64,000 bases of DNA from Blepharisma stoltei ATCC 30299 (taxonomy: Eukaryota; Protista; Ciliophora). The translations under genes were made by a program, and so were the position numbers. The stretch covers positions 124,001 through 188,000 of the forward strand of contig CBFDEM010000034.1 of assembly GCA_965603825.1 (NCBI GenBank), written 5' to 3'. Within the stretch, counting starts at the first letter, position 1. Every line of letters starts with the position of its first letter. This document shows positions 1 to 64,000 of the stretch, one piece after another. The notes below the pieces were generated by a model. The model was not told the DNA's origin and did not search any database. It saw only the letters and a program-made list of their open reading frames with translations.

Positions 1-264
1 TAGGAAAATTCCATTCACAAATCTCCTTTGCAATACATCAGCCACTTCTCCAAGTACTAAGCTTCCAATTGTATTGCAATAGTTAGGATCTGTCGTTTTC
101 TGGCATATGTCTATCAAATAATTCTTTAATGTGCCTTGAAATAAAGAATTTGATAGAAGATATTGAAGAGCCCCAGCTGCAATCATGCAGGTTTGGCAGT
201 CAAGTTGGCCTTGGGCTGCATAAAGTATGAGCAAAAAATAGAAAAGCATGCTTTTATTTCCCAT
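1..264 (-). CDS. 5' part of a secreted saposin-like-domain protein (possibly the N-terminus of an acid sphingomyelinase); runs off the window
   Basis: Manual translation from ATG 264: MGNKSMLFYFLLILYAAQGQLDCQTCMIAAG...ICQKTTDPNYCNTIG...; signal peptide followed by CxxC...C...C saposin-type spacing; open to base 1. Confidence 0.55.
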   Translation of the reverse strand, partial: MGNKSMLFYFLLILYAAQGQLDCQTCMIAAGALQYLLSNSLFQGTLKNYLIDICQKTTDPNYCNTIGSLVLGEVADVLQRRFVNGIFL

Positions 265-445
265 AGATTTGAATAGTTTAATAATTTGAAAATAATGAAG
301 CTTCGCATCACCAAAATTTTTTGAATTTTAATTTCTCCATATTGGATTTTATAGTTAAAAAATTTATAATGTGTTTTAAAGAGTAAATATATAAGAATAA
401 AAGACTATAAACTAATGATTTAGCTTATTGGTTAACTTATTGCGA

Positions 446-1618
446 TTATTGTGATGCTTTGGTTTCAGTCTTTGGCTTTTCTTCAATTTTAACTATTTCA
501 GGCTCATCCTTCTTTTGTGCATTGAGGTCTTCAATATCTTCTACTTCAACAGGAATACCAGTAGGCTTTGCTGATTCTGTAGAAATAAATGGCGTTCCAG
601 TTACTACGAAATCTTCCAGACTAATTTCTTTGACATTTCTAGCGATTTTTGCATATCCTTTCTCTCCCCATTCAGGTCCCCAGCTATTCTTAATAATCCA
701 GTAAGGCTGCTGATTTTCATCAGTTCCCCAGCCTAAGACTTCGACTGCATGAGCACCTTTAACCTTTGTGGCAGCAATATGTGGCCTATAAACCCCACCC
801 CCATAGACTAAGAAATCTGTAAATACTTGCATTATGCCAACTACAGGTCCATTTTTCTTAATTTCTCTCATTAAAGCAGCCTCTGTAGCACTTGCACAAA
901 ATTCACTGACCTTAAAAGTGGCGTCTTCTAGCTTTTCAGGACATCCAGGAGCAGTAAGATCTTTTGAAGTGTAAGGGAAAACTTTGCTTTCGACAAGTCC
1001 AACGTCTCTTATATAATTCCATACAGAATCAATATTTCCTTGTGTGCAACCGTTATTCTTTTTGTCACAGGAAACCAAATCCTGTCCACTTAAGTTCACC
1101 AGAACAGCTCCTTGGCTATGGATGCAAAATCTTTCACTCAAACTTGAAGCTACAGCCAATGCATAAGATGATGAGCAGTTTCCTTGGACATAAATATCAG
1201 ACATGCAGTGAGGGAATTCTTCTCTGACATCATAATGGTCTGGGACAAGTCCTCCTTCATTAAGATAAGTCTGGCAAGGAGTCAGTGTTTTGGCTTGTTG
1301 AGAAATGTAAGTTTGTGAAGCCTGGGTCACATCTTTGAGATTCCAGTCCTTGAAATATGTGTTTTCTTTGAGGGTGTAGCCAAGCTTTAAGGCGTTTTGA
1401 GACTCAATAAAGGTAGAGTCAACGGCTGGGGTGAGATGAAGTGGGACTTCTGGATTGAAAATCAAGATACCGATAACGATTGCCATTATTCCTCCAAAGA
1501 TTCCGATGGCGATGTAGGTGTTCATGTTGCTTTTTGGTTTCTTTTTGTTAGCTTTCATAGCTCCTTTTCTAGCGTTTTCTCGGCTTATTTGAGCATCAAT
1601 CTCCTCGCCAGCTGCCAT
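446..1618 (-). CDS. Papain-family (cathepsin B / TINAG-like) protein with N-terminal TM anchor; catalytic Cys replaced by Ser
   Basis: QGNCSSSYA in place of QGxCGSCWA; LSGQDLVSCD, GAHAV and YWIIKNSWG retained; hydrophobic segment near residues 35-54. Confidence 0.9.
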   Translation of the reverse strand: MAAGEEIDAQISRENARKGAMKANKKKPKSNMNTYIAIGIFGGIMAIVIGILIFNPEVPLHLTPAVDSTFIESQNALKLGYTLKENTYFKDWNLKDVTQASQTYISQQAKTLTPCQTYLNEGGLVPDHYDVREEFPHCMSDIYVQGNCSSSYALAVASSLSERFCIHSQGAVLVNLSGQDLVSCDKKNNGCTQGNIDSVWNYIRDVGLVESKVFPYTSKDLTAPGCPEKLEDATFKVSEFCASATEAALMREIKKNGPVVGIMQVFTDFLVYGGGVYRPHIAATKVKGAHAVEVLGWGTDENQQPYWIIKNSWGPEWGEKGYAKIARNVKEISLEDFVVTGTPFISTESAKPTGIPVEVEDIEDLNAQKKDEPEIVKIEEKPKTETKASQ

Positions 1619-1914
1619 TTATAATTCCACGTGGATGATGGGATTAATTTTTAATTCTTTGTGTTTTAGGATTATTATAGTAGTCTTTATAGAGGAATCA
1701 ACCCTTGAAGATAAAGAAATATTGATAAATTGCTAATAAAAAATTGAAAAAATTTTGATAAAATTTATGTAATGAATTAGAGTCGATACTAGGTAAAATA
1801 TAATATAAAAAGGTCTAATGCGCCAATATTATTTGTTTATTTTTGTATCTCCCAAAATTGCCATTCTTATTATTTCACATTTAACTGTTGCAATTTAGTT
1901 ATGACTATACTGAA

Positions 1915-2121
1915 TTAAGGCTTTAGCAATTCTTGGCGAAGCTGCTGTGTAAACATATCTCCTGGCTGTTCTTCTTCCCAGTCCTCTTCCCACTGCTGTA
2001 TATCAAACTCTTCTTCTTTGCTTTCCCCCCAATTTTCATCCTCAAACTCTTCTAGTTCATCATCTTCTTCAATTGCCAAAACCTGATGCTTTGATTCTTC
2101 TACTTCCATTCGCTCACTCAT
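1915..2121 (-). CDS. SEM1: SEM1/DSS1 proteasome lid subunit
   Basis: 68 aa acidic protein with EEDDELEEF, WEEDW and F.QQLRQEL motifs. Confidence 0.9.
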   Translation of the reverse strand: MSERMEVEESKHQVLAIEEDDELEEFEDENWGESKEEEFDIQQWEEDWEEEQPGDMFTQQLRQELLKP

Positions 2122-2344
2122 ATTTATATCAAAGTCCTTTTATAAAGATTTCTTCAAGATTGAGATCAATTATAATTTAAAAATTGAAAAAAAAATAAGA
2201 AAAGCATAATTAAAGCTATGATAAGTCTTAAGCTCGGTTAATCTTATTTCATTTGTAGCCTGATTTTATTTTTAGATTTAATTTTTAAACTAAGCTTAAT
2301 TTAATTTTTTCTTTTATTAACGCTTAAGAAAAGTTAGGGAGCTA

Positions 2345-2750
2345 TTAGCCTAAAACTCTACTGAATACGCTTGGGAGATTTTCTTTGAAGTTTTCTTTTT
2401 CTGTTAATCCAGCAAGAACAATTGCCGCAAGTTTTATAATAAAGTTGATGACACATAATGCAAACACAAAGTGATGGACTCCAGATTCCCAGTTTCCTGA
2501 GTCAATTTCATTATTCCAAACAGATCCCCAGTAGCAAAGCCAAATAAAATCAACAATAAAAGTAATGATCATTAAATAGAAAACCCTGATTCTTTGAGAC
2601 TACATAAATTATCACCTTGTCAGCTTCAGACCATATGAGCCAAGCAAATACAAATAGTGGCAAATTGAAATCTGGCCTAGCGAGGCAGCAAAGAATTGAG
2701 ATTCCAGCAATGATGAGGAAAGCTTTTGGGACAAGTCCTTCGAGTTCCAT
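2345..2750 (-). CDS. Small multi-pass membrane protein, one 16-nt intron
   Basis: Two overlapping ORFs join in frame after removing 2600-2615 (...EADK|SQRIRVFYLMIITF...); about four hydrophobic segments. Confidence 0.8.
2600..2615 (-). other. 16-nt spliceosomal intron GTGATAATTTATGTAG
   Basis: GT..TAG, A at -6, removal restores the frame. Confidence 0.85.
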
Positions 2751-3028
2751 TATTTATAAATACGAAGATTAAATTAAATTTTAACTTGAGCCTATTTATC
2801 TTGAATTTAAAAAGAACTGGCTTATATTTGCATAATTATTTTAAATAGTTATAGGATTTTCTTATGAAAATAAGAGAGATTAACTCCCTTTAATTAAAAC
2901 AATTATAGGGATTTTCTATTTTTTGAAAACTACTCAGGTTGAAATGTTTAGACAATGTTAATCTTATTTTATTATTATTATTTGATTGAACTAATGGATG
3001 CTAAAAATGATATTTAATTATCACTAAT

Positions 3029-4924
3029 ATGTCCAGTGATGGGTCTTTACTCCGCTTTTTCAATTCAGAATATTTCACATTAGAGCATCTTCTATATTAT
3101 TTACACAAGCGTGAAGAGCCTGGAATTCGCAGTTTTCTTGTCAATAAACTCTACACATTCCCTCTTGAAGATATTTCTTTTTATATTCCACAGCTCATGA
3201 ATCTTATAATTGAAAGACAAGACTCAGAAGATTTAGAGCGATTTTTTTTAGAATCTAGCATCAAATCTCACGATTTTGCAATAAAATTTTACTGATTTTT
3301 AAATGGTGCCTTAAATGATGAAATTCCGAATAAACAAGATAAACTTGAGCGTATAAGCCATGACTTAGAAATGGTTATTGTTAATGCTACCCTTCCTAAG
3401 CAAAGCAATTCAACAGAGACTCCACATTTATTTCCTCTTGATCTTGAAGAATCAGAAATCGAAAAATTTTCAAGAAAAAGTATCAGGAATGACTATTTCA
3501 ACTATCAGCAAAAATCAATAGGACTATTATGCAAAATCTCAGTCGCACTATTAACAATCCCACTTGAGCAAAGAAATGAAAAGTTAAAAAATTGGCTTTC
3601 AGGGATGGACAGCTGGCTAAAAGAAACCAAACAAAAATACCATGATGGCATTTATTCAGACTACGCTAAAAGAATTTTTCGAGGAATTTTTATCCCGTTT
3701 AAATTTGTTGAAAATCCTGATAAAGAAATAAGCCAAGTTGTAAAAATCATTAGTGAGGAGTCATGCTGCTTCTGTACAAAAGCAAGAGTTCCTTATAAGC
3801 TGTTAATGGAAACAGTAGAAATGAGTGAAATAGAGCCAACTATGACAGACCGTATTCAGATAGAAACCAATGGAGTTAATATTACAGTTGACCAAGAAGT
3901 AGAAGAAATTGATGTCAGTCAAGTTGATAAAATGGTAAATAAAGAAAATGAGAGGTTTCAAGGGTTTGAAGATTACGCTGAAGAAGTCCAAAAAACAGAA
4001 AGGGAAGGAAACAGTGTTGTCGAGGATTCAGAAAATAATGTCAATAATTCAAGTGCTCCAGACAGCCCATGAGGGGAGTCTTGGTCAGAATTATCAAAAA
4101 GAATAAAAAATAATTCGTCGTTTGGGCAGTATAATTCTTGAAAGCTGAGAGCAATAATTGTTAAAGGACTTGATGACCTTCGGCAGGAATATCTTGCAAT
4201 GCAATTTATAAAAAAATTGAAGCTGATTTTTGATGAAGCCCATCTCTCAATTTTTTTAAGGCCTTATGACATTTTAGTTGTGTCGCACAATATGGGGATG
4301 ATTGAATTTATGCCTGACACCCTTTCTATACACGCAATTAAAAAAAATTCAAAAAATTATTCTTCACTATTAGATTTTTATTTGACGACATGGTCGAATA
4401 ATTTTGAAGAAGCCCAAAAAAATTTTATTGATAGTTTAGCTGGATATTCGCTTTTATGCTACATCTTAAACATTAAGGATCGTCATAATGGGAATATCTT
4501 AATTGATGGAGCTGGCCATATAATTCATATAGATTTTGGCTTCCTATTCACAAACAGCCCAGGAGGTAATATTAATTTTGAAACAGCCCCATTCAAGCTT
4601 ACAAAAGAAATGATAGAACTTATGGGTGGGATGGACAGCGAAATGTTTAGATACTATAAATGCTTGCTTATACAAGGGTTTTTAGAATTAAGAAAACACG
4701 TTGATAAGCTAGAAATTCTAATTTCTATGATGGCTCCTGGAAGAAAGTTACCTTGCTTTAGAGATTTTGATAGAGCTGTTCATGAATTTCGAGAAAGATT
4801 CCATCTGAGTAAAACTGATGAAAAATGCATAGCGTTAATTGATTCACTAGTCTATAATGCAGCTAATAATTGGAGAACAAATAGATATGATGCATTTCAA
4901 CGATACAGTAATGGGATTCTATAG
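3029..4924 (+). CDS. PI4KB: Phosphatidylinositol 4-kinase beta (PI4KB/Pik1); 3 TGA=Trp codons
   Basis: FYIPQL, VK.LDDLRQE, KDRHNGN, HIDFGF, FETAPFKLT; TGA at 3293, 4070 and 4139 read FYW, PWGESW, SWKLRAIIVK. Confidence 0.93.
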
Positions 4925-5118
4925 ACACAAATTATAATGTAAAACTTTATTTGATTAATTGTTGCCTAGCTAGTTCTTAGATTTAAACTTAAATAAAGAA
5001 TTAAATTGACAAAAGGCCATATTAATTTTCTATTTAATTTCAGCAAAATAATGCATAAAAGTAATTCAATCACGCCAGCATTATTAAATATCCATCAATA
5101 AATTAGGAAGGAAAATAA

Positions 5119-5847
5119 ATGTCAATTGAAGGTCTTCGGAAGATTGCTGAAGAAAAGCGATATAATTTGCTTAAATCATCAATCCACCTATTCAAAAACA
5201 ATTTTATAACTAAGCATATAGCAGAAGAAGTGAACCCCAGCCACGATTCAAGTTTTGAACCATGAATGAAAGATCCACCAAGTAAGAAAATCACACCGTT
5301 GCACATAAAGCCTGAAGAGCCTACCGAAATTATCCCAAAACCATTCATTATATATCGACGAGTTAATTCAAACAGGGTTATTTCTGTTATAAGAAGACGA
5401 GAATTTGCCCCAATAACTGTAAACGAATTAACAAAAATTACATTAGGAGAAAAAGATGATGTAACTGAAGATAGCAGGATTATTGTAGCTCACCAAAGAA
5501 CTCCACATCACAAGCCGTCACTTTCTTTGTCAAGTGGGAAATCAATTTCTCATAGAAAAACCCGCAGTCTACACAGAAGAGAATTTACCAAAATTTTTGA
5601 GACGGAAAAATATTATGATACCGCAGGCGAGAGTAATTATAAAAACACAAATATTGGAAGAAAAGCAGTACCTGTGTATACGAATTTTTCAAGAGGATTA
5701 AATAATGTGATTGAACATAAAAGAAATCCTAGTTTATTAAGACATAAAGAGAATTCAAATTCTCTTTCCTCTCTAAACTTGAAGCGAAATGCATCATCTA
5801 TTCTTGCAGAGAGACACCATTTTTCGAAAAAAGCCTCAAATCGGTAA
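5119..5847 (+). CDS. Hypothetical basic low-complexity protein; 1 TGA=Trp
   Basis: ATG 5119 is in frame with ORF 5266..5847 across TGA 5263; flanked by AT-rich spacers. Confidence 0.65.
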
Positions 5848-5882
5848 TTTTAATGATTTAACTAAATATCTAAGCAGTTTTT

Positions 5883-6476
5883 CTAATGAGCAAAATCTTC
5901 AAGTTTTTTGAGCATAGGAACTTCCATTTCTTCTTCCCAGTTTTTGTTGACCATCTCAATTTTTTCTTTCATCTGATCAAGAGTATCCTTAAGTATGCTT
6001 GCAAACCTAGAAGACATATCATCAATTTTCTTTCTTAGCTCCTTAACTTCTTCTTCTTTCTCTCTCAAAACTCCTTCTTTTTCTTTCATAATTTCTTGCA
6101 GCTGCGAGTCTCTTTGCTGGATTTTCACTTGGTTTTGTTCAATTCTTTCTTCTAAAACTTTGATTTTTTCATCTTTTTCTTGTTGCATTGATTTATATTG
6201 TCTGGTCATGTCACAAGTGACGTCCCAAGTCCTTTTCTTTTCTTCTTCTAAATCATTACAGAGTATATTAACTTTGGCTCTTAGTTCGTTTTCAGAAGCT
6301 CTTTCTCTATCAGCTGCTTCAGTTTCTTGGATTAGAATTTGCTGAAGTGATCTCCATTCAACTAGTCTAGCATTATATTGCTCTTCAACTGATAAATTAG
6401 CTAGAGGATTTTCTGGCTCTTTCTTTGCCTTGCCTTTTTTGACTCCTTTTTTGTCACCTTTTTTCTTTACTCCCAT
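5883..6476 (-). CDS. CCDC153/DRC12-like ciliary coiled-coil protein
   Basis: Lys-rich N-terminus, DMTRQYKSMQ motif, continuous coiled coil. Confidence 0.7.
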   Translation of the reverse strand: MGVKKKGDKKGVKKGKAKKEPENPLANLSVEEQYNARLVEWRSLQQILIQETEAADRERASENELRAKVNILCNDLEEEKKRTWDVTCDMTRQYKSMQQEKDEKIKVLEERIEQNQVKIQQRDSQLQEIMKEKEGVLREKEEEVKELRKKIDDMSSRFASILKDTLDQMKEKIEMVNKNWEEEMEVPMLKKLEDFAH

Positions 6477-6596
6477 TATGAATTGATTGCAAACGTTATT
6501 TAAATAAATTTAAGTGTTTATAAGTATATATTAAATAATATATTAAGCCAATGGGTGTTTTTAGAATCTTTTTTACAAAAACTATAAATTATTGTG

Positions 6597-7385
6597 TTAA
6601 ATTTTAGAGAATTCAGTTCCATTGTCAATCCCGTACTCATTTGATGGTCTCTTATATCCCGATATCCTATCTAACGCTCTGCTTACTTTTTTGCTGATAA
6701 TCCACATATAATGAGCAATTAGAATCCCTGAAATTAAATCAATAGTATAATGACCCCTCAAAAATATCATAACCCAAAACTCGATAAAAACAGTCGCAAT
6801 TGATATCCACATAAGACCCCTTTTACCCCTCGCATGACTATCTAATGACAAAATCGTTATGACGCCTACATGCCCTGAAAAGAAAAAATCATTTGTCACA
6901 TAGTAAGATACTGTCAATGAAGGAAAACCAGGATACCCCCAAGCTTGCCCATAAGGAAATTCCATAACAAAGATATTCTGTATGAGCCCTCTAAAAGCAT
7001 AAAAACAAAAAAGACAAATTGCAGTCCTTCATGTTTTTCCCCAAAGGATAAAATTGGTAGCATAGTTTACTACAAGTATATCTACTAGAAAAGAGGAAAT
7101 AATAAGCATGATGCTCCTTGGAGTTTCATTCTCTCTAAAAAATTGATTTATGGGCCGAGTAGCTTGAAATAGCCCATCTCATATACAATCTACATTGGCT
7201 GATTGTAAGGTTATTCCAGTTATTGCATTTGCAACGATAAGGGTGCCAAAAGCAACGACTATAAAGATTCTGATGAAAAATAAGCTTTGAGATGTCCTAT
7301 CTTTCCAGTTTTCTTGCAAAAAAAAGTGAGTCCATGATGGTTTTCGCTTGACTATCTTCCCTGTTAATAGGCTCTCCACTTCCAT
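6597..7385 (-). CDS. PAP2-superfamily sphingomyelin synthase / PDCT-like membrane phosphotransferase; 2 TGA=Trp
   Basis: DFFFSGH and RGHYTIDL catalytic motifs; the two ORFs join in frame across TGA 7179 and 7029. Confidence 0.85.
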
Positions 7386-7531
7386 TTTATCAGTTTATAT
7401 AAGATAATCAGCATTTCAAGCGTTAATTTTGCATTTAATAACTTCTAGTAGCAATTTAGAATAACAATATTGGCTTTAAATTAGTATTTTATAACAGAAA
7501 TAAATTAGCATTTATTTTGATTTTATGGTCA

Positions 7532-9211
7532 TTAATTAATACCCTGATGAGGAAGTGAGCAAATATTGACTTTTTGTGCGAACAGTAATGAGTAAATCGT
7601 CTCCTGCAAGTTTATTGCAAGAGGAGAAATATTTACAAACATAAGGGTTTTTCCATCGCCTCCTAATGAATTCTGTAAAATGGTCGTGAGTTTGGAATTT
7701 CTGAAGGGTATATATCCACGTTTTTCAACAAGGGCTTGAATCACATCTCTTAGCGCGCTTAAAGACCTATTTATATTTTTTGTTTCTTCTAGCCTATCAC
7801 CTTCTGCATTAGAATTCTTTAACTTTTCAGATCCGGCCAAGTCGATTAAATTTAATGTACCATTAATTTCTTCAATGCCTTTTCTCCCATTAATTTTTAA
7901 TTGAAATAAACAATGAGATCTTGATGAATGAGCATTGCATGAAGTTTGGGCCTCTGATCGTTGTTTTCTTGCTTTTGTTAAAAGAGGGTATAAATCTTCA
8001 TAGCTGTATATATCAATATAAACTGGATTTATCATTGATACGCTAAATGCTGTCATCTTTTTTGAGTTTTCCAGTAAATCTAAGATCTGCTCATTATAAA
8101 TTTCTATAATTGAAACTTGGAAATTGAAATTCCACCCAAGTAATTTCAATTTTTCACTGCTCTGAAATAGCTGCTCAACTGATTTCTGAATAATCCCTTT
8201 TCCTTGTGAAATCCCCATAAAATCTTTTGGACCTTCCATTGTATAAGTTTTTCCTGACCCAGTCTGTCCATATGCAAAAATACATACTTTATAGCCATCT
8301 AAAGCACTTTGAACGAGCTGGGAAATTTCTCCAAACAGCTCATCAATTGTGACTTGTGGGCCAAATACTCTATCGAATCTAAAAGAATTTGCTTTATCTG
8401 GTTTATGAATTGTGATGAGTTTTCTATCAATTTCAATATTTGCTGGCTCTTCCATTTCATTTTCCAACAATGGCCGAATTTTGCAGAAGACCCTTATATT
8501 TCCTTTTAGCTCTTGTAGCCTATTATGTAGCACCTTAATTTCAGCATAATCTTGCAGCCTTTGTCTTTGTAAGTTATCAATCTCTTCAGCATAAGACTGC
8601 TTTATTATTTCAAGATTTTCAATTTCCTCTTGCTGAGATAAGACTAAACTTTTTATTTTATCTCTTTCTGCAATTGAATTTTGAAGTTTTGCTTGTGCAG
8701 CTTGCTTAATTTCTCTAATATTTTGAAGATCTATACTTTTTTCAATTGATAACTTTTCAAGCGCTTCTCTTTTTGGACGGAGAAACTCTAATTGGTTTTT
8801 TTCTTGTGCTATTTTGCCTTTGAGTTCAAAAATCCTAGCAAGTTTATTGTTTCTTGTTTTCTCGAGCTCGATTTCTATTTCTTTAATTTTTGTACTTTCT
8901 AATTCGATATCTGTATTTAAATTTTGCAACGAGCTTATTTTTGATTGTATTTGAGCTTCCCTTCTTTCGAGGAATTTTGATTGGATATTTTTGAAATTTT
9001 CCAAGTACTTAAAAAATATTTCATATTCCTCTTTCAGAAGCTCAGTCCCTTGGACTTTCATGAGGAGCGCGGCTTTTTTGTAAGATCCTAATATTTTTTT
9101 TGGTTTTTCAGAAAAATAAATTCCGGGAGTTTGGTTGAGAGTTTGACCTTTAATTGAAGGTTGGAGCCTATTTGGGATGACAATGAGCTCTGGCTTAGGA
9201 GTTTGTGACAT
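7532..9211 (-). CDS. Kinesin-14 (C-terminal motor, KIFC1/Kar3-like)
   Basis: Coiled coil then LHNRLQELKGNIRVFCKIRP neck, GQTGSGKT, SSRSH, DLAGSE. Confidence 0.95.
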   Translation of the reverse strand: MSQTPKPELIVIPNRLQPSIKGQTLNQTPGIYFSEKPKKILGSYKKAALLMKVQGTELLKEEYEIFFKYLENFKNIQSKFLERREAQIQSKISSLQNLNTDIELESTKIKEIEIELEKTRNNKLARIFELKGKIAQEKNQLEFLRPKREALEKLSIEKSIDLQNIREIKQAAQAKLQNSIAERDKIKSLVLSQQEEIENLEIIKQSYAEEIDNLQRQRLQDYAEIKVLHNRLQELKGNIRVFCKIRPLLENEMEEPANIEIDRKLITIHKPDKANSFRFDRVFGPQVTIDELFGEISQLVQSALDGYKVCIFAYGQTGSGKTYTMEGPKDFMGISQGKGIIQKSVEQLFQSSEKLKLLGWNFNFQVSIIEIYNEQILDLLENSKKMTAFSVSMINPVYIDIYSYEDLYPLLTKARKQRSEAQTSCNAHSSRSHCLFQLKINGRKGIEEINGTLNLIDLAGSEKLKNSNAEGDRLEETKNINRSLSALRDVIQALVEKRGYIPFRNSKLTTILQNSLGGDGKTLMFVNISPLAINLQETIYSLLFAQKVNICSLPHQGIN

Positions 9212-9663
9212 AACTTGGATTTATATTAAAAAATTAAGAAAAAGTGTATAAGAGAAAATGAGATATATGAGCCTATACAATTTGAAAGAAAAAGAGATTG
9301 GCCTTGTGTGATAGGTTGAAATAGTTAAGGATGCACAACAAACTAGCTTGGAAGGGTAAAACAAATAATTGAACAAAATTTGCAGAGTATGTATTTTGAC
9401 ATAGAGGAAATGTATCTTAAAGGCATACTTTTAAAAGTGTTCATGGCTATTAGAAGCAATTAGAAAAATCAAAATAATTGAAAAAATCTTAATTTCAAAC
9501 AGACATAGGCTATAGTTGATGTTTATTAAACTGCAGATTATACAGGTCAGTTTGTAACAGAGGGAAATTTTCAGATCAAGAAGTGTTAAATCTAAACCAA
9601 AAAAATTATAATTATGATAATATTTACCGTTTTATCTAATCTACTTGATACAAAATCTTAATA

Positions 9664-11697
9664 ATGGTAAAAATTCGTGCATTTCATGGGTACGTTGCTG
9701 ACCAAGGAATAGCCCACAAGCTAATTGCTCCACCTTATGACGTTCTTGACAGTGACGAAGCTCGTGCAATGGCTGAAGGCAACCAATATTCTTTTTTGCA
9801 TTGCAATAAGCCAGAAATAGATCTTCCTCATGATGCCGATCTATATTCTGAAATTGTCTACCAAACAGGCCATGACAATTTAAAGAAATTTGTTGAAAAT
9901 GGCTGACTAATTAAAGAAGAAAGCGAAATTATTTATGTCTACGCAATTACCATGCATGGAAGAACACAATACGGAGTTATGGCTGGAGCATCGGTTAAAG
10001 ATTACGAGCACAACCGCATCAAAAAGCATGAACTTACCCGAAAAAAGAAAGAAGAAGACAGGACTAAACTCACAGACACCCAAGGTGCCAATGTTGGTCC
10101 TGTATTCCTTACTTATGAAGCAGTAGATGAGATTGATGCCCTCGTCAGAAATGTTGCTGCAAGAGCTTCATTTATAGATACAACGACTGAGGATGGAATA
10201 AGGCATGTCTTATGGAAGTGCACAATAGAGGAATCTCGGGAATTAGTTGAGCTTTTTAAGTCTATTCCTCATACTTATATTGCTGATGGACATCATAGAG
10301 CTGCTTCAGCCTTCAATGTAGGGAAAATCAGACAAAAAAGAGCTGAAGAAAAAGGAGAAAAACCAGCTAAAAGCAGCAAATATTTCTTGGCTTTGCATTT
10401 CCCACATAATCAGCTTAAAATTTTTGATTATAATAGAGTTTTGAGAGATTTGAATGGATTGACTGCAGAGCAGTTCTTGACAGCTTTAAGAGAAAATTTT
10501 GAATTATATGATATACAAGATCCTCATCCTCCTGCAAAGCATCATTTTTCGTTGTACCTCAATGGGAAGTGGATTGGTTTTAAAATTAAACCAGAAAAAA
10601 TTGTTGGAGGTGACCCAGTAAGCAATTTAGACTCATTTTTATTGACTAAATTATGCTTAGCACCAATTTTGGAAATAGAAGATTTAACCACAAGTGAAAG
10701 AATTGATTTTGTTGGAGGAATTAGAGGTTTAGAGGAGCTCGAAAAAAGATGTGGAAATGTCAAGCCATTGACCTGGGAACAGATAACACTGAACATTTTC
10801 CACGAAATCAATGACGCAAGAACCAATCCCCAAAAATTTGCAGAAAGGATTGAGCACACCCTCAAAAGCTATAAAGAAAATAGATCAAAGCATAGAGCTG
10901 GGTCAGTCCCTATAATGACTAGAGAAGGTATCAGTGCTGTCATAGAAGCCATTAATGCACTCAAAGCATCTGAACCTTTGCATGCTTTATCCTGGTCTGA
11001 AGGTCTTGCTAAGGCAGCTCAAGCTCATTGCAATGATTCTGGATCGCTTGGAATTATTGGTCATGTCGGATCAATGGAAAATAACCTTCAGGACCGTGTC
11101 GAATACTTCGGAAGATGGTCCGGAAGTGTCGCAGAAGCTTTAGACTATACTTCAGTCGATGGCTTTGAAGTTGTATGTGCATTTTTAATTGATGATGGCC
11201 TACCTACTCGTCCTCACAGACACGCATTGCTTAACCCAGATTTCCATAAGGTTGGCATTGGATCTGGCCCTCATTCAGAATATAAGACTACATCTAGCAT
11301 AATTTTTGCAGGAGATTTTCATGATAGTGCTGAATCTGATAGTGTAGAAGTCCCTGGGGGCGCTCCAGAACTAGCTGATGAAGTTTATAATTGGCTTGAT
11401 GGAGCTGTTAAAGTGACTTGCAACTTGAGAACTGAAACTGTTGGAGGGAAAACGAGGAAAATCATGAAGAAGATTTGGGAAATGTCGGATGGGACTGAAC
11501 AGATCACTGAAAATGAAGTGAAGGAGGATAACGGACTTGTGAAAAAGGACTGTGTAGCTGCTATTGCACTTTATCCAGTTCAGGTTGAAGAAGTGATGGC
11601 TATTGCAGATGCAGGCCAGATTATGCCGCCAAAATCGACGTGGTTTGAACCAAAGCCAAGGTCTGGGATGGTGGTGAATATATTTAAGGATGATTAA
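9664..11697 (+). CDS. DUF1015-family (ParB/Srx-like) protein with an internally inserted CAP/SCP domain; 1 TGA=Trp
   Basis: PPYDV, KPEIDLP, IKKHELTR, YIADGHHR, IDFVGGIRG, MPPKSTWFEPK; TGA 9904 reads GWLIKE; CAP motifs between 10759 and 11547. Confidence 0.88.
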
Positions 11698-12206
11698 ATC
11701 TTTAATTTTTAGAAAAGATTAAACAGTAAGTATCTTTTTCTAACTAATCTGAATTATGTGCTAATCCCATTTTGTCACTCCACAAATTGCGAATTCATTA
11801 GATTTTCTAATTAAATAAAATAGAATGAATAACATATTAATAACTTACATTTTAAATTTTATTATAGAAAATGCATTTGAATTATAATTAATAAGTCTGG
11901 TGCTCTAGAAAGCTACGCGTTAGCAATTCAAATGAATAAAAATCTGTCACAATCATTCACAAAATAGCATTCATTTAAGATCTGTTACCTCTTTTTTCTT
12001 TATGATTGTTTATAATCCCATAAAGAAAATGATTTATTCACCTCTTATTATTTAAATTTCTTATTTCACCTATTTAATCAGCATTTTTATATCCCTCACC
12101 TAAGTTTGCTCATTAATGGTATTTCACTTCTGAAAACCCAAAAAGCCTTATTTTTCAATATTTTTATATACCAAAAAGCAATCCTCAAAATTATTTATAA
12201 ACAATA

Positions 12207-14348
12207 ATGGGCTGTGCACTCTGCAAAAAACAAACGAATAAAGTAAAACTCGCACCTATTATCCAACAAGAAGTCCAAGAAATCGAAGAAGTCGCATATT
12301 TACCAATAACAGCTCTAGAAGAAGACCTCGATTTAAAATCAATTGTAGAGCTAAATATAAGTTGTCAAAATCTCCCTTGCGATTCCAGCAAAAAAATAAA
12401 CCCTATGGTCGTTTTCTTCACCCAAAATGAAAGCGGGGATTGGCTTGAGGACACTCGAACTGAAATACAAAAAGGGAACCAAAATCCAGCATTTATTTCG
12501 TCAGTAAAGGTATCCTACAGCTTTGAAAAACAAATGCATTTTAAGCTAGAAGTCTATGATATGAAGTACCCAAGTGATGAGAGCTTAAGATCCCAGATAC
12601 TCCTAGGCTGTTCCTTTTTCAATATTCACGAAATCGTTTGTTCATCAGAAATGGCTGTTACGAAAGACATTGAAAATTTATCTATGAAGTCTAAGAGCAT
12701 GGGAACACTCACGATCAGGTTTGAAGAGTCAAGCTCCAAAAACTTTTTAGTCAAAATGAAGTGGGGAATGACCTCAAATATCAAAGGAAACATTTGTATT
12801 AGGCTGTCCAGAGCATCTGATAAAGATTTTGTTCCAATTTATCAGAGCGAGACATTGTCAAGCTTCCTAACTAAAGGAGTTTTGGCTTGGCACACAATTG
12901 AAATGTCAATGAACAAGCTCTGCAGAGGCGATGAAAGCCGGCCTATAAGACTTGAATTATTAAGAGCGGATCTCAAAAAACAAGAATTTTTAGGCTTATG
13001 CATTTTTACCTTAGCGGAGCTTAAAAGCACTGTAAATTTCCAAACTTTTATTACAAATAACGAAAAAGTGATATCTCAAATTATGTTGAAGGAGTTTGTA
13101 TTTGAAGAAAGAATTTCCTTTTTAGATTACGTTTTTGGAGGATGTGAAATTTCTTTGATAGTCGGTATAGATTTCACAAAAAGTAACGGCGACCCATCAG
13201 CAAGTGGAACTTTACACAATTTGGATAGTGGAGATTTAAATGAATATACTCATGCTCTTAAAGCAGTAGGTGATATTTTACAGTATTATGATTCAGACAA
13301 AAAAATACCTGTTTACGGGTTTGGGGCAAAGCTTCCGCCTAATTTTGATGTGATTTCTCATTGTTTTGCCCTTAACGGGAATTTTTTTGATCCTGAAGTA
13401 AATGGGGTTGACGGTGTTTTGGATTCTTATAAATCAGCTGTAGCTTCAGTGAAATTTCATGGGCCTACTATATTCAATGAGATAACAACCATAGCAAACG
13501 ATTTTGCAGCTAATGCAAATGTATCACAGAAAACTCAGCAATATTTTATTTTGCTTATTTTGACAGATGGAATTATCAATGACCTTGAGTCTACAATTGA
13601 TGAAGTTGTAAGAGGAAGTGAACTTCCTTTAAGCATTATCATCGTTGGGGTTGGAAAAGAAGATTTTTCTGCTATGCAACAGCTGGATGCTGATGGGGAA
13701 CCTTTATATTCAAAAAAATACCAAAAGAGGGCAATTAGGGATATAGTTCAATTTGTGCCTTTTAGTAAGTTTAATGATAATCCTATGACTTTAGCAAGAG
13801 AAGTTCTTTTTGAGGTTCCGAATCAATTTTTAAGCTATATGAAAATGCATGATATTAAGCCAAATCAGCCTCAGGTGGAAGAAAGTAAATATAATAAAAG
13901 CTATGCGAGGACGCAAACTAGTAAAGTGCTTTCAAGTCGATCAAATAACTCATCAACTTCAAGTTTGTTGGAAAAAATGAAGTCTCAATTTATAAATGAC
14001 CTATCTCAAATTGGCTATAGTAGGCATAATATACTCGAAGTCATTGACAAAGGAATTTCATGTATGAATGCCCAGTTAGCAGGAGAACTTATAACTATCG
14101 CTAAATCTTCCAAATCAGTAAAAAAATCAGCTTTAAAAAAGTCATCAGCAGCCTCATCTCCAAAAGGACCTAACACAAACTTTGAAAACTCTCCAAGATG
14201 CATGCTTTGTCATCAAAATCCTATAGAATTATATGTTAAAGACTGTGGGCATGAAATTGCTTGTTTGCAATGCATTAATTTAATAGGAAATAAATGTCCT
14301 ATTTGTTCCAGCAGGGTAACGAAATGCATACAAAAATTTTCTAATTAA
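12207..14348 (+). CDS. Copine (C2-C2-vWA) with N-terminal acylation motif and C-terminal RING finger
   Basis: MGCALC; GIDFTKSNG, YGFGAK, GPT, LILTDG, LPLSIIIVGVG, RDIVQFVPF; C-terminal CxxC..CGH..CxxC..CPIC. Confidence 0.92.
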   Translation: MGCALCKKQTNKVKLAPIIQQEVQEIEEVAYLPITALEEDLDLKSIVELNISCQNLPCDSSKKINPMVVFFTQNESGDWLEDTRTEIQKGNQNPAFISSVKVSYSFEKQMHFKLEVYDMKYPSDESLRSQILLGCSFFNIHEIVCSSEMAVTKDIENLSMKSKSMGTLTIRFEESSSKNFLVKMKWGMTSNIKGNICIRLSRASDKDFVPIYQSETLSSFLTKGVLAWHTIEMSMNKLCRGDESRPIRLELLRADLKKQEFLGLCIFTLAELKSTVNFQTFITNNEKVISQIMLKEFVFEERISFLDYVFGGCEISLIVGIDFTKSNGDPSASGTLHNLDSGDLNEYTHALKAVGDILQYYDSDKKIPVYGFGAKLPPNFDVISHCFALNGNFFDPEVNGVDGVLDSYKSAVASVKFHGPTIFNEITTIANDFAANANVSQKTQQYFILLILTDGIINDLESTIDEVVRGSELPLSIIIVGVGKEDFSAMQQLDADGEPLYSKKYQKRAIRDIVQFVPFSKFNDNPMTLAREVLFEVPNQFLSYMKMHDIKPNQPQVEESKYNKSYARTQTSKVLSSRSNNSSTSSLLEKMKSQFINDLSQIGYSRHNILEVIDKGISCMNAQLAGELITIAKSSKSVKKSALKKSSAASSPKGPNTNFENSPRCMLCHQNPIELYVKDCGHEIACLQCINLIGNKCPICSSRVTKCIQKFSN

Positions 14349-14386
14349 CTGTTATTGTATGAGTTAATTTTGGCTGTTTTAAATAA

Positions 14387-15394
14387 TTATTTAATTTTTT
14401 GGTTCAAGATCGCAACATTATTTGAAATCGAACCCCGATTGGCTTCAATTCCTGCTCTTAATTCTTCGATTATAGATCCTGACTGGCTAATTTCTGAAAG
14501 CAAAGCATCAGTGCTTGTTTCTAAATCTAAAAGTTGAGAATCTAATTGTAAATGTGCAGCATAAATAGGAGAAGAAAATTTAATTTTTTCTATTATCTGG
14601 GGGAGTTTTGAAACTTCAGATAAATGCTGAAATGTGTCTCTGTGAAGATTTTTTATGGCTTCAATAGATTCTGGAGATGCTTGGACTTCAGTTCTGCTTG
14701 AAAGCATGATATCTAGATCGGTCCCTAAATGCCTTGCTTGATCTGTTAGTTTTTCCAGCAGCTCTGAGTTTATAAACCTAGTTTTCGATATAAATTCAGC
14801 TAAGCTTTCATTTGCTGGTTTAGATTGCTTCCAGTTCCCTACAATGAACTCTAGCTCTCTGATTTTATTATCAAGCCTCGCAATTCTGCTTTTCTCTTCG
14901 GAATCATTCAGCTGCATTTCAAATAAAAACCCTCCAGTTAATTTTTCCCCATCATTGGTTTCTTTTTTCTCTCTATTTGGTTTAAAATTAATTTTCGAGT
15001 TCTGAATCTGTACATGTGAAGCAGTTTCCATTTTCGCTTTGACATTTTCAATCATTTCCCCTAGTTCTAAAACTTCATTCAACAGTTCAGCGTTTTCATT
15101 TATATCTTTCCTTTGGCTTTCCAGCTCCTCTCTTATTGATTTCAGTTCTTTTTCTAGCATATTTACTCTATCATTTCTATTAGAAATTTCTTTTCTCTCC
15201 TTTAAGTAATCATATCTGGCTTGCTTTCTTCCGAGTGAATTAAAATAATCAAATATTTCTGTCATGGATTTGTCTCTTGGCTTAGACTCAATTCCTAAGC
15301 TTTGTGAAAAAACTTTAGGCTCAATTTCTTCATTGATTTCTTCAATTGTTTTCTGAAAATCAGGAGTTTCTAATACTTGAGCTTTTCCTTCCAT
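14387..15394 (-). CDS. DCTN2: Dynactin subunit 2 (p50/dynamitin)-like
   Basis: N-terminal V.ETPD, IARLDNKIRELEFIVG, LPQIIEKI, C-terminal N...ISNNVAILNQKI; coiled coils. Confidence 0.6.
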   Translation of the reverse strand: MEGKAQVLETPDFQKTIEEINEEIEPKVFSQSLGIESKPRDKSMTEIFDYFNSLGRKQARYDYLKERKEISNRNDRVNMLEKELKSIREELESQRKDINENAELLNEVLELGEMIENVKAKMETASHVQIQNSKINFKPNREKKETNDGEKLTGGFLFEMQLNDSEEKSRIARLDNKIRELEFIVGNWKQSKPANESLAEFISKTRFINSELLEKLTDQARHLGTDLDIMLSSRTEVQASPESIEAIKNLHRDTFQHLSEVSKLPQIIEKIKFSSPIYAAHLQLDSQLLDLETSTDALLSEISQSGSIIEELRAGIEANRGSISNNVAILNQKIK

Positions 15395-15409
15395 TTATTA
15401 AACTAACTA

Positions 15410-16219
15410 TTAAATAAAGAATCCCAGGATTAAGGCAGATACGAAAAGTGACTTGCTAAAGCTTTCTTGAACATCGACCCCGTCAAAGAAATAAATAACT
15501 CTTCCATTTAATTCTTGCGTGTTTCTGTTATTCCCATGCCCATTTGCAAATTCTTTATTCTCTGCCCAGAATTTTGAAAACCAACTGAGTTGTGTTGAAT
15601 CTAAATCAAGAAGCTTCGGCCATATAAACCAGTTCACAATTTCTGAGCACGGAGGAGTAGTCAATGATCCTTGGTAATGATAAAAATTGTTTAATTGCGT
15701 GACACCATCAAAAGCGTCACTTAATTTTATTGTAGTTTTAGCTGTATATGCATCAATCACAGAATTTATGAATTTGTTTGTTTTTCCATTTACGTGAAAC
15801 AGCAGGCCAAGAACGTAATAAATAATTCCATCTTCATCGTCAGTCATTACAATATGCATTTCAAGGTCGAATTGCTTACCACTGATCATGTGCTCAGATG
15901 GAGAATGGAAATGAAATCCGATAGATTTTCCATGAGTTTGAAGGCTCCCATAGTTTTCAGTCACGTTCAGGAAATTTCCACTGAGTTTGTAGTTATGACT
16001 TGTGAGGTTGCCTAAAACGTCTAATTTTTGAAAGTGCAAGTCAAGTGAGTCCATAACTTCTGAACCTCTTTGGATTACAGTCAAATTTTCAGGAAAAATG
16101 TCTATTGGCGATTGGTTAAGGCCGTCTTCACATTTTCCTTCCCAATCAGCTCCTCCATGAGTGTAATTTCATTCTTCAGCAAGCAAGCCCATAAACCCTA
16201 ATAAAAGCGGTGATACCAT
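15410..16219 (-). CDS. Alpha-carbonic anhydrase, secreted and probably GPI-anchored; 1 TGA=Trp
   Basis: Signal peptide, then (TGA)WNY..GADW..C..NQSPIDI, FHFHSPSEH, EMHIV, YQGSLTTPPCSE; hydrophobic C-terminal tail. Confidence 0.93.
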
Positions 16220-16275
16220 TTATTAGCCTAATAAATATTAACTGGAATTACCATTATTACTATAATAAATTTTTT

Positions 16276-18102
16276 CTATAACATTATTTTCTTTCTCTTA
16301 TCAGACTGAATTTTCTTTCTGTTTAAAATTTTCTTCTTCCTTTTCTTCTTAGGATTTTCATCACCTGAATAATCAGAATCAACTGCATCATCATCATTTT
16401 CTTCAAGCTCTCTTGGATATAATATTTCTAGCTCTTCTAAAATCATTTTGACTTTCCCTCTATCTGGGTCACAGAAATCTAATATCGCATCACAAAAATT
16501 ATGCCCTATCTCTTGAAAATGTTCAGTGCTAAAATGAAAATCTGCATGCTTCCCAAAATCTGACCCACAAAAAGAGGATTCAAGCGTATAGCTGTTTATA
16601 ATAGAAAATTCTTTATACAACACAATTCTAGCCGTAGCCTCCTTAGATTTTTGAATACCAAATACACAGTCTTTAAAGCTAAAAATATCAGAAACCCTTT
16701 CTAATAGCCTGGGGAAAATTCTTTCTTTAAGCTTTGTGCGGCCTGCGCATCCATACATGAAAATGTTTTTTTTACGTGAATGCCCATGGAAATCAACTGA
16801 CAAAACAATATCATATTCTTCAAGTGTTTTTTTTACCAAATTTTTCGCATGATAAATTGTTGGGTTGAACTTTCGGTTCGGCTCAATTCAGCACCTATTT
16901 AAATCAACTCCAGAAAGCCCACATCTATATGATCCATTGACAACTCCGTCTGGATTTAGCATAGGGATAACTTTAAACACAAAGTTATCTCTGAGGATTT
17001 TCGCATCAAGAGTAGGACCGACCAAATAGTCAATAATCCCTTTCATAATCCATGACGAATTTGTTTCTCCTGGGTGCACCCTTGAGGTTAAAAATACTGC
17101 TTTTCTTCCTTTCATAGCTTCTGGATCGTTAAAAGTGGTAATAGTCAATATTTCACAGTCATTCCCTGCTTCTGATTCACATAGAACACTTCTTCTGACC
17201 CTATTTTTCTTTTTAGGATCAGTTGTTATAGCCGTAATATAATTACACAGATCTGTATAAGTATAAGGATAGCAGTGTGCAAAATAAACCGTATCAAAAT
17301 CATATGTAAAATTCACTGCAAATGTAAGTGAATAATAATAACCCCCTGCTTTTCTCCTCATATTATTTTGAAAATAACAAATATCCTGCCCACATCTGAC
17401 CCAGCCTCTTCTATGCCTATTTGCATCATTTACAGAATACATTAAAGGCTTCATTCCAAAGTTATATAAAGAGTCTGGCTTCATCATATTGATGATATTG
17501 AACTTATAAGTTTTATCTGACCTTGTGTTTTCTACAGAAAAGAAATACCATTGGGTATTTCCTCTTGTGTTATGGTCTGGCTTAAGGATTAAATCATACT
17601 CGAACTCATATACTTGGACAGCTCTTCTCAGGTTTCCAGACTCAAACCTGGACTCAAATACAAGGGTGTAATCATCTTTTGATGAAGGCACATAAAAACT
17701 AGGCAACTGATTAGGGAACTCTGCTTCATGGACTTGTGGGCTGGGGTCGATGCTGTCGTATACAACTCGGTTCATTAAATTTTCTTGATGGCTCATTCTT
17801 TCTGCGTCGCGCCTTATATTTTCTTCTAGGATCCCGTCCTTAGCAACAGAAATGGGCTCGTATGGCTCCATGTCTTCGATGAACTCGTGAAGCCTTTGCA
17901 TCATAGGGAGTCCTGTGCCCGTTTTAAAATTAAGGTGATAGGTGCTTGGCTCTGGGTTCGCAAACGCTGGCAACTGGGATTCTATGTCATCTTTGACTTC
18001 TTCGTTTGGGATTATTTCGGCTGGCGGCTCTTCAAATAGCTCAATTAAATGAATTTCTGATGATTTTCGCATCAGCTCTGATTCATTGATTTGAATATCC
18101 AT
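16276..18102 (-). CDS. Cytosolic carboxypeptidase (CCP/AGBL/Nna1 tubulin deglutamylase family); 1 TGA=Trp
   Basis: FESGNL, QWYFF, YPYTY, SRVHPGE, NPDGV, DLNRC(TGA=W), DFHGHS, SYTLESSF. Confidence 0.93.
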
Positions 18103-18116
18103 TATAAGAATTTACA

Positions 18117-19889
18117 TTAGTTTTTAGGTTTAGGAGACTTTCCTCTTTGCAGCTTCATTAAATCGGCTAAGAGCTCTCGCTCTCGAGCTTGAAGTTGCTC
18201 CACCCTTTTTTGCATTTGTTCGTTATATTCCCTTAGCTGTGCCATGTCTTCTTGAGGGGTAATCATAGGGGTTCCTTCGCCTTTTTTAAAGAGCATCTGT
18301 GCTTGTTCTTCTTGTAATGCTGATAAACGCTTTTTTAGGTTAGCATTTTCATTGAGGAGAGTACTAATTGTATACTCTTGGGAAATTTTTGGCGCCGCTT
18401 CATCTTTTAAGCTGGTGGACCCAACAAAGGCGTATTCTAAATTTTCAAGTTTTATGTGCATGCTTTGGTTATCAATCATCGACTGATGATAAGATGCCTC
18501 TGCTTTTTCTTTGGATTCTCTGAGCTTGGCATTTTCTTCTCTCAGCTTATTTACTTCAAATGTGAATTCTTGGAGAACTGGATCTTGGGCAGGATTATTC
18601 TGGTTGCTATAGTTGTTAGCAATGTCAACCATCAGAGGAGGCTGGCCATTTGTGGCACGGGCAAGCTGCTCTTTTAGATACTCGTTTTCTAGCCTAAGTA
18701 GCTGAGCTTCTCTTCTTAGATTTAATATCAAGTATTCACTATTATCTACCTGCAAGATAGGCTTATTTTGAATATTCATAGCTCTTGTTGCATAATTCAG
18801 GGTGCTTGCTGTCTCTTCTATATATGAAGAAGCAGGCGAGACACAAGCAATCATTATAGCTCTTGACGAGCCTCCTAACGAATCCATCAGCACCATTGTC
18901 AACTTGGAATCTCTGTACGGTATATGTGGCTTTAAAGCATTCCCTTTCTTATCCCCAAGTGACGAAATCACTTTTCCCAGTGTAAACAGCGACTTATTTA
19001 TATTTTTCGTCTCGTTCAGCATCCCACCACTGCTTTTAGTCTCTTTTATTCTTTCACTTCCAGCTAAATCCACAAAGTACATTTTCCCATACCTTTTATA
19101 GCTATGCCCTTCTTCTGAGGTTATTTCACTTATGAAATACACCATCAAAATTGAGTGTGACCTTGAGCTGTCCGCATTAAGCTCATGGCTTCCACTTTTC
19201 CTATTTTTCATCCCTTCATGCAGCACAGCAATTAAATCATCAATATTGGTGCAGTCAACGATCATAAGCTCTTCTACAAAGAATCCTTGTTTAGAGTTCC
19301 ACCTGCAATGCAAAACCCCTGATCCTGGGTTTAATAAATCTCTCACCTGCTCATTATAGATTTCAAAGAACCCAGATTTGACGTAATATCTTTCTTGTCT
19401 GGAAGACATTCTTTGCCAAATATAAGAAATCGACCTTGGGATAATTCCATCAGTTTCATCAGAGGTGTATTCAGCGCCACCAAGCCTGTCTTCGACGCCT
19501 GCCATGCTATAGGTTTTTCCACTGCCTGTTTGTCCATATGCGAACACAGTGCATGAGTATCCTTCTAAGGCACTTTCTAGAAGAGAATTTATCCCAGTCT
19601 CTGCAAAAACTTCAGCTTGATTGGTAGAAACATCGAAAATTTGGTGAAATGCATATTGTCGCACGCCAGTTTTCATTTGGAGAGTCAGGAGCTGAGGATT
19701 TTGAACTTCAATACAGTTTGCATTTCCTTGTGAAATTTCTCTTTGGTTAAGTGGCCGAATCCTTACACAGACACGAATGCTTTCACTTCCTTCTTGTTCA
19801 AGACTTATGGAGTTTCCGCTGACTGAAGGGGGATGGCTTATTGGTGGCTTGCTAGTGCTCGCTGTCGACTTTTGTGATGAAACTTGCAT
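18117..19889 (-). CDS. N-terminal-motor kinesin, KIF12/kinesin-16-like
   Basis: GQTGSGKT, RWNSKQGFFVEEL, SSRSH, DLAGSE, HIPYRDSKLT; C-terminal coiled coil. Confidence 0.9.
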   Translation of the reverse strand: MQVSSQKSTASTSKPPISHPPSVSGNSISLEQEGSESIRVCVRIRPLNQREISQGNANCIEVQNPQLLTLQMKTGVRQYAFHQIFDVSTNQAEVFAETGINSLLESALEGYSCTVFAYGQTGSGKTYSMAGVEDRLGGAEYTSDETDGIIPRSISYIWQRMSSRQERYYVKSGFFEIYNEQVRDLLNPGSGVLHCRWNSKQGFFVEELMIVDCTNIDDLIAVLHEGMKNRKSGSHELNADSSRSHSILMVYFISEITSEEGHSYKRYGKMYFVDLAGSERIKETKSSGGMLNETKNINKSLFTLGKVISSLGDKKGNALKPHIPYRDSKLTMVLMDSLGGSSRAIMIACVSPASSYIEETASTLNYATRAMNIQNKPILQVDNSEYLILNLRREAQLLRLENEYLKEQLARATNGQPPLMVDIANNYSNQNNPAQDPVLQEFTFEVNKLREENAKLRESKEKAEASYHQSMIDNQSMHIKLENLEYAFVGSTSLKDEAAPKISQEYTISTLLNENANLKKRLSALQEEQAQMLFKKGEGTPMITPQEDMAQLREYNEQMQKRVEQLQARERELLADLMKLQRGKSPKPKN

Positions 19890-20239
19890 AATTTTCTTTA
19901 TGAAAATAGGTAATTATGAAAAAAGTTTAAAATTTGCAAGTCTTTCTTATTTATATGGCTGAAATTATCAATAATAAATTTAAAAGAATTAAACTGAGAA
20001 TGCGAAATGATAGCAGATATTTAAAATTTATCACGATTAAGTCAGGCTATTATTTAAATAAAAAAATATTTTATTTGCCTAAGAATGCAATTTTTCGATA
20101 AAAAGAAATATTATAAATATTTAAGCCATATATAAGAGCGTTTTTTGATCAGAACATCAATTCTGGGGCTAGTATAAAAATGGAGGATTTTAATAATGGT
20201 ATAAAAAAGGAACAATTTATATGAAAAATGGTTACTGTA

Positions 20240-20749
20240 TTAGTGTCCTGCATTCCATTGTCCACTTGCACTGTAAGAAGATTTGACTGAGTTTACAGAT
20301 TTTTCATCGCATTCGTTGCTTTCATCCCAGTCATCAACTTCAATGCATTTTACAGAAGCTCCTCTTGGTCCTCTTTCTCCTTTATCTCCTTTGCAGCCTT
20401 GTGGTCCTTGTAGACCTTGGCATCCTCTCTCTCCTTTTTCGCCGCATGGCCCTTGGAGACCTTGGCAACCTCTTTCTCCTTTATCTCCTTTGCAACCTTG
20501 TTCTCCTTTTGGGCCAGGGCAGCCTTGTGGACCGCATGGGCCTTGAGGACCTGGTGGACCTTGACAGCCTCTCTCACCTTTTTCTCCTTTCTCGCCTTTG
20601 ACAATTTTAACTTGTTCATCGCATTCATTATATTCGTCTCTTGAACCGTACTCGCTACCTTCGGTCTCAACAAATTCTGTTTTGAATACTTTTGGTGTTG
20701 CTGCAAAGACCGCAAGAGATAAGGTCATCAGAATTGCGAATTTGATCAT
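20240..20749 (-). CDS. Secreted Cys-rich short collagen-like protein
   Basis: Signal peptide and 27 uninterrupted Gly-X-Y triplets. Confidence 0.88.
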
Positions 20750-21179
20750 ATTTTTTATAATCAGCTAAAATTCTGGAAAATATCTGTTTTTAGCCATGGA
20801 TTTAAAAATCAAGATGGCTAGTAAAATTAATCAGAGCGAAAAAATTAATTATCTATATATTTCAATTAATCATTATTTAAATTATTTTGAAATTTAGATT
20901 TTGTTCAAGCAATTTCTAACTGAAAAAAATATAAACTGAAATTTTAATCCAAAAAATATAGACATTTTTTCTTGGTTAATGATAAAATAAAATAATTATA
21001 TTATTTTGAGCAATTGCATTGCTTTATCCCGATGTTTTCCTCTGATTAGTAATTTGAATAGCCCGATGAAATTATTCTGACCCATTTTTCCTGCTTGATC
21101 TTAGCTTGATGAGGCATAGCCATATATAACTTATTATTCTACACCAGGACTCAGCTTATTAGCTTAATTCACTTTCAGA

Positions 21180-21510
21180 AATACCTCTTATCTTTTTTTT
21201 TCCTGTGCTCCTTGCTCCTTTTTGCCTTAGAAACCTTGGCACCTCTTTTTCTCCTTTTTTTAAGCAGCTTTGCTCAATGCTTGATAGACAATCTCGTGAG
21301 CCAGCTTGATCTTCAGAAATTGATTGACTTTGGTAGCCTCTCTCACATTTTCCTCTTTTTCATCTTTAATAATTTTGACATGCTAGCATAATTGTTCTTA
21401 TAGATTCTAACATGATTTGCCTTCACTTTCTATAAACTTTTTTGAAGGTTTAGTGTCACTACTAAATTTTTAAGTTATTAAAACCATCAAAATTGCCAGT
21501 TTGACAATAT
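21180..21510 (-). pseudogene. Decayed tandem copy of the collagen-like gene (boundaries approximate)
   Basis: Reads IVKLAILMVLIT*...KFIESEG..*..*EQLC*HVKIIKDEKEE versus [10 protein letters not shown]...EFVETEG...[16 protein letters not shown]; ATG lost, TAA/TAG stops and frameshifts. Confidence 0.75.
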
Positions 21511-21805
21511 TTATTGAAGGTCATAATTTTAAATTAATTGGCTGTTTGTTGATCCAAAGATTTACTAAAAATTATTTGTATCTTCGAACCAATAACAAAT
21601 TTTTGAATAATATTGTTTTTCTCCTTTCCGTGCCCTTAAGGAGCAAAAAGCTGAGTTTCCAGATCCCTCAATAAGAAAAAGTTAAGCTAGCCAGATTTGT
21701 AAAAGCATATATAGTTAACTCCCTCTCATCTAAAATATTATTATCAAACCTTGTCATTATTCAATGAATGCTTTGAAATAATAAACCATAATAAAAATAA
21801 AAGAG

Positions 21806-23245
21806 ATGTCAAATCTCGATAGAAGGCCTCGAGGAAGATTCCGTGGACCTAGGGGTGGGCGTGGAAAAATGAATTCAGAGCGCTTTGAGTCTACTAGAGC
21901 TGAAGATACTGTCCAAGGCGAAGAAGAAGGAGAGGCGGGTGGATATAGAAGGCCCTTCACAAAAAATACAGCTGAAAACCAGCACGAGCATAACCCTGAA
22001 GGGAGCAGATATAACAATAGAAGAGGACGCTTCAGAGGTAACAGAAGAAGAGGCGATTTCAGGCATTATGATCAAGGTGGTCAAAGGCATTATGAAGAGG
22101 GAAAAAATGATGAGAATAATCAGAGAGAAGCCAGAAATCAGTATGAAGAAAAGAAACCAGACCACAGAAATGAAGGAAGACAACCTAGGGAATCTGATGA
22201 CACCTATCAACAAAGAAGCTATAGAGGAGGCAATAGGAATGAGCCATATCAAGAAAGAAGCCAGAGAGGAGGTCAAAGGAATGAACATCGTGAGCCATAT
22301 CAAGAAAGAAGTTATAGAGGAGGCCAAAGGAATGAACGCCGTGAGCCATATCAAGAAAGAAGTTATAGAGGAGGCCAAAGGAATGATCCATATCAAGAAA
22401 GAATCCAAAGAGGAGGCGAAAGGAATGAACACCATGAGTCATATACAGAAAGAAGCTATCGAGGAGGTGAAAGGAGTGAGCCATACACGGAAAGAAGCCA
22501 TCAAGGAGGCGAAAGAAATGAGCATTATGAGCCATATCAACAAAGAAGATATAGAGGAGGTCGAAGCAGAAGATTTAACAGAGGTCGCCCATATACATCT
22601 CCAGATCGCTTAAAGGCCAAAGATACTGTAGAAGAAACTCCAGCTGCCCCTAAAGAACAAGAAAGGTCGTCTAGTGCAAGACCTCGAGGAGATTATCAAA
22701 ATAATCAACGCAGAGGCAGATATAACAACAGAAGAAGAGGATATCGAGGAGGCCGCTTTAATCGAGATAGCAGACAGCCTGAAGTCCATGAAGAAAAACC
22801 CCAGCAAAAAGTCGAAACTTCCCACCCACAGCCTCATTACAAGCCAAAGCACGAGCCAGAAGCCAAAAAAGCAGCCCCTAGCTTTACTTCAATAAACTCA
22901 CTAGAGCCTGAACTCAGAGGTTTCAACGTCAAATGCAAAGCCATCGGCGATCCTTATAAAATCCAATTTTCTTTCAGAGGCAAATCAATTTCAGCATGGG
23001 AAGTTATAGTCGGTGACGAATCTGGATGCATAAAGTTGCAGCTTCCTAACGAAGAAATCGCCAAAGCAATCAGGCTTAACACTTCAATCTACGCAAGAAA
23101 CGGCATCATAATTATGAGAGATCAGAAATTCATGGTTTTATTAGTTAATCATTGGGGGAAGGTTGAAGTTTCAACTGCTGATTTTGAATTCCAACCAAAC
23201 AAGTCCAACAATATCTCTGATGTCGAGTATGAAATTGCGACTTAA
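21806..23245 (+). CDS. RGG/Tyr-rich disordered protein with C-terminal OB-fold (ssDNA/RNA-binding)
   Basis: Many RG/RGG motifs; C-terminal INSLEP..FNV.., VIVGDESGCIKL, RNG, WGKVE, NNISDVEYE. Confidence 0.85.
   Translation: MSNLDRRPRGRFRGPRGGRGKMNSERFESTRAEDTVQGEEEGEAGGYRRPFTKNTAENQHEHNPEGSRYNNRRGRFRGNRRRGDFRHYDQGGQRHYEEGKNDENNQREARNQYEEKKPDHRNEGRQPRESDDTYQQRSYRGGNRNEPYQERSQRGGQRNEHREPYQERSYRGGQRNERREPYQERSYRGGQRNDPYQERIQRGGERNEHHESYTERSYRGGERSEPYTERSHQGGERNEHYEPYQQRRYRGGRSRRFNRGRPYTSPDRLKAKDTVEETPAAPKEQERSSSARPRGDYQNNQRRGRYNNRRRGYRGGRFNRDSRQPEVHEEKPQQKVETSHPQPHYKPKHEPEAKKAAPSFTSINSLEPELRGFNVKCKAIGDPYKIQFSFRGKSISAWEVIVGDESGCIKLQLPNEEIAKAIRLNTSIYARNGIIIMRDQKFMVLLVNHWGKVEVSTADFEFQPNKSNNISDVEYEIAT
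22205..22565 (+). repeat. Coding minisatellite, about 8 units of 42 or 51 bp encoding (E)PYQERSYRGGQRNE
   Basis: GAGCCATATCAAGAAAGAAG..ATAGAGGAGGCCAAAGGAATGA recurs with variation. Confidence 0.9.
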
Positions 23246-23263
23246 AATAAGCAGAGTTAGTTA

Positions 23264-23992
23264 TTATAAAATTGTAAATGGGTCAAGTGAGGTCAAATAT
23301 GTATAAATTTTTATTGATAACGCTTTACCGATCGGCAAACTTCCAGCTGTCAAACTCATAAGCAAGGTTTCTCGCTTAGAAGCTTCTGCAATTTCATAGG
23401 CTTCAAGGAGAGATGTGAGGGATGGGTATTTTGATATTATTGCTTGGGCTTTAGCTAAGGACATCTGAGGAATCGCGGTAAGGAATTTTACTCAAGTTTC
23501 ATGAGGATGGAACCGCTCAGGCTGTTTTTGGATCATTTGTAAGTCATCTGAAGTTTTGGAGTTTACTAGAACTGAAGAAGCTTGAATTATATATTGACTG
23601 ATTTCATTCAGATTTTCCATTTCGAGTAAATCAAAGCCAAAATTAAAGATTCATTTGGCGATCAAAGGCTGAAGCTGAGGCTGAATGTTTTCTTTTCAAT
23701 TCTGCTTCTCTCGGGCTGAATATTGATAAATAAATGAGATTTTTGAGTTGTCTAATGAAGATTTTAGATCGGAAAAACCTTCTTCTATTCTGGAGCTGGA
23801 TAGGAATCTTTGGTATGAAGAAGGAGAAATGATAATTCAAACTAGGTTGTTGAAGCTAGTTGTTTCTCGGACTCATAAAATTAGAGTGGGGAATGGGTAC
23901 ATTCGATCGGTGATTTCAGTTGTGATTCCTTCTTCTGGGATATAGTTCATGATTTCACTTAGAGATGGGTCTACGTATAAAATCTGCTTCAT
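23264..23992 (-). CDS. EME1/Mms4-like (MUS81 partner); 5 TGA=Trp
   Basis: Single 243-codon frame with TGA at 23873, 23837, 23696, 23651 and 23492; C-terminal W..FL.AIPQMS..KAQAI..YPSL..L.EAY..IG.ALS.KIY HhH region. Confidence 0.72.
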
Positions 23993-24175
23993 ATCTATAT
24001 AGATCCCCCTTTTTTGATAATAATTTGTGGGGAAAACTCAGATTTTAGTAAATAAATCAAAAATATTTAGGAAGATATCAAGTCTAGTTAAAAAGATTTA
24101 TTTGATATTTATTTAAATTTTCAATAACTAATATATAAAATTAAGATTTAGGTTATACTCTTAAAAATACTAAAT

Positions 24176-27097
24176 ATGCAGAGACCAATTAGCTCATTTT
24201 TCACCCCTACAAATAGATCAAAGCCTCAAGAAAAAAGCCAAACCAGTGAACAAGATCTAAGCCTAAAGAGAAAGCACCCATCCTATTCTTCTGAAAACTC
24301 AGAAAATATCGAAGGCAGTCTTGCAAAGCTTGAATTTAAGTCGAATTCCAAGCCAAAACCAACTCCGATGTCCCCGCCTTCTCCATCCAGCAATGATGAT
24401 GAGTATGAAATGCCTGAATTTTGCAGGCCTGAGAAAATCCAAGACAAATCACGCAGGAGACCTGAAGATCCTGAATATGATCCCTCCAGTCTCTTTATCC
24501 CGCCAAATCAAAAATTTACACCAGCAATGGAGCAGTACTGGGAAATAAAATCCCAGCATTATGATAAAATTGTCCTATTCAAATTAGGTAAATTTTATGA
24601 GCTTTTCTACCAAGACGCAATCATTGCTCAGCAAATCCTTGAATTGAAATGAATGGGGAATGACCGCAAAAAGGCGCATGTAGGGTTCCCAGAAAAAGTC
24701 CTAGAAAAAAATGCAAAAATACTTGTGGAACGAGGACACAAAGTAGTTGTGGTTGAGCAGACCGAAACAACGTTAAAAAATAGAAAGCCAAAAACTGGAA
24801 AAGCAGTAGGAAGAGAAGTGACTGACATTTTAACGAAAGCTACTTATACAGCAAAATTTAACTGTGAAAATTATGAGCCAACTTATTTATTATCTTTAAT
24901 TGAAGTTGATAACAGGTTTGGAGTTTGCTTTGTGGACTGCTCAACTTCTGTATTCGTAGTAGGAGATGTCGATTTTCAAACCTTCAAAACAATTCTAGCT
25001 CAATCTCGGCCTTCGGAAGTTATTTATCATCCTCAATTCATTTTGCCATCTACAATTAGACTGCTTAAAAGCTCTCATATGCCTCCTCAGCTAAGCAAGT
25101 TGAGGTCCAATGAGAGGTGAAATCACTACAATTTAAATAATTTTTTCCCAGCAGGTCTTCCAGAAGTATTCAGAGATCTGCCAGAAAATACAGCACTCAA
25201 AGCTCTTGTAGGATGCTGCTCTTATTTAAATGAAGTTTTCCTGAGTGAAAAGATCCTTCCAAATGCAAATTATTTTAAATATGAAGACTCTGTGCTGCTA
25301 AGAGCTTCTTTAGTTTTGGACAGCCAAGCTTTACAACACTTGCAAATAATAGAAGCAAATAATGGAGTTAAAATTTCGAAAGAAGGGAGTCTTTATGAGT
25401 TTATGGATAAATGCTCGACTTCTTGGGGTAAAAGAAAGCTGAAATCATGGCTAATTAGTCCGCTGTTGGATGTTAATGCCATTAACGAAAGGTTAGATGC
25501 TGTTGAAGAGCTTTCTAAAGCTCCTCAATTTATTGAAAAATTCGATAAAGCAGTTAAAAAATACCCAGACATGGAAAGGCTTTTGAGTAAGATTTCAACA
25601 TACAGCATCAAAACAAATTCAAAAGCAGTCTATTTTGAAGATGTTTCCGCTCAGAAAATCAAAGAATTCAACGGCCTGCTTACCCATTTAAGTGATATCC
25701 ACGATTTAATGATCCAACTGGACATGCTAGATTTAGAATCCTCAAGAATCCAAAAATTAACGAAATTCCACCCAGAAGGATTATTCCCAGAAATTAAAAG
25801 TTTATGCAAAGAATACGAAAATGCATTTTTCTGGCTTACTCCAGACCAGCCAGAGCCAGCACCAGGCAAAGATGAGACATTTGAAAGGCTGAAATTAGAG
25901 GTCGAGCTAGTTAAAGATCAATTATCAGAAATTTTGAGTCAAGAAAAAGCTAGATTTAATAACCATTCTGAAGTAACCTTTGTTGACAGCAAATTCAGGT
26001 ATGAGCTGGAAATTCCTTTGCATTTGGTTAAAGATGAAAAGCCAGATGAGTATGAAGAAACCAGTGCAAGACAAGGATATCAGAGATATTATACAAAAAC
26101 GATAAAAAGATTAGTTGATCAGTTAGAAATTTTAGAAGAACAAATGAGATGGGCTTTAGGGCCTTATTTAGCATCAGTACTTAAACATTTTTATGATGAA
26201 AAAGATAGGTGGGCTCGAGCAATCAGTATAGTTGCAGAAATAGATTGCTTGTGCTCGTTTGCTAAGTTAGCTAGCAAATCGCTTGTGCAGCTGTCAAGGC
26301 CAGAGTTTGTGATAGGAGATCAATCTTATTTAGAAATAAAAGGCCTTGTCCATCCCATTTTAGCAACAAAAAATCCATTATTTGTCCCAAATGATGTTTT
26401 ATTTACTTCAGAAAACCCATGCTATGTTTTAACTGGACCTAATATGGGGGGAAAATCCACAGTTCTAAGACAAGCAGGAATTGCAGTTATAATGGCTCAA
26501 ATTGGTAGTTTTGTCCCCTGCGAGTATATGAAATTTTACCCTGTCGATTACATTTTTACTCGTTTAGGTGCTGCTGATTCACTTATTGAAGGAAAAAGCA
26601 CATATTTTATGGAGATCGAAGAAGCATCAAAAGTCCTTTATCATGGGACACCTAGTTCTTTAGTAATTATGGATGAGCTGGGAAGAGGAACTTCTACTAG
26701 TGATGGAGCTTCTATAGCTTTAGGATTCCTAAAATACGTTACCAGCATGATAAAGCCAAGAACCCTTTTTACCACTCATTACCATATGATAATTTCTGAC
26801 ATAGCTGAGCTTCCTGGCGTAGTCTTAGTCTTCATGGATTCTTTTATCAATGAAGTTACTCAAAATGTGACATTTTTATATAAACTGAAACAAGGAATTT
26901 GCCCAAAAAGCTATGGACTGAATGTTGCAAGAAGTGCTGGAATTTTCGGTCAGAAAATGGTTGTCGCACAGCTAAAAGCCAACGAAATTGAAAAGAATTT
27001 CAAACAGATCAAGATTATTGGAGAAATCAAGAAATTGAAGAGGCAAGGGCTAAGTCCTGACGATATACTTGAAAAACTAAAGCAATTAAATTTATAA
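24176..27097 (+). CDS. MSH6: DNA mismatch repair protein MSH6; 2 TGA=Trp
   Basis: PIP box QRPISSFF, YDPSSLFIP, QYWEIKS, FKLGKFYELF, TGPNMGGKST, DELGRGTST; TGA 24650 and 25118 in frame. Confidence 0.95.
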
Positions 27098-27151
27098 TTA
27101 ATTTCTTATAGAGTCATAATTTGCATAAGTTTTATTGAAAAAAGAAAATAA

Positions 27152-30100
27152 ATGTCCGAAGAATTAAGAAAAACACTTGCAAGCAGGCTTAGACCTGGGG
27201 ATAGATTTACAAATAAAGGCTTATCACGAAATAGCAGCAGCAGTACTCTTACCGTTTCTAAGCCAAAGCAAACTTTAATGCCAAGACTTCAATCTCTTAA
27301 TCAGTCGACTACCAATATAAAAAAGCCAAAGACCCTAGAGCCTATTTCTCCTTTCTTTAAAAGCACAGTTTTTTCTCCTGCGATGACGGTTATGACAAAG
27401 TCAGGATCCATGATATTTGGAGAAGACACCAAAAAACTACCGAAACTGCCAGATGAGCCAAAATTCGAGCCAATTTTTTCATCAACTAAAGGCTTCAAAG
27501 CTAAAAACCTGCCTCCACTTAAAGCTCAGCCAAAGAGGAAGCATATTCATGGAGAATCCAGGTCACTAATTGAAGACGAAATGCTAAATACAAGCATTCC
27601 TCAAAACCCTACACCTTATGATTTTATTCAAGTCATTAAATCAGACCCAGAACTAATGGAAGACTTCTGGTACTGCAACCGCAAAGGCGGCTCCTATGAT
27701 TTTGAGCTGGTCCCATTTAAGAAAAAGAACCCTAATGAATACTTAACAATCAGCTCACGAGGTGTCACTCATTTTATCAGTGGGGAAGCTTATTTTTTAT
27801 CTTTAGAAGAATGGGAAAGAGAATACAAGCTATATCAGAGACTTAAAGAAATCAGATTTTTCAAGCAGTACAAAAAATGGAAGAATTTCTCACTATGAAA
27901 AAACTTGCGAAGGAGAAATATGATGACTGAAAGGTCGCAGTTTTTGGAGCATGAGCTATTTATTCTTGATAATAAGCTGAGAGATCCATTGCTGAATGTA
28001 AGACACCAGAGCTGGAAAATTTTAAGGTTTGATTTATTGGATTTGAATTTTGATAATGTGAGGACTATTGAACAGTTTAATGCGGCACAAGACACGAAAA
28101 GAATTGCTGTAGGAGATGAGCTTGAAGACTTGGAGACAAATATCAAAAATTTAGTATCAATTTCTTGCAAGGAATCATTGGAAGCTTTTAGGAGAGAAAA
28201 TAAGACAACTGTTAATGATGAAGAAGGCAGAAAAGGAGTCAATGAAGATGCAGACCCGTTTTTAGTAGGCGATATTTCTAATAAACAAATGCCATATACT
28301 CAAGAAGCGATTATCAGAACCCATTATAAAAGACTTGCAAAATTTATAAGACTTTGTGACTATCAAATTATTGATGCAAAAATGAGTTTATCAATCCAGT
28401 CAGCACAAAAGGTGTTGAAAGTGATCACTTTTGACTATGATCAAAAAGATAAAAAACCTAACATGCAGCGAAGACAGCAGAGCCCATTATTAGTCATCAA
28501 CGCAGACTTCGAACTAAGAAACATCTTCTATGAGCCTGACAATGAAGCTGTAAAAGTGGCAATCGACGATGCTATATTAAGAGGACTTACCATGCTTTTA
28601 AATAACTATATGCTAGTCAGTGTCCCTGAGTTTGAAAGATACACAAAAGCATTAGAAGAATTTGAAGAAAAACCAGTCGATGAAGACTTTGATTTATTGC
28701 AAATGATAGTTAATGATGATATTATAAAGCGAATTGGCATTGAAATCAAGGATGGCATCGACCGCTCCTTTAGAGCTCTGATTAAGTTCTCTTTGCACTT
28801 AATCCCTAACCTTGATATTTATATGCAAAATTATGAAATGAATGTAGAAAGATATAGAGATGCAGAAATTGAAGAAATTAAGAAGGCAATTGACGAATAT
28901 TTACGACAAATGCAAGAATTTAAAACAATGAAAGAAGAAGAAGATGTGGGGATTTTTCAACTGCATGTCCAAAATATCAAGAGAAAATTGATACCATCCC
29001 CAAACCAGTGCATGGAAAAAATAGAAGGGCTCCTCCCAGAAATCGCATTAGATTCAGCAATGAAGCTGACAAAAGTCCTAGGGGAATATAACAATAACAT
29101 TAAAGGGGTCCCAAAAACCGTTGAAGAGTATATTTACATTCTTAAGCATATGAAAGAAATAGAGAATAATTTGCAGGATATCACTAACCGCACTAATGAT
29201 TTAAAAGATTTAATGCAGCTTATGGAAACTTACAGTATCAAATTTACAGACCTTAATAAAAGAAAATACAATGAGACTTTAACTTCTCTAGATGCTTTGA
29301 GAACCAAAATGCAAGCATTTTATGAGCGTGGAGAAAATGATAAAACAAAATTCACAAGAATGCTGAGGGATAGTGCTCATTCAGTTGATAAAAGAAATAA
29401 TGATATAAAAGAACTGCTTAAAGATGAAATGTTCGCGAATAAAGATGCAAATAAAGACACTGTCATTGAAATTTTGACAGAACTTGGTGAAAAAGTTACA
29501 AAATTGGTGCAGGATACCAAAGATTTTAGGAATTATTATTTGGAGCTCGAAATGGAGCCGAAGGAATACCCAGAAGTGGAAGATACCTTTAAAGATTGGA
29601 AAAATAAGAATGAAATGTGGAGAGCTCTTGATGAATGGGAGAAGAAAATTATTATATGAAGCTCCACACCATTTAATAAGATTGATGTTGAACAAATCAC
29701 AAGAGAAGTTGATGGGTACAATAAAATCGCTAAAAGGTGTAAATCATTGGAAGACCAAGGAAATTATGTCCCACAAGTTCTTAAGTCGTATGTAGATGTA
29801 CTGAAAGATACCATGCCAATTGTAAGCGATTTAAGGTTTAAAGGACTTGAAGAGAGGCATTGGGAGCAGATAAGAAAAGTCATTGGAATCGACATTGATA
29901 TAAGGGATGAGTCATTTACATTGAAGAAGCTTTTAGATATCAAAGTAAATAATGTGAAAGAAGAAATTTCAGAAATTGCTTTAAGAGCGAGAAAAGAAGA
30001 AGAGATACAAAACCAACTAAGCGAAATCGTGTCAGGGTGGGATAATATTGAGTTTCATGTTGAAAAAGTTGATGAAAGCTATATCTTTAAAGAAGTTGAT

Positions 30101-33100
30101 GATATTATGGTGAAGTTGGAAGACTCTCAAGCTGGGCTCTCTACATTGATTTCAAATAGATTTATCGGCCCCATGTTTGAGAAGGTCGACTACTGGAATA
30201 AAATTTTCAAAATTTTTGCAGCAACTCTTGATGAATGACTTCTCTGCCAAAAGCAATGGGGAGAACTAGATAAAATTTTCAAAAGTGGCGATATTGCAAA
30301 AAAGTTAAACAAAAGCTACAAAGTTTTCCAAACAGTCGATACTTTTTTCAAAGAAAGAATGAAAAAGGTATGAGATTCCCCTAACGCTTTAAAAGCCGCC
30401 ACAGAAGAGGGGCTGCTCAAAAATTTCCAAGACACAAATAAAAACCTTGAAAAGCTTCAAAAGAAAATAGAAGAGCATCTTGATAAACAAAGGGTCAATT
30501 TCCCCAGATTTTTCTTCCTCTCAAACGACGAGCTTCTCATAATTCTTTCAAATTCTCAAAATGTCCGTGAAATTCAGACTCATTTAAAAAATATGTTTGA
30601 AAACATTTATGAGCTCGAATTTGAAGAAGAAAAAACTGAATCATTTACAGGCTTGATTTCTGCTGAACGAGAAACATTGACTTTACATTCAAAAATCAAG
30701 TCTAAAGGAAATCCTGATGAGTGGCTTAAGGTTCTTGAAATGCAAATGAATGAGTCCTTAAGAAGATATATAAGAGAAGCTATTAAAAAATATGGCGATC
30801 TTTCTAGGAAAGAATTTATTTTAAGCCCAGATCTGGTAAGCCAAGTTATATTATGCACTGCAATGATTATGTGAACTTGGTCAACTGAAGAGAATTTGTC
30901 AGGGAAAAGTGATGTAAATGAGTCTTTAACTGATTGGCATGACGTGATTAATGGGTATTTAGAAGAACTTACTAATCTTGTTAGAGAAGAATTAACGCTG
31001 GCTATGAGGAGAAGAATTGTAGCACTTGTTACTCAAGATGTGCATAATAGAGACACTGTAGAAATGCTAAAAGATGAAGAAGTCACCTCAGCTGGAGATT
31101 TTAGATGGCAAAAACATTTACGCTATTATTGGGCTGATTTTGAAGAAAAATTCAAGATTTCGCAGCTTAATGCAGACCTGGAATATGGGTTTGAATTTAT
31201 GGGAGCTACAACTAGACTTGTGATCACCCCGCTTACTGATAGATGCTGGATGACAATTACGGGAGCTATGAAAATCAATCTAGGCGCTGCTCCTGCAGGC
31301 CCAGCAGGTACAGGAAAAACTGAGTCAGTGAAAGACCTTGCTAAAGCTATGGGGAAATATTGCATTGTTTTTAACTGTTCTGAACAAATTACTTACCAAA
31401 TGATGGAAAAACTGTTTATGGGACTTTGCTACACAGGCTCATGGAGCTGCTTAGATGAATTTAATAGAATTGATATCGAAGTTCTTTCAGTTATTGCACA
31501 ACAACTTCGAGTAATAAAGCAGTCAAAAGATGACAATAAACAAGAATTTTTCTTTGAAGATAAAAAAGTGGCCTTGAAAGCTGAAACTGGCGTATTTATC
31601 ACTATGAACCCAAATTATGCTGGAAGAACTGAGTTGCCTGACAACTTAAAAGTCCTTTTCAGACCTGTCTCTATGATGGTTCCTGATTATACTTTAATTG
31701 CTGAAATTATGTTATATGCTGAAGGTTTCAAAAATGCTAAGCATTTATCAGGAAAAATGACAAAATTATACAAGCTTGCTTCTGAGCAACTTTCACAGCA
31801 AGATCACTATGATTTTGGTATGAGAGCTGTAAAAAGTGTTTTAAATATGGCTGGAGCTTTGAAGAGAAAAGAGCCACACCTTACAGAAGACATAATTTTA
31901 ATCAGAGCTATGAAAGACTCAAATGTTCCGAAGTTCTTAAAAGAAGATCTGGTGCTTTTCAACGCAATTGTGCAAGATCTATTTCCTGAAGCAGAGATCC
32001 CAAGCGCGGATTGTGGAGATTTAGAACTAGCCATTAGAGAATGCATTGGAAAAGATCATTTACAGCCTATTGACACTTTTGTAAATAAAGTGATCCAGTT
32101 ATTTGAAACTTTTGAGGTCAGATTTGGAGTCATGATTGTTGGTCCCGCCACAGCAGGAAAAACAACTTGTTATAAAATTTTAGCTCATGCTTTATCTTTA
32201 TTGCGGAGCAAAAACTCACGCAATCAGAGCTATCAAAAAGTGCAATTTCAAGTCCTCAATCCTAAAGCAATTTCCATGGGTGAGCTATATGGGGAGTACA
32301 ATGAAATTACACTAGATTGGAAAGATGGCTTGGCAAGCTCAATTATGAGAGAATTTAGTAAAAAAGAAGAGCTCACAAGGAGATGGGTTGTTTTTGATGG
32401 GCCAGTTGACTCATTGTGGATTGAAAATATGAACACTGTGCTTGATGACAATATGATGCTGTGTTTGGCAAACCAAGAAAGAATTAAATTAAAGCCAGAA
32501 ATGAGAATGCTATTTGAAGTAGCTGATCTTGCGTCTGCATCTCCTGCTACTGTTTCTCGCTGTGGAATGGTGTATATGAACATTGAAGCTGTCGGCTGAA
32601 AAGCTCTTATTCAAACCTGGATAGCTAAAGAATTAGCTGAATGACAGCCTGAACAAAGAGACCACTTAATTGTTCTAATTAATACTTATATGGGAAAAGC
32701 TTTATCTATTATGCAAAGACTTACAGAACCAATCCCTACTATGACTAATTCACTGATAGCTTCATTTTGCAAGCTGCTGAACGCTGTTGCTCAATTTGAT
32801 AGAAATCCAAGATTCAACGATAATATTGAGCAATTTAAAAAATATTTAGACAAAATATTTGTGTTCTGCTTAACTTGGTCAATTGGAGGAGCATTAGACA
32901 CTAATGGTATGATAAAGTTTGACTCAGCAATTTCTTCTGAGCTTAATGTAGACTTACCAAAAGGCTCATTATATGACTCTTGTGTAGTCTCAACAAAGGT
33001 AGCTGGAGATTATAAGTCATGGGACAATATGAAGACTGATTTTGTATATAACCCTGAAGCTAGCTATTTTCAACTGTTGGTTCCTACAAAAGATACAATA

Positions 33101-36100
33101 CGCTTTGAGCACCTTTTGAAATATAATATAAGCATTCAGCATCCAGTGTTTATTACTGGATATACAGGAGTTGGGAAATCGGTAATTATAACGAATACTT
33201 TGATTAGTATGAAAGAGACTGACAATTTGTACCCGATTTTCATTACTTTTTCAGCTCAAACTTCATCTTTGTATACACAAAATTCTATCGTAAATAAACT
33301 AGATGCGAAAAGAAAAGACTTGCTTGGAGGCCCAGGGACCAAAAAAGTAGCATTATTGATTGATGACGTAAATATGCCAGCTGTCGAAAAATTTGGGGCT
33401 CAGCCACCGATTGAGCTTTTGCGGCAATTTTGTGATCAAGGTTTCATTTACGACCGTGAGAAAAAGTTTGCATTGAGAATTATCGATACAACGCTTATTT
33501 GCTGTGCGGCACCACCTGAAGGTGGAAGAAGCAAGCTAACACAGAGGTTTACTCGACATTTTCATATGTTATGCATTCCTCATACAAGTGAAGAAAATAT
33601 GATCACCATTTTCAAAACCATTTGTGATGGCTTTTTTAGCAGAGGCTGGAAAACTGAAGTCATTGCTTCAGTTCCGCAAATTGTCTCAGCGACTATTCAC
33701 ATTTATCAACAAATCAGTGCGGAGTTATTGCCAACCCCAGCTAAATCACACTATTTATTTAATCTTCGAGACGTTTCTAAAGTATTTCAAGGACTACTTA
33801 TGGGAAAACCAAGGACTTTAAATAATCCTGATATGCTGATCAATCTTTGGATTCACGAAACTATGAGAGTTTTCCATGACAGGCTTATAAATAAACAAGA
33901 TAAGAGGTGATTTACTGAAATGGTCACTAAAATGCTTGGCCAACATTTTCGTCTTTCAGCCACTCATGACCAAATGTTCGAAGAAAAAACAATCATGTTT
34001 GCTGACTTTCTGAGAGGAGACCTAGCAATGGAAGACAGGGAATATGAAATGGTGACAAGCTCAAGCACGCTTAATAGGAGGATTGGAGAGTTCCTTGACG
34101 AATACAATTCAATCGGGACTCATGAGATGAAATTGGTATTTTTTAACGACGCAATTGAACATTTGTCAAGACTCTGCAGAATCTTGAGACAGCAAAGAGG
34201 AAACGCAATGCTTATTGGAGTTGGCGGATGTGGAAAGCAATCACTCACAAAGTTAGCATCTTTTATGTGCCACTGTGAATTTTTCCAAATTCAAGTAACA
34301 AAAGATTATAAGTTGTCTTCATTTAGGGATGACTTGAAAAAGCTGTTTATCGCTGCCGGAGGAGTAGTACCAAAGCCTTCAGTCTTTTTGTTGACTGATA
34401 CCCAAATCATTAGTGAGTCTTTTCTTGAAGACATCAATAATATTTTAAACTCAGGAGAAGTCCCAAATCTTTTCACAAAAGAAGAACTTGACCCTATTGA
34501 ACAGGACTTAAGGACAGTTGCAGAGAGAGAAAAGGTATTTGAAAATATCTATAACTTTTTTATACAAAGGGTAAGAGAAAACCTCCATATTGTTCTGTGT
34601 ATGAGTCCTGTAGGAGACTCTTTAAGAGTTCGCATGAGAATGTTCCCGTCCTTAGTAAACTGCTGCACCATTGACTGGGTCGACCCATGGCCAAATGATG
34701 CCCTTTTAAGCGTGTCTGAAAGCAAATTACAAGACTTGACTCTTGATTTCTTGCCCAAAGAAGAATCAATAAATCTCAAAAAGGCTTTAGCAAAGCTATG
34801 TGTAGAAGTCCATCAAAGTGTTATAGAAATGGCTGATGAATTTTATCAAATTTTAAACAGAAAAGTGTATATCACCCCAAAAAGCTATATTGATTTAATA
34901 GCTGGGTATTTCAAGCTACTAGAAGAAAAACAAAATGAACTAAGCTCAGCTCGGCAGAGATATAGAAACGGTGTAGATCAGCTAATTAAAACAAATATAG
35001 ATGTGCAAGAAATGCAAAAAACGCTTGTAAACTTAGCGCCGGTATTAGAACAAAATAAAACTGAATGTGAGGAGCTTGGGAAAAAACTTGAAATCGATAC
35101 TGTACAAGCAAATAAAGTGAGAGAAATTGTGGAGGACGAAGAAAAAGAAGTAAATATGAAAACACAAGAAATTAAAGTGCTACAAGAAGATGCAGAAGCT
35201 GATTTAAACCAGGCTATGCCTATATTAGAAGAAGCTATAAGAGCTCTAGGGAATATCAACTCAAAAGATATAGCAGAAATCAGGACTTTTGCCAGCCCTC
35301 CCAAGCTAGTTGTATTTACCTTAGAAACCATTGCAATACTGCTAGAAGCCCCTACATCTTTAGAATCCATTAGAAAAATCCTCCAAAATAACTTTTTAGA
35401 CACCCTAATGAAATTCCCTAAAGACAGCATAAAGCCAGTCACGCTAAAAAAACTGAAAAATAAGATTGCAAGCCTGCCTGATTTTACCCCTGAAAAAGTT
35501 GGAGGTCAAAATGTAGCTTCAAAGTCCTTATGTGAATGGGTCTACGCAATAGTAAATTACGCCCAAGTGTCTAAAGAAGTAGAGCCTAAAAGGAAACGTC
35601 TTGAAGAGCTAAATAAAACTTTAGCTGACGCAATTGCAAACTTAACTGATACTCAGAATAGGTTAAAAGTTGAGCAAGATAAAGTCGCTGAATTAGAAGC
35701 CAAATTTAAAGCAGTTTTAGATCAGCAAATTAAGCTTGACAATGAAATTCAGACCACAAATTTAAGACTTTCAAGAGCTTCTGTGCTTACAGAAGGGCTT
35801 AAAGATGAGCACCAAAGATGGAAAGTTTCTGTTGACAGGTTGACAGAAAAATTGAGAAATATTTTAGGTGACATTTATTTATCAGCTGCTTGTATTAATT
35901 ACTATGGGCCATTTTCAGGGCTATATAGAAATAAGCTTGTCAGTTTTTGGATGAGCAAATGTGCAGAGCTTGGGATCCCATTTAGCAGTAATTTCGATCT
36001 GCAAGAGGTAATGGGTGATCCATTGGTAATTAGAGAATGGAATATTGCCACTCTTCCTACAGACTCAGTAAGTGTTTGCAATGCTATTTTAGTCACAAGG

Positions 36101-39100
36101 TCGGAAAGGTGGCCACTTATGATCGATCCACAAGAACAAGCAAACCGATGGATCCGAAAAATGGAAGAATCCAAAGGCTTAAAAATCATTAAACAAACTG
36201 ACAAAGATTTTGAAAGAAATTTGAAAACTTGTTTAAGGGAAGGGCTTCCAGTCTTAATTGAAGATATAGGAGAAACGCTTAATCCTTTGTTAGACCCTGT
36301 TTTAAATAAGCATTTAGTTGAGCAATCTCCAGGACGATTTACCTTAAGAATGGGAGAAGCTGATATTGACTATGATCTTAATTTCAAGCTGTATATCATT
36401 ACTAAGCTTTCAAACCCTCATTATCTTCCTGAAATCAGCATTAGAGTTAGTTTAATCAATTTTACTGTCACAATGCAGGGGTTAGAAGAGCAACTTTTAG
36501 GAGATGTCGTTAGGAAAGAAGAGCCGAAAATTGAGATTGAACAAAATAAACTGATAAAAGATATAGGAGATGGCCAAAGAGAACTTAAAAATTTCGAGCA
36601 GCTGATTTTGCAGTCACTGTCTGCAACTGAAGGGAATATCCTTGATGATGCCAAGCTAATAGCAAGACTTGATACAGCCAAAAAATCGTCAGATTTGATA
36701 AATAAAAGAATGATAACGGCGGAAAACACAAAAAAGGAAAATGAAGCTGCAAGAGCCAAATATCAAAAAGTTGCTAGAAGAGGGTCCATTTTATATTTTG
36801 TAATTGCTGATCTCGCAAATATTGATCCAATGTACCAGTACTCATTAAGCTACTTTTCTAAATTCTTTAACGCAATCATTGACCAAGCACCAGCTTCCGC
36901 AGATCCTCAGGCTAGGATTGAAATCTTGATAACTGCAATTACTGAGGTGATCTATTCTAATATTTGTAGAGGGCTATTTAATGCCCACAAGCTTATTTTT
37001 AGCTTTTTATTGGCAGCACAGATACAAAGGGATGCAGGACTTATCAAAGAAGCAGAGTGGGCAATTCTTTTAAGAGGAGTCACTATGCTTCCTGCAGATT
37101 TCAGGAGAAGTGCAAGACCTGATATAGCAGGAATTACAGAAAAATCATGGAATTTCGTGATTTTCCTACAAAATATAAGTGAGCCTTTCATGAATCCCCC
37201 TATAGGCAAAGAAATGCTAAACAATAAAAAAGAATGGCAAACTTGGATTAACTCCAAAGATCCACATAAAGAGCCACTTCCAGGAACTTACAATAATCTT
37301 TCAATCTTCCAAAAAATGCTTCTAATAAAAGCTTTCAGGGATGAAAAAATTATTTATATGGTTTCAGATTTTATTAACGAAGTCCTAGGACCCAAATTTG
37401 TGCAGGTCGCCCCAACATCAATGGAAGAAGTTTATGCTGAAACGACAAAAAGGACACCAATTATTTTTATTTTAAGCCAAGGCGCTGATCCTATGTCAAT
37501 GATAACCAGACTGGCACGTGACAGAAAATTCCTTGACAGAATTGACCCAATTTCGCTTGGTAAGGGCCAAGATGAAAAAGCTAAAAAAGCTATTGAAAAA
37601 GGCTTAAGAGAAGGAAAGTGGGTGATTTTACAAAACTGCCACCTCGCAAAATCATGGATGCCTGACTTGGAAAAACAAATAGAAAACTTTGATGACCCAA
37701 AGTCCGCAATTCATGAAGAATTCAGAATCTTTTTGACATCAATGCCTTGCAATTATTTCCCAATACCGGTTTTACAGAATGGGGTAAAGGTTACAATTGA
37801 GCCTCCTAAAGGAATCAAGTCAAATCTCCTGCGATCAATGGCTCTGATGACTGATGAAAAATTATCTGAGTCTTCAAAGCCTGAAATATGGCAGAAATTA
37901 ATATTTTCCTTATGTTTATTCCATGCAGTCATACAAGAGCGTCGAAAATTCGGTCCCCTAGGCTGGAATATTCGCTATGAATTTAACGAAAGTGACTTAG
38001 AAACTTCTATAAGAGTTATTGAAAACTTTTTAAATGAACAAGAAATAGTTCCATGGGAAGCCATCAAATTCGTCACAGGAGAAATTAATTATGGAGGCAG
38101 GGTCACCGATGATTTAGATAGAAGATGCCTAATGAGCACTCTCTCCTATTTCATGAAGCCAGAAATATTAGACGATGCCTTTAAATTTTCTGAAAGCGGG
38201 ATATACGCAATGCCTTCTGAAACTTCAATTCAGGCTTATAAAGATTTTGTCATGAATTTACCGAATACAGATGAGCCTGAGATCTTTGGAATGCATGAAA
38301 ACGCAAATATTACTTTTCAGCAGCAAGAAAGTGCAAGTGTATTAAATGCAGCTTTATTGATTCAGCCCAAAGAAAAAGGAAAATCTTCAATGGGAAAAAC
38401 TCCAGATGAAATGATTGATGAGCTCGCAGCCAAGTTTTTAGAAGAATTGCCAAAGGTGTTGATGAAATCTGAAGCAGGGAGTCATACTTTTGTGGTAGAA
38501 AATGGGCTTATGGAAGCTATGGCAACTTTTCTAGGCCAAGAAATGGAGAGATTTAATAGACTTTTGGTTAGATGCAAAACAAGCTTAGAAGACTTGAGAA
38601 AAGCCATACAAGGGCTAGTATTGATGTCTGATGACTTGGATAAAATGTACAATGCAATGAATAATAACTCTATCCCTGAGCTCTGGAATCGTGTAGCTTA
38701 TCCTTCTCTTAAGCCTCTCGCATCATGGTTTAGCGACTTAAAAGAAAGGGTTTCTTTTATTCGCAGATGGCTTATTCATGGAAAACCTGAGTCTTATTGG
38801 CTAAGCTCGTTCTTTTTCCCACAAGGTTTCTTGACATCAGTTATGCAGAGCCACTCTAGGAAATTCCGAGTCCCAATTGATAATTTGATTTTTACTTTTG
38901 AAATGCAGTCGTTTACAGAAATTGAAAGAATTGAAGAAAAAATAGAGGATGGGGTATATGTGCATGGTTTATATATGGAAGGATGCAGATGGGAAGCTGA
39001 AACTAATGTCCTTGAAGACTCCAAGCCTGGAGTTATGTGGACTCTGGCACCTTTGATTTCATTTATTCCGAGTGAAGTGCAAGATAATGTGGATGAAGAG

Positions 39101-39268
39101 GAAGAGTATTATTTGATGCCTGTATATAAAACGTCAGTAAGGGCTGGACAGCTATCTACAACTGGGCATTCAACGAATTATATAATTTCAATAGACGTTC
39201 CAACTCATAAAAAACCTCAACATTGGATTCAGAGAGGTGCAGCATTTTTGTGCCAGCTGAATGATTAA
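27152..39268 (+). CDS. Axonemal inner-arm dynein heavy chain, DNAH6-like (about 4038 aa, no frame-breaking intron); 8 TGA=Trp
   Basis: All fragments share one frame; P-loops GPAGTGKT, GPATAGKT, GYTGVGKS, GVGGCGKQ; FPRFFFLSNDEL; HWIQRGAA; TGA at 27896, 29657, 30236, 30371, 30872, 32597, 32642, 33908. Confidence 0.96.
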
Positions 39269-39390
39269 AACTATTAAATAATAATTTTAGTTGCAATAAG
39301 CTTTATCTTCAAAAGTAATAGCTATTTTAACAATAAAAAAATTAAGGATTAAAATTATAATATTAATAGTTTTTTATAAATAGTAACTTA

Positions 39391-40824
39391 ATGGCAGTTC
39401 AAGGAATAAAACCATACCAAAGGCCAAATGACTGGGCAGCACTTGTAGAAGCCCAATCAAAGGCTAACCTCATGCAGGAAAGAGCTGATGCTGAGCTCGC
39501 AAGTCTAAATAAAAAATTACTCCGCGAAGAGCTCGACAAGCAGTTACAAGAAAAACAACAGCAGCGTCTAGAAGACCAAATGCTCAGAGATATCGAAGCA
39601 AACGTAATGCTTCAAAAAGGCAAAGCCATAAAAGACTACGACCAAAGAGCAAAGCAAGAATACAGATACATGCAACAGCAGCTTGGCCAAGAGTACCAAG
39701 ACATGTCCAGTTATAAAGCTCAATTGAGAGCCCAAATGAACCAACAAGAAAAATCATCCGACAAATCATGGCTCAATTCAATAAGTAATCAAATGGAGCT
39801 CGACAACAGAACGAAAAAGCAGCTAAAAGAAGAAAAAATCAAGACAGAATTAGAAGTCCTAAGGCTTAAAGAGTGGCAAAAAGAAACCGAACGTAAACAA
39901 AGGGAAAATGAAAAACTAAGAGATCAAGAATTAATAAGGCAAAACATAGAAAAAGTCAACCTAAGAGACCAAAATCTGGCTGATTTTAATAGAAACTTAG
40001 ATGAGATCAGAAAAAATAAAACTGTCGTATATGAGCCAGTTGCCAGGTTTAATCTCGAAAAAGAAATTAAAAAAGTCGAAATAGTGAATCAGTGGGAAAA
40101 TGATGCGAGAAGAAGGGCTGAAGAAAAGGCTAATCAAGAACGAGAAAAAAAGATGGCCAGTAAGCAAGATACAATACAAACACTCGAAATGCAGCTACAA
40201 GAAAAAAATGCTAAAAGAGAGATGGAAAGGATGCAGTTTGAAAGGGAAAAACAAAATATGCAAAAACAAGTAGAAAGTACAAGGAACTATGAAGTTCAAA
40301 TGAAAGCGTTGAGAGCAAGGGAAAAAGAAGAGTATAAGCAAGTTCTTGAAGATCAATCCCAAAACAGGATGATGCAACAATATAACGAATTGAAGATGGA
40401 TGAAAAAGAAAAACAAATCTTTTCACCAATTCTGGCGTCAAAAGATGATATTGCTTTTAAAGCTGTCCCAGGAATTCATCCGAGGGAATCACCATTGCAA
40501 AAGGCATTTTTGAGAGCTCACAGAAGCTTTTCTCAACTGCCAAATGTAAGCCAGTGCAATTCTCGTGATCCGAGTCCGTCAGGGTTTCAAAGAAACCCTA
40601 GTAACTTTGGAGATGATAAATTATACGGCGGAGGGAGTCCGACAAGTGATATTTTTTCGATTAAAAGAACTAGTAGAAATGAATTCTTTTTTGATCCTCA
40701 AAAGCATGATCCAATTGTGAACCCACTTGGGGCAAGCATTCCAAGGCCAAACTTCGGGGCAAGTTTTCAAAGAGGAAAAGGACTTTCTTTGCTTCATGTT
40801 GGGTCTTCAATAACCAAAGTTTAA
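39391..40824 (+). CDS. Long charged coiled-coil protein, possibly a ciliary microtubule-associated protein
   Basis: E/K/Q/R-rich helical sequence, NDWAAL N-terminal motif, HDPIVNP C-terminal motif; family not identified. Confidence 0.7.
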   Translation: MAVQGIKPYQRPNDWAALVEAQSKANLMQERADAELASLNKKLLREELDKQLQEKQQQRLEDQMLRDIEANVMLQKGKAIKDYDQRAKQEYRYMQQQLGQEYQDMSSYKAQLRAQMNQQEKSSDKSWLNSISNQMELDNRTKKQLKEEKIKTELEVLRLKEWQKETERKQRENEKLRDQELIRQNIEKVNLRDQNLADFNRNLDEIRKNKTVVYEPVARFNLEKEIKKVEIVNQWENDARRRAEEKANQEREKKMASKQDTIQTLEMQLQEKNAKREMERMQFEREKQNMQKQVESTRNYEVQMKALRAREKEEYKQVLEDQSQNRMMQQYNELKMDEKEKQIFSPILASKDDIAFKAVPGIHPRESPLQKAFLRAHRSFSQLPNVSQCNSRDPSPSGFQRNPSNFGDDKLYGGGSPTSDIFSIKRTSRNEFFFDPQKHDPIVNPLGASIPRPNFGASFQRGKGLSLLHVGSSITKV

Positions 40825-41408
40825 ATAATTACATTATTTATTTTAAAAAATAAATCAAAGTATTATAAAGAATTAAATTATTATTTGCAATTAAATAATT
40901 AAATTATTATAATTAGATCTCATTTAATTTGGATATTTTTAGCCAAAATAAATGGCCAATTAATCTATCTAAATGAGACAACTTTTCAGATTTTATGCCA
41001 GAAGATTTATTATTTATTTTTCTAAGTATTTTTATATGTCCTAATTTTATTTTCAAAAGAGAGGTCCTTCTTAGGCATCAATTCAGCTTGGATTTCTTAT
41101 GGTAAATTTTTTCTTTTTAAAAACTTAAAACTTCAATTACAAATTTATACGAATTTTGGTTCTTAATTTATCTGAATAGCCTTGATTTGTCTTAAAACCT
41201 TTAATTTTTATATAAAACTGAGCTGTTCTAATTAAAAATAAAGAAAAGAAACTTAGCTAGCATTATCCTCCCAATGTAATTTGAAATTATCTACCTTAAA
41301 TTTGCTGTCTCCTTCTCTCGAAATTCAATTTTAACGATGTTTTTGCTCCACACATATCCATTATACTCAAAGTCGAAATAGATCCACATAATTCTTAATA
41401 ATTAATCA

Positions 41409-42704
41409 ATGGCTGATCTCGCATATCAATCTGGATATGGGAACATGTTTGAGACCGAAGCAATTTCAGGCGCTCTCCCTCGTGGTCAATGTGCACCCCA
41501 AGTGTGTCCCTTCAACTTATATGCTGAACAATTAAATGGGACTGCATTTACAGCACCACGTGCCCTAAACCAAAGATCTTGGATGTATAAGCTGAGGCCA
41601 AGCGTATCAGGCCAAACTCCATATCAAAAAATTGAAGCTGGCCAATTTTCCAATGCTTTTTCAACATTTGAAGTTACTCCAAGCCAACTCAGATGGAGAG
41701 AACTTCCATTGCCAGCTGATGGGACCCAAATTGATTTCGTACAAGGAATCAGCACTATGGGCGGCATTGGGGATCCAACTGTAAAAACAGGACTCGCAAT
41801 CTATATGTATAGCTGCAATACCAGCATGGACAACAAAGCTTTTTATAGCGCTGATGGTGATTTTCTAATTGTTCCCCAACTCGGGAGCTTGCTCATTAAG
41901 ACTGAAATGGGCAGACTAAGCATTGAGCCACAAGAGATCGCTGTTATTCCTAGAGGAATAAAATTTGCAGTCTACGTCCAAGGTGACTCGAGAGGGTACA
42001 TCTCAGAAGTCTTCTCAGGACACTTCAAAATCCCAGACCTTGGCCCAATCGGTGCAAATGGCTTGGCAAACCCTAGGGATTTTTACGCTCCAGTTGCGTG
42101 GTACGAAGATATCGATGCCGAGTTTACCGTTGTAGGAAAGTTCGGTGGAGAATTATTCCAATACACCTTACCTCATTCACCTTTTGACGTGGTTGCATGG
42201 CATGGAAATTACACTCCTTATAAGTATGATTTGAGAAATTACAACACAATGAATACAGTTTCTTATGATCATGCTGACCCATGCATTTTTACTGTTTTAA
42301 CTTGCCAAAGTCTTGACCCAGGCACAGCTGTTTTGGACTTTGTAATTTTCCCACCAAGATGGATGGTTGCTGAACACACCTTTAGACCGCCTTATTACCA
42401 TCGTAATACGATGACTGAGTTCATGGGAAACATTGTGGGGACTTATGACGCAAAAACTGATGGATTTGTACCAGGAGGAGCATCGCTTCATAGTTGCATG
42501 TCTGGCCATGGCCCAGAAGCAAAAGTGTTTGAGAAAGGATCAACTTCAAAACTGGAGCCTGTCAGGTACCCTGATAACAACTTGCAGTTTATGTTTGAGA
42601 CTATGTTTATGCTGAGAATCCCAAGCTGGGCGTTAGAAAGAGAAAGACTTGATATCAACTATTTGGAGTGCTGGAAGGGTCTTGAAAAGCACTTTACACC
42701 TTAA
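41409..42704 (+). CDS. HGD: Homogentisate 1,2-dioxygenase
   Basis: LYAEQL.GTAFTAPR, GPIGANGLANPRDF, DHADP.IFTVLT, FRPPYYHRN..EFMG, HG. Confidence 0.97.
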   Translation: MADLAYQSGYGNMFETEAISGALPRGQCAPQVCPFNLYAEQLNGTAFTAPRALNQRSWMYKLRPSVSGQTPYQKIEAGQFSNAFSTFEVTPSQLRWRELPLPADGTQIDFVQGISTMGGIGDPTVKTGLAIYMYSCNTSMDNKAFYSADGDFLIVPQLGSLLIKTEMGRLSIEPQEIAVIPRGIKFAVYVQGDSRGYISEVFSGHFKIPDLGPIGANGLANPRDFYAPVAWYEDIDAEFTVVGKFGGELFQYTLPHSPFDVVAWHGNYTPYKYDLRNYNTMNTVSYDHADPCIFTVLTCQSLDPGTAVLDFVIFPPRWMVAEHTFRPPYYHRNTMTEFMGNIVGTYDAKTDGFVPGGASLHSCMSGHGPEAKVFEKGSTSKLEPVRYPDNNLQFMFETMFMLRIPSWALERERLDINYLECWKGLEKHFTP

Positions 42705-43027
42705 ACAGTAATAATTAAAATCAATATTTCATAATAAAAATATAATTGCTGTTTTATTTATTAAATTTAAGTTTAATTTCTTGATAATTTTAATTTGTTT
42801 TCACTCTACTTAAACTGTATAAATAAATTTAAATTGAGATTTTTGAGCTAATTATCGCTTTTGAATCTCATTACTAATAGTAAGACTTTATCTTTACACA
42901 ATTAGCGCAATAGAACTTTTCTTGATAGTCGATATTTTGCATTTTCTTATTAATTCACGTATTTTATTCAAAGCATTTACCATTTCACTTGCAATTTGTT
43001 AATTCAATTAAACCAGGGATTATATAT

Positions 43028-44587
43028 ATGTCACAGCACGGACCCAAATTAATCGATCTCTTTGAAAAAGCAACCTCTGATGACTTGAAAGAGCCAGACT
43101 ACGGTCTCAATATTGAAATCGCAGACCGAATGAATTCTCGCCGCCGCTAGTAACTTTTACTTAGTTGTTTAGAAGGAATTGAATATTTTAAACAGCTCTT
43201 CAGATCCACCGACCTCAAAACCATTGAACTTACTCTATCTCTGCTCGAAACCTGTGTAAAAAACTGCAATAGCCACTTTCATCGATATCTAAGCAATCGT
43301 GAATTCATTCCTAGTTTCAGTCAGCTTCTCAAAAGGCTCCGAAGAAAGCTCAACTTAGTCGAGAAAATGGCTGGGCTTTACAAAAACCCTGGCTGACGCA
43401 AAATTGAAGACCGCGTTTTATGTTTGATTCAGCTATGGGCTGATACCTTTATGATGCATGAAGACACATATCCCGCATTTATGAAAATCTATAGAGAACT
43501 TCGAAAAGAAGGCTTAAAGTTCCCAACCCGAGATCCTAATGAAAGGTTCATGATAAAATTCGAAGGAGACCCTTCCCCTGCATTTGAACTGGCTGATATG
43601 GAGCAACAAGTTAAAGGATCATCAGAAAGAGACGTCCTACCTCGAAGATCGCCGCCAAGATCAAGAGCTCCTGCCCGAGGCCTTGACGAAGACCCAGAGC
43701 CAAAATTAATGCAAAGCGACATTGATTCGCTGAATAGGAATTTACCTTTACTCGAAGACATGATTGCAAGAGCAAGAGACGTCAGAGATCTTCAAGAGCC
43801 AAGCGTAAAAGAAGTAGTAAGGAACTGTAGGTCAGCCCAGAAAAAATTAATTTGGGTTATCTCATATAAAGCTTCAAATAGCACAGATGAAAGAGACACA
43901 ATTGAGCTATTAGGAATCATGGACTATATCAATTCTAAAATGGATACCTTTAAAAATGCTGTAGGAGTGTTAAAAAGAGGAGGAACAAATAAAGAAGTCG
44001 TTGATATACTAAAAGGAAAAGCAAAAGATGAGGATAATTTATTAGATCTTGGAGAAGATTTCTTGGAAATTCAAGAAAAAAATCCTTTGGATAAGCTAGA
44101 AAAATATGTGTGGGGAAGAAGACCTGAGGAAATAAGACCTGAGCAAAGAAAAGTTGAGGTAAATGTGGAGGCGAGGATACCTCCTCCAGAAATTCCAAGA
44201 ATTGAAGAGCCACCTCAGCATGGAAGAAAACTTGCACCTTTGCCGGATTTATTGCTTGATGAGCCTGAAGACTATACACCTACACCTAGTAGAGATCAAG
44301 GAAATCTGTATGACTTGAACTCTATTTTTGCTCAGCCAGTGCAGCCTCCTCAAGTCCAGCCTTTATATCAGACTCCTGGGTATAACCCTCAGATGCAAGC
44401 TCAGGTACCAATTGGATACCCTCCAAATTATCCTAATCAGCCCATTATGCAACCAGGGTTTAATCCTCAATTAAACCAAGGCTATCCTCCACAGCCTTAT
44501 CCTCAGAATTACGCTCAGCCTGTTTCTGCAGATCAGCAAAGAGATGAATTTGAAGATTTCTTTTCTGAGATAGCTAATCGCCGATAA
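43028..44587 (+). CDS. VHS-domain (TOM1/GGA-like) trafficking adaptor; one 15-nt intron, 1 TGA=Trp
   Basis: EKATSDDLKEPDYGLNIEIAD, LLETCVKNC, LIQLWADTF, YRELRKEGLKFP; Pro/Gln-rich tail ending EFEDFFSEIANRR. Confidence 0.88.
43150..43164 (+). other. 15-nt intron GTAACTTTTACTTAG
   Basis: Removal eliminates in-frame TAG TAA and restores the VHS domain. Confidence 0.9.
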
Positions 44588-44772
44588 TTTAAATAGTTTA
44601 TATATCACTTTTTTCGATTTATTTATTGATTTGTAAGCGTTTAAATTGGTAAATTTATTTTCTAAAATAATTTTAAAAAATTTTAAATTATGCATGCTTT
44701 TAAAGATTAATTGGCTTATTTAATGGCAATAAGCTGATTTCAGTAAAATAATAAAATTCACCTACTTCAGAA

Positions 44773-45561
44773 ATGAGTGACAGAAAAAAGCCAAAACTAT
44801 CGCATGCTTTCACAAATGCAAAAAGTGGCGTGACATGGCTGGTGTGATATAAAGCCTCTGGGAAAATGCTATCTAGGAAAATGAAATATAAATACTCGAA
44901 TAATGAAGATGATGAAATTAATTTTGCAGCATATTCGTGTTGTCCGGAAGGCGTTGCAAAACCGTCCAGAGGTATCAATCCCAAATATATCCATTTTCAA
45001 TGATCGGGAAAGAGCTTAGCAGATCTTGATGAAGATTTTCCAACAAACCTTCCTTTATTTTATCGTCTTACGTATCAAACTCTTAAGTGCATGGCCGAAA
45101 TGCATAGTCGAGGCATTACTCACGGAAATCTAAGTAAAAAGAAGATCTTTTATTATAAGTCGAAATTCAAGATTGCATATTTTGAAAAAGGCTCAAAGAG
45201 TGAATTCCTTGATCCTATTTCATCGATTAGTTCACTACCCCTTATCTCAGATGCAGAACAAAAGAATCTTATCTTGAATAAAAAAATAGATGTAAAAAAT
45301 CTTGGCCTTATACTATTGAAATGCATAAAGCCTAATTTCCCGATTTCAAAGCTGGGAAGTTTAAGTGAAGGAGCTATGGAAAATTTTGTTGAAAGAAAGA
45401 TTCGGAAACTTGATTTACGGATCAGAAATCTTTTTAGGAAAATGCTAACATTTCATGATCACAATAGATGCTCTATGGAAGAAGTATTCCAAGATTGGGA
45501 AACAACTGTAATCGCTGTAGAAGCAAACAAGAGCTTGAATGAGAGAACAGTTTCAAGGTAA
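44773..45561 (+). CDS. Divergent pseudokinase, tandem copy 1; 2 TGA=Trp
   Basis: MHSRGITHGNL, KIAYFE, DVKNLGL, KMLTF..NR; aligns with 45996..46802. Confidence 0.75.
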
Positions 45562-45995
45562 AATTGTATTATCTAATAATAAGCATAAGCAGCGTACAAT
45601 AATAACTATTTAAATGTAAAACTACTTTTAGAAAAAAAGGTGCAAAAATATATTGCAATAAACGCAAACTTTATGCTAGAACCAATCAAAAATTCAATAA
45701 AGAGATTAATTTAATGATTTATTATAAGAAATTACTGATTTTTAAAACTTAAATATTTAGGTTAAATAGTTAGTTTTATCATTATAATTTAAATTATAAT
45801 AATATTCATTTTGCTACATTTAATTATATTTTGCAGCTCATGTAATTAGCAATAACTGAAAAGCGAAATTGATAGATAACTAAAATTTAATAATTTTCAT
45901 TGCATAATTGATATAAGCCCATACTATTAAATGATAAAAATGTTTCTAAACATGAATAATAAAGTATATTCACCTTAAAAGAAAGGTGACACTCA

Positions 45996-46802
45996 ATGCC
46001 GAAAATTAATTATATTATGACAGATGAGCAAAAAGAGAGCAAGAAATGGACAGTTTGGGACTCTTACGATGGAAAAATGATTTCCAGGGAAATGATGCGT
46101 AATGGTATGTATTATGATGACACTATTAATTTTAGGGCACATAGAATTTGCCCAGACCTAGTAATTAAGCCTTTAACTAACTTAGGCAGAAATTTGATTC
46201 ATTTCCAGTGGTGAGGAAGCAATGTAGCAAATTTTTCAGATGAGTTTCAAAATGATATCTATTTATTTCAGTCATTTATGATAGAATCACTTACATGCAT
46301 GAGCTTGCTGCATGAAAGAGGCATCACCCATGGCAATTTAAGCCCAAAAAAAATATTTTCGAGCAACGGCCACATTAAGATCGGATATTTTGAAAGAGGG
46401 ACTGTCTATGGCAATAGGGAGAATTTTTTTAAAGGGTCAGATTATATGATTAGTCCTCAAAAAAAGGCTTGGTATAATGACCATAAAATCCATATCAACT
46501 TCGAAAAAGAAGATGTGTATGCTCTTGGACTCACGTTCTTGACATGTTATTATCCAGATTGCGACATTTTAGGATTGAGTAATTATGATAGTGAAGACTT
46601 AAAACAGTTTGTTGAAAGCAAGACTCGCTTTCTTAACTTTTCAATCCAAACTGTTTTAAGACGAATGCTTACTTATGATCATGTGCAAAGATGGCCTATG
46701 AAAGAAGCACTAAAGTATTTAATTAATAATCCTGTGTGCAATACCACAGTAGTGGCAAATCAGCCAGCAAGTGCTAAAATCAAGCTAATAACTTCTAGAT
46801 AA
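45996..46802 (+). CDS. Divergent pseudokinase, tandem copy 2; 1 TGA=Trp
   Basis: LHERGITHGNLSPKKIF, KIGYFE, SPQ, EDVYALGL, RMLTYD..QRW. Confidence 0.78.
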
Positions 46803-46915
46803 TTTATATAATTTTTAATTCTATTATATTATTAAGCTATTAGGTCTCTCTTCTTTCTGAGGTCTTATACCAAAGTGGCTATTAATGAAATTTTCATCAT
46901 TCATGTGAACAATAA

Positions 46916-48937
46916 ATGTCTGAAGTTCCTAATCTCAGTAAATTAGCTGATGGGATTCCTTTAGACTCTTTATCTCAGTCTTTCATTCTAGACACCTCGG
47001 TCCCCCACGCTCCAAATCGCAGGCCAAATCTGACTCCTTCCGAGTTCAAGCAAGCTATTAAAAACGCTTTACGTTATTTTCCAAAATCTCTCCATCAACA
47101 ACTCGCACAAGAATTTGCAGAAGAGCTTCGAATCCGTGGGCATATCTGGATGCCAAAACTTCGTCCTCTTGACTACCCAATGCAAGCCTATCCTATTCAC
47201 TATTACCCAGCCAAAATCCCACAAGCTCGTGCAATCCAAATGATGATTATGAATAACCTTGACCCCAAAGTCGCCCAGTTCCCTCATGAGCTTATCACAT
47301 ATGGTGGAAATGGTTCAGTCTTTTCCAACTGGGCTCAATTCCATTTAGTCATGAAATATCTCTCCGAAATGGAAGAAGACCAAACCCTAGTCATGTATAG
47401 TGGCCATCCTATGGGCTTATTCCCCAGTCATAAGGATGCCCCACGTGTCGTGATCACAAATGGCCAAGTTGTGTTTAATTATTCCTCAAAAGAGCTATAT
47501 GAAAAATTTTACGCAATGGGATTTACTATGTATGGACAAATGACAGCTGGAAGCTACTGCTATATCGGCCCACAAGGAATCGTCCATGGCACAGCTTTGA
47601 CTGTATTAAATGCTTCAAGACTTTATTTACAAAGCAACGATTTGACTGGAAAAGTTTTTGTCACTTCTGGATTAGGAGGAATGAGTGGCGCTCAGCCTAA
47701 AGCTGGGACGATTTGTGGGTGTATTACAGTTGTAGCAGAAGTTGATGAAACTGCTTTACTTAAAAGATTAAACCAAGGCTGGATTAAAGAAATGACAAGA
47801 ACAGTTCCTGAGACTATTGCTAGAATCAAGGCTGCAAAAGCTAATAGAGAAGTCACAAGCATTGCATTTTTAGGAAATGTTGTTGACCTATGGGAAGGCT
47901 TAGCAAATGAAGAAGAAATGCTTGTGGAGCTTGGCTCTGACCAAACTAGTTTACATAATCCTTATTGTGGAGGATACTACCCTGCACAAGTTTCTTATAG
48001 CGAAGCCAAAGAAATGATCGCTAATGACCCAGAAAGGTTCAAAGAACTAGTTCAAGAAAGTTTGAGAAGACAAGTGGTTGCGATCAATAAGTTAACTGAA
48101 AGAGGAATGAAATTCTGGGATTATGGGAATTCGTTTTTGTTAGAGGCCAGTAGGGCACAAGCTGATGTTTGGAATCCAGCTGATAATACAAAATTTAAAT
48201 ATCCATCATATGTTGAAGATATCATGGGGAATATTTTTTCTTTAGGATTTGGCCCGTTTAGATGGATCTGTAGCAGCTGTGACCCAAATGACCTTAGAAC
48301 TACTGATACCATTGCAGCTGAAGTTATTACAACTTTAATGAATTTGCCTGATTGCCCAGAAGAATCTAAGCAGCAATATGAAGACAACTTAAAATGGATT
48401 CAGAGAGCTGAAGAAAATAAGTTAGTAGTAGGCTCACAAGCCAGAATTTTATATTCAGATGCTTTGGGAAGAGTTGAAATTGCACTAAAATTCAATCAAG
48501 CTATTAGAGAAGGGAGAATTTCAGGCCCTGTAGTATTGTCAAGAGATCATCATGATGTATCAGGTGCAGATTCCCCTTATAGAGAAACCTCAAATATAAC
48601 TGATGGGTCGAAGTTTACCGCCGATATGGCCGTGCAGACTGTTATTGGAAATTCTTTTAGAGGAGCAACTTGGGTTGCTTTACATAATGGAGGAGGTGTC
48701 GGATGGGGTGAAGTCATGAACTGTGGATTTGGAATGGTGCTTGATGGAAGTGAAGATGCTGACACAAGAGCTAAATTGATGCTCAATTGGGATGTAGCAA
48801 ATGGATTGGCAAGAAGATGCTGGAGTGGGCATCCATATGCAAGAATGACTATACAAAGACTTATGGCTGAAGACACAAAACTCAAAGTAACACTTCCCAA
48901 CAATGTTGATGAAAATTTAGATATTCCTTCTTCTTAA
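46916..48937 (+). CDS. UROC1: Urocanate hydratase, long eukaryotic type
   Basis: NNLDP.VAQFPHEL.TYGG, GQMTAGS, GLGGMSGAQ, SDQTS.HN, RDHHDVSG, HNGGGVGWG. Confidence 0.97.
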   Translation: MSEVPNLSKLADGIPLDSLSQSFILDTSVPHAPNRRPNLTPSEFKQAIKNALRYFPKSLHQQLAQEFAEELRIRGHIWMPKLRPLDYPMQAYPIHYYPAKIPQARAIQMMIMNNLDPKVAQFPHELITYGGNGSVFSNWAQFHLVMKYLSEMEEDQTLVMYSGHPMGLFPSHKDAPRVVITNGQVVFNYSSKELYEKFYAMGFTMYGQMTAGSYCYIGPQGIVHGTALTVLNASRLYLQSNDLTGKVFVTSGLGGMSGAQPKAGTICGCITVVAEVDETALLKRLNQGWIKEMTRTVPETIARIKAAKANREVTSIAFLGNVVDLWEGLANEEEMLVELGSDQTSLHNPYCGGYYPAQVSYSEAKEMIANDPERFKELVQESLRRQVVAINKLTERGMKFWDYGNSFLLEASRAQADVWNPADNTKFKYPSYVEDIMGNIFSLGFGPFRWICSSCDPNDLRTTDTIAAEVITTLMNLPDCPEESKQQYEDNLKWIQRAEENKLVVGSQARILYSDALGRVEIALKFNQAIREGRISGPVVLSRDHHDVSGADSPYRETSNITDGSKFTADMAVQTVIGNSFRGATWVALHNGGGVGWGEVMNCGFGMVLDGSEDADTRAKLMLNWDVANGLARRCWSGHPYARMTIQRLMAEDTKLKVTLPNNVDENLDIPSS

Positions 48938-49033
48938 TTAATCTATCAGCCTTTTGCTAATAAATAAGATACAATTTTGCTTAGCTTGCAAATAATAGAA
49001 TTTTTGAGTTTACTTAATTTTATTATTAAAACT

Positions 49034-49623
49034 ATGGTAAAACAAGTGGAGGAATACCAAGAAGAAGATCAAAGTGAAAAGACAGAAGAAGACCAAAACG
49101 AGCTTCTAGAAGAAGATCAAAATGAGCAGCCAGAAGAAAACAAAGAGCCTGCTTCATTTTTCCACAGTTTTTCAAAGATCTTAAATGCAAAAATTCCAGA
49201 AAACCAGCCAGCAATTCTCTATAAATACAAAACTCCTGAAAATAAAATTGCTGAGCAAAACCGTGAATACAAACAAAAACAGGCACAGAAAGCTGAAAAG
49301 GAAAAAGAAGAAAAACTTAACTATAATAAAATCACAGATGTTGTAAAAGAAAAACAATTAAAGCAAGTTGCACTTGCTGGAGGTAAAAAATAATTTAGTC
49401 GTCAAGCTATTCAATCAAATCACTTCTAGAAAAATCGGCCATGCTGTGAAGAAAGAAAAAGAGAATTCGAGAAAGCAATGTAATGGGCTATTTAGCTGAG
49501 AGATTTAAAAGAAGAATTAAAGGCTTGTCTGAAAATGAGCATACAAGGAAGATTATTAAATACGCAGTTGAGCCACCAAAATGGAATGTCTTGAAAGATG
49601 ATTTCATGAACGAAACTAAATAA
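49034..49623 (+). CDS. RRP15: RRP15-like ribosome biogenesis protein; two 16-nt introns
   Basis: After splicing: EKQLKQVALAGVVKLFNQI ... KWNVLKDDFM; acidic N-terminus; 186 codons. Confidence 0.8.
49383..49398 (+). other. 16-nt intron GTAAAAAATAATTTAG
   Basis: Removal restores the GVVKLFN motif. Confidence 0.88.
49480..49495 (+). other. 16-nt intron GTAATGGGCTATTTAG
   Basis: Removal restores the frame to WNVLKDDFM. Confidence 0.85.
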
Positions 49624-49950
49624 ACACAAAAGCCATCTAGTCTTTTAAAATAACATAACAGACTTCTTAATGTTTTTTATTTATGGTTTTATCCTTAAGA
49701 TTAGATTTTTGGAATCAAATCCATAATATTTATTATATTTAGACAAAAATTGATTTATTTATAATTTTAATTATGCATGGGTACCAAATTAAGCCAAATT
49801 TAGAAATCATTAATCAATTTTAGCAATTGACAAACTATTTTCATGATTCCTAATTTTTTCTAAAATAGTCACAATTTCATTTCTTAATTTATTCTCTATC
49901 ACATTTTATCGTCTATATAATAAAGATTCTTAAGACCTGATTGTTTATAA

Positions 49951-51246
49951 ATGCTATTATATATCATCATAGCATTTCTTTTCGTAGTCTATTTTGCAAT
50001 AGGAGTAATGCTGTATAAACGAAGGACCGAAAGAAATATAAAATCAAGATCTCCAGTACTCATATACATTACACACTGGTCAAACCTAATAGAAACATTA
50101 CTTGCAATTCCTATCCTAACCCCAAAAGACTTTAATTTATACGATCTTGACTATTACGAAAATCGTCTCTATCAAGATTCAGCCCTTATTTCTCATTATC
50201 TTGTATTTTTTCCTTATATCTTGAGATGCTACAGATTATATTTTGTATTCCACTTAGATAAAGATTGAGAAATCCAAAACAACATGTTTAAAGAGAATAT
50301 TCATAGGACTCGACAAAGATGACTTGTCAAAATGCTCTGTTTTTGCATGATTCCTATAATACTTATATCTGTTGTATTTTTATTTTGGCCAAATGCAAGT
50401 GAAATTTTCCCGTTAAATCTAAGTAGGCCTTCTAATAATGGTATAGATATTCCAGACTGCGTTTATATCATGGCATGCTTCACCGAGCAGCTGGTTTTGA
50501 TAATTGGGATTTATCTAATAAAAGACGTAAGCGATGACTTTAACATGAGTAATGAGCTTATATATGTTGGTTTCATATGATTTTTGACACCAGCATTTTC
50601 TATCTATATTAGATCTTATCAAATAGTTTGGGGAATTCCTTATATTTTAAGAAATATTTTACTTATGCTAAGATCATCTTTAGTACCAATTATTTGTTCA
50701 TATTTCAATAAGCCTTTATTTGAGCCTCTTACTATAGAAATGTTAAATTCATTAGAGCTAACTTTACAAAATGCAGCGACTTTGGAAGCTTTTGAAGAGT
50801 TTCTCAAGCTTGAAGAACTCACCACAACCAAAAGCTTCGGGTCAATAAATACAGGATCAGGGTTAAGCTTGCTTGAGTTTTATTTAAAGTGTAGGCTATT
50901 TGCAAATAATGGAAGCTCACAGCTAGCTGAGAACATATTTTCTGAGTATTTGGAAAATAAAGTGGTTCATATCCCTGCTGAGATTTACCTTGAAATAGAA
51001 GATGGTGATTTTACTGATGCTAATTTATTTAATAAGGCTGAAAGTGTTGTGATTGAGAAATTAAAGTCATATTTTTATCCAAAATTTATGGCTAGCGATC
51101 AGTACCTCTTCCTGAAAAGGTTAATACATAGACAAGAAATTTATCAATTTAGGTTGATGCAGACTTCTCTTCATGAGTTTCAAATTAATGAGCATAAAAA
51201 AATGGTCGTTGAATGCGATGATTGGCCTGTACCTACCCTTGATTAG
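49951..51246 (+). CDS. 7TM-RGS protein; 3 TGA=Trp
   Basis: Seven hydrophobic segments (IKSRSP, LRCYRLY, DDFNMSNEL loops), then RGS-like AFEEFLKLE..LLEFY..AENIFSEYL..LFNKAE..YPKFMASDQY; TGA 50266, 50320, 50578. Confidence 0.85.
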
Positions 51247-51331
51247 AATGATAAATTAATTTTATGTTTTATCCAGATTAGAAATAAAATATTAAAAAGT
51301 CCAAGAATTTTAATAAATAATTCAAAATTTA

Positions 51332-53011
51332 TTATGCGAAATTAGAAGGACGTCTTCTTTCAGACGTGTCTTTATGCTTTATTTTATTTTGAAATCTGGC
51401 ATACTCTTCGGGGAATATTTGAATAGATCTTCTTTGCAATCGGTTAATGTTTTTCGGAGAAGGGCAATCGTCTTGAATTTTGTTTATGGCATAGAAATGA
51501 ATAACTTGCACGACACGCTTTTTTAACAAATTTTCATTCGAGTATAAAATAAAAGTCGGAACTTGAGGGTAGACTCATTCAGTTGGCTCCTCAATAATAT
51601 TTTCTGAGAGTAAGGCATCAAATTCAATTTCTTTCAATTCTCTTTCTTTATACTCATCAATTTCTCGGCATTTAGCTTTATATTTATTAAATTTTTCAAT
51701 ATATAATTTTGCTTGGTTTCGATAGTATTTTTGAAGATTTTCTTCAATCACTTTTTGCGGCATTAATTTTTCGGGCCTATCGACTTTTATTTTTCCGTTT
51801 TTTCGGTATTTTTTTATTAGATTTGATTGAATTTTTACTCATAATAGCATCAAGGCATGAAATCTTGCTTTCTTAATATCAATAATACTGTTCAGGCCTA
51901 CTTGCAATGCTTTTTTATATTTTCAATATTGAGTCATAAGCGTGAGAAAGGTATTTTGGTTCTTTTTCCTCTTAAAGATTTCATTATTCAAAATTTTCAA
52001 GTGTAAAGACCTTCTGTTGTTTACCCATTTTTTTATTCTCATAACATTTTTGCTTAATTTTCACATAAGATTAAGTCTTCTATTCTTCAATAAACATAGC
52101 TTTAGTTTTCCTAAAATTCTTGATATTAAATAAAGAAATGAAATTTGTTTTTTTACTCTAGCTCGTCTTCTCTAAATATTGGTTACCTTCTTTCCTTCTG
52201 TTTTATAGTATATAATAGTATGCAGCCCAATAATTGATGATAGAATAATCCATGATGTATAAATCTGTTTAAATTCTGCCCTTTTTTCATTGAACATGAA
52301 TCTTTGCATTTTATACTTCAATCTGTTTTCTTTTGTTTCTCTATTTATCTTGTCTATCCTCTTCTTTGCTTCTTTTACAGTTTCAAGTGTAATATTGTGC
52401 TTATTTGCCTTTTCGCAATGTATTTTTGACTTTTTCTCAGGTAAATATTGAGTCATGTCTTGGTTTCTTTCGCTTATTTTATTTGAAAAGCTTAAATTCC
52501 TCCTCCTTCTCTTACTTAAAAACCATTCAACTTTGCCTTCAAAAGATTCTTCAAATCTAGACTCAATAGGGAAATATCCTCCTGAAATTGTTTGCTTTTG
52601 ACTTGGTGAATAATCTCCAGGTCCCAAGTTAATCCTAAAAGCAGGACCTCTAAATTTAGCTTTTTTATATGGTATTGGAAATACTTCCCTTTTTAATCTA
52701 AAACTTATTTCTTTATTTCCAGACCTAGGTGACGGTGTTCCTAAAAGATTTGTAATTTTTGTTTTTTCTTTAATTAAATCTTCTTTTTCAAACTTGAATT
52801 CAGGAACTTTTAGCATATCATATTGGGAAAACTTTAATTCAAGCTCTTCAAATTCCCCTAATAAAGAATTATTTCTTATACGCTTCGAATTTAAGTTAGA
52901 AGTCCCAGAATTCGATGAACGACAGCAAGATAAATAGGCTGATAAGTATTGATCCTTATCAGATTCTGTATACACATATAAATGCTCCAGGTCCAAGTGA
53001 TTTTTGGACAT
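51332..53011 (-). CDS. Basic hypothetical protein, tandem paralog A; one 15-nt intron, 4 TGA
   Basis: Three ORFs join into 555 codons; single SHIPPO/STPG-like GPGDYSP motif; colinear with paralog B. Confidence 0.8.
52172..52186 (-). other. 15-nt intron GTAACCAATATTTAG
   Basis: GT..TAG, conserved at the same position in paralog B. Confidence 0.88.
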
Positions 53012-53281
53012 TTATAGAAGAAGTAATGAAAAGATGTTGCCAAATTTCTAATAATCGGATGCGCTATCTCAACGTTATTAAAATGTAGAGTTTAATATAA
53101 TCTATTAAAAAAGATTAATAATTACTTAATTCTTATGAAGAAATAGTCAACAATTTTTTTAAAACTGTTATTTGAAGAAATTTGAAAGAACTATTAATTT
53201 AATTCTTTAATTTATGCTTTTAAAAGCAAGGTAATTAACTAGATTTAATGAAGATACACTGGATTACAATTTTTTTTCGGG

Positions 53282-53367
53282 TTCAACATGTTGAAAAAAT
53301 CTTTCTAATTGTGAAACAAAATTCCTACGCCTGTAATCTCCATCCTTTAACGGTTCAACATGTTGAA
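53282..53367. repeat. Two copies of the perfect 14-bp palindrome TTCAACATGTTGAA (53282-53295 and 53354-53367)
   Basis: Read directly; both are preceded by GG; period 72 bp. Confidence 0.9.
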
Positions 53368-53494
53368 TTTGGTCATGGACAAAATTTGTGTATCAGATAA
53401 TGCAAATTTGTTGAAATCCGATTCACAAAGCCTTCGAACATTGATGAATTAAGCTAAGCAAATAAAATAATTAAAAATTTAAATAATTCAAAAT

Positions 53495-55186
53495 TTATAA
53501 TGCAAAATTAGAAGGTCGCCTTCTATCAGTTTCATCTTTATATCTTATTTTATTTTGGAATCTGGCATATTCTTCAGGATATATTTGAACTGATCTTCTT
53601 TGGAATCTATTTTTGCCTTTTGGAGATGGGAAATCGTCTTGGATTTTACTTACTGCATAGAAATGGATAACTTGCATCACACGTTTTTTCAACAAATTTT
53701 CATTCGAGTACAAAACAAAAGTAGGCGCTTGAGGGCTTATACATTCGGTTATCTCATAAATAATATTCTCTGAAAGTAAAGCATCAAATTCGATTTCCTT
53801 TAATTCCCTTTCTTTATATTCGTCTGCTTCCCGGCACTCTGCTTTATATTTATTATATTTTTCTAAATATGATTTTGCTTGAGCTTGAAAGTATTTTTGA
53901 AGATTTTCTTCAATTACTTTTTGAGGTATCAATTTTTCTGGCTTATCAACTTTTATTTTTCCAGATTTTCGGTATTTTTTTATTAGATTTGATTGAATTT
54001 TTACTCATAGCAAACCTAATGCATGAAATCTTGCCCTTTTTATTTCAATTATCCTTTTTAAACCTATTTGCAATGTTCTTTTATATTTTCAATATTGAGC
54101 CATAAGTTGAAGAAGAGTATTTTGATTATTCGATCTTTTAAAGATTTCAGTATCCAAAATTTTTAAGAGTAAAGACCTTCGGTTATTTACCCATTTTTTT
54201 ATCCTCATAGCATTCTTGCTTAATTTTCAGATAAGATTTATTCTTCTATTCTTCACTAAGGATAACTTTAGTTTTCCTAAAATTCTTGATATTAAACAAA
54301 AAAATGAAATTTGTTTTCTTACTTGACCTCGCCTTCTCTAAATATTGTTTACCTTTCTTCCTTCAGTTTTATAATAGAAAATAGTATGTAGACCAACAAT
54401 AGATGCCAGAGCAATCCATGATATATATATCTGTTTAAATTCTGTCCTTTTTTCATTAAACATAAATCTTTTCATTTTATATTTTAATTTGCCTTCTTTT
54501 GCTTCTCTATTCATCTTATCTATCCTCCTCTTTGCCTCTCGTACAGTTTCAAGTGTAATATTGTGCTTATGCACTTTTTCACAATGTATTTTTGATTTTT
54601 TTTCTGGCAAATACTGAGTCATATCTTGATTTCTTTCACTTATTTTATTCGAAAAACTTAAATTCTTTTTCCTTCTTTTACTTAAAAACCATTCAACTTT
54701 GTCTTCAATAGATTCATCAAACCTGGGCTGAAGAGGGAAATATCCTCCTGAAATTGTTTTCTTTTGATCTGGCGAATAATCGCCAGGCCCTAAGTTAATA
54801 CAGTTAATGCTAAAAGTAGGGCTTCTGAATCTAGCTTTTATAAATGGTGTTGGAAGTAAATCCCTTTTTATTCTAAGACTAATATCTTTATTTCCAGATT
54901 CTGGAGAAGGTGTTGCCAAAAAATTAGTGATTTTTTTTATTTCTTTATTTAAATCTTCTTTTTCAATTCTAAATTCAGGAACTTTAATCATTTCATATTG
55001 GGAGAACTTTATTTCAAGTTCTTCAAATTCTCCTAATAAAGAATTAGCTCTTATTCGTTTTGAATTTAAGCTAGAAATGCCAGAATTCGGTGAACGACTT
55101 CGAGATGAATAGGGAGATAAGTATTGGTCTTTATTCGATTCTGCATACATATATGTATGTCCTAGCTCTAAGCGATTGTTAGACAT
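53495..55186 (-). CDS. Basic hypothetical protein, tandem paralog B; one 15-nt intron, 3 TGA
   Basis: ATG 55186 (MSNNRLEL) matches paralog A start (MSKNHLDL); 559 codons after splicing. Confidence 0.8.
54338..54352 (-). other. 15-nt intron GTAAACAATATTTAG
   Basis: GT..TAG, paralogous to 52172-52186. Confidence 0.88.
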
Positions 55187-55800
55187 ATTATAGGAAAAGT
55201 TATGAAAAGATGTCGTCAACTCAATAATTCTTTATTGAGATATCTGAACGTTAATAAAATGTTGAATCTACGAATTTTAATATTTTCAGTTAATATATTT
55301 TAAATCGACATTAAAAAATTATATTAATAATAATTTATTTATCACCCCTTAAGGAGTCAATTTTTCTCTTATTTTTTCAGCTCTTTCCAAAAACTCTTGA
55401 ATTTTTTGCTATAAATAACGTACAATTTTTAATTTTTTTAGTACAATTTCTTCAAATTTTCAGCTAAAAGCACCGCTTCTGTCAAACTCAACCCAAAAAT
55501 GAATTAAAAATTTTATCACGGCTAGGTTATGCTACTATATCATATTCATTCTCATATAGGATGGGGAGCAATAATTTATTAATTTTTCAAATAAAAACCG
55601 AATTTATGTGTTTAATAAGACACTATAATCATTACTTATAAAGAGATGAATGGAAAATGTCGACAATAGAGGAAAAAGTTTTTCAACATTTAAAAACCAA
55701 TTTCTATCTAATATAAAATTTTTACGGAGAAAAGCAGGGTGCATAAATAAGTACTTTCTGTAATAAAACATATTCTAAATGATAATTTAGATAATTTAAA

Positions 55801-56196
55801 ATGGCAGGCAAGAAGTTAAAAAAAGGGAAAAAGAAAAAGTTAGGAAAGAAGAAGCGAGAGTTGTTGCCGAATCTTTATGATGTACCAGATGTACCAGAAA
55901 TACCCAGAAATGCACTTCCTGTTGTAAGACTTAATATGAAACTGGTGAATCCACTTGGCTATCCCATGGATTTCCAGCTTGAAGTTCCTATAAATACAAA
56001 AGTCATGACAATCCATGATAAAATCGCTGAGCTGTATGGAGGTGCAGCAAGGGATATTTCTATTTCTCTCCATAAATATCGACCTGATGACCCAGCACCA
56101 CTAACTGCAAGCCTCATGGAGCTAGGACTGATTCAAAGTGGCGACGTCAACGTATTTTATGATTTTAAGCCTGTATCGCATCCTCTGCTTACATAA
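55801..56196 (+). CDS. Small protein with Lys-rich N-terminus and possible ubiquitin-like fold
   Basis: 131-aa ORF in AT-rich context; strand-strand-helix pattern VVRLNMKL..FQLEVPINTKVMTIHDKIAELYG. Confidence 0.65.
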   Translation: MAGKKLKKGKKKKLGKKKRELLPNLYDVPDVPEIPRNALPVVRLNMKLVNPLGYPMDFQLEVPINTKVMTIHDKIAELYGGAARDISISLHKYRPDDPAPLTASLMELGLIQSGDVNVFYDFKPVSHPLLT

Positions 56197-56298
56197 TTTA
56201 CTATAAAATATCTTGCTAATTATTACCTTATGCTAAATCTTACTATTCTTTAAATTTATACATTTATTCCTGTTCATAGTTACATCCTCATCTTGTTC

Positions 56299-56829
56299 TT
56301 AATAATCCTCATTCAAATCTTCAAGATCCCATATTTTTTTGCCTTCTCTCATTGAATCCTCTGAATTTCGCTTATTTTCTTCATTCAAATCTCTTTGTAT
56401 TTCATTAAATTTTTTTGGCTCAACTTGAAAGCTTTCTAAAGGGATACTAAGCTCATTTTCAATCAACCCCAGCAACTCTTTCTCCTCTTCAATTTGGCTA
56501 CTGATTTCTTTCATTCTTTTCGAAATTTCTCTATACTGGTCTAATGTTTTTTTAATCCTTGCTCTCATTGAAAACTTATGATCATAAATTTCTTCATAAG
56601 AAAACAAATCTCTGAATGCTTCTAATCTTTCTGCTTTTAAATGTAAAATTTCTTCTGACCCTCCAGTTGGTGAAGGTGACCTATTTGCAAATCTCTCATA
56701 GACAGTGCTTCTTTGCTTTACTTCTTTTACACTTTCAGACCTCTCATTGAAATGCTTATGGAAAATTGGTGTAAATCTTAAGCTTTTTTCCCTTTTCATA
56801 TCAGGCGTCATGTTCCGTTTAGCCTTCAT
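56299..56829 (-). CDS. Hypothetical coiled-coil protein
   Basis: 176-aa ORF, ATG to TAA, coding-like composition. Confidence 0.65.
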   Translation of the reverse strand: MKAKRNMTPDMKREKSLRFTPIFHKHFNERSESVKEVKQRSTVYERFANRSPSPTGGSEEILHLKAERLEAFRDLFSYEEIYDHKFSMRARIKKTLDQYREISKRMKEISSQIEEEKELLGLIENELSIPLESFQVEPKKFNEIQRDLNEENKRNSEDSMREGKKIWDLEDLNEDY

Positions 56830-56879
56830 TTATCATTATTCCTAGCAATTAAAATATTCCAACAATCTTTATTATAAAG

Positions 56880-57338
56880 ATGCAAATTTTTAGGCAGGCT
56901 TTACTCTTCTCAACTGGAGCTATTATAGGGTTAGCAACTACATGGAATCTTGATAAATACAATCTATGATACTTAAAAGAAGTCTTTCGCTTGAACAATG
57001 GAAGAGAATTTGACTATCTTTCAATCCCATCACCTTACGATAAAAGTTTAGAAGAAAGAAGAGAGACTTTTAGAGCTTTAATGGAAAAAAATGGGGCAAG
57101 CCACAGAGTTGTGCAGCTGATAGGGGATCTTAATGTACACATCTCTGAGTATAAGAGCCAGAATCAGGTTGAAGATATTGGTTCAAATCAAGAACTAGAG
57201 ATGCTAGAAGTGCTGTTTCGAAAGTATTATCCAGAGCTGTTTGATGAAAAGAGTGGGGCTGAGTTTGTGGCTTCATTGAAATTGAAGCTTCACTGTGATG
57301 ATCATCTTGTTCCTAAGCTTTTAAAAGTTCCTAATTAA
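56880..57338 (+). CDS. Hypothetical protein with N-terminal hydrophobic/targeting segment; 1 TGA=Trp
   Basis: ATG 56880 (MQIFRQALLFSTGAIIGLATTW) is in frame with ORF 56991..57338. Confidence 0.65.
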
Positions 57339-57574
57339 AAATAAAGATACTAGGATATTTGAGATTAAGAAAATCGCATTATCAATTATATATAAAATTT
57401 GCATATAATTAAGGTGAGAAGAAACCTTGGAAAATAAGTAATCAATATTACTGGATAAATCATATCTTATATTAACCAATATTATGATTAGAATTAAATT
57501 GGTTAATAAACAAATAGTTTGATTTTATTGTCTAAATTATCATTTAATTAATTAGATCTCTATACAAGTGATTG

Positions 57575-59383
57575 CTATGTTTGAAGAGAACGGAATCTGG
57601 AGTGGTAGGTTGATAGGGGGTTAAAATCAAGCTTTCTGTTCTTTGGGACTTGTAAAACATGTGAAGTTATTCTACTTAATGCTGGAAGAGAAGGATTTGG
57701 GCTTCCGATTTTTTTGGTGTCTTTAAAATTTGCAGGGCTATGTGTGGCTGTATTTGCTTTTCATTGTAATTTATTTAATAAAGGCTGTGTATTATGACTC
57801 AGCATACTTTTAGGTGTTTTAGACTTCCCATTTTCAATGCTTTTTGATGCAATTTTTTTTAATTTCAAAGGAGAAGCTGGAGAATCTATACTTGATAAAG
57901 GTGATAGCAGCCCATCTTCCGTTTTCATTGTTTGCAAATATGGTTTTGTATCAGACCTCTTAATATTATCATAAAACTGATTTGGCTTGATTTTTTTACT
58001 TGCAATTCATGAGTTTTTTCTTATGCATCTCGAATTGCGTCTAATCATATTCCTTCTTGCAGCACTTTCTTCTTCATAGCTTTTTATTCTTTCCCTTATA
58101 TGCCTCATTTCTTGTTTCAGTTCTTCGACCCCTGGGGTTGGATTTCTTAAAGGATTTCCCACTCTGCATTTAATTTTGCATCTTTCACGGCCCAAAATTT
58201 CCAAAAAATGGACATTTATGCTGCCATCTGATAAGGAGTCTTCATCTTCTTCCATCGAGCTTTCTTCTGTTAAAGATGCGTTGCTATTTTTACATGGATC
58301 TGCGTCACGGAAAAATTTGTAATTAAAAGCATGGAACGAAAATGGGGCAAATTGGGTGGTTTTAGACCTATTGGCTCTACGATGCTCAGGAGACATACCT
58401 CCATTTATAGATTTTTGTTCTTGGTTGAACGAAAGTCGATGTGCTGCTATTGATACAGTTCTGTTTAAAGGAGGATGACTTGGGGGTCCTTCTTCACTTG
58501 GCCGCGGAGTAGGTCCATTATTAGAGTTATTTGGGCTTTTAATTCTAATAGGCGAATCACTTCTTATGATTTTTGGTTTATCTGAGTCTTCATTTCTATC
58601 CTTATACAGTGTTTTTTTCCTATTCCTCGATCTGATATCAAAAATTTGCATATTTTCGTTTCCAATAGTTTCATTTCCCATCATTTCTTCTTTTAGGTTT
58701 AACGTGCAGTTACAACTCATAAGCCATAATACTCCTAAATCGTCAAGGGTCAAGTTCATCTCTAATTTTACTACTCTTTTTCGATCCCCTTCTTCTTTTT
58801 CTACAACACTTATAATAACTGTGGCAATGTTTTTAGCCATCTCGAACACCAATCTTTGGGTGCTGGGTATTTCTTTATCTATTTCTTTTCATAAAAACTC
58901 ACTTTTATAGGTCTTTTCTGTATATGTCAAAGTCAAAGTGTACCAGCCTTCATCGCTTCGGTTGTGTGGTTTTATTTTTTGGAGATACTGTAACAGTGGG
59001 AAAGTCTGCACTCGGTTTCGGTATTCTTTTAGACCTGAAAGGTCTAATTTTACTTTTAAGTTTCGGCCAACGATAATGCAAGCGTATTTTCCGATGTTTG
59101 AGACTTTTTGGAAAGCCTTGAACTCTTTTTTAAGGCTAATTAAGAGATCGCCTAGATTTCGATACTGGAGGTCTCGTGGAAGTTTTTGGCGGACGTACCC
59201 GTCGTTATCTGTGTAAATTAGAAGCTCAAGGGTTCCTGTTTTCAAAAAGAAAGTATCAAGAAGAAAAATGTGGGCATTATTCTTGGCAAGTACTTTGAAT
59301 ATCCATTTGTGACTTTTTTGTTCCATTATATTAATTTTCAGGTCATATAAAACTGGATTGTGTATAATATAGCTTAAGAGCAT
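57575..59383 (-). CDS. Hypothetical protein (603 codons); 3 TGA=Trp
   Basis: ORFs 58889..59383 and 58007..58852 share a frame that continues to TAG at 57575. Confidence 0.72.
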
Positions 59384-59428
59384 GATATAATCGAATTAAT
59401 ATAATAAATACTTGATAATTATTAAAGC

Positions 59429-61306
59429 TTATTCTATAACCTCAACTTCGCTTTCTTTTTTGTCCAAAGCTTCTTTCAGACTGTGTATTTCTACTTTTAA
59501 TTTTCCAACCTCCTCTTCCAAAACTGCTATTTTCTCGCTAGCTTCTCTAACTTCGTTTTCTTTTTCTCTCAGATTTTTCTTCATTTTTTTTTCATTTTTT
59601 TCTAAAGACTCATTTTCTTCTTCGAGACTGGATATTTTGTCAGTGAATTCTTGATTTTCAACAGTGAGAGTAGATAAAGAATTTTTTAGTTTTGTGATTT
59701 CTAGCTCTTGATCAGAGTTCATCTGGGTGTACTTGTTAATTAATTCTTTATCTTTTTCTGCACTGTGTTCTAACGCTTTTATCTTGGTTTGGAGCTGCTC
59801 CTGTTCTGCTTCAGCTAATGATTTTTTGGACTCCATTTCGTTAAGCATTTCGTTGAATGAGCTCTTTAATTTAATGCTATCTCTGCTATAGATGTCTCTG
59901 GCGTGTTTTCTTAATGTATCAATATCGTCCATGATTTTCATTCTTTCAGATATTTGTAATGTGTATTGAATGATATTCATAGAAGGGTCAATTTCCAGCT
60001 CACTGGCTAGTGTTTTAATTCGTTCCAAATTTTCTCGTAGCTCAGAATTTTCTAGTGAAATTGTATTGGATAAATCCCTTATCTCTTGCTTTATTAAATC
60101 CTGGAGCTGAGCATCAACATTAGAAAATTTATCATGAAATTCATTGATTCCTTCGACAGTTTTAACCAAATAATTATCTTGATCAGAAACTGCTACCAAT
60201 AACTCAGTTATTTTTATATGCAAATCAGAAACCGATTTATATCCTCCTCTATTATACTTGAGCTCTTCTTCATTAAAACTTAAAGGGCTGTATTTTTCAT
60301 TAATTCCAAAAGCTTTTTGGACAACAGGCAGATACACTCTTCTTTTATTTTCCAAATTTTCAACAATCTCTTTCACTTTTCTTTCTAACGATTTAATTTT
60401 ATTTTCAACCGAATTTTCATTCAAATAATTGCTTACCTCTGCTTGCATTTTAAAAATAGCTTCAGTTTTATGCTTAATTGACTCCATTATACCTTCAGCA
60501 TTAAATCCATATGTTTCTGAAATCTTTTTTCTAATTCCCTCTAATTTATCGTACTCTTTTCCAGTGATTTCTTCAGATACCTTTTGAAGATTATTTATAC
60601 TCAGCTTAAAAGCTTTTTCCACGACTTCTTCAATTTCCCTTAATTTATTCAAATCAACACCAGTCCCTTGACTTTTTTCCACAAGTTGAATTTTAATTGA
60701 TGTTAATTCTCTTTCTAATTTAATTCGATTCACAAACCTCAGAGCAGTCTGTGCTAAATTCATTCCTTTTTGTGATAAATACTCATCTTCTTTAGCTTTT
60801 AATACCTCAATTTGAGATTTCAATGGATTGGTCTCATCCACAAGGGTAAAAAGTAAGTTGAACTCGTCTTTTAATTGTTCTGCCTTTTCATTGTCAATTT
60901 CATGCAATCTTTCAGCAACCTGCACAAGCTGCTCAATTAACCGTTTTTCCATATCAGTTTCTTCCATTCTTAACTCCATGTATTTTTTCATCTTATCTGT
61001 GCCTTGAGAATCCCTCATTTGGTTGATTTTGGTATTTATCCCAATTTCATGAATATATTGTCCTGCGTTTCCTAGGTATTCGATAAAAGAATGGATAAAG
61101 GCGGAAAAGGATTTTTGCTCGGTGTGCATGGATTGATAAAACCCTGAAAGATAGTCTCGAATAATGTCATCACTAGAAGGGGGTGAAGGCGTGGGAATGC
61201 TTGAAGTGGCTGCTTTGGGGATTGATTTGAGGTCAACAAGATCTTCGTCGAGTTCTTTGATTTCATCATAGTAATCTTGATGTGCACAACAGCCACAACA
61301 ACCCAT
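59429..61306 (-). CDS. Coiled-coil protein with N-terminal myristoylation/palmitoylation motif
   Basis: MGCCGCCA start; extensive heptads. Confidence 0.78.
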   Translation of the reverse strand: MGCCGCCAHQDYYDEIKELDEDLVDLKSIPKAATSSIPTPSPPSSDDIIRDYLSGFYQSMHTEQKSFSAFIHSFIEYLGNAGQYIHEIGINTKINQMRDSQGTDKMKKYMELRMEETDMEKRLIEQLVQVAERLHEIDNEKAEQLKDEFNLLFTLVDETNPLKSQIEVLKAKEDEYLSQKGMNLAQTALRFVNRIKLERELTSIKIQLVEKSQGTGVDLNKLREIEEVVEKAFKLSINNLQKVSEEITGKEYDKLEGIRKKISETYGFNAEGIMESIKHKTEAIFKMQAEVSNYLNENSVENKIKSLERKVKEIVENLENKRRVYLPVVQKAFGINEKYSPLSFNEEELKYNRGGYKSVSDLHIKITELLVAVSDQDNYLVKTVEGINEFHDKFSNVDAQLQDLIKQEIRDLSNTISLENSELRENLERIKTLASELEIDPSMNIIQYTLQISERMKIMDDIDTLRKHARDIYSRDSIKLKSSFNEMLNEMESKKSLAEAEQEQLQTKIKALEHSAEKDKELINKYTQMNSDQELEITKLKNSLSTLTVENQEFTDKISSLEEENESLEKNEKKMKKNLREKENEVREASEKIAVLEEEVGKLKVEIHSLKEALDKKESEVEVIE

Positions 61307-61573
61307 TTAATTCTAAATGAAAGAAATAAATTGGTTCTAAATATCATACTATAATTTTAAGCGTATATGGAAATAATTAGATATTTATGCCTCTTATATT
61401 AAAGACTATAAAATTTTGCTATCTCTCATTTTTATATTTTCAAATATAAATCAATCCTCTTCTAAATCTATTTTAATCATTTCCCTTAATTTCTCACTAT
61501 TTTAATACACATTTACTGATCTCTGCTTCTTTAACTAGTCTAAAGCATAAGAGTGTTATATTAGAAATATAAA

Positions 61574-63493
61574 ATGGAAGATAAGAATGACATCCGCGAA
61601 ACAAGGCTTCAAAAAGAAAGAGAGCTCTTAAAAAAGCTGGAACCCACAAACTACACCCTCGATTTCCCCGACTGCAGCAGAAGCTTAGAAATAGTTACTG
61701 AAGTTCAAACCTTCCCAGTAAAATTTTTCATTCATCTGCCAGAGCGCTACCCATTCCAATCCCCCAAAGTATCTCTTTCAGTCTCCGACAAATTAACTTC
61801 CCTCACTGAATTTTACGACGACGAAAACATCCTTGAGCATGTCCTCGGAGAATCCTGAATTCCGGTCATAAATTTATCTTCAGTCATAGAAAAACTTGTG
61901 CATTACGCCCATCACTCATATAAAGCTCGTGGAAAATCACTTTTGGCTGAAATATTTTCAATGTACTGGAAATGGAGCATCATTATTGTGGTCTTGCTGG
62001 CTTTGCTGGTAAGAGTTGCGATGATTGCACAGCCCCATTCTGGATATGATAATCATCCTAAATATGGAGATTATGAAGCACAGAGGCATTGGATGGAAAT
62101 AACGACGAACTTGTCGCCTGATAAGTGGTATAAAGATTCAGCGGAGAATGACTTGGAGTACTGGGGACTTGATTATCCTCCTTTAACTGCCTGGCATTCA
62201 TGGTTTTTAGGATCCGTCAGCTCCATGATAGAACCTGAGTCCATGGTTTTAGGAGAATCTAGAGGATATTTAACATCAAGTCACAAGCTATTTATGAGGC
62301 TAAGCGTGATATTAGGAGATTTATTTGCATTTATTCCTGCAGTATTTATGTTCTTTAAAATGTATTATCGATATCTTTCAGGAGGAATAAAGTACTCAGC
62401 AATCATTCTTATATTTTTATCACCTCCATTATTATTGATTGATAATGGGCACTTTCAATACAACAGCATCATGCTAGGATTTTCGCTTTGGGCTGTTGTA
62501 TTGGTTTATTATGATTATTTAGGACTTTCTGCTGTAGTACTTGCTCTTGCTTTGAATTTCAAACAAATGGCGCTTTATTATGTGCTTCCTTTTGGCTGTA
62601 TTTGGATGGCTAAAGCATGGAAACGAGCAAGGCACCAGAGTATGAGATTTCAACCGAATATTAGATGGGGAATTATGGCAGCCGAAATTATTTTGACTTT
62701 ATCCAATATTATTGGCTGTGGAATTATTACTACAATTATCATCTGGATACCTTGGATAGGGTCAATTAGCGATATTACACAAGTTATTTCAAGGATATTC
62801 CCATTACAAAGAGGAATATTTGAAGACAAAGTGGCCACTTTTTGATGCGTCTCATCTATTTTTATTAAATACAAGGAATTGTTCCCGACAAATTTACTTG
62901 CAATGCTCTCAGCATTGCTTACGCTTGCTGCATCACTTCCATTTTTGGTGCTTTTATTCAAAAGAAAACCAATTAATTTGAGCTTTTTGCATGCACTTTC
63001 AGGGGTTTCTTTATCGTTTTTCTTGTTTTCTTACCATGTGCATGAGAAAACGATATTAATTCCTCTGCTACCATTTTCCTTGTTATCAGTAATAGACACA
63101 CCGGAATTATTTAGATTTTACGTTTTACTGGGAACTTTTAGTATGTACCCACTTATGATCAAGGATGGGCTGAGGTTTGCATATTTTTGCTTATCAATGG
63201 TTTTTTATATTATGGCTGGAGACGTAATTAAAACGTTGAATTATTTCCAAGACCGCAAAGGACACAATTTGACGCTGTGGTATATAGGAATAATCCTAAT
63301 TCACTTGATGGAGTTTATAGAACCGCCACAGCAATATCCATATTTGTTTGACACTATTATTGCTGCGTATTCTTTTCTGGGATTTCTATATATATGAATT
63401 TTTACTCTGAAATCACATTATCAAATTAAAGGAGATTCTGACCCTCGATATCACTTGGAAAATCGACTGAGGAAAAAAGCTAAAATGAGTTAA
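61574..63493 (+). CDS. ALG6: ALG6 Dol-P-Glc alpha-1,3-glucosyltransferase with N-terminal E2/UEV-like domain; 3 TGA=Trp
   Basis: GDYEAQRHWMEIT, YWGLDYPPLTA, IDNGHFQYN, RGIFEDKVATF(TGA=W)C, HVHEK; C-terminal KAKMS (KxKxx); single 640-codon frame. Confidence 0.88.
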
Positions 63494-63755
63494 TGTTAAT
63501 AAAATATTTTATTAATATATTTGCCAAACTTAGGCAATAGTAATGTATAATAATGATAATAAGTAAAATATAAATATCTTTACCATTTTAGAATGAACAC
63601 TGCTTAATAATAATCCAATTTAATCCTATGATAAATAGATTAGAAGCTACAAGAGTTTAAAATTTTTAGGAAAAGTCAGACTGTAGAGTCTCACAGCCAT
63701 AATTAAATTTATTACGATACACATCACTATTTTCAAATCTACACTATTAGTTTAC

Positions 63756-64000
63756 TTATCCTTCACTTTCCCTTGCTGACAAATATTTAGAAAACTGCTC
63801 TTTAAACCCATCCATCATCTCTTCAATATGTCTTTTAGTTTTTCCAACTATTTTCCCTTTCTTTTTCAATTCTTCATTTTCTTTTGCAATTTTTTTAATC
63901 AGTGACGTTAATTCCTTCATCCTTTTTTCATCATCCTTCATTTTTTCGCTTTCTTTTTTAGTTTTTTCAATTTCTCCCATCAGCTCTAGAATTGTTTTTT
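63756..64000 (-). CDS. 3' end of a coiled-coil protein that starts beyond the window
   Basis: Open K/E-rich frame to TAA at 63756. Confidence 0.6.
   Translation of the reverse strand, partial: KTILELMGEIEKTKKESEKMKDDEKRMKELTSLIKKIAKENEELKKKGKIVGKTKRHIEEMMDGFKEQFSKYLSARESEG

Follow-up and report, generated by a model that had tools for sequence, protein, structure and literature searches.

A complete CAP protein nested in a DUF1015-family protein of the ciliate Blepharisma stoltei

The stretch of DNA analysed, referred to as the window, comprises 64,000 nt of Blepharisma stoltei ATCC 30299 (contig CBFDEM010000034.1, here C34, positions 124,001 to 188,000 of the forward strand), and coordinates given without a contig or species refer to it. 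The assembly searched has 41.5 Mb in 64 contigs. In the somatic genome of B. stoltei, UGA is read as Trp and introns are 15-16 nt long (PMC9942806). The gene described here (9664..11697, + strand, as are all of its parts) is an intronless open reading frame of 677 aa under this code and encodes a SerBK/DUF1015 protein with a CAP protein nested in it; its neighbours in the window are kinesin and copine genes. The single in-frame TGA (9904..9906) is read as Trp81, and of the 15 aligned homologs that reach this column, 12 have Trp there. Elsewhere in the window, an open frame of 4038 codons with UGA as Trp was found at 27152-39265 (+ strand), and a tandem pair of paralogous genes at 51335-55231 (- strand), each apparently interrupted by a 15-nt GT-AG intron.

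The N-terminal host part (aa 1-363; 9664..10752) contains a ParB/Srx-type nucleotide-binding domain and most of a second (lid) domain, and matches SerK/SbnI and the Pfam family DUF1015 (PF06245; 318 bits against a gathering threshold of 25.8, profile positions 1-324). Two of its motifs are invariant: HELT (10027..10038), in 144 homologs and every fused copy, and the nucleotide/metal-binding motif DGHHR (aa 208-212; 10285..10299), which was aligned with the same motif of the SerK homolog 1vk1. Judging from motif order, E123 of HELT is presumably the counterpart of the catalytic glutamate of SerK. The insert (aa 364-626; 10753..11541) was delimited by alignment and covers the donor from start-codon to stop-codon position with a few linker residues added; the original prediction of about 263 aa proved exact, but its position at 10759-11547 was shifted by two loop codons. 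The insert consists of a CAP/SCP domain (aa 367-554; 10762..11325; PF00188, E 8e-10 and 40 bits, cut-off 21.1), a 26-aa acidic linker and a three-stranded beta-meander (aa 569-623; 11368..11532); the CAP assignment had been predicted correctly, but the predicted acidic tail resolves into this linker and the charge-neutral meander. The C-terminal host part (aa 627-677; 11542..11697) supplies the last lid strand, a helix and the invariant motif PPKSTWFEPK (11626-11655), and returns to the catalytic domain. Its last 49 aa lie beyond the Pfam DUF1015 model and align gaplessly to the C-terminus of every unfused homolog; a Pfam scan, expected to give a split DUF1015 hit around a CAP hit, gave DUF1015 and a CAP hit inside the insert but no split. 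By alignment, the invariant residues of the host motifs HE-T, DGHHR and PK(S/T)TWFEPK are all kept in the fused copies, and every motif quoted in the original prediction is present in the sequence. Among 203 homologs, the spacing between GGIRG and PPKST was 41-45 aa in 198, 72 aa in one and 302-304 aa only in the four fused proteins; the original prediction had put the flanking motifs a few residues apart, and the distance at the loop itself is 2-3 residues. A signal peptide, predicted to be absent, was not found in the fusion, nor was a transmembrane segment. Two homologs differ in other ways: P0302 has about 30 extra residues in the same loop, and P0200 carries an N-terminal DUF2062 membrane domain.

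The fusion of a DUF1015 enzyme with a complete CAP gene product was confirmed as real. One contig from a probable RNA run spans 9664-11729 without gaps, with zero depth in the flanking intergenic bins (the RNA status of runs X8-X11 is a guess), and a DNA contig crosses the entire region, from a DNA run that is possibly the source of the assembly itself; both junctions are spanned as the prediction required. A paralog on contig C19 carries the insert at the identical site, a Blepharisma japonicum transcriptome contig encodes an ortholog of the C19 copy, and a third ciliate with UGA as Trp (SRR24908292), probably another Blepharisma, has an ortholog of the window gene with the same two upstream neighbours. 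The fused genes number four and come from three species, of which two are named Blepharisma and the third is probably one as well; the Stentor orthologs are without the insert. The fusion gene of the third species converges on a neighbouring gene for an archaeal-type phosphoglycerate mutase (L020:10082-11395), the two being tail to tail; this enzyme makes the precursor of the serine pathway, and since the neighbour in the window differs, the arrangement may be due to chance. No insert-skipping joint was found, the lone reported skip being an unfused paralog on contig C37, and the junctions and insert ends have no terminal repeats, target duplication or intein terminal motifs. Other signs of excision (splice motifs, TA or inverted-repeat boundaries, an insert-lacking form) were not found either. 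Misassembly, an intron, DNA excision and an intein were each rejected on the gapless contig, the transcriptome and third-ciliate copies and the clean junctions. That the insert is an artefact or is removed later can hardly be entertained: contigs drop rare forms and the RNA run is a guessed one, but a gene-bounded gapless contig is joined by an independent transcriptome contig, and an intron of this length would be foreign to a genome with introns of only 15-16 nt (PMC9942806).

The predicted structure has both folds intact, as had been anticipated, and the enzyme appears to re-form around the insert. The AlphaFold model of the fusion has a mean pLDDT of 89 and a pTM of 0.69 with low-confidence linkers, compared with 97 and 0.92 for an unfused Stentor protein; the lower pTM is perhaps partly a matter of alignment depth (44 versus 144 rows, few covering both domains). 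In the model, the insert stands where the unfused protein has a turn of three residues joining the last helix of the lid domain to its last strand, and the host secondary structure equals that of the unfused protein element for element. The host (residues 1-675) superposes on a bacterial DUF1015 model with 411 residues aligned at an rmsd of 1.3 Å, and the predicted model has an atlas TM of 0.97 by target. Residues 97-676 match SerK (5x0b) with Z 12.9 and rmsd 5.5 over 224 aligned residues, the same Z being obtained with and without the insert, and SbnI (5ujd) is matched with Z 11.7. A PDB sequence search with the host gave nothing significant; the PKST motif after the insert lines up with PKTT of the SerK homolog in a weak alignment (E 0.74 overall). 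The CAP residues 367-551 of the model match known CAP structures (4ifa, Z 16.9, rmsd 1.9).

Five free-standing relatives of the insert (258-267 aa) are encoded in the genome, of which three paralogs (258-264 aa) are 60-64% identical to the insert over nearly the full length. In the alignment, the donor start codon falls some four residues inside the insert, and the last donor residues coincide with the insert end, so a whole coding sequence was captured; because the donors are intronless, DNA capture and retrocopying are indistinguishable. Trees did not pick out the exact donor paralog. The donor family is also present in Stentor, and its free members in both genera have neither a signal peptide nor a hydrophobic N-terminus. 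The sequences suggest that the subfamily was already cytosolic before the insertion, which agrees with the predicted capture of a cytosolic CAP module and removes the contrast that had been drawn with secreted CAP proteins. The family has the layout of CAP domain, acidic linker and beta-meander; within this genome, the meander, conserved throughout the family, occurs only in proteins of this CAP subfamily. It has no Pfam or atlas match, and its structural matches are weak (Z < 4). A meander of about 50 aa is also C-terminal in several protist CAP proteins (P0240, P0287, P0301). Distant family members contain multiple CAP repeats, in some cases together with centrin-like EF-hand domains, and the EF-hand-fused relatives are about 41% identical. 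One such open frame (contig C56:157042-160263, 1325 aa) has five CAP repeats and a terminal centrin-like EF-hand domain; related CAP and EF-hand proteins occur in other assemblies (P0338-P0340), and no published description of the architecture was found. A search for this CAP inserted in other hosts found none, although its sensitivity is limited, as the known fusion of the C19 type escaped it too; DUF1015 was absent from all 11 metagenome CAP loci.

In a tree of the hosts with the insert removed, the four fused proteins form one clade (support 88/84, moderate), sister to unfused Stentor-type proteins of 414 aa (support 100/100), and all outgroups, Stylonychia included, are unfused. The host part is 67-71% identical to the Stentor-type orthologs and has no long branch. 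Monophyly of the inserts was not rejected (p-AU 0.41) and the insertion site is identical in the fused copies. A single insertion after the split from Stentor, followed by duplication (C34, C19), is the simplest history. The insertion is old, since synonymous sites are saturated between the paralogs; they are also saturated between the window gene and its ortholog. From the distribution of the sequences, the DUF1015 enzyme itself predates the heterotrich-spirotrich split. The suggestion that the gene was horizontally acquired did not hold as a trait of the fusion, the host grouping in the trees with unfused proteins of Stentor and Stylonychia; any bacterial transfer of the enzyme was earlier than the fusion and separate from it. 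Recent transfer was rejected, as the gene has the GC content and codon use of its genome and the enzyme falls within ciliate proteins; for an older transfer, the trees give neither a date nor a source. The idea that serA and DUF1015 arrived together as an operon was likewise unsupported: of the 80 bacterial loci that come closest to the SerA-like protein of Blepharisma, only one has DUF1015 within 4 kb. No broader occurrence of the fusion turned up: three clusters were found among 5.8 billion proteins, and no further fused protein among the best 150 matches of an exhaustive search. On a provisional reading of the table columns, the unfused Stentor orthologs SteCoe_10955 and SteCoe_19245 have been detected as proteins and are transcribed with anterior enrichment, and SteCoe_10955 falls in group 1 of a regeneration time course.

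The insert is under purifying selection. Between C19 and its B. japonicum ortholog, dN/dS was 0.087 for the insert and 0.039 for the host, the six variants that other runs showed in the insert were without exception synonymous, and in-frame deletion back to the short loop was seen in no copy. Of 77 columns conserved in free CAPs, the window copy keeps 73, its ortholog 71 and the C19 copy 54, the C19 insert having drifted much on a long branch. The cavity residues, assigned by motif, are kept in the window copy (H467, E491, D510/D511 and H518), where the second tetrad acid is Asp, as throughout this CAP family, compared with the usual His/Glu/Glu/His; in C19, H455 and H467 are lost and position 467 is Arg. 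It is rather unlikely that the insert is a tolerated passenger, a neutral insertion at a permissive loop that is conserved mainly so that the last host strand returns, perhaps still doing the job of a free CAP independently. The loop takes an insertion elsewhere (P0302), the C19 insert has drifted far, free CAP paralogs persist and Stentor lives without the fusion; yet no copy has reverted in frame despite the saturated synonymous sites, and retention of 73 and 71 of 77 columns, cavity residues included, in the window copy and its ortholog exceeds what folding alone requires.

For the host, recent genetics give a likely function, and it is less obscure than the original prediction implied: the family was named SerBK in 2026, with resemblance to SbnI noted and the chemistry left open (PMC13759103). 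It is also reported that E. coli serB is complemented by a DUF1015 protein from Clostridium (GapMind 2026; bioRxiv 10.1101/2024.10.14.618325, PMC13759103), that a Bacteroides DUF1015 protein is required for serine use, and that CBO1128, BT1151 and CDIF630erm_01132 are members (both bioRxiv 10.1101/2024.10.14.618325, PMC13759103); the enzyme is known from genetics, and its reaction direction is disputed by the discoverers (PMC13759103). Together with the predicted structural match to SerK, these genetics support the prediction of a ParB/Srx-fold small-molecule kinase with a link to serine. Searches of the B. stoltei genome found two SerC genes over the cut-off and two SerA-like genes whose best match was PGDH, below the PGDH cut-off; SerB was not found (best 36 bits against a cut-off of 144), and there was no match over the cut-off to HAD-IB/ThrH. 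Presence of SerA and SerC with absence of SerB is the bacterial SerBK pattern; histidine-phosphatase or IMPase-type families could also supply SerB activity. The fusion gene is not adjacent to them, the SerA-like and SerC genes lying on different contigs, and such clustering would not be expected in a eukaryote. The SerA-like and SerC proteins have no presequence-like extension. On contig C53 (248996-252352), two near-identical SerC genes lie about 2.3 kb apart with the same open frame beside each, a recent tandem duplication or an assembly duplicate. The unfused third paralog of the host (C37:219864-220712) has a short basic N-terminal extension, which resembles a mitochondrial presequence; similar extensions were seen in P0010 and P0013. 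We infer from the sequences that the fused genes encode the cytosolic SerBK and C37 an organellar one with putative targeting.

It is likely that the host is an active SerBK-type enzyme that would interconvert phosphoserine and serine by nucleotide-dependent phosphotransfer and so complete a SerA-SerC-SerBK route; from its sequence, the fusion probably performs the last step of the serine pathway in a genome without an ordinary SerB. A changed substrate is improbable, in which the fusion would be a kinase or NTPase for some other substrate that its CAP domain brings in, leaving serine synthesis to the unfused C37. Such a paralog does exist, and ParB-fold proteins vary in nucleotide and substrate; against this, the fused host has the identity to unfused orthologs given above and no long branch, with all invariant residues, and it is C37 that has the presequence-like extension, which the SerA-like and SerC proteins do not have.

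As to the origin of the insert, the sequences show that the lineage leading to Blepharisma, once separate from Stentor, gained one complete, intronless, cytosolic CAP gene in frame, in the short loop between the last helix and the last strand of the lid domain of a cytosolic DUF1015 enzyme. The fused gene was then duplicated (C34, C19), and the unfused paralog C37 persists. For its role, we propose that the CAP domain and beta-meander would hang off the lid as a semi-independent appendage outside catalysis, an interaction or localisation handle that would tether the enzyme to partners or to cortical or membrane sites of the free CAP paralogs. This role is suggested by the loose predicted packing (pTM 0.69, low-confidence linkers), by selection that persists after loss of the metal site in C19, and by the EF-hand fusions in the wider CAP family together with the precedent of cytosolic GAPR-1, which works through membrane and protein binding; that Stentor does without the insert counts against it. 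Given a SerBK-type host, we regard the handle as evenly balanced between right and wrong, and the whole explanation (fusion, SerBK host and CAP handle) as the best one and somewhat short of an even chance.

CAP tetrads bind Zn or Mg, and an allosteric sensor is accordingly conceivable, if unlikely, in which the CAP cavity would bind a divalent metal or small ligand and shift the open/closed balance of the lid and with it the rate or direction of SerBK. The insertion lies in the lid domain immediately before the invariant C-terminal motif, H467, E491, D510 and H518 are kept in the window copy and its ortholog, and the paralogs differ exactly at the cavity (H467 to Arg in C19), as would a regulated and an unregulated isoform; however, the model shows no fixed packing between the domains, with flexible linkers, C19 is under purifying selection without the site, and one tetrad glutamate is aspartate family-wide. 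In its most specific form, the insert would make SerBK a ligand- or metal-gated switch in which lid closure sets the direction of serine/phosphoserine flux, C34 being regulated and C19 blind, which we consider distinctly unlikely. If true, it would be a case of an intracellular CAP domain as an enzyme regulator, in a eukaryote using SerBK instead of SerB. As natural domain insertions go, this one is unusually clean: the surviving donors, the unfused Stentor orthologs and two diverging fused copies make the effect of the insertion directly measurable. A CAP domain built into an enzyme whose activity can be read from growth, by complementation of E. coli serB, also offers a test bed for CAP function.

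No paper describing the architecture was found, as the original prediction had supposed, and databases name the C19 paralog a plain SCP-domain protein. In the passages covered of the literature on DUF1015, no eukaryotic or CAP-linked member is mentioned, and for DUF1015 a survey of ParB folds has only a bacterial construct. Relative to SerBK as found in that literature, only in bacteria, the present data extend the family to ciliates and point to a eukaryotic phosphorylated serine pathway whose last step does not depend on SerB. The fusion shares with bacterial SerBK the PF06245 match over the cut-off, the invariant residues, the predicted fold (1.3 Å) and SerA/SerC without SerB; it differs in being eukaryotic, in having three paralogs that are unclustered with serA/serC, and in the insertion of 261-263 aa in two copies, which is absent from the bacterial homologs examined. 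With SerK (5x0b) and SbnI (5ujd), the host has in common the two-domain fold, DGHHR and the C-terminal PK(S/T)T, at 13-16% identity (best sequence E 0.74), and it has about 100 extra N-terminal residues and the insert. Like B. anthracis 4ifa, Borrelia BB0689 (4d53) and YkwD-like proteins, the insert has the alpha-beta-alpha CAP fold with two cavity histidines and a glutamate, and like GAPR-1 it is cytosolic; unlike these, it has neither a signal peptide nor a myristoylation site, has an extra N-terminal hairpin region and the C-terminal beta-meander, and is nested in an enzyme. The free ciliate CAPs (SteCoe_11710, CAG9311702), which are the donor family, share 58-64% identity with the insert along their whole length, meander included, and are uncharacterised stand-alone proteins of 254-270 aa. 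As in natural domain insertions in enzymes generally, one domain sits in a surface loop of the other and neither fold is lost. With two established families and an established process, domain insertion, the fusion does not amount to a new kind of system; it differs from domain insertions in general in that what was inserted was once a complete gene, and in that both its close donor paralogs and the unfused sister orthologs survive.
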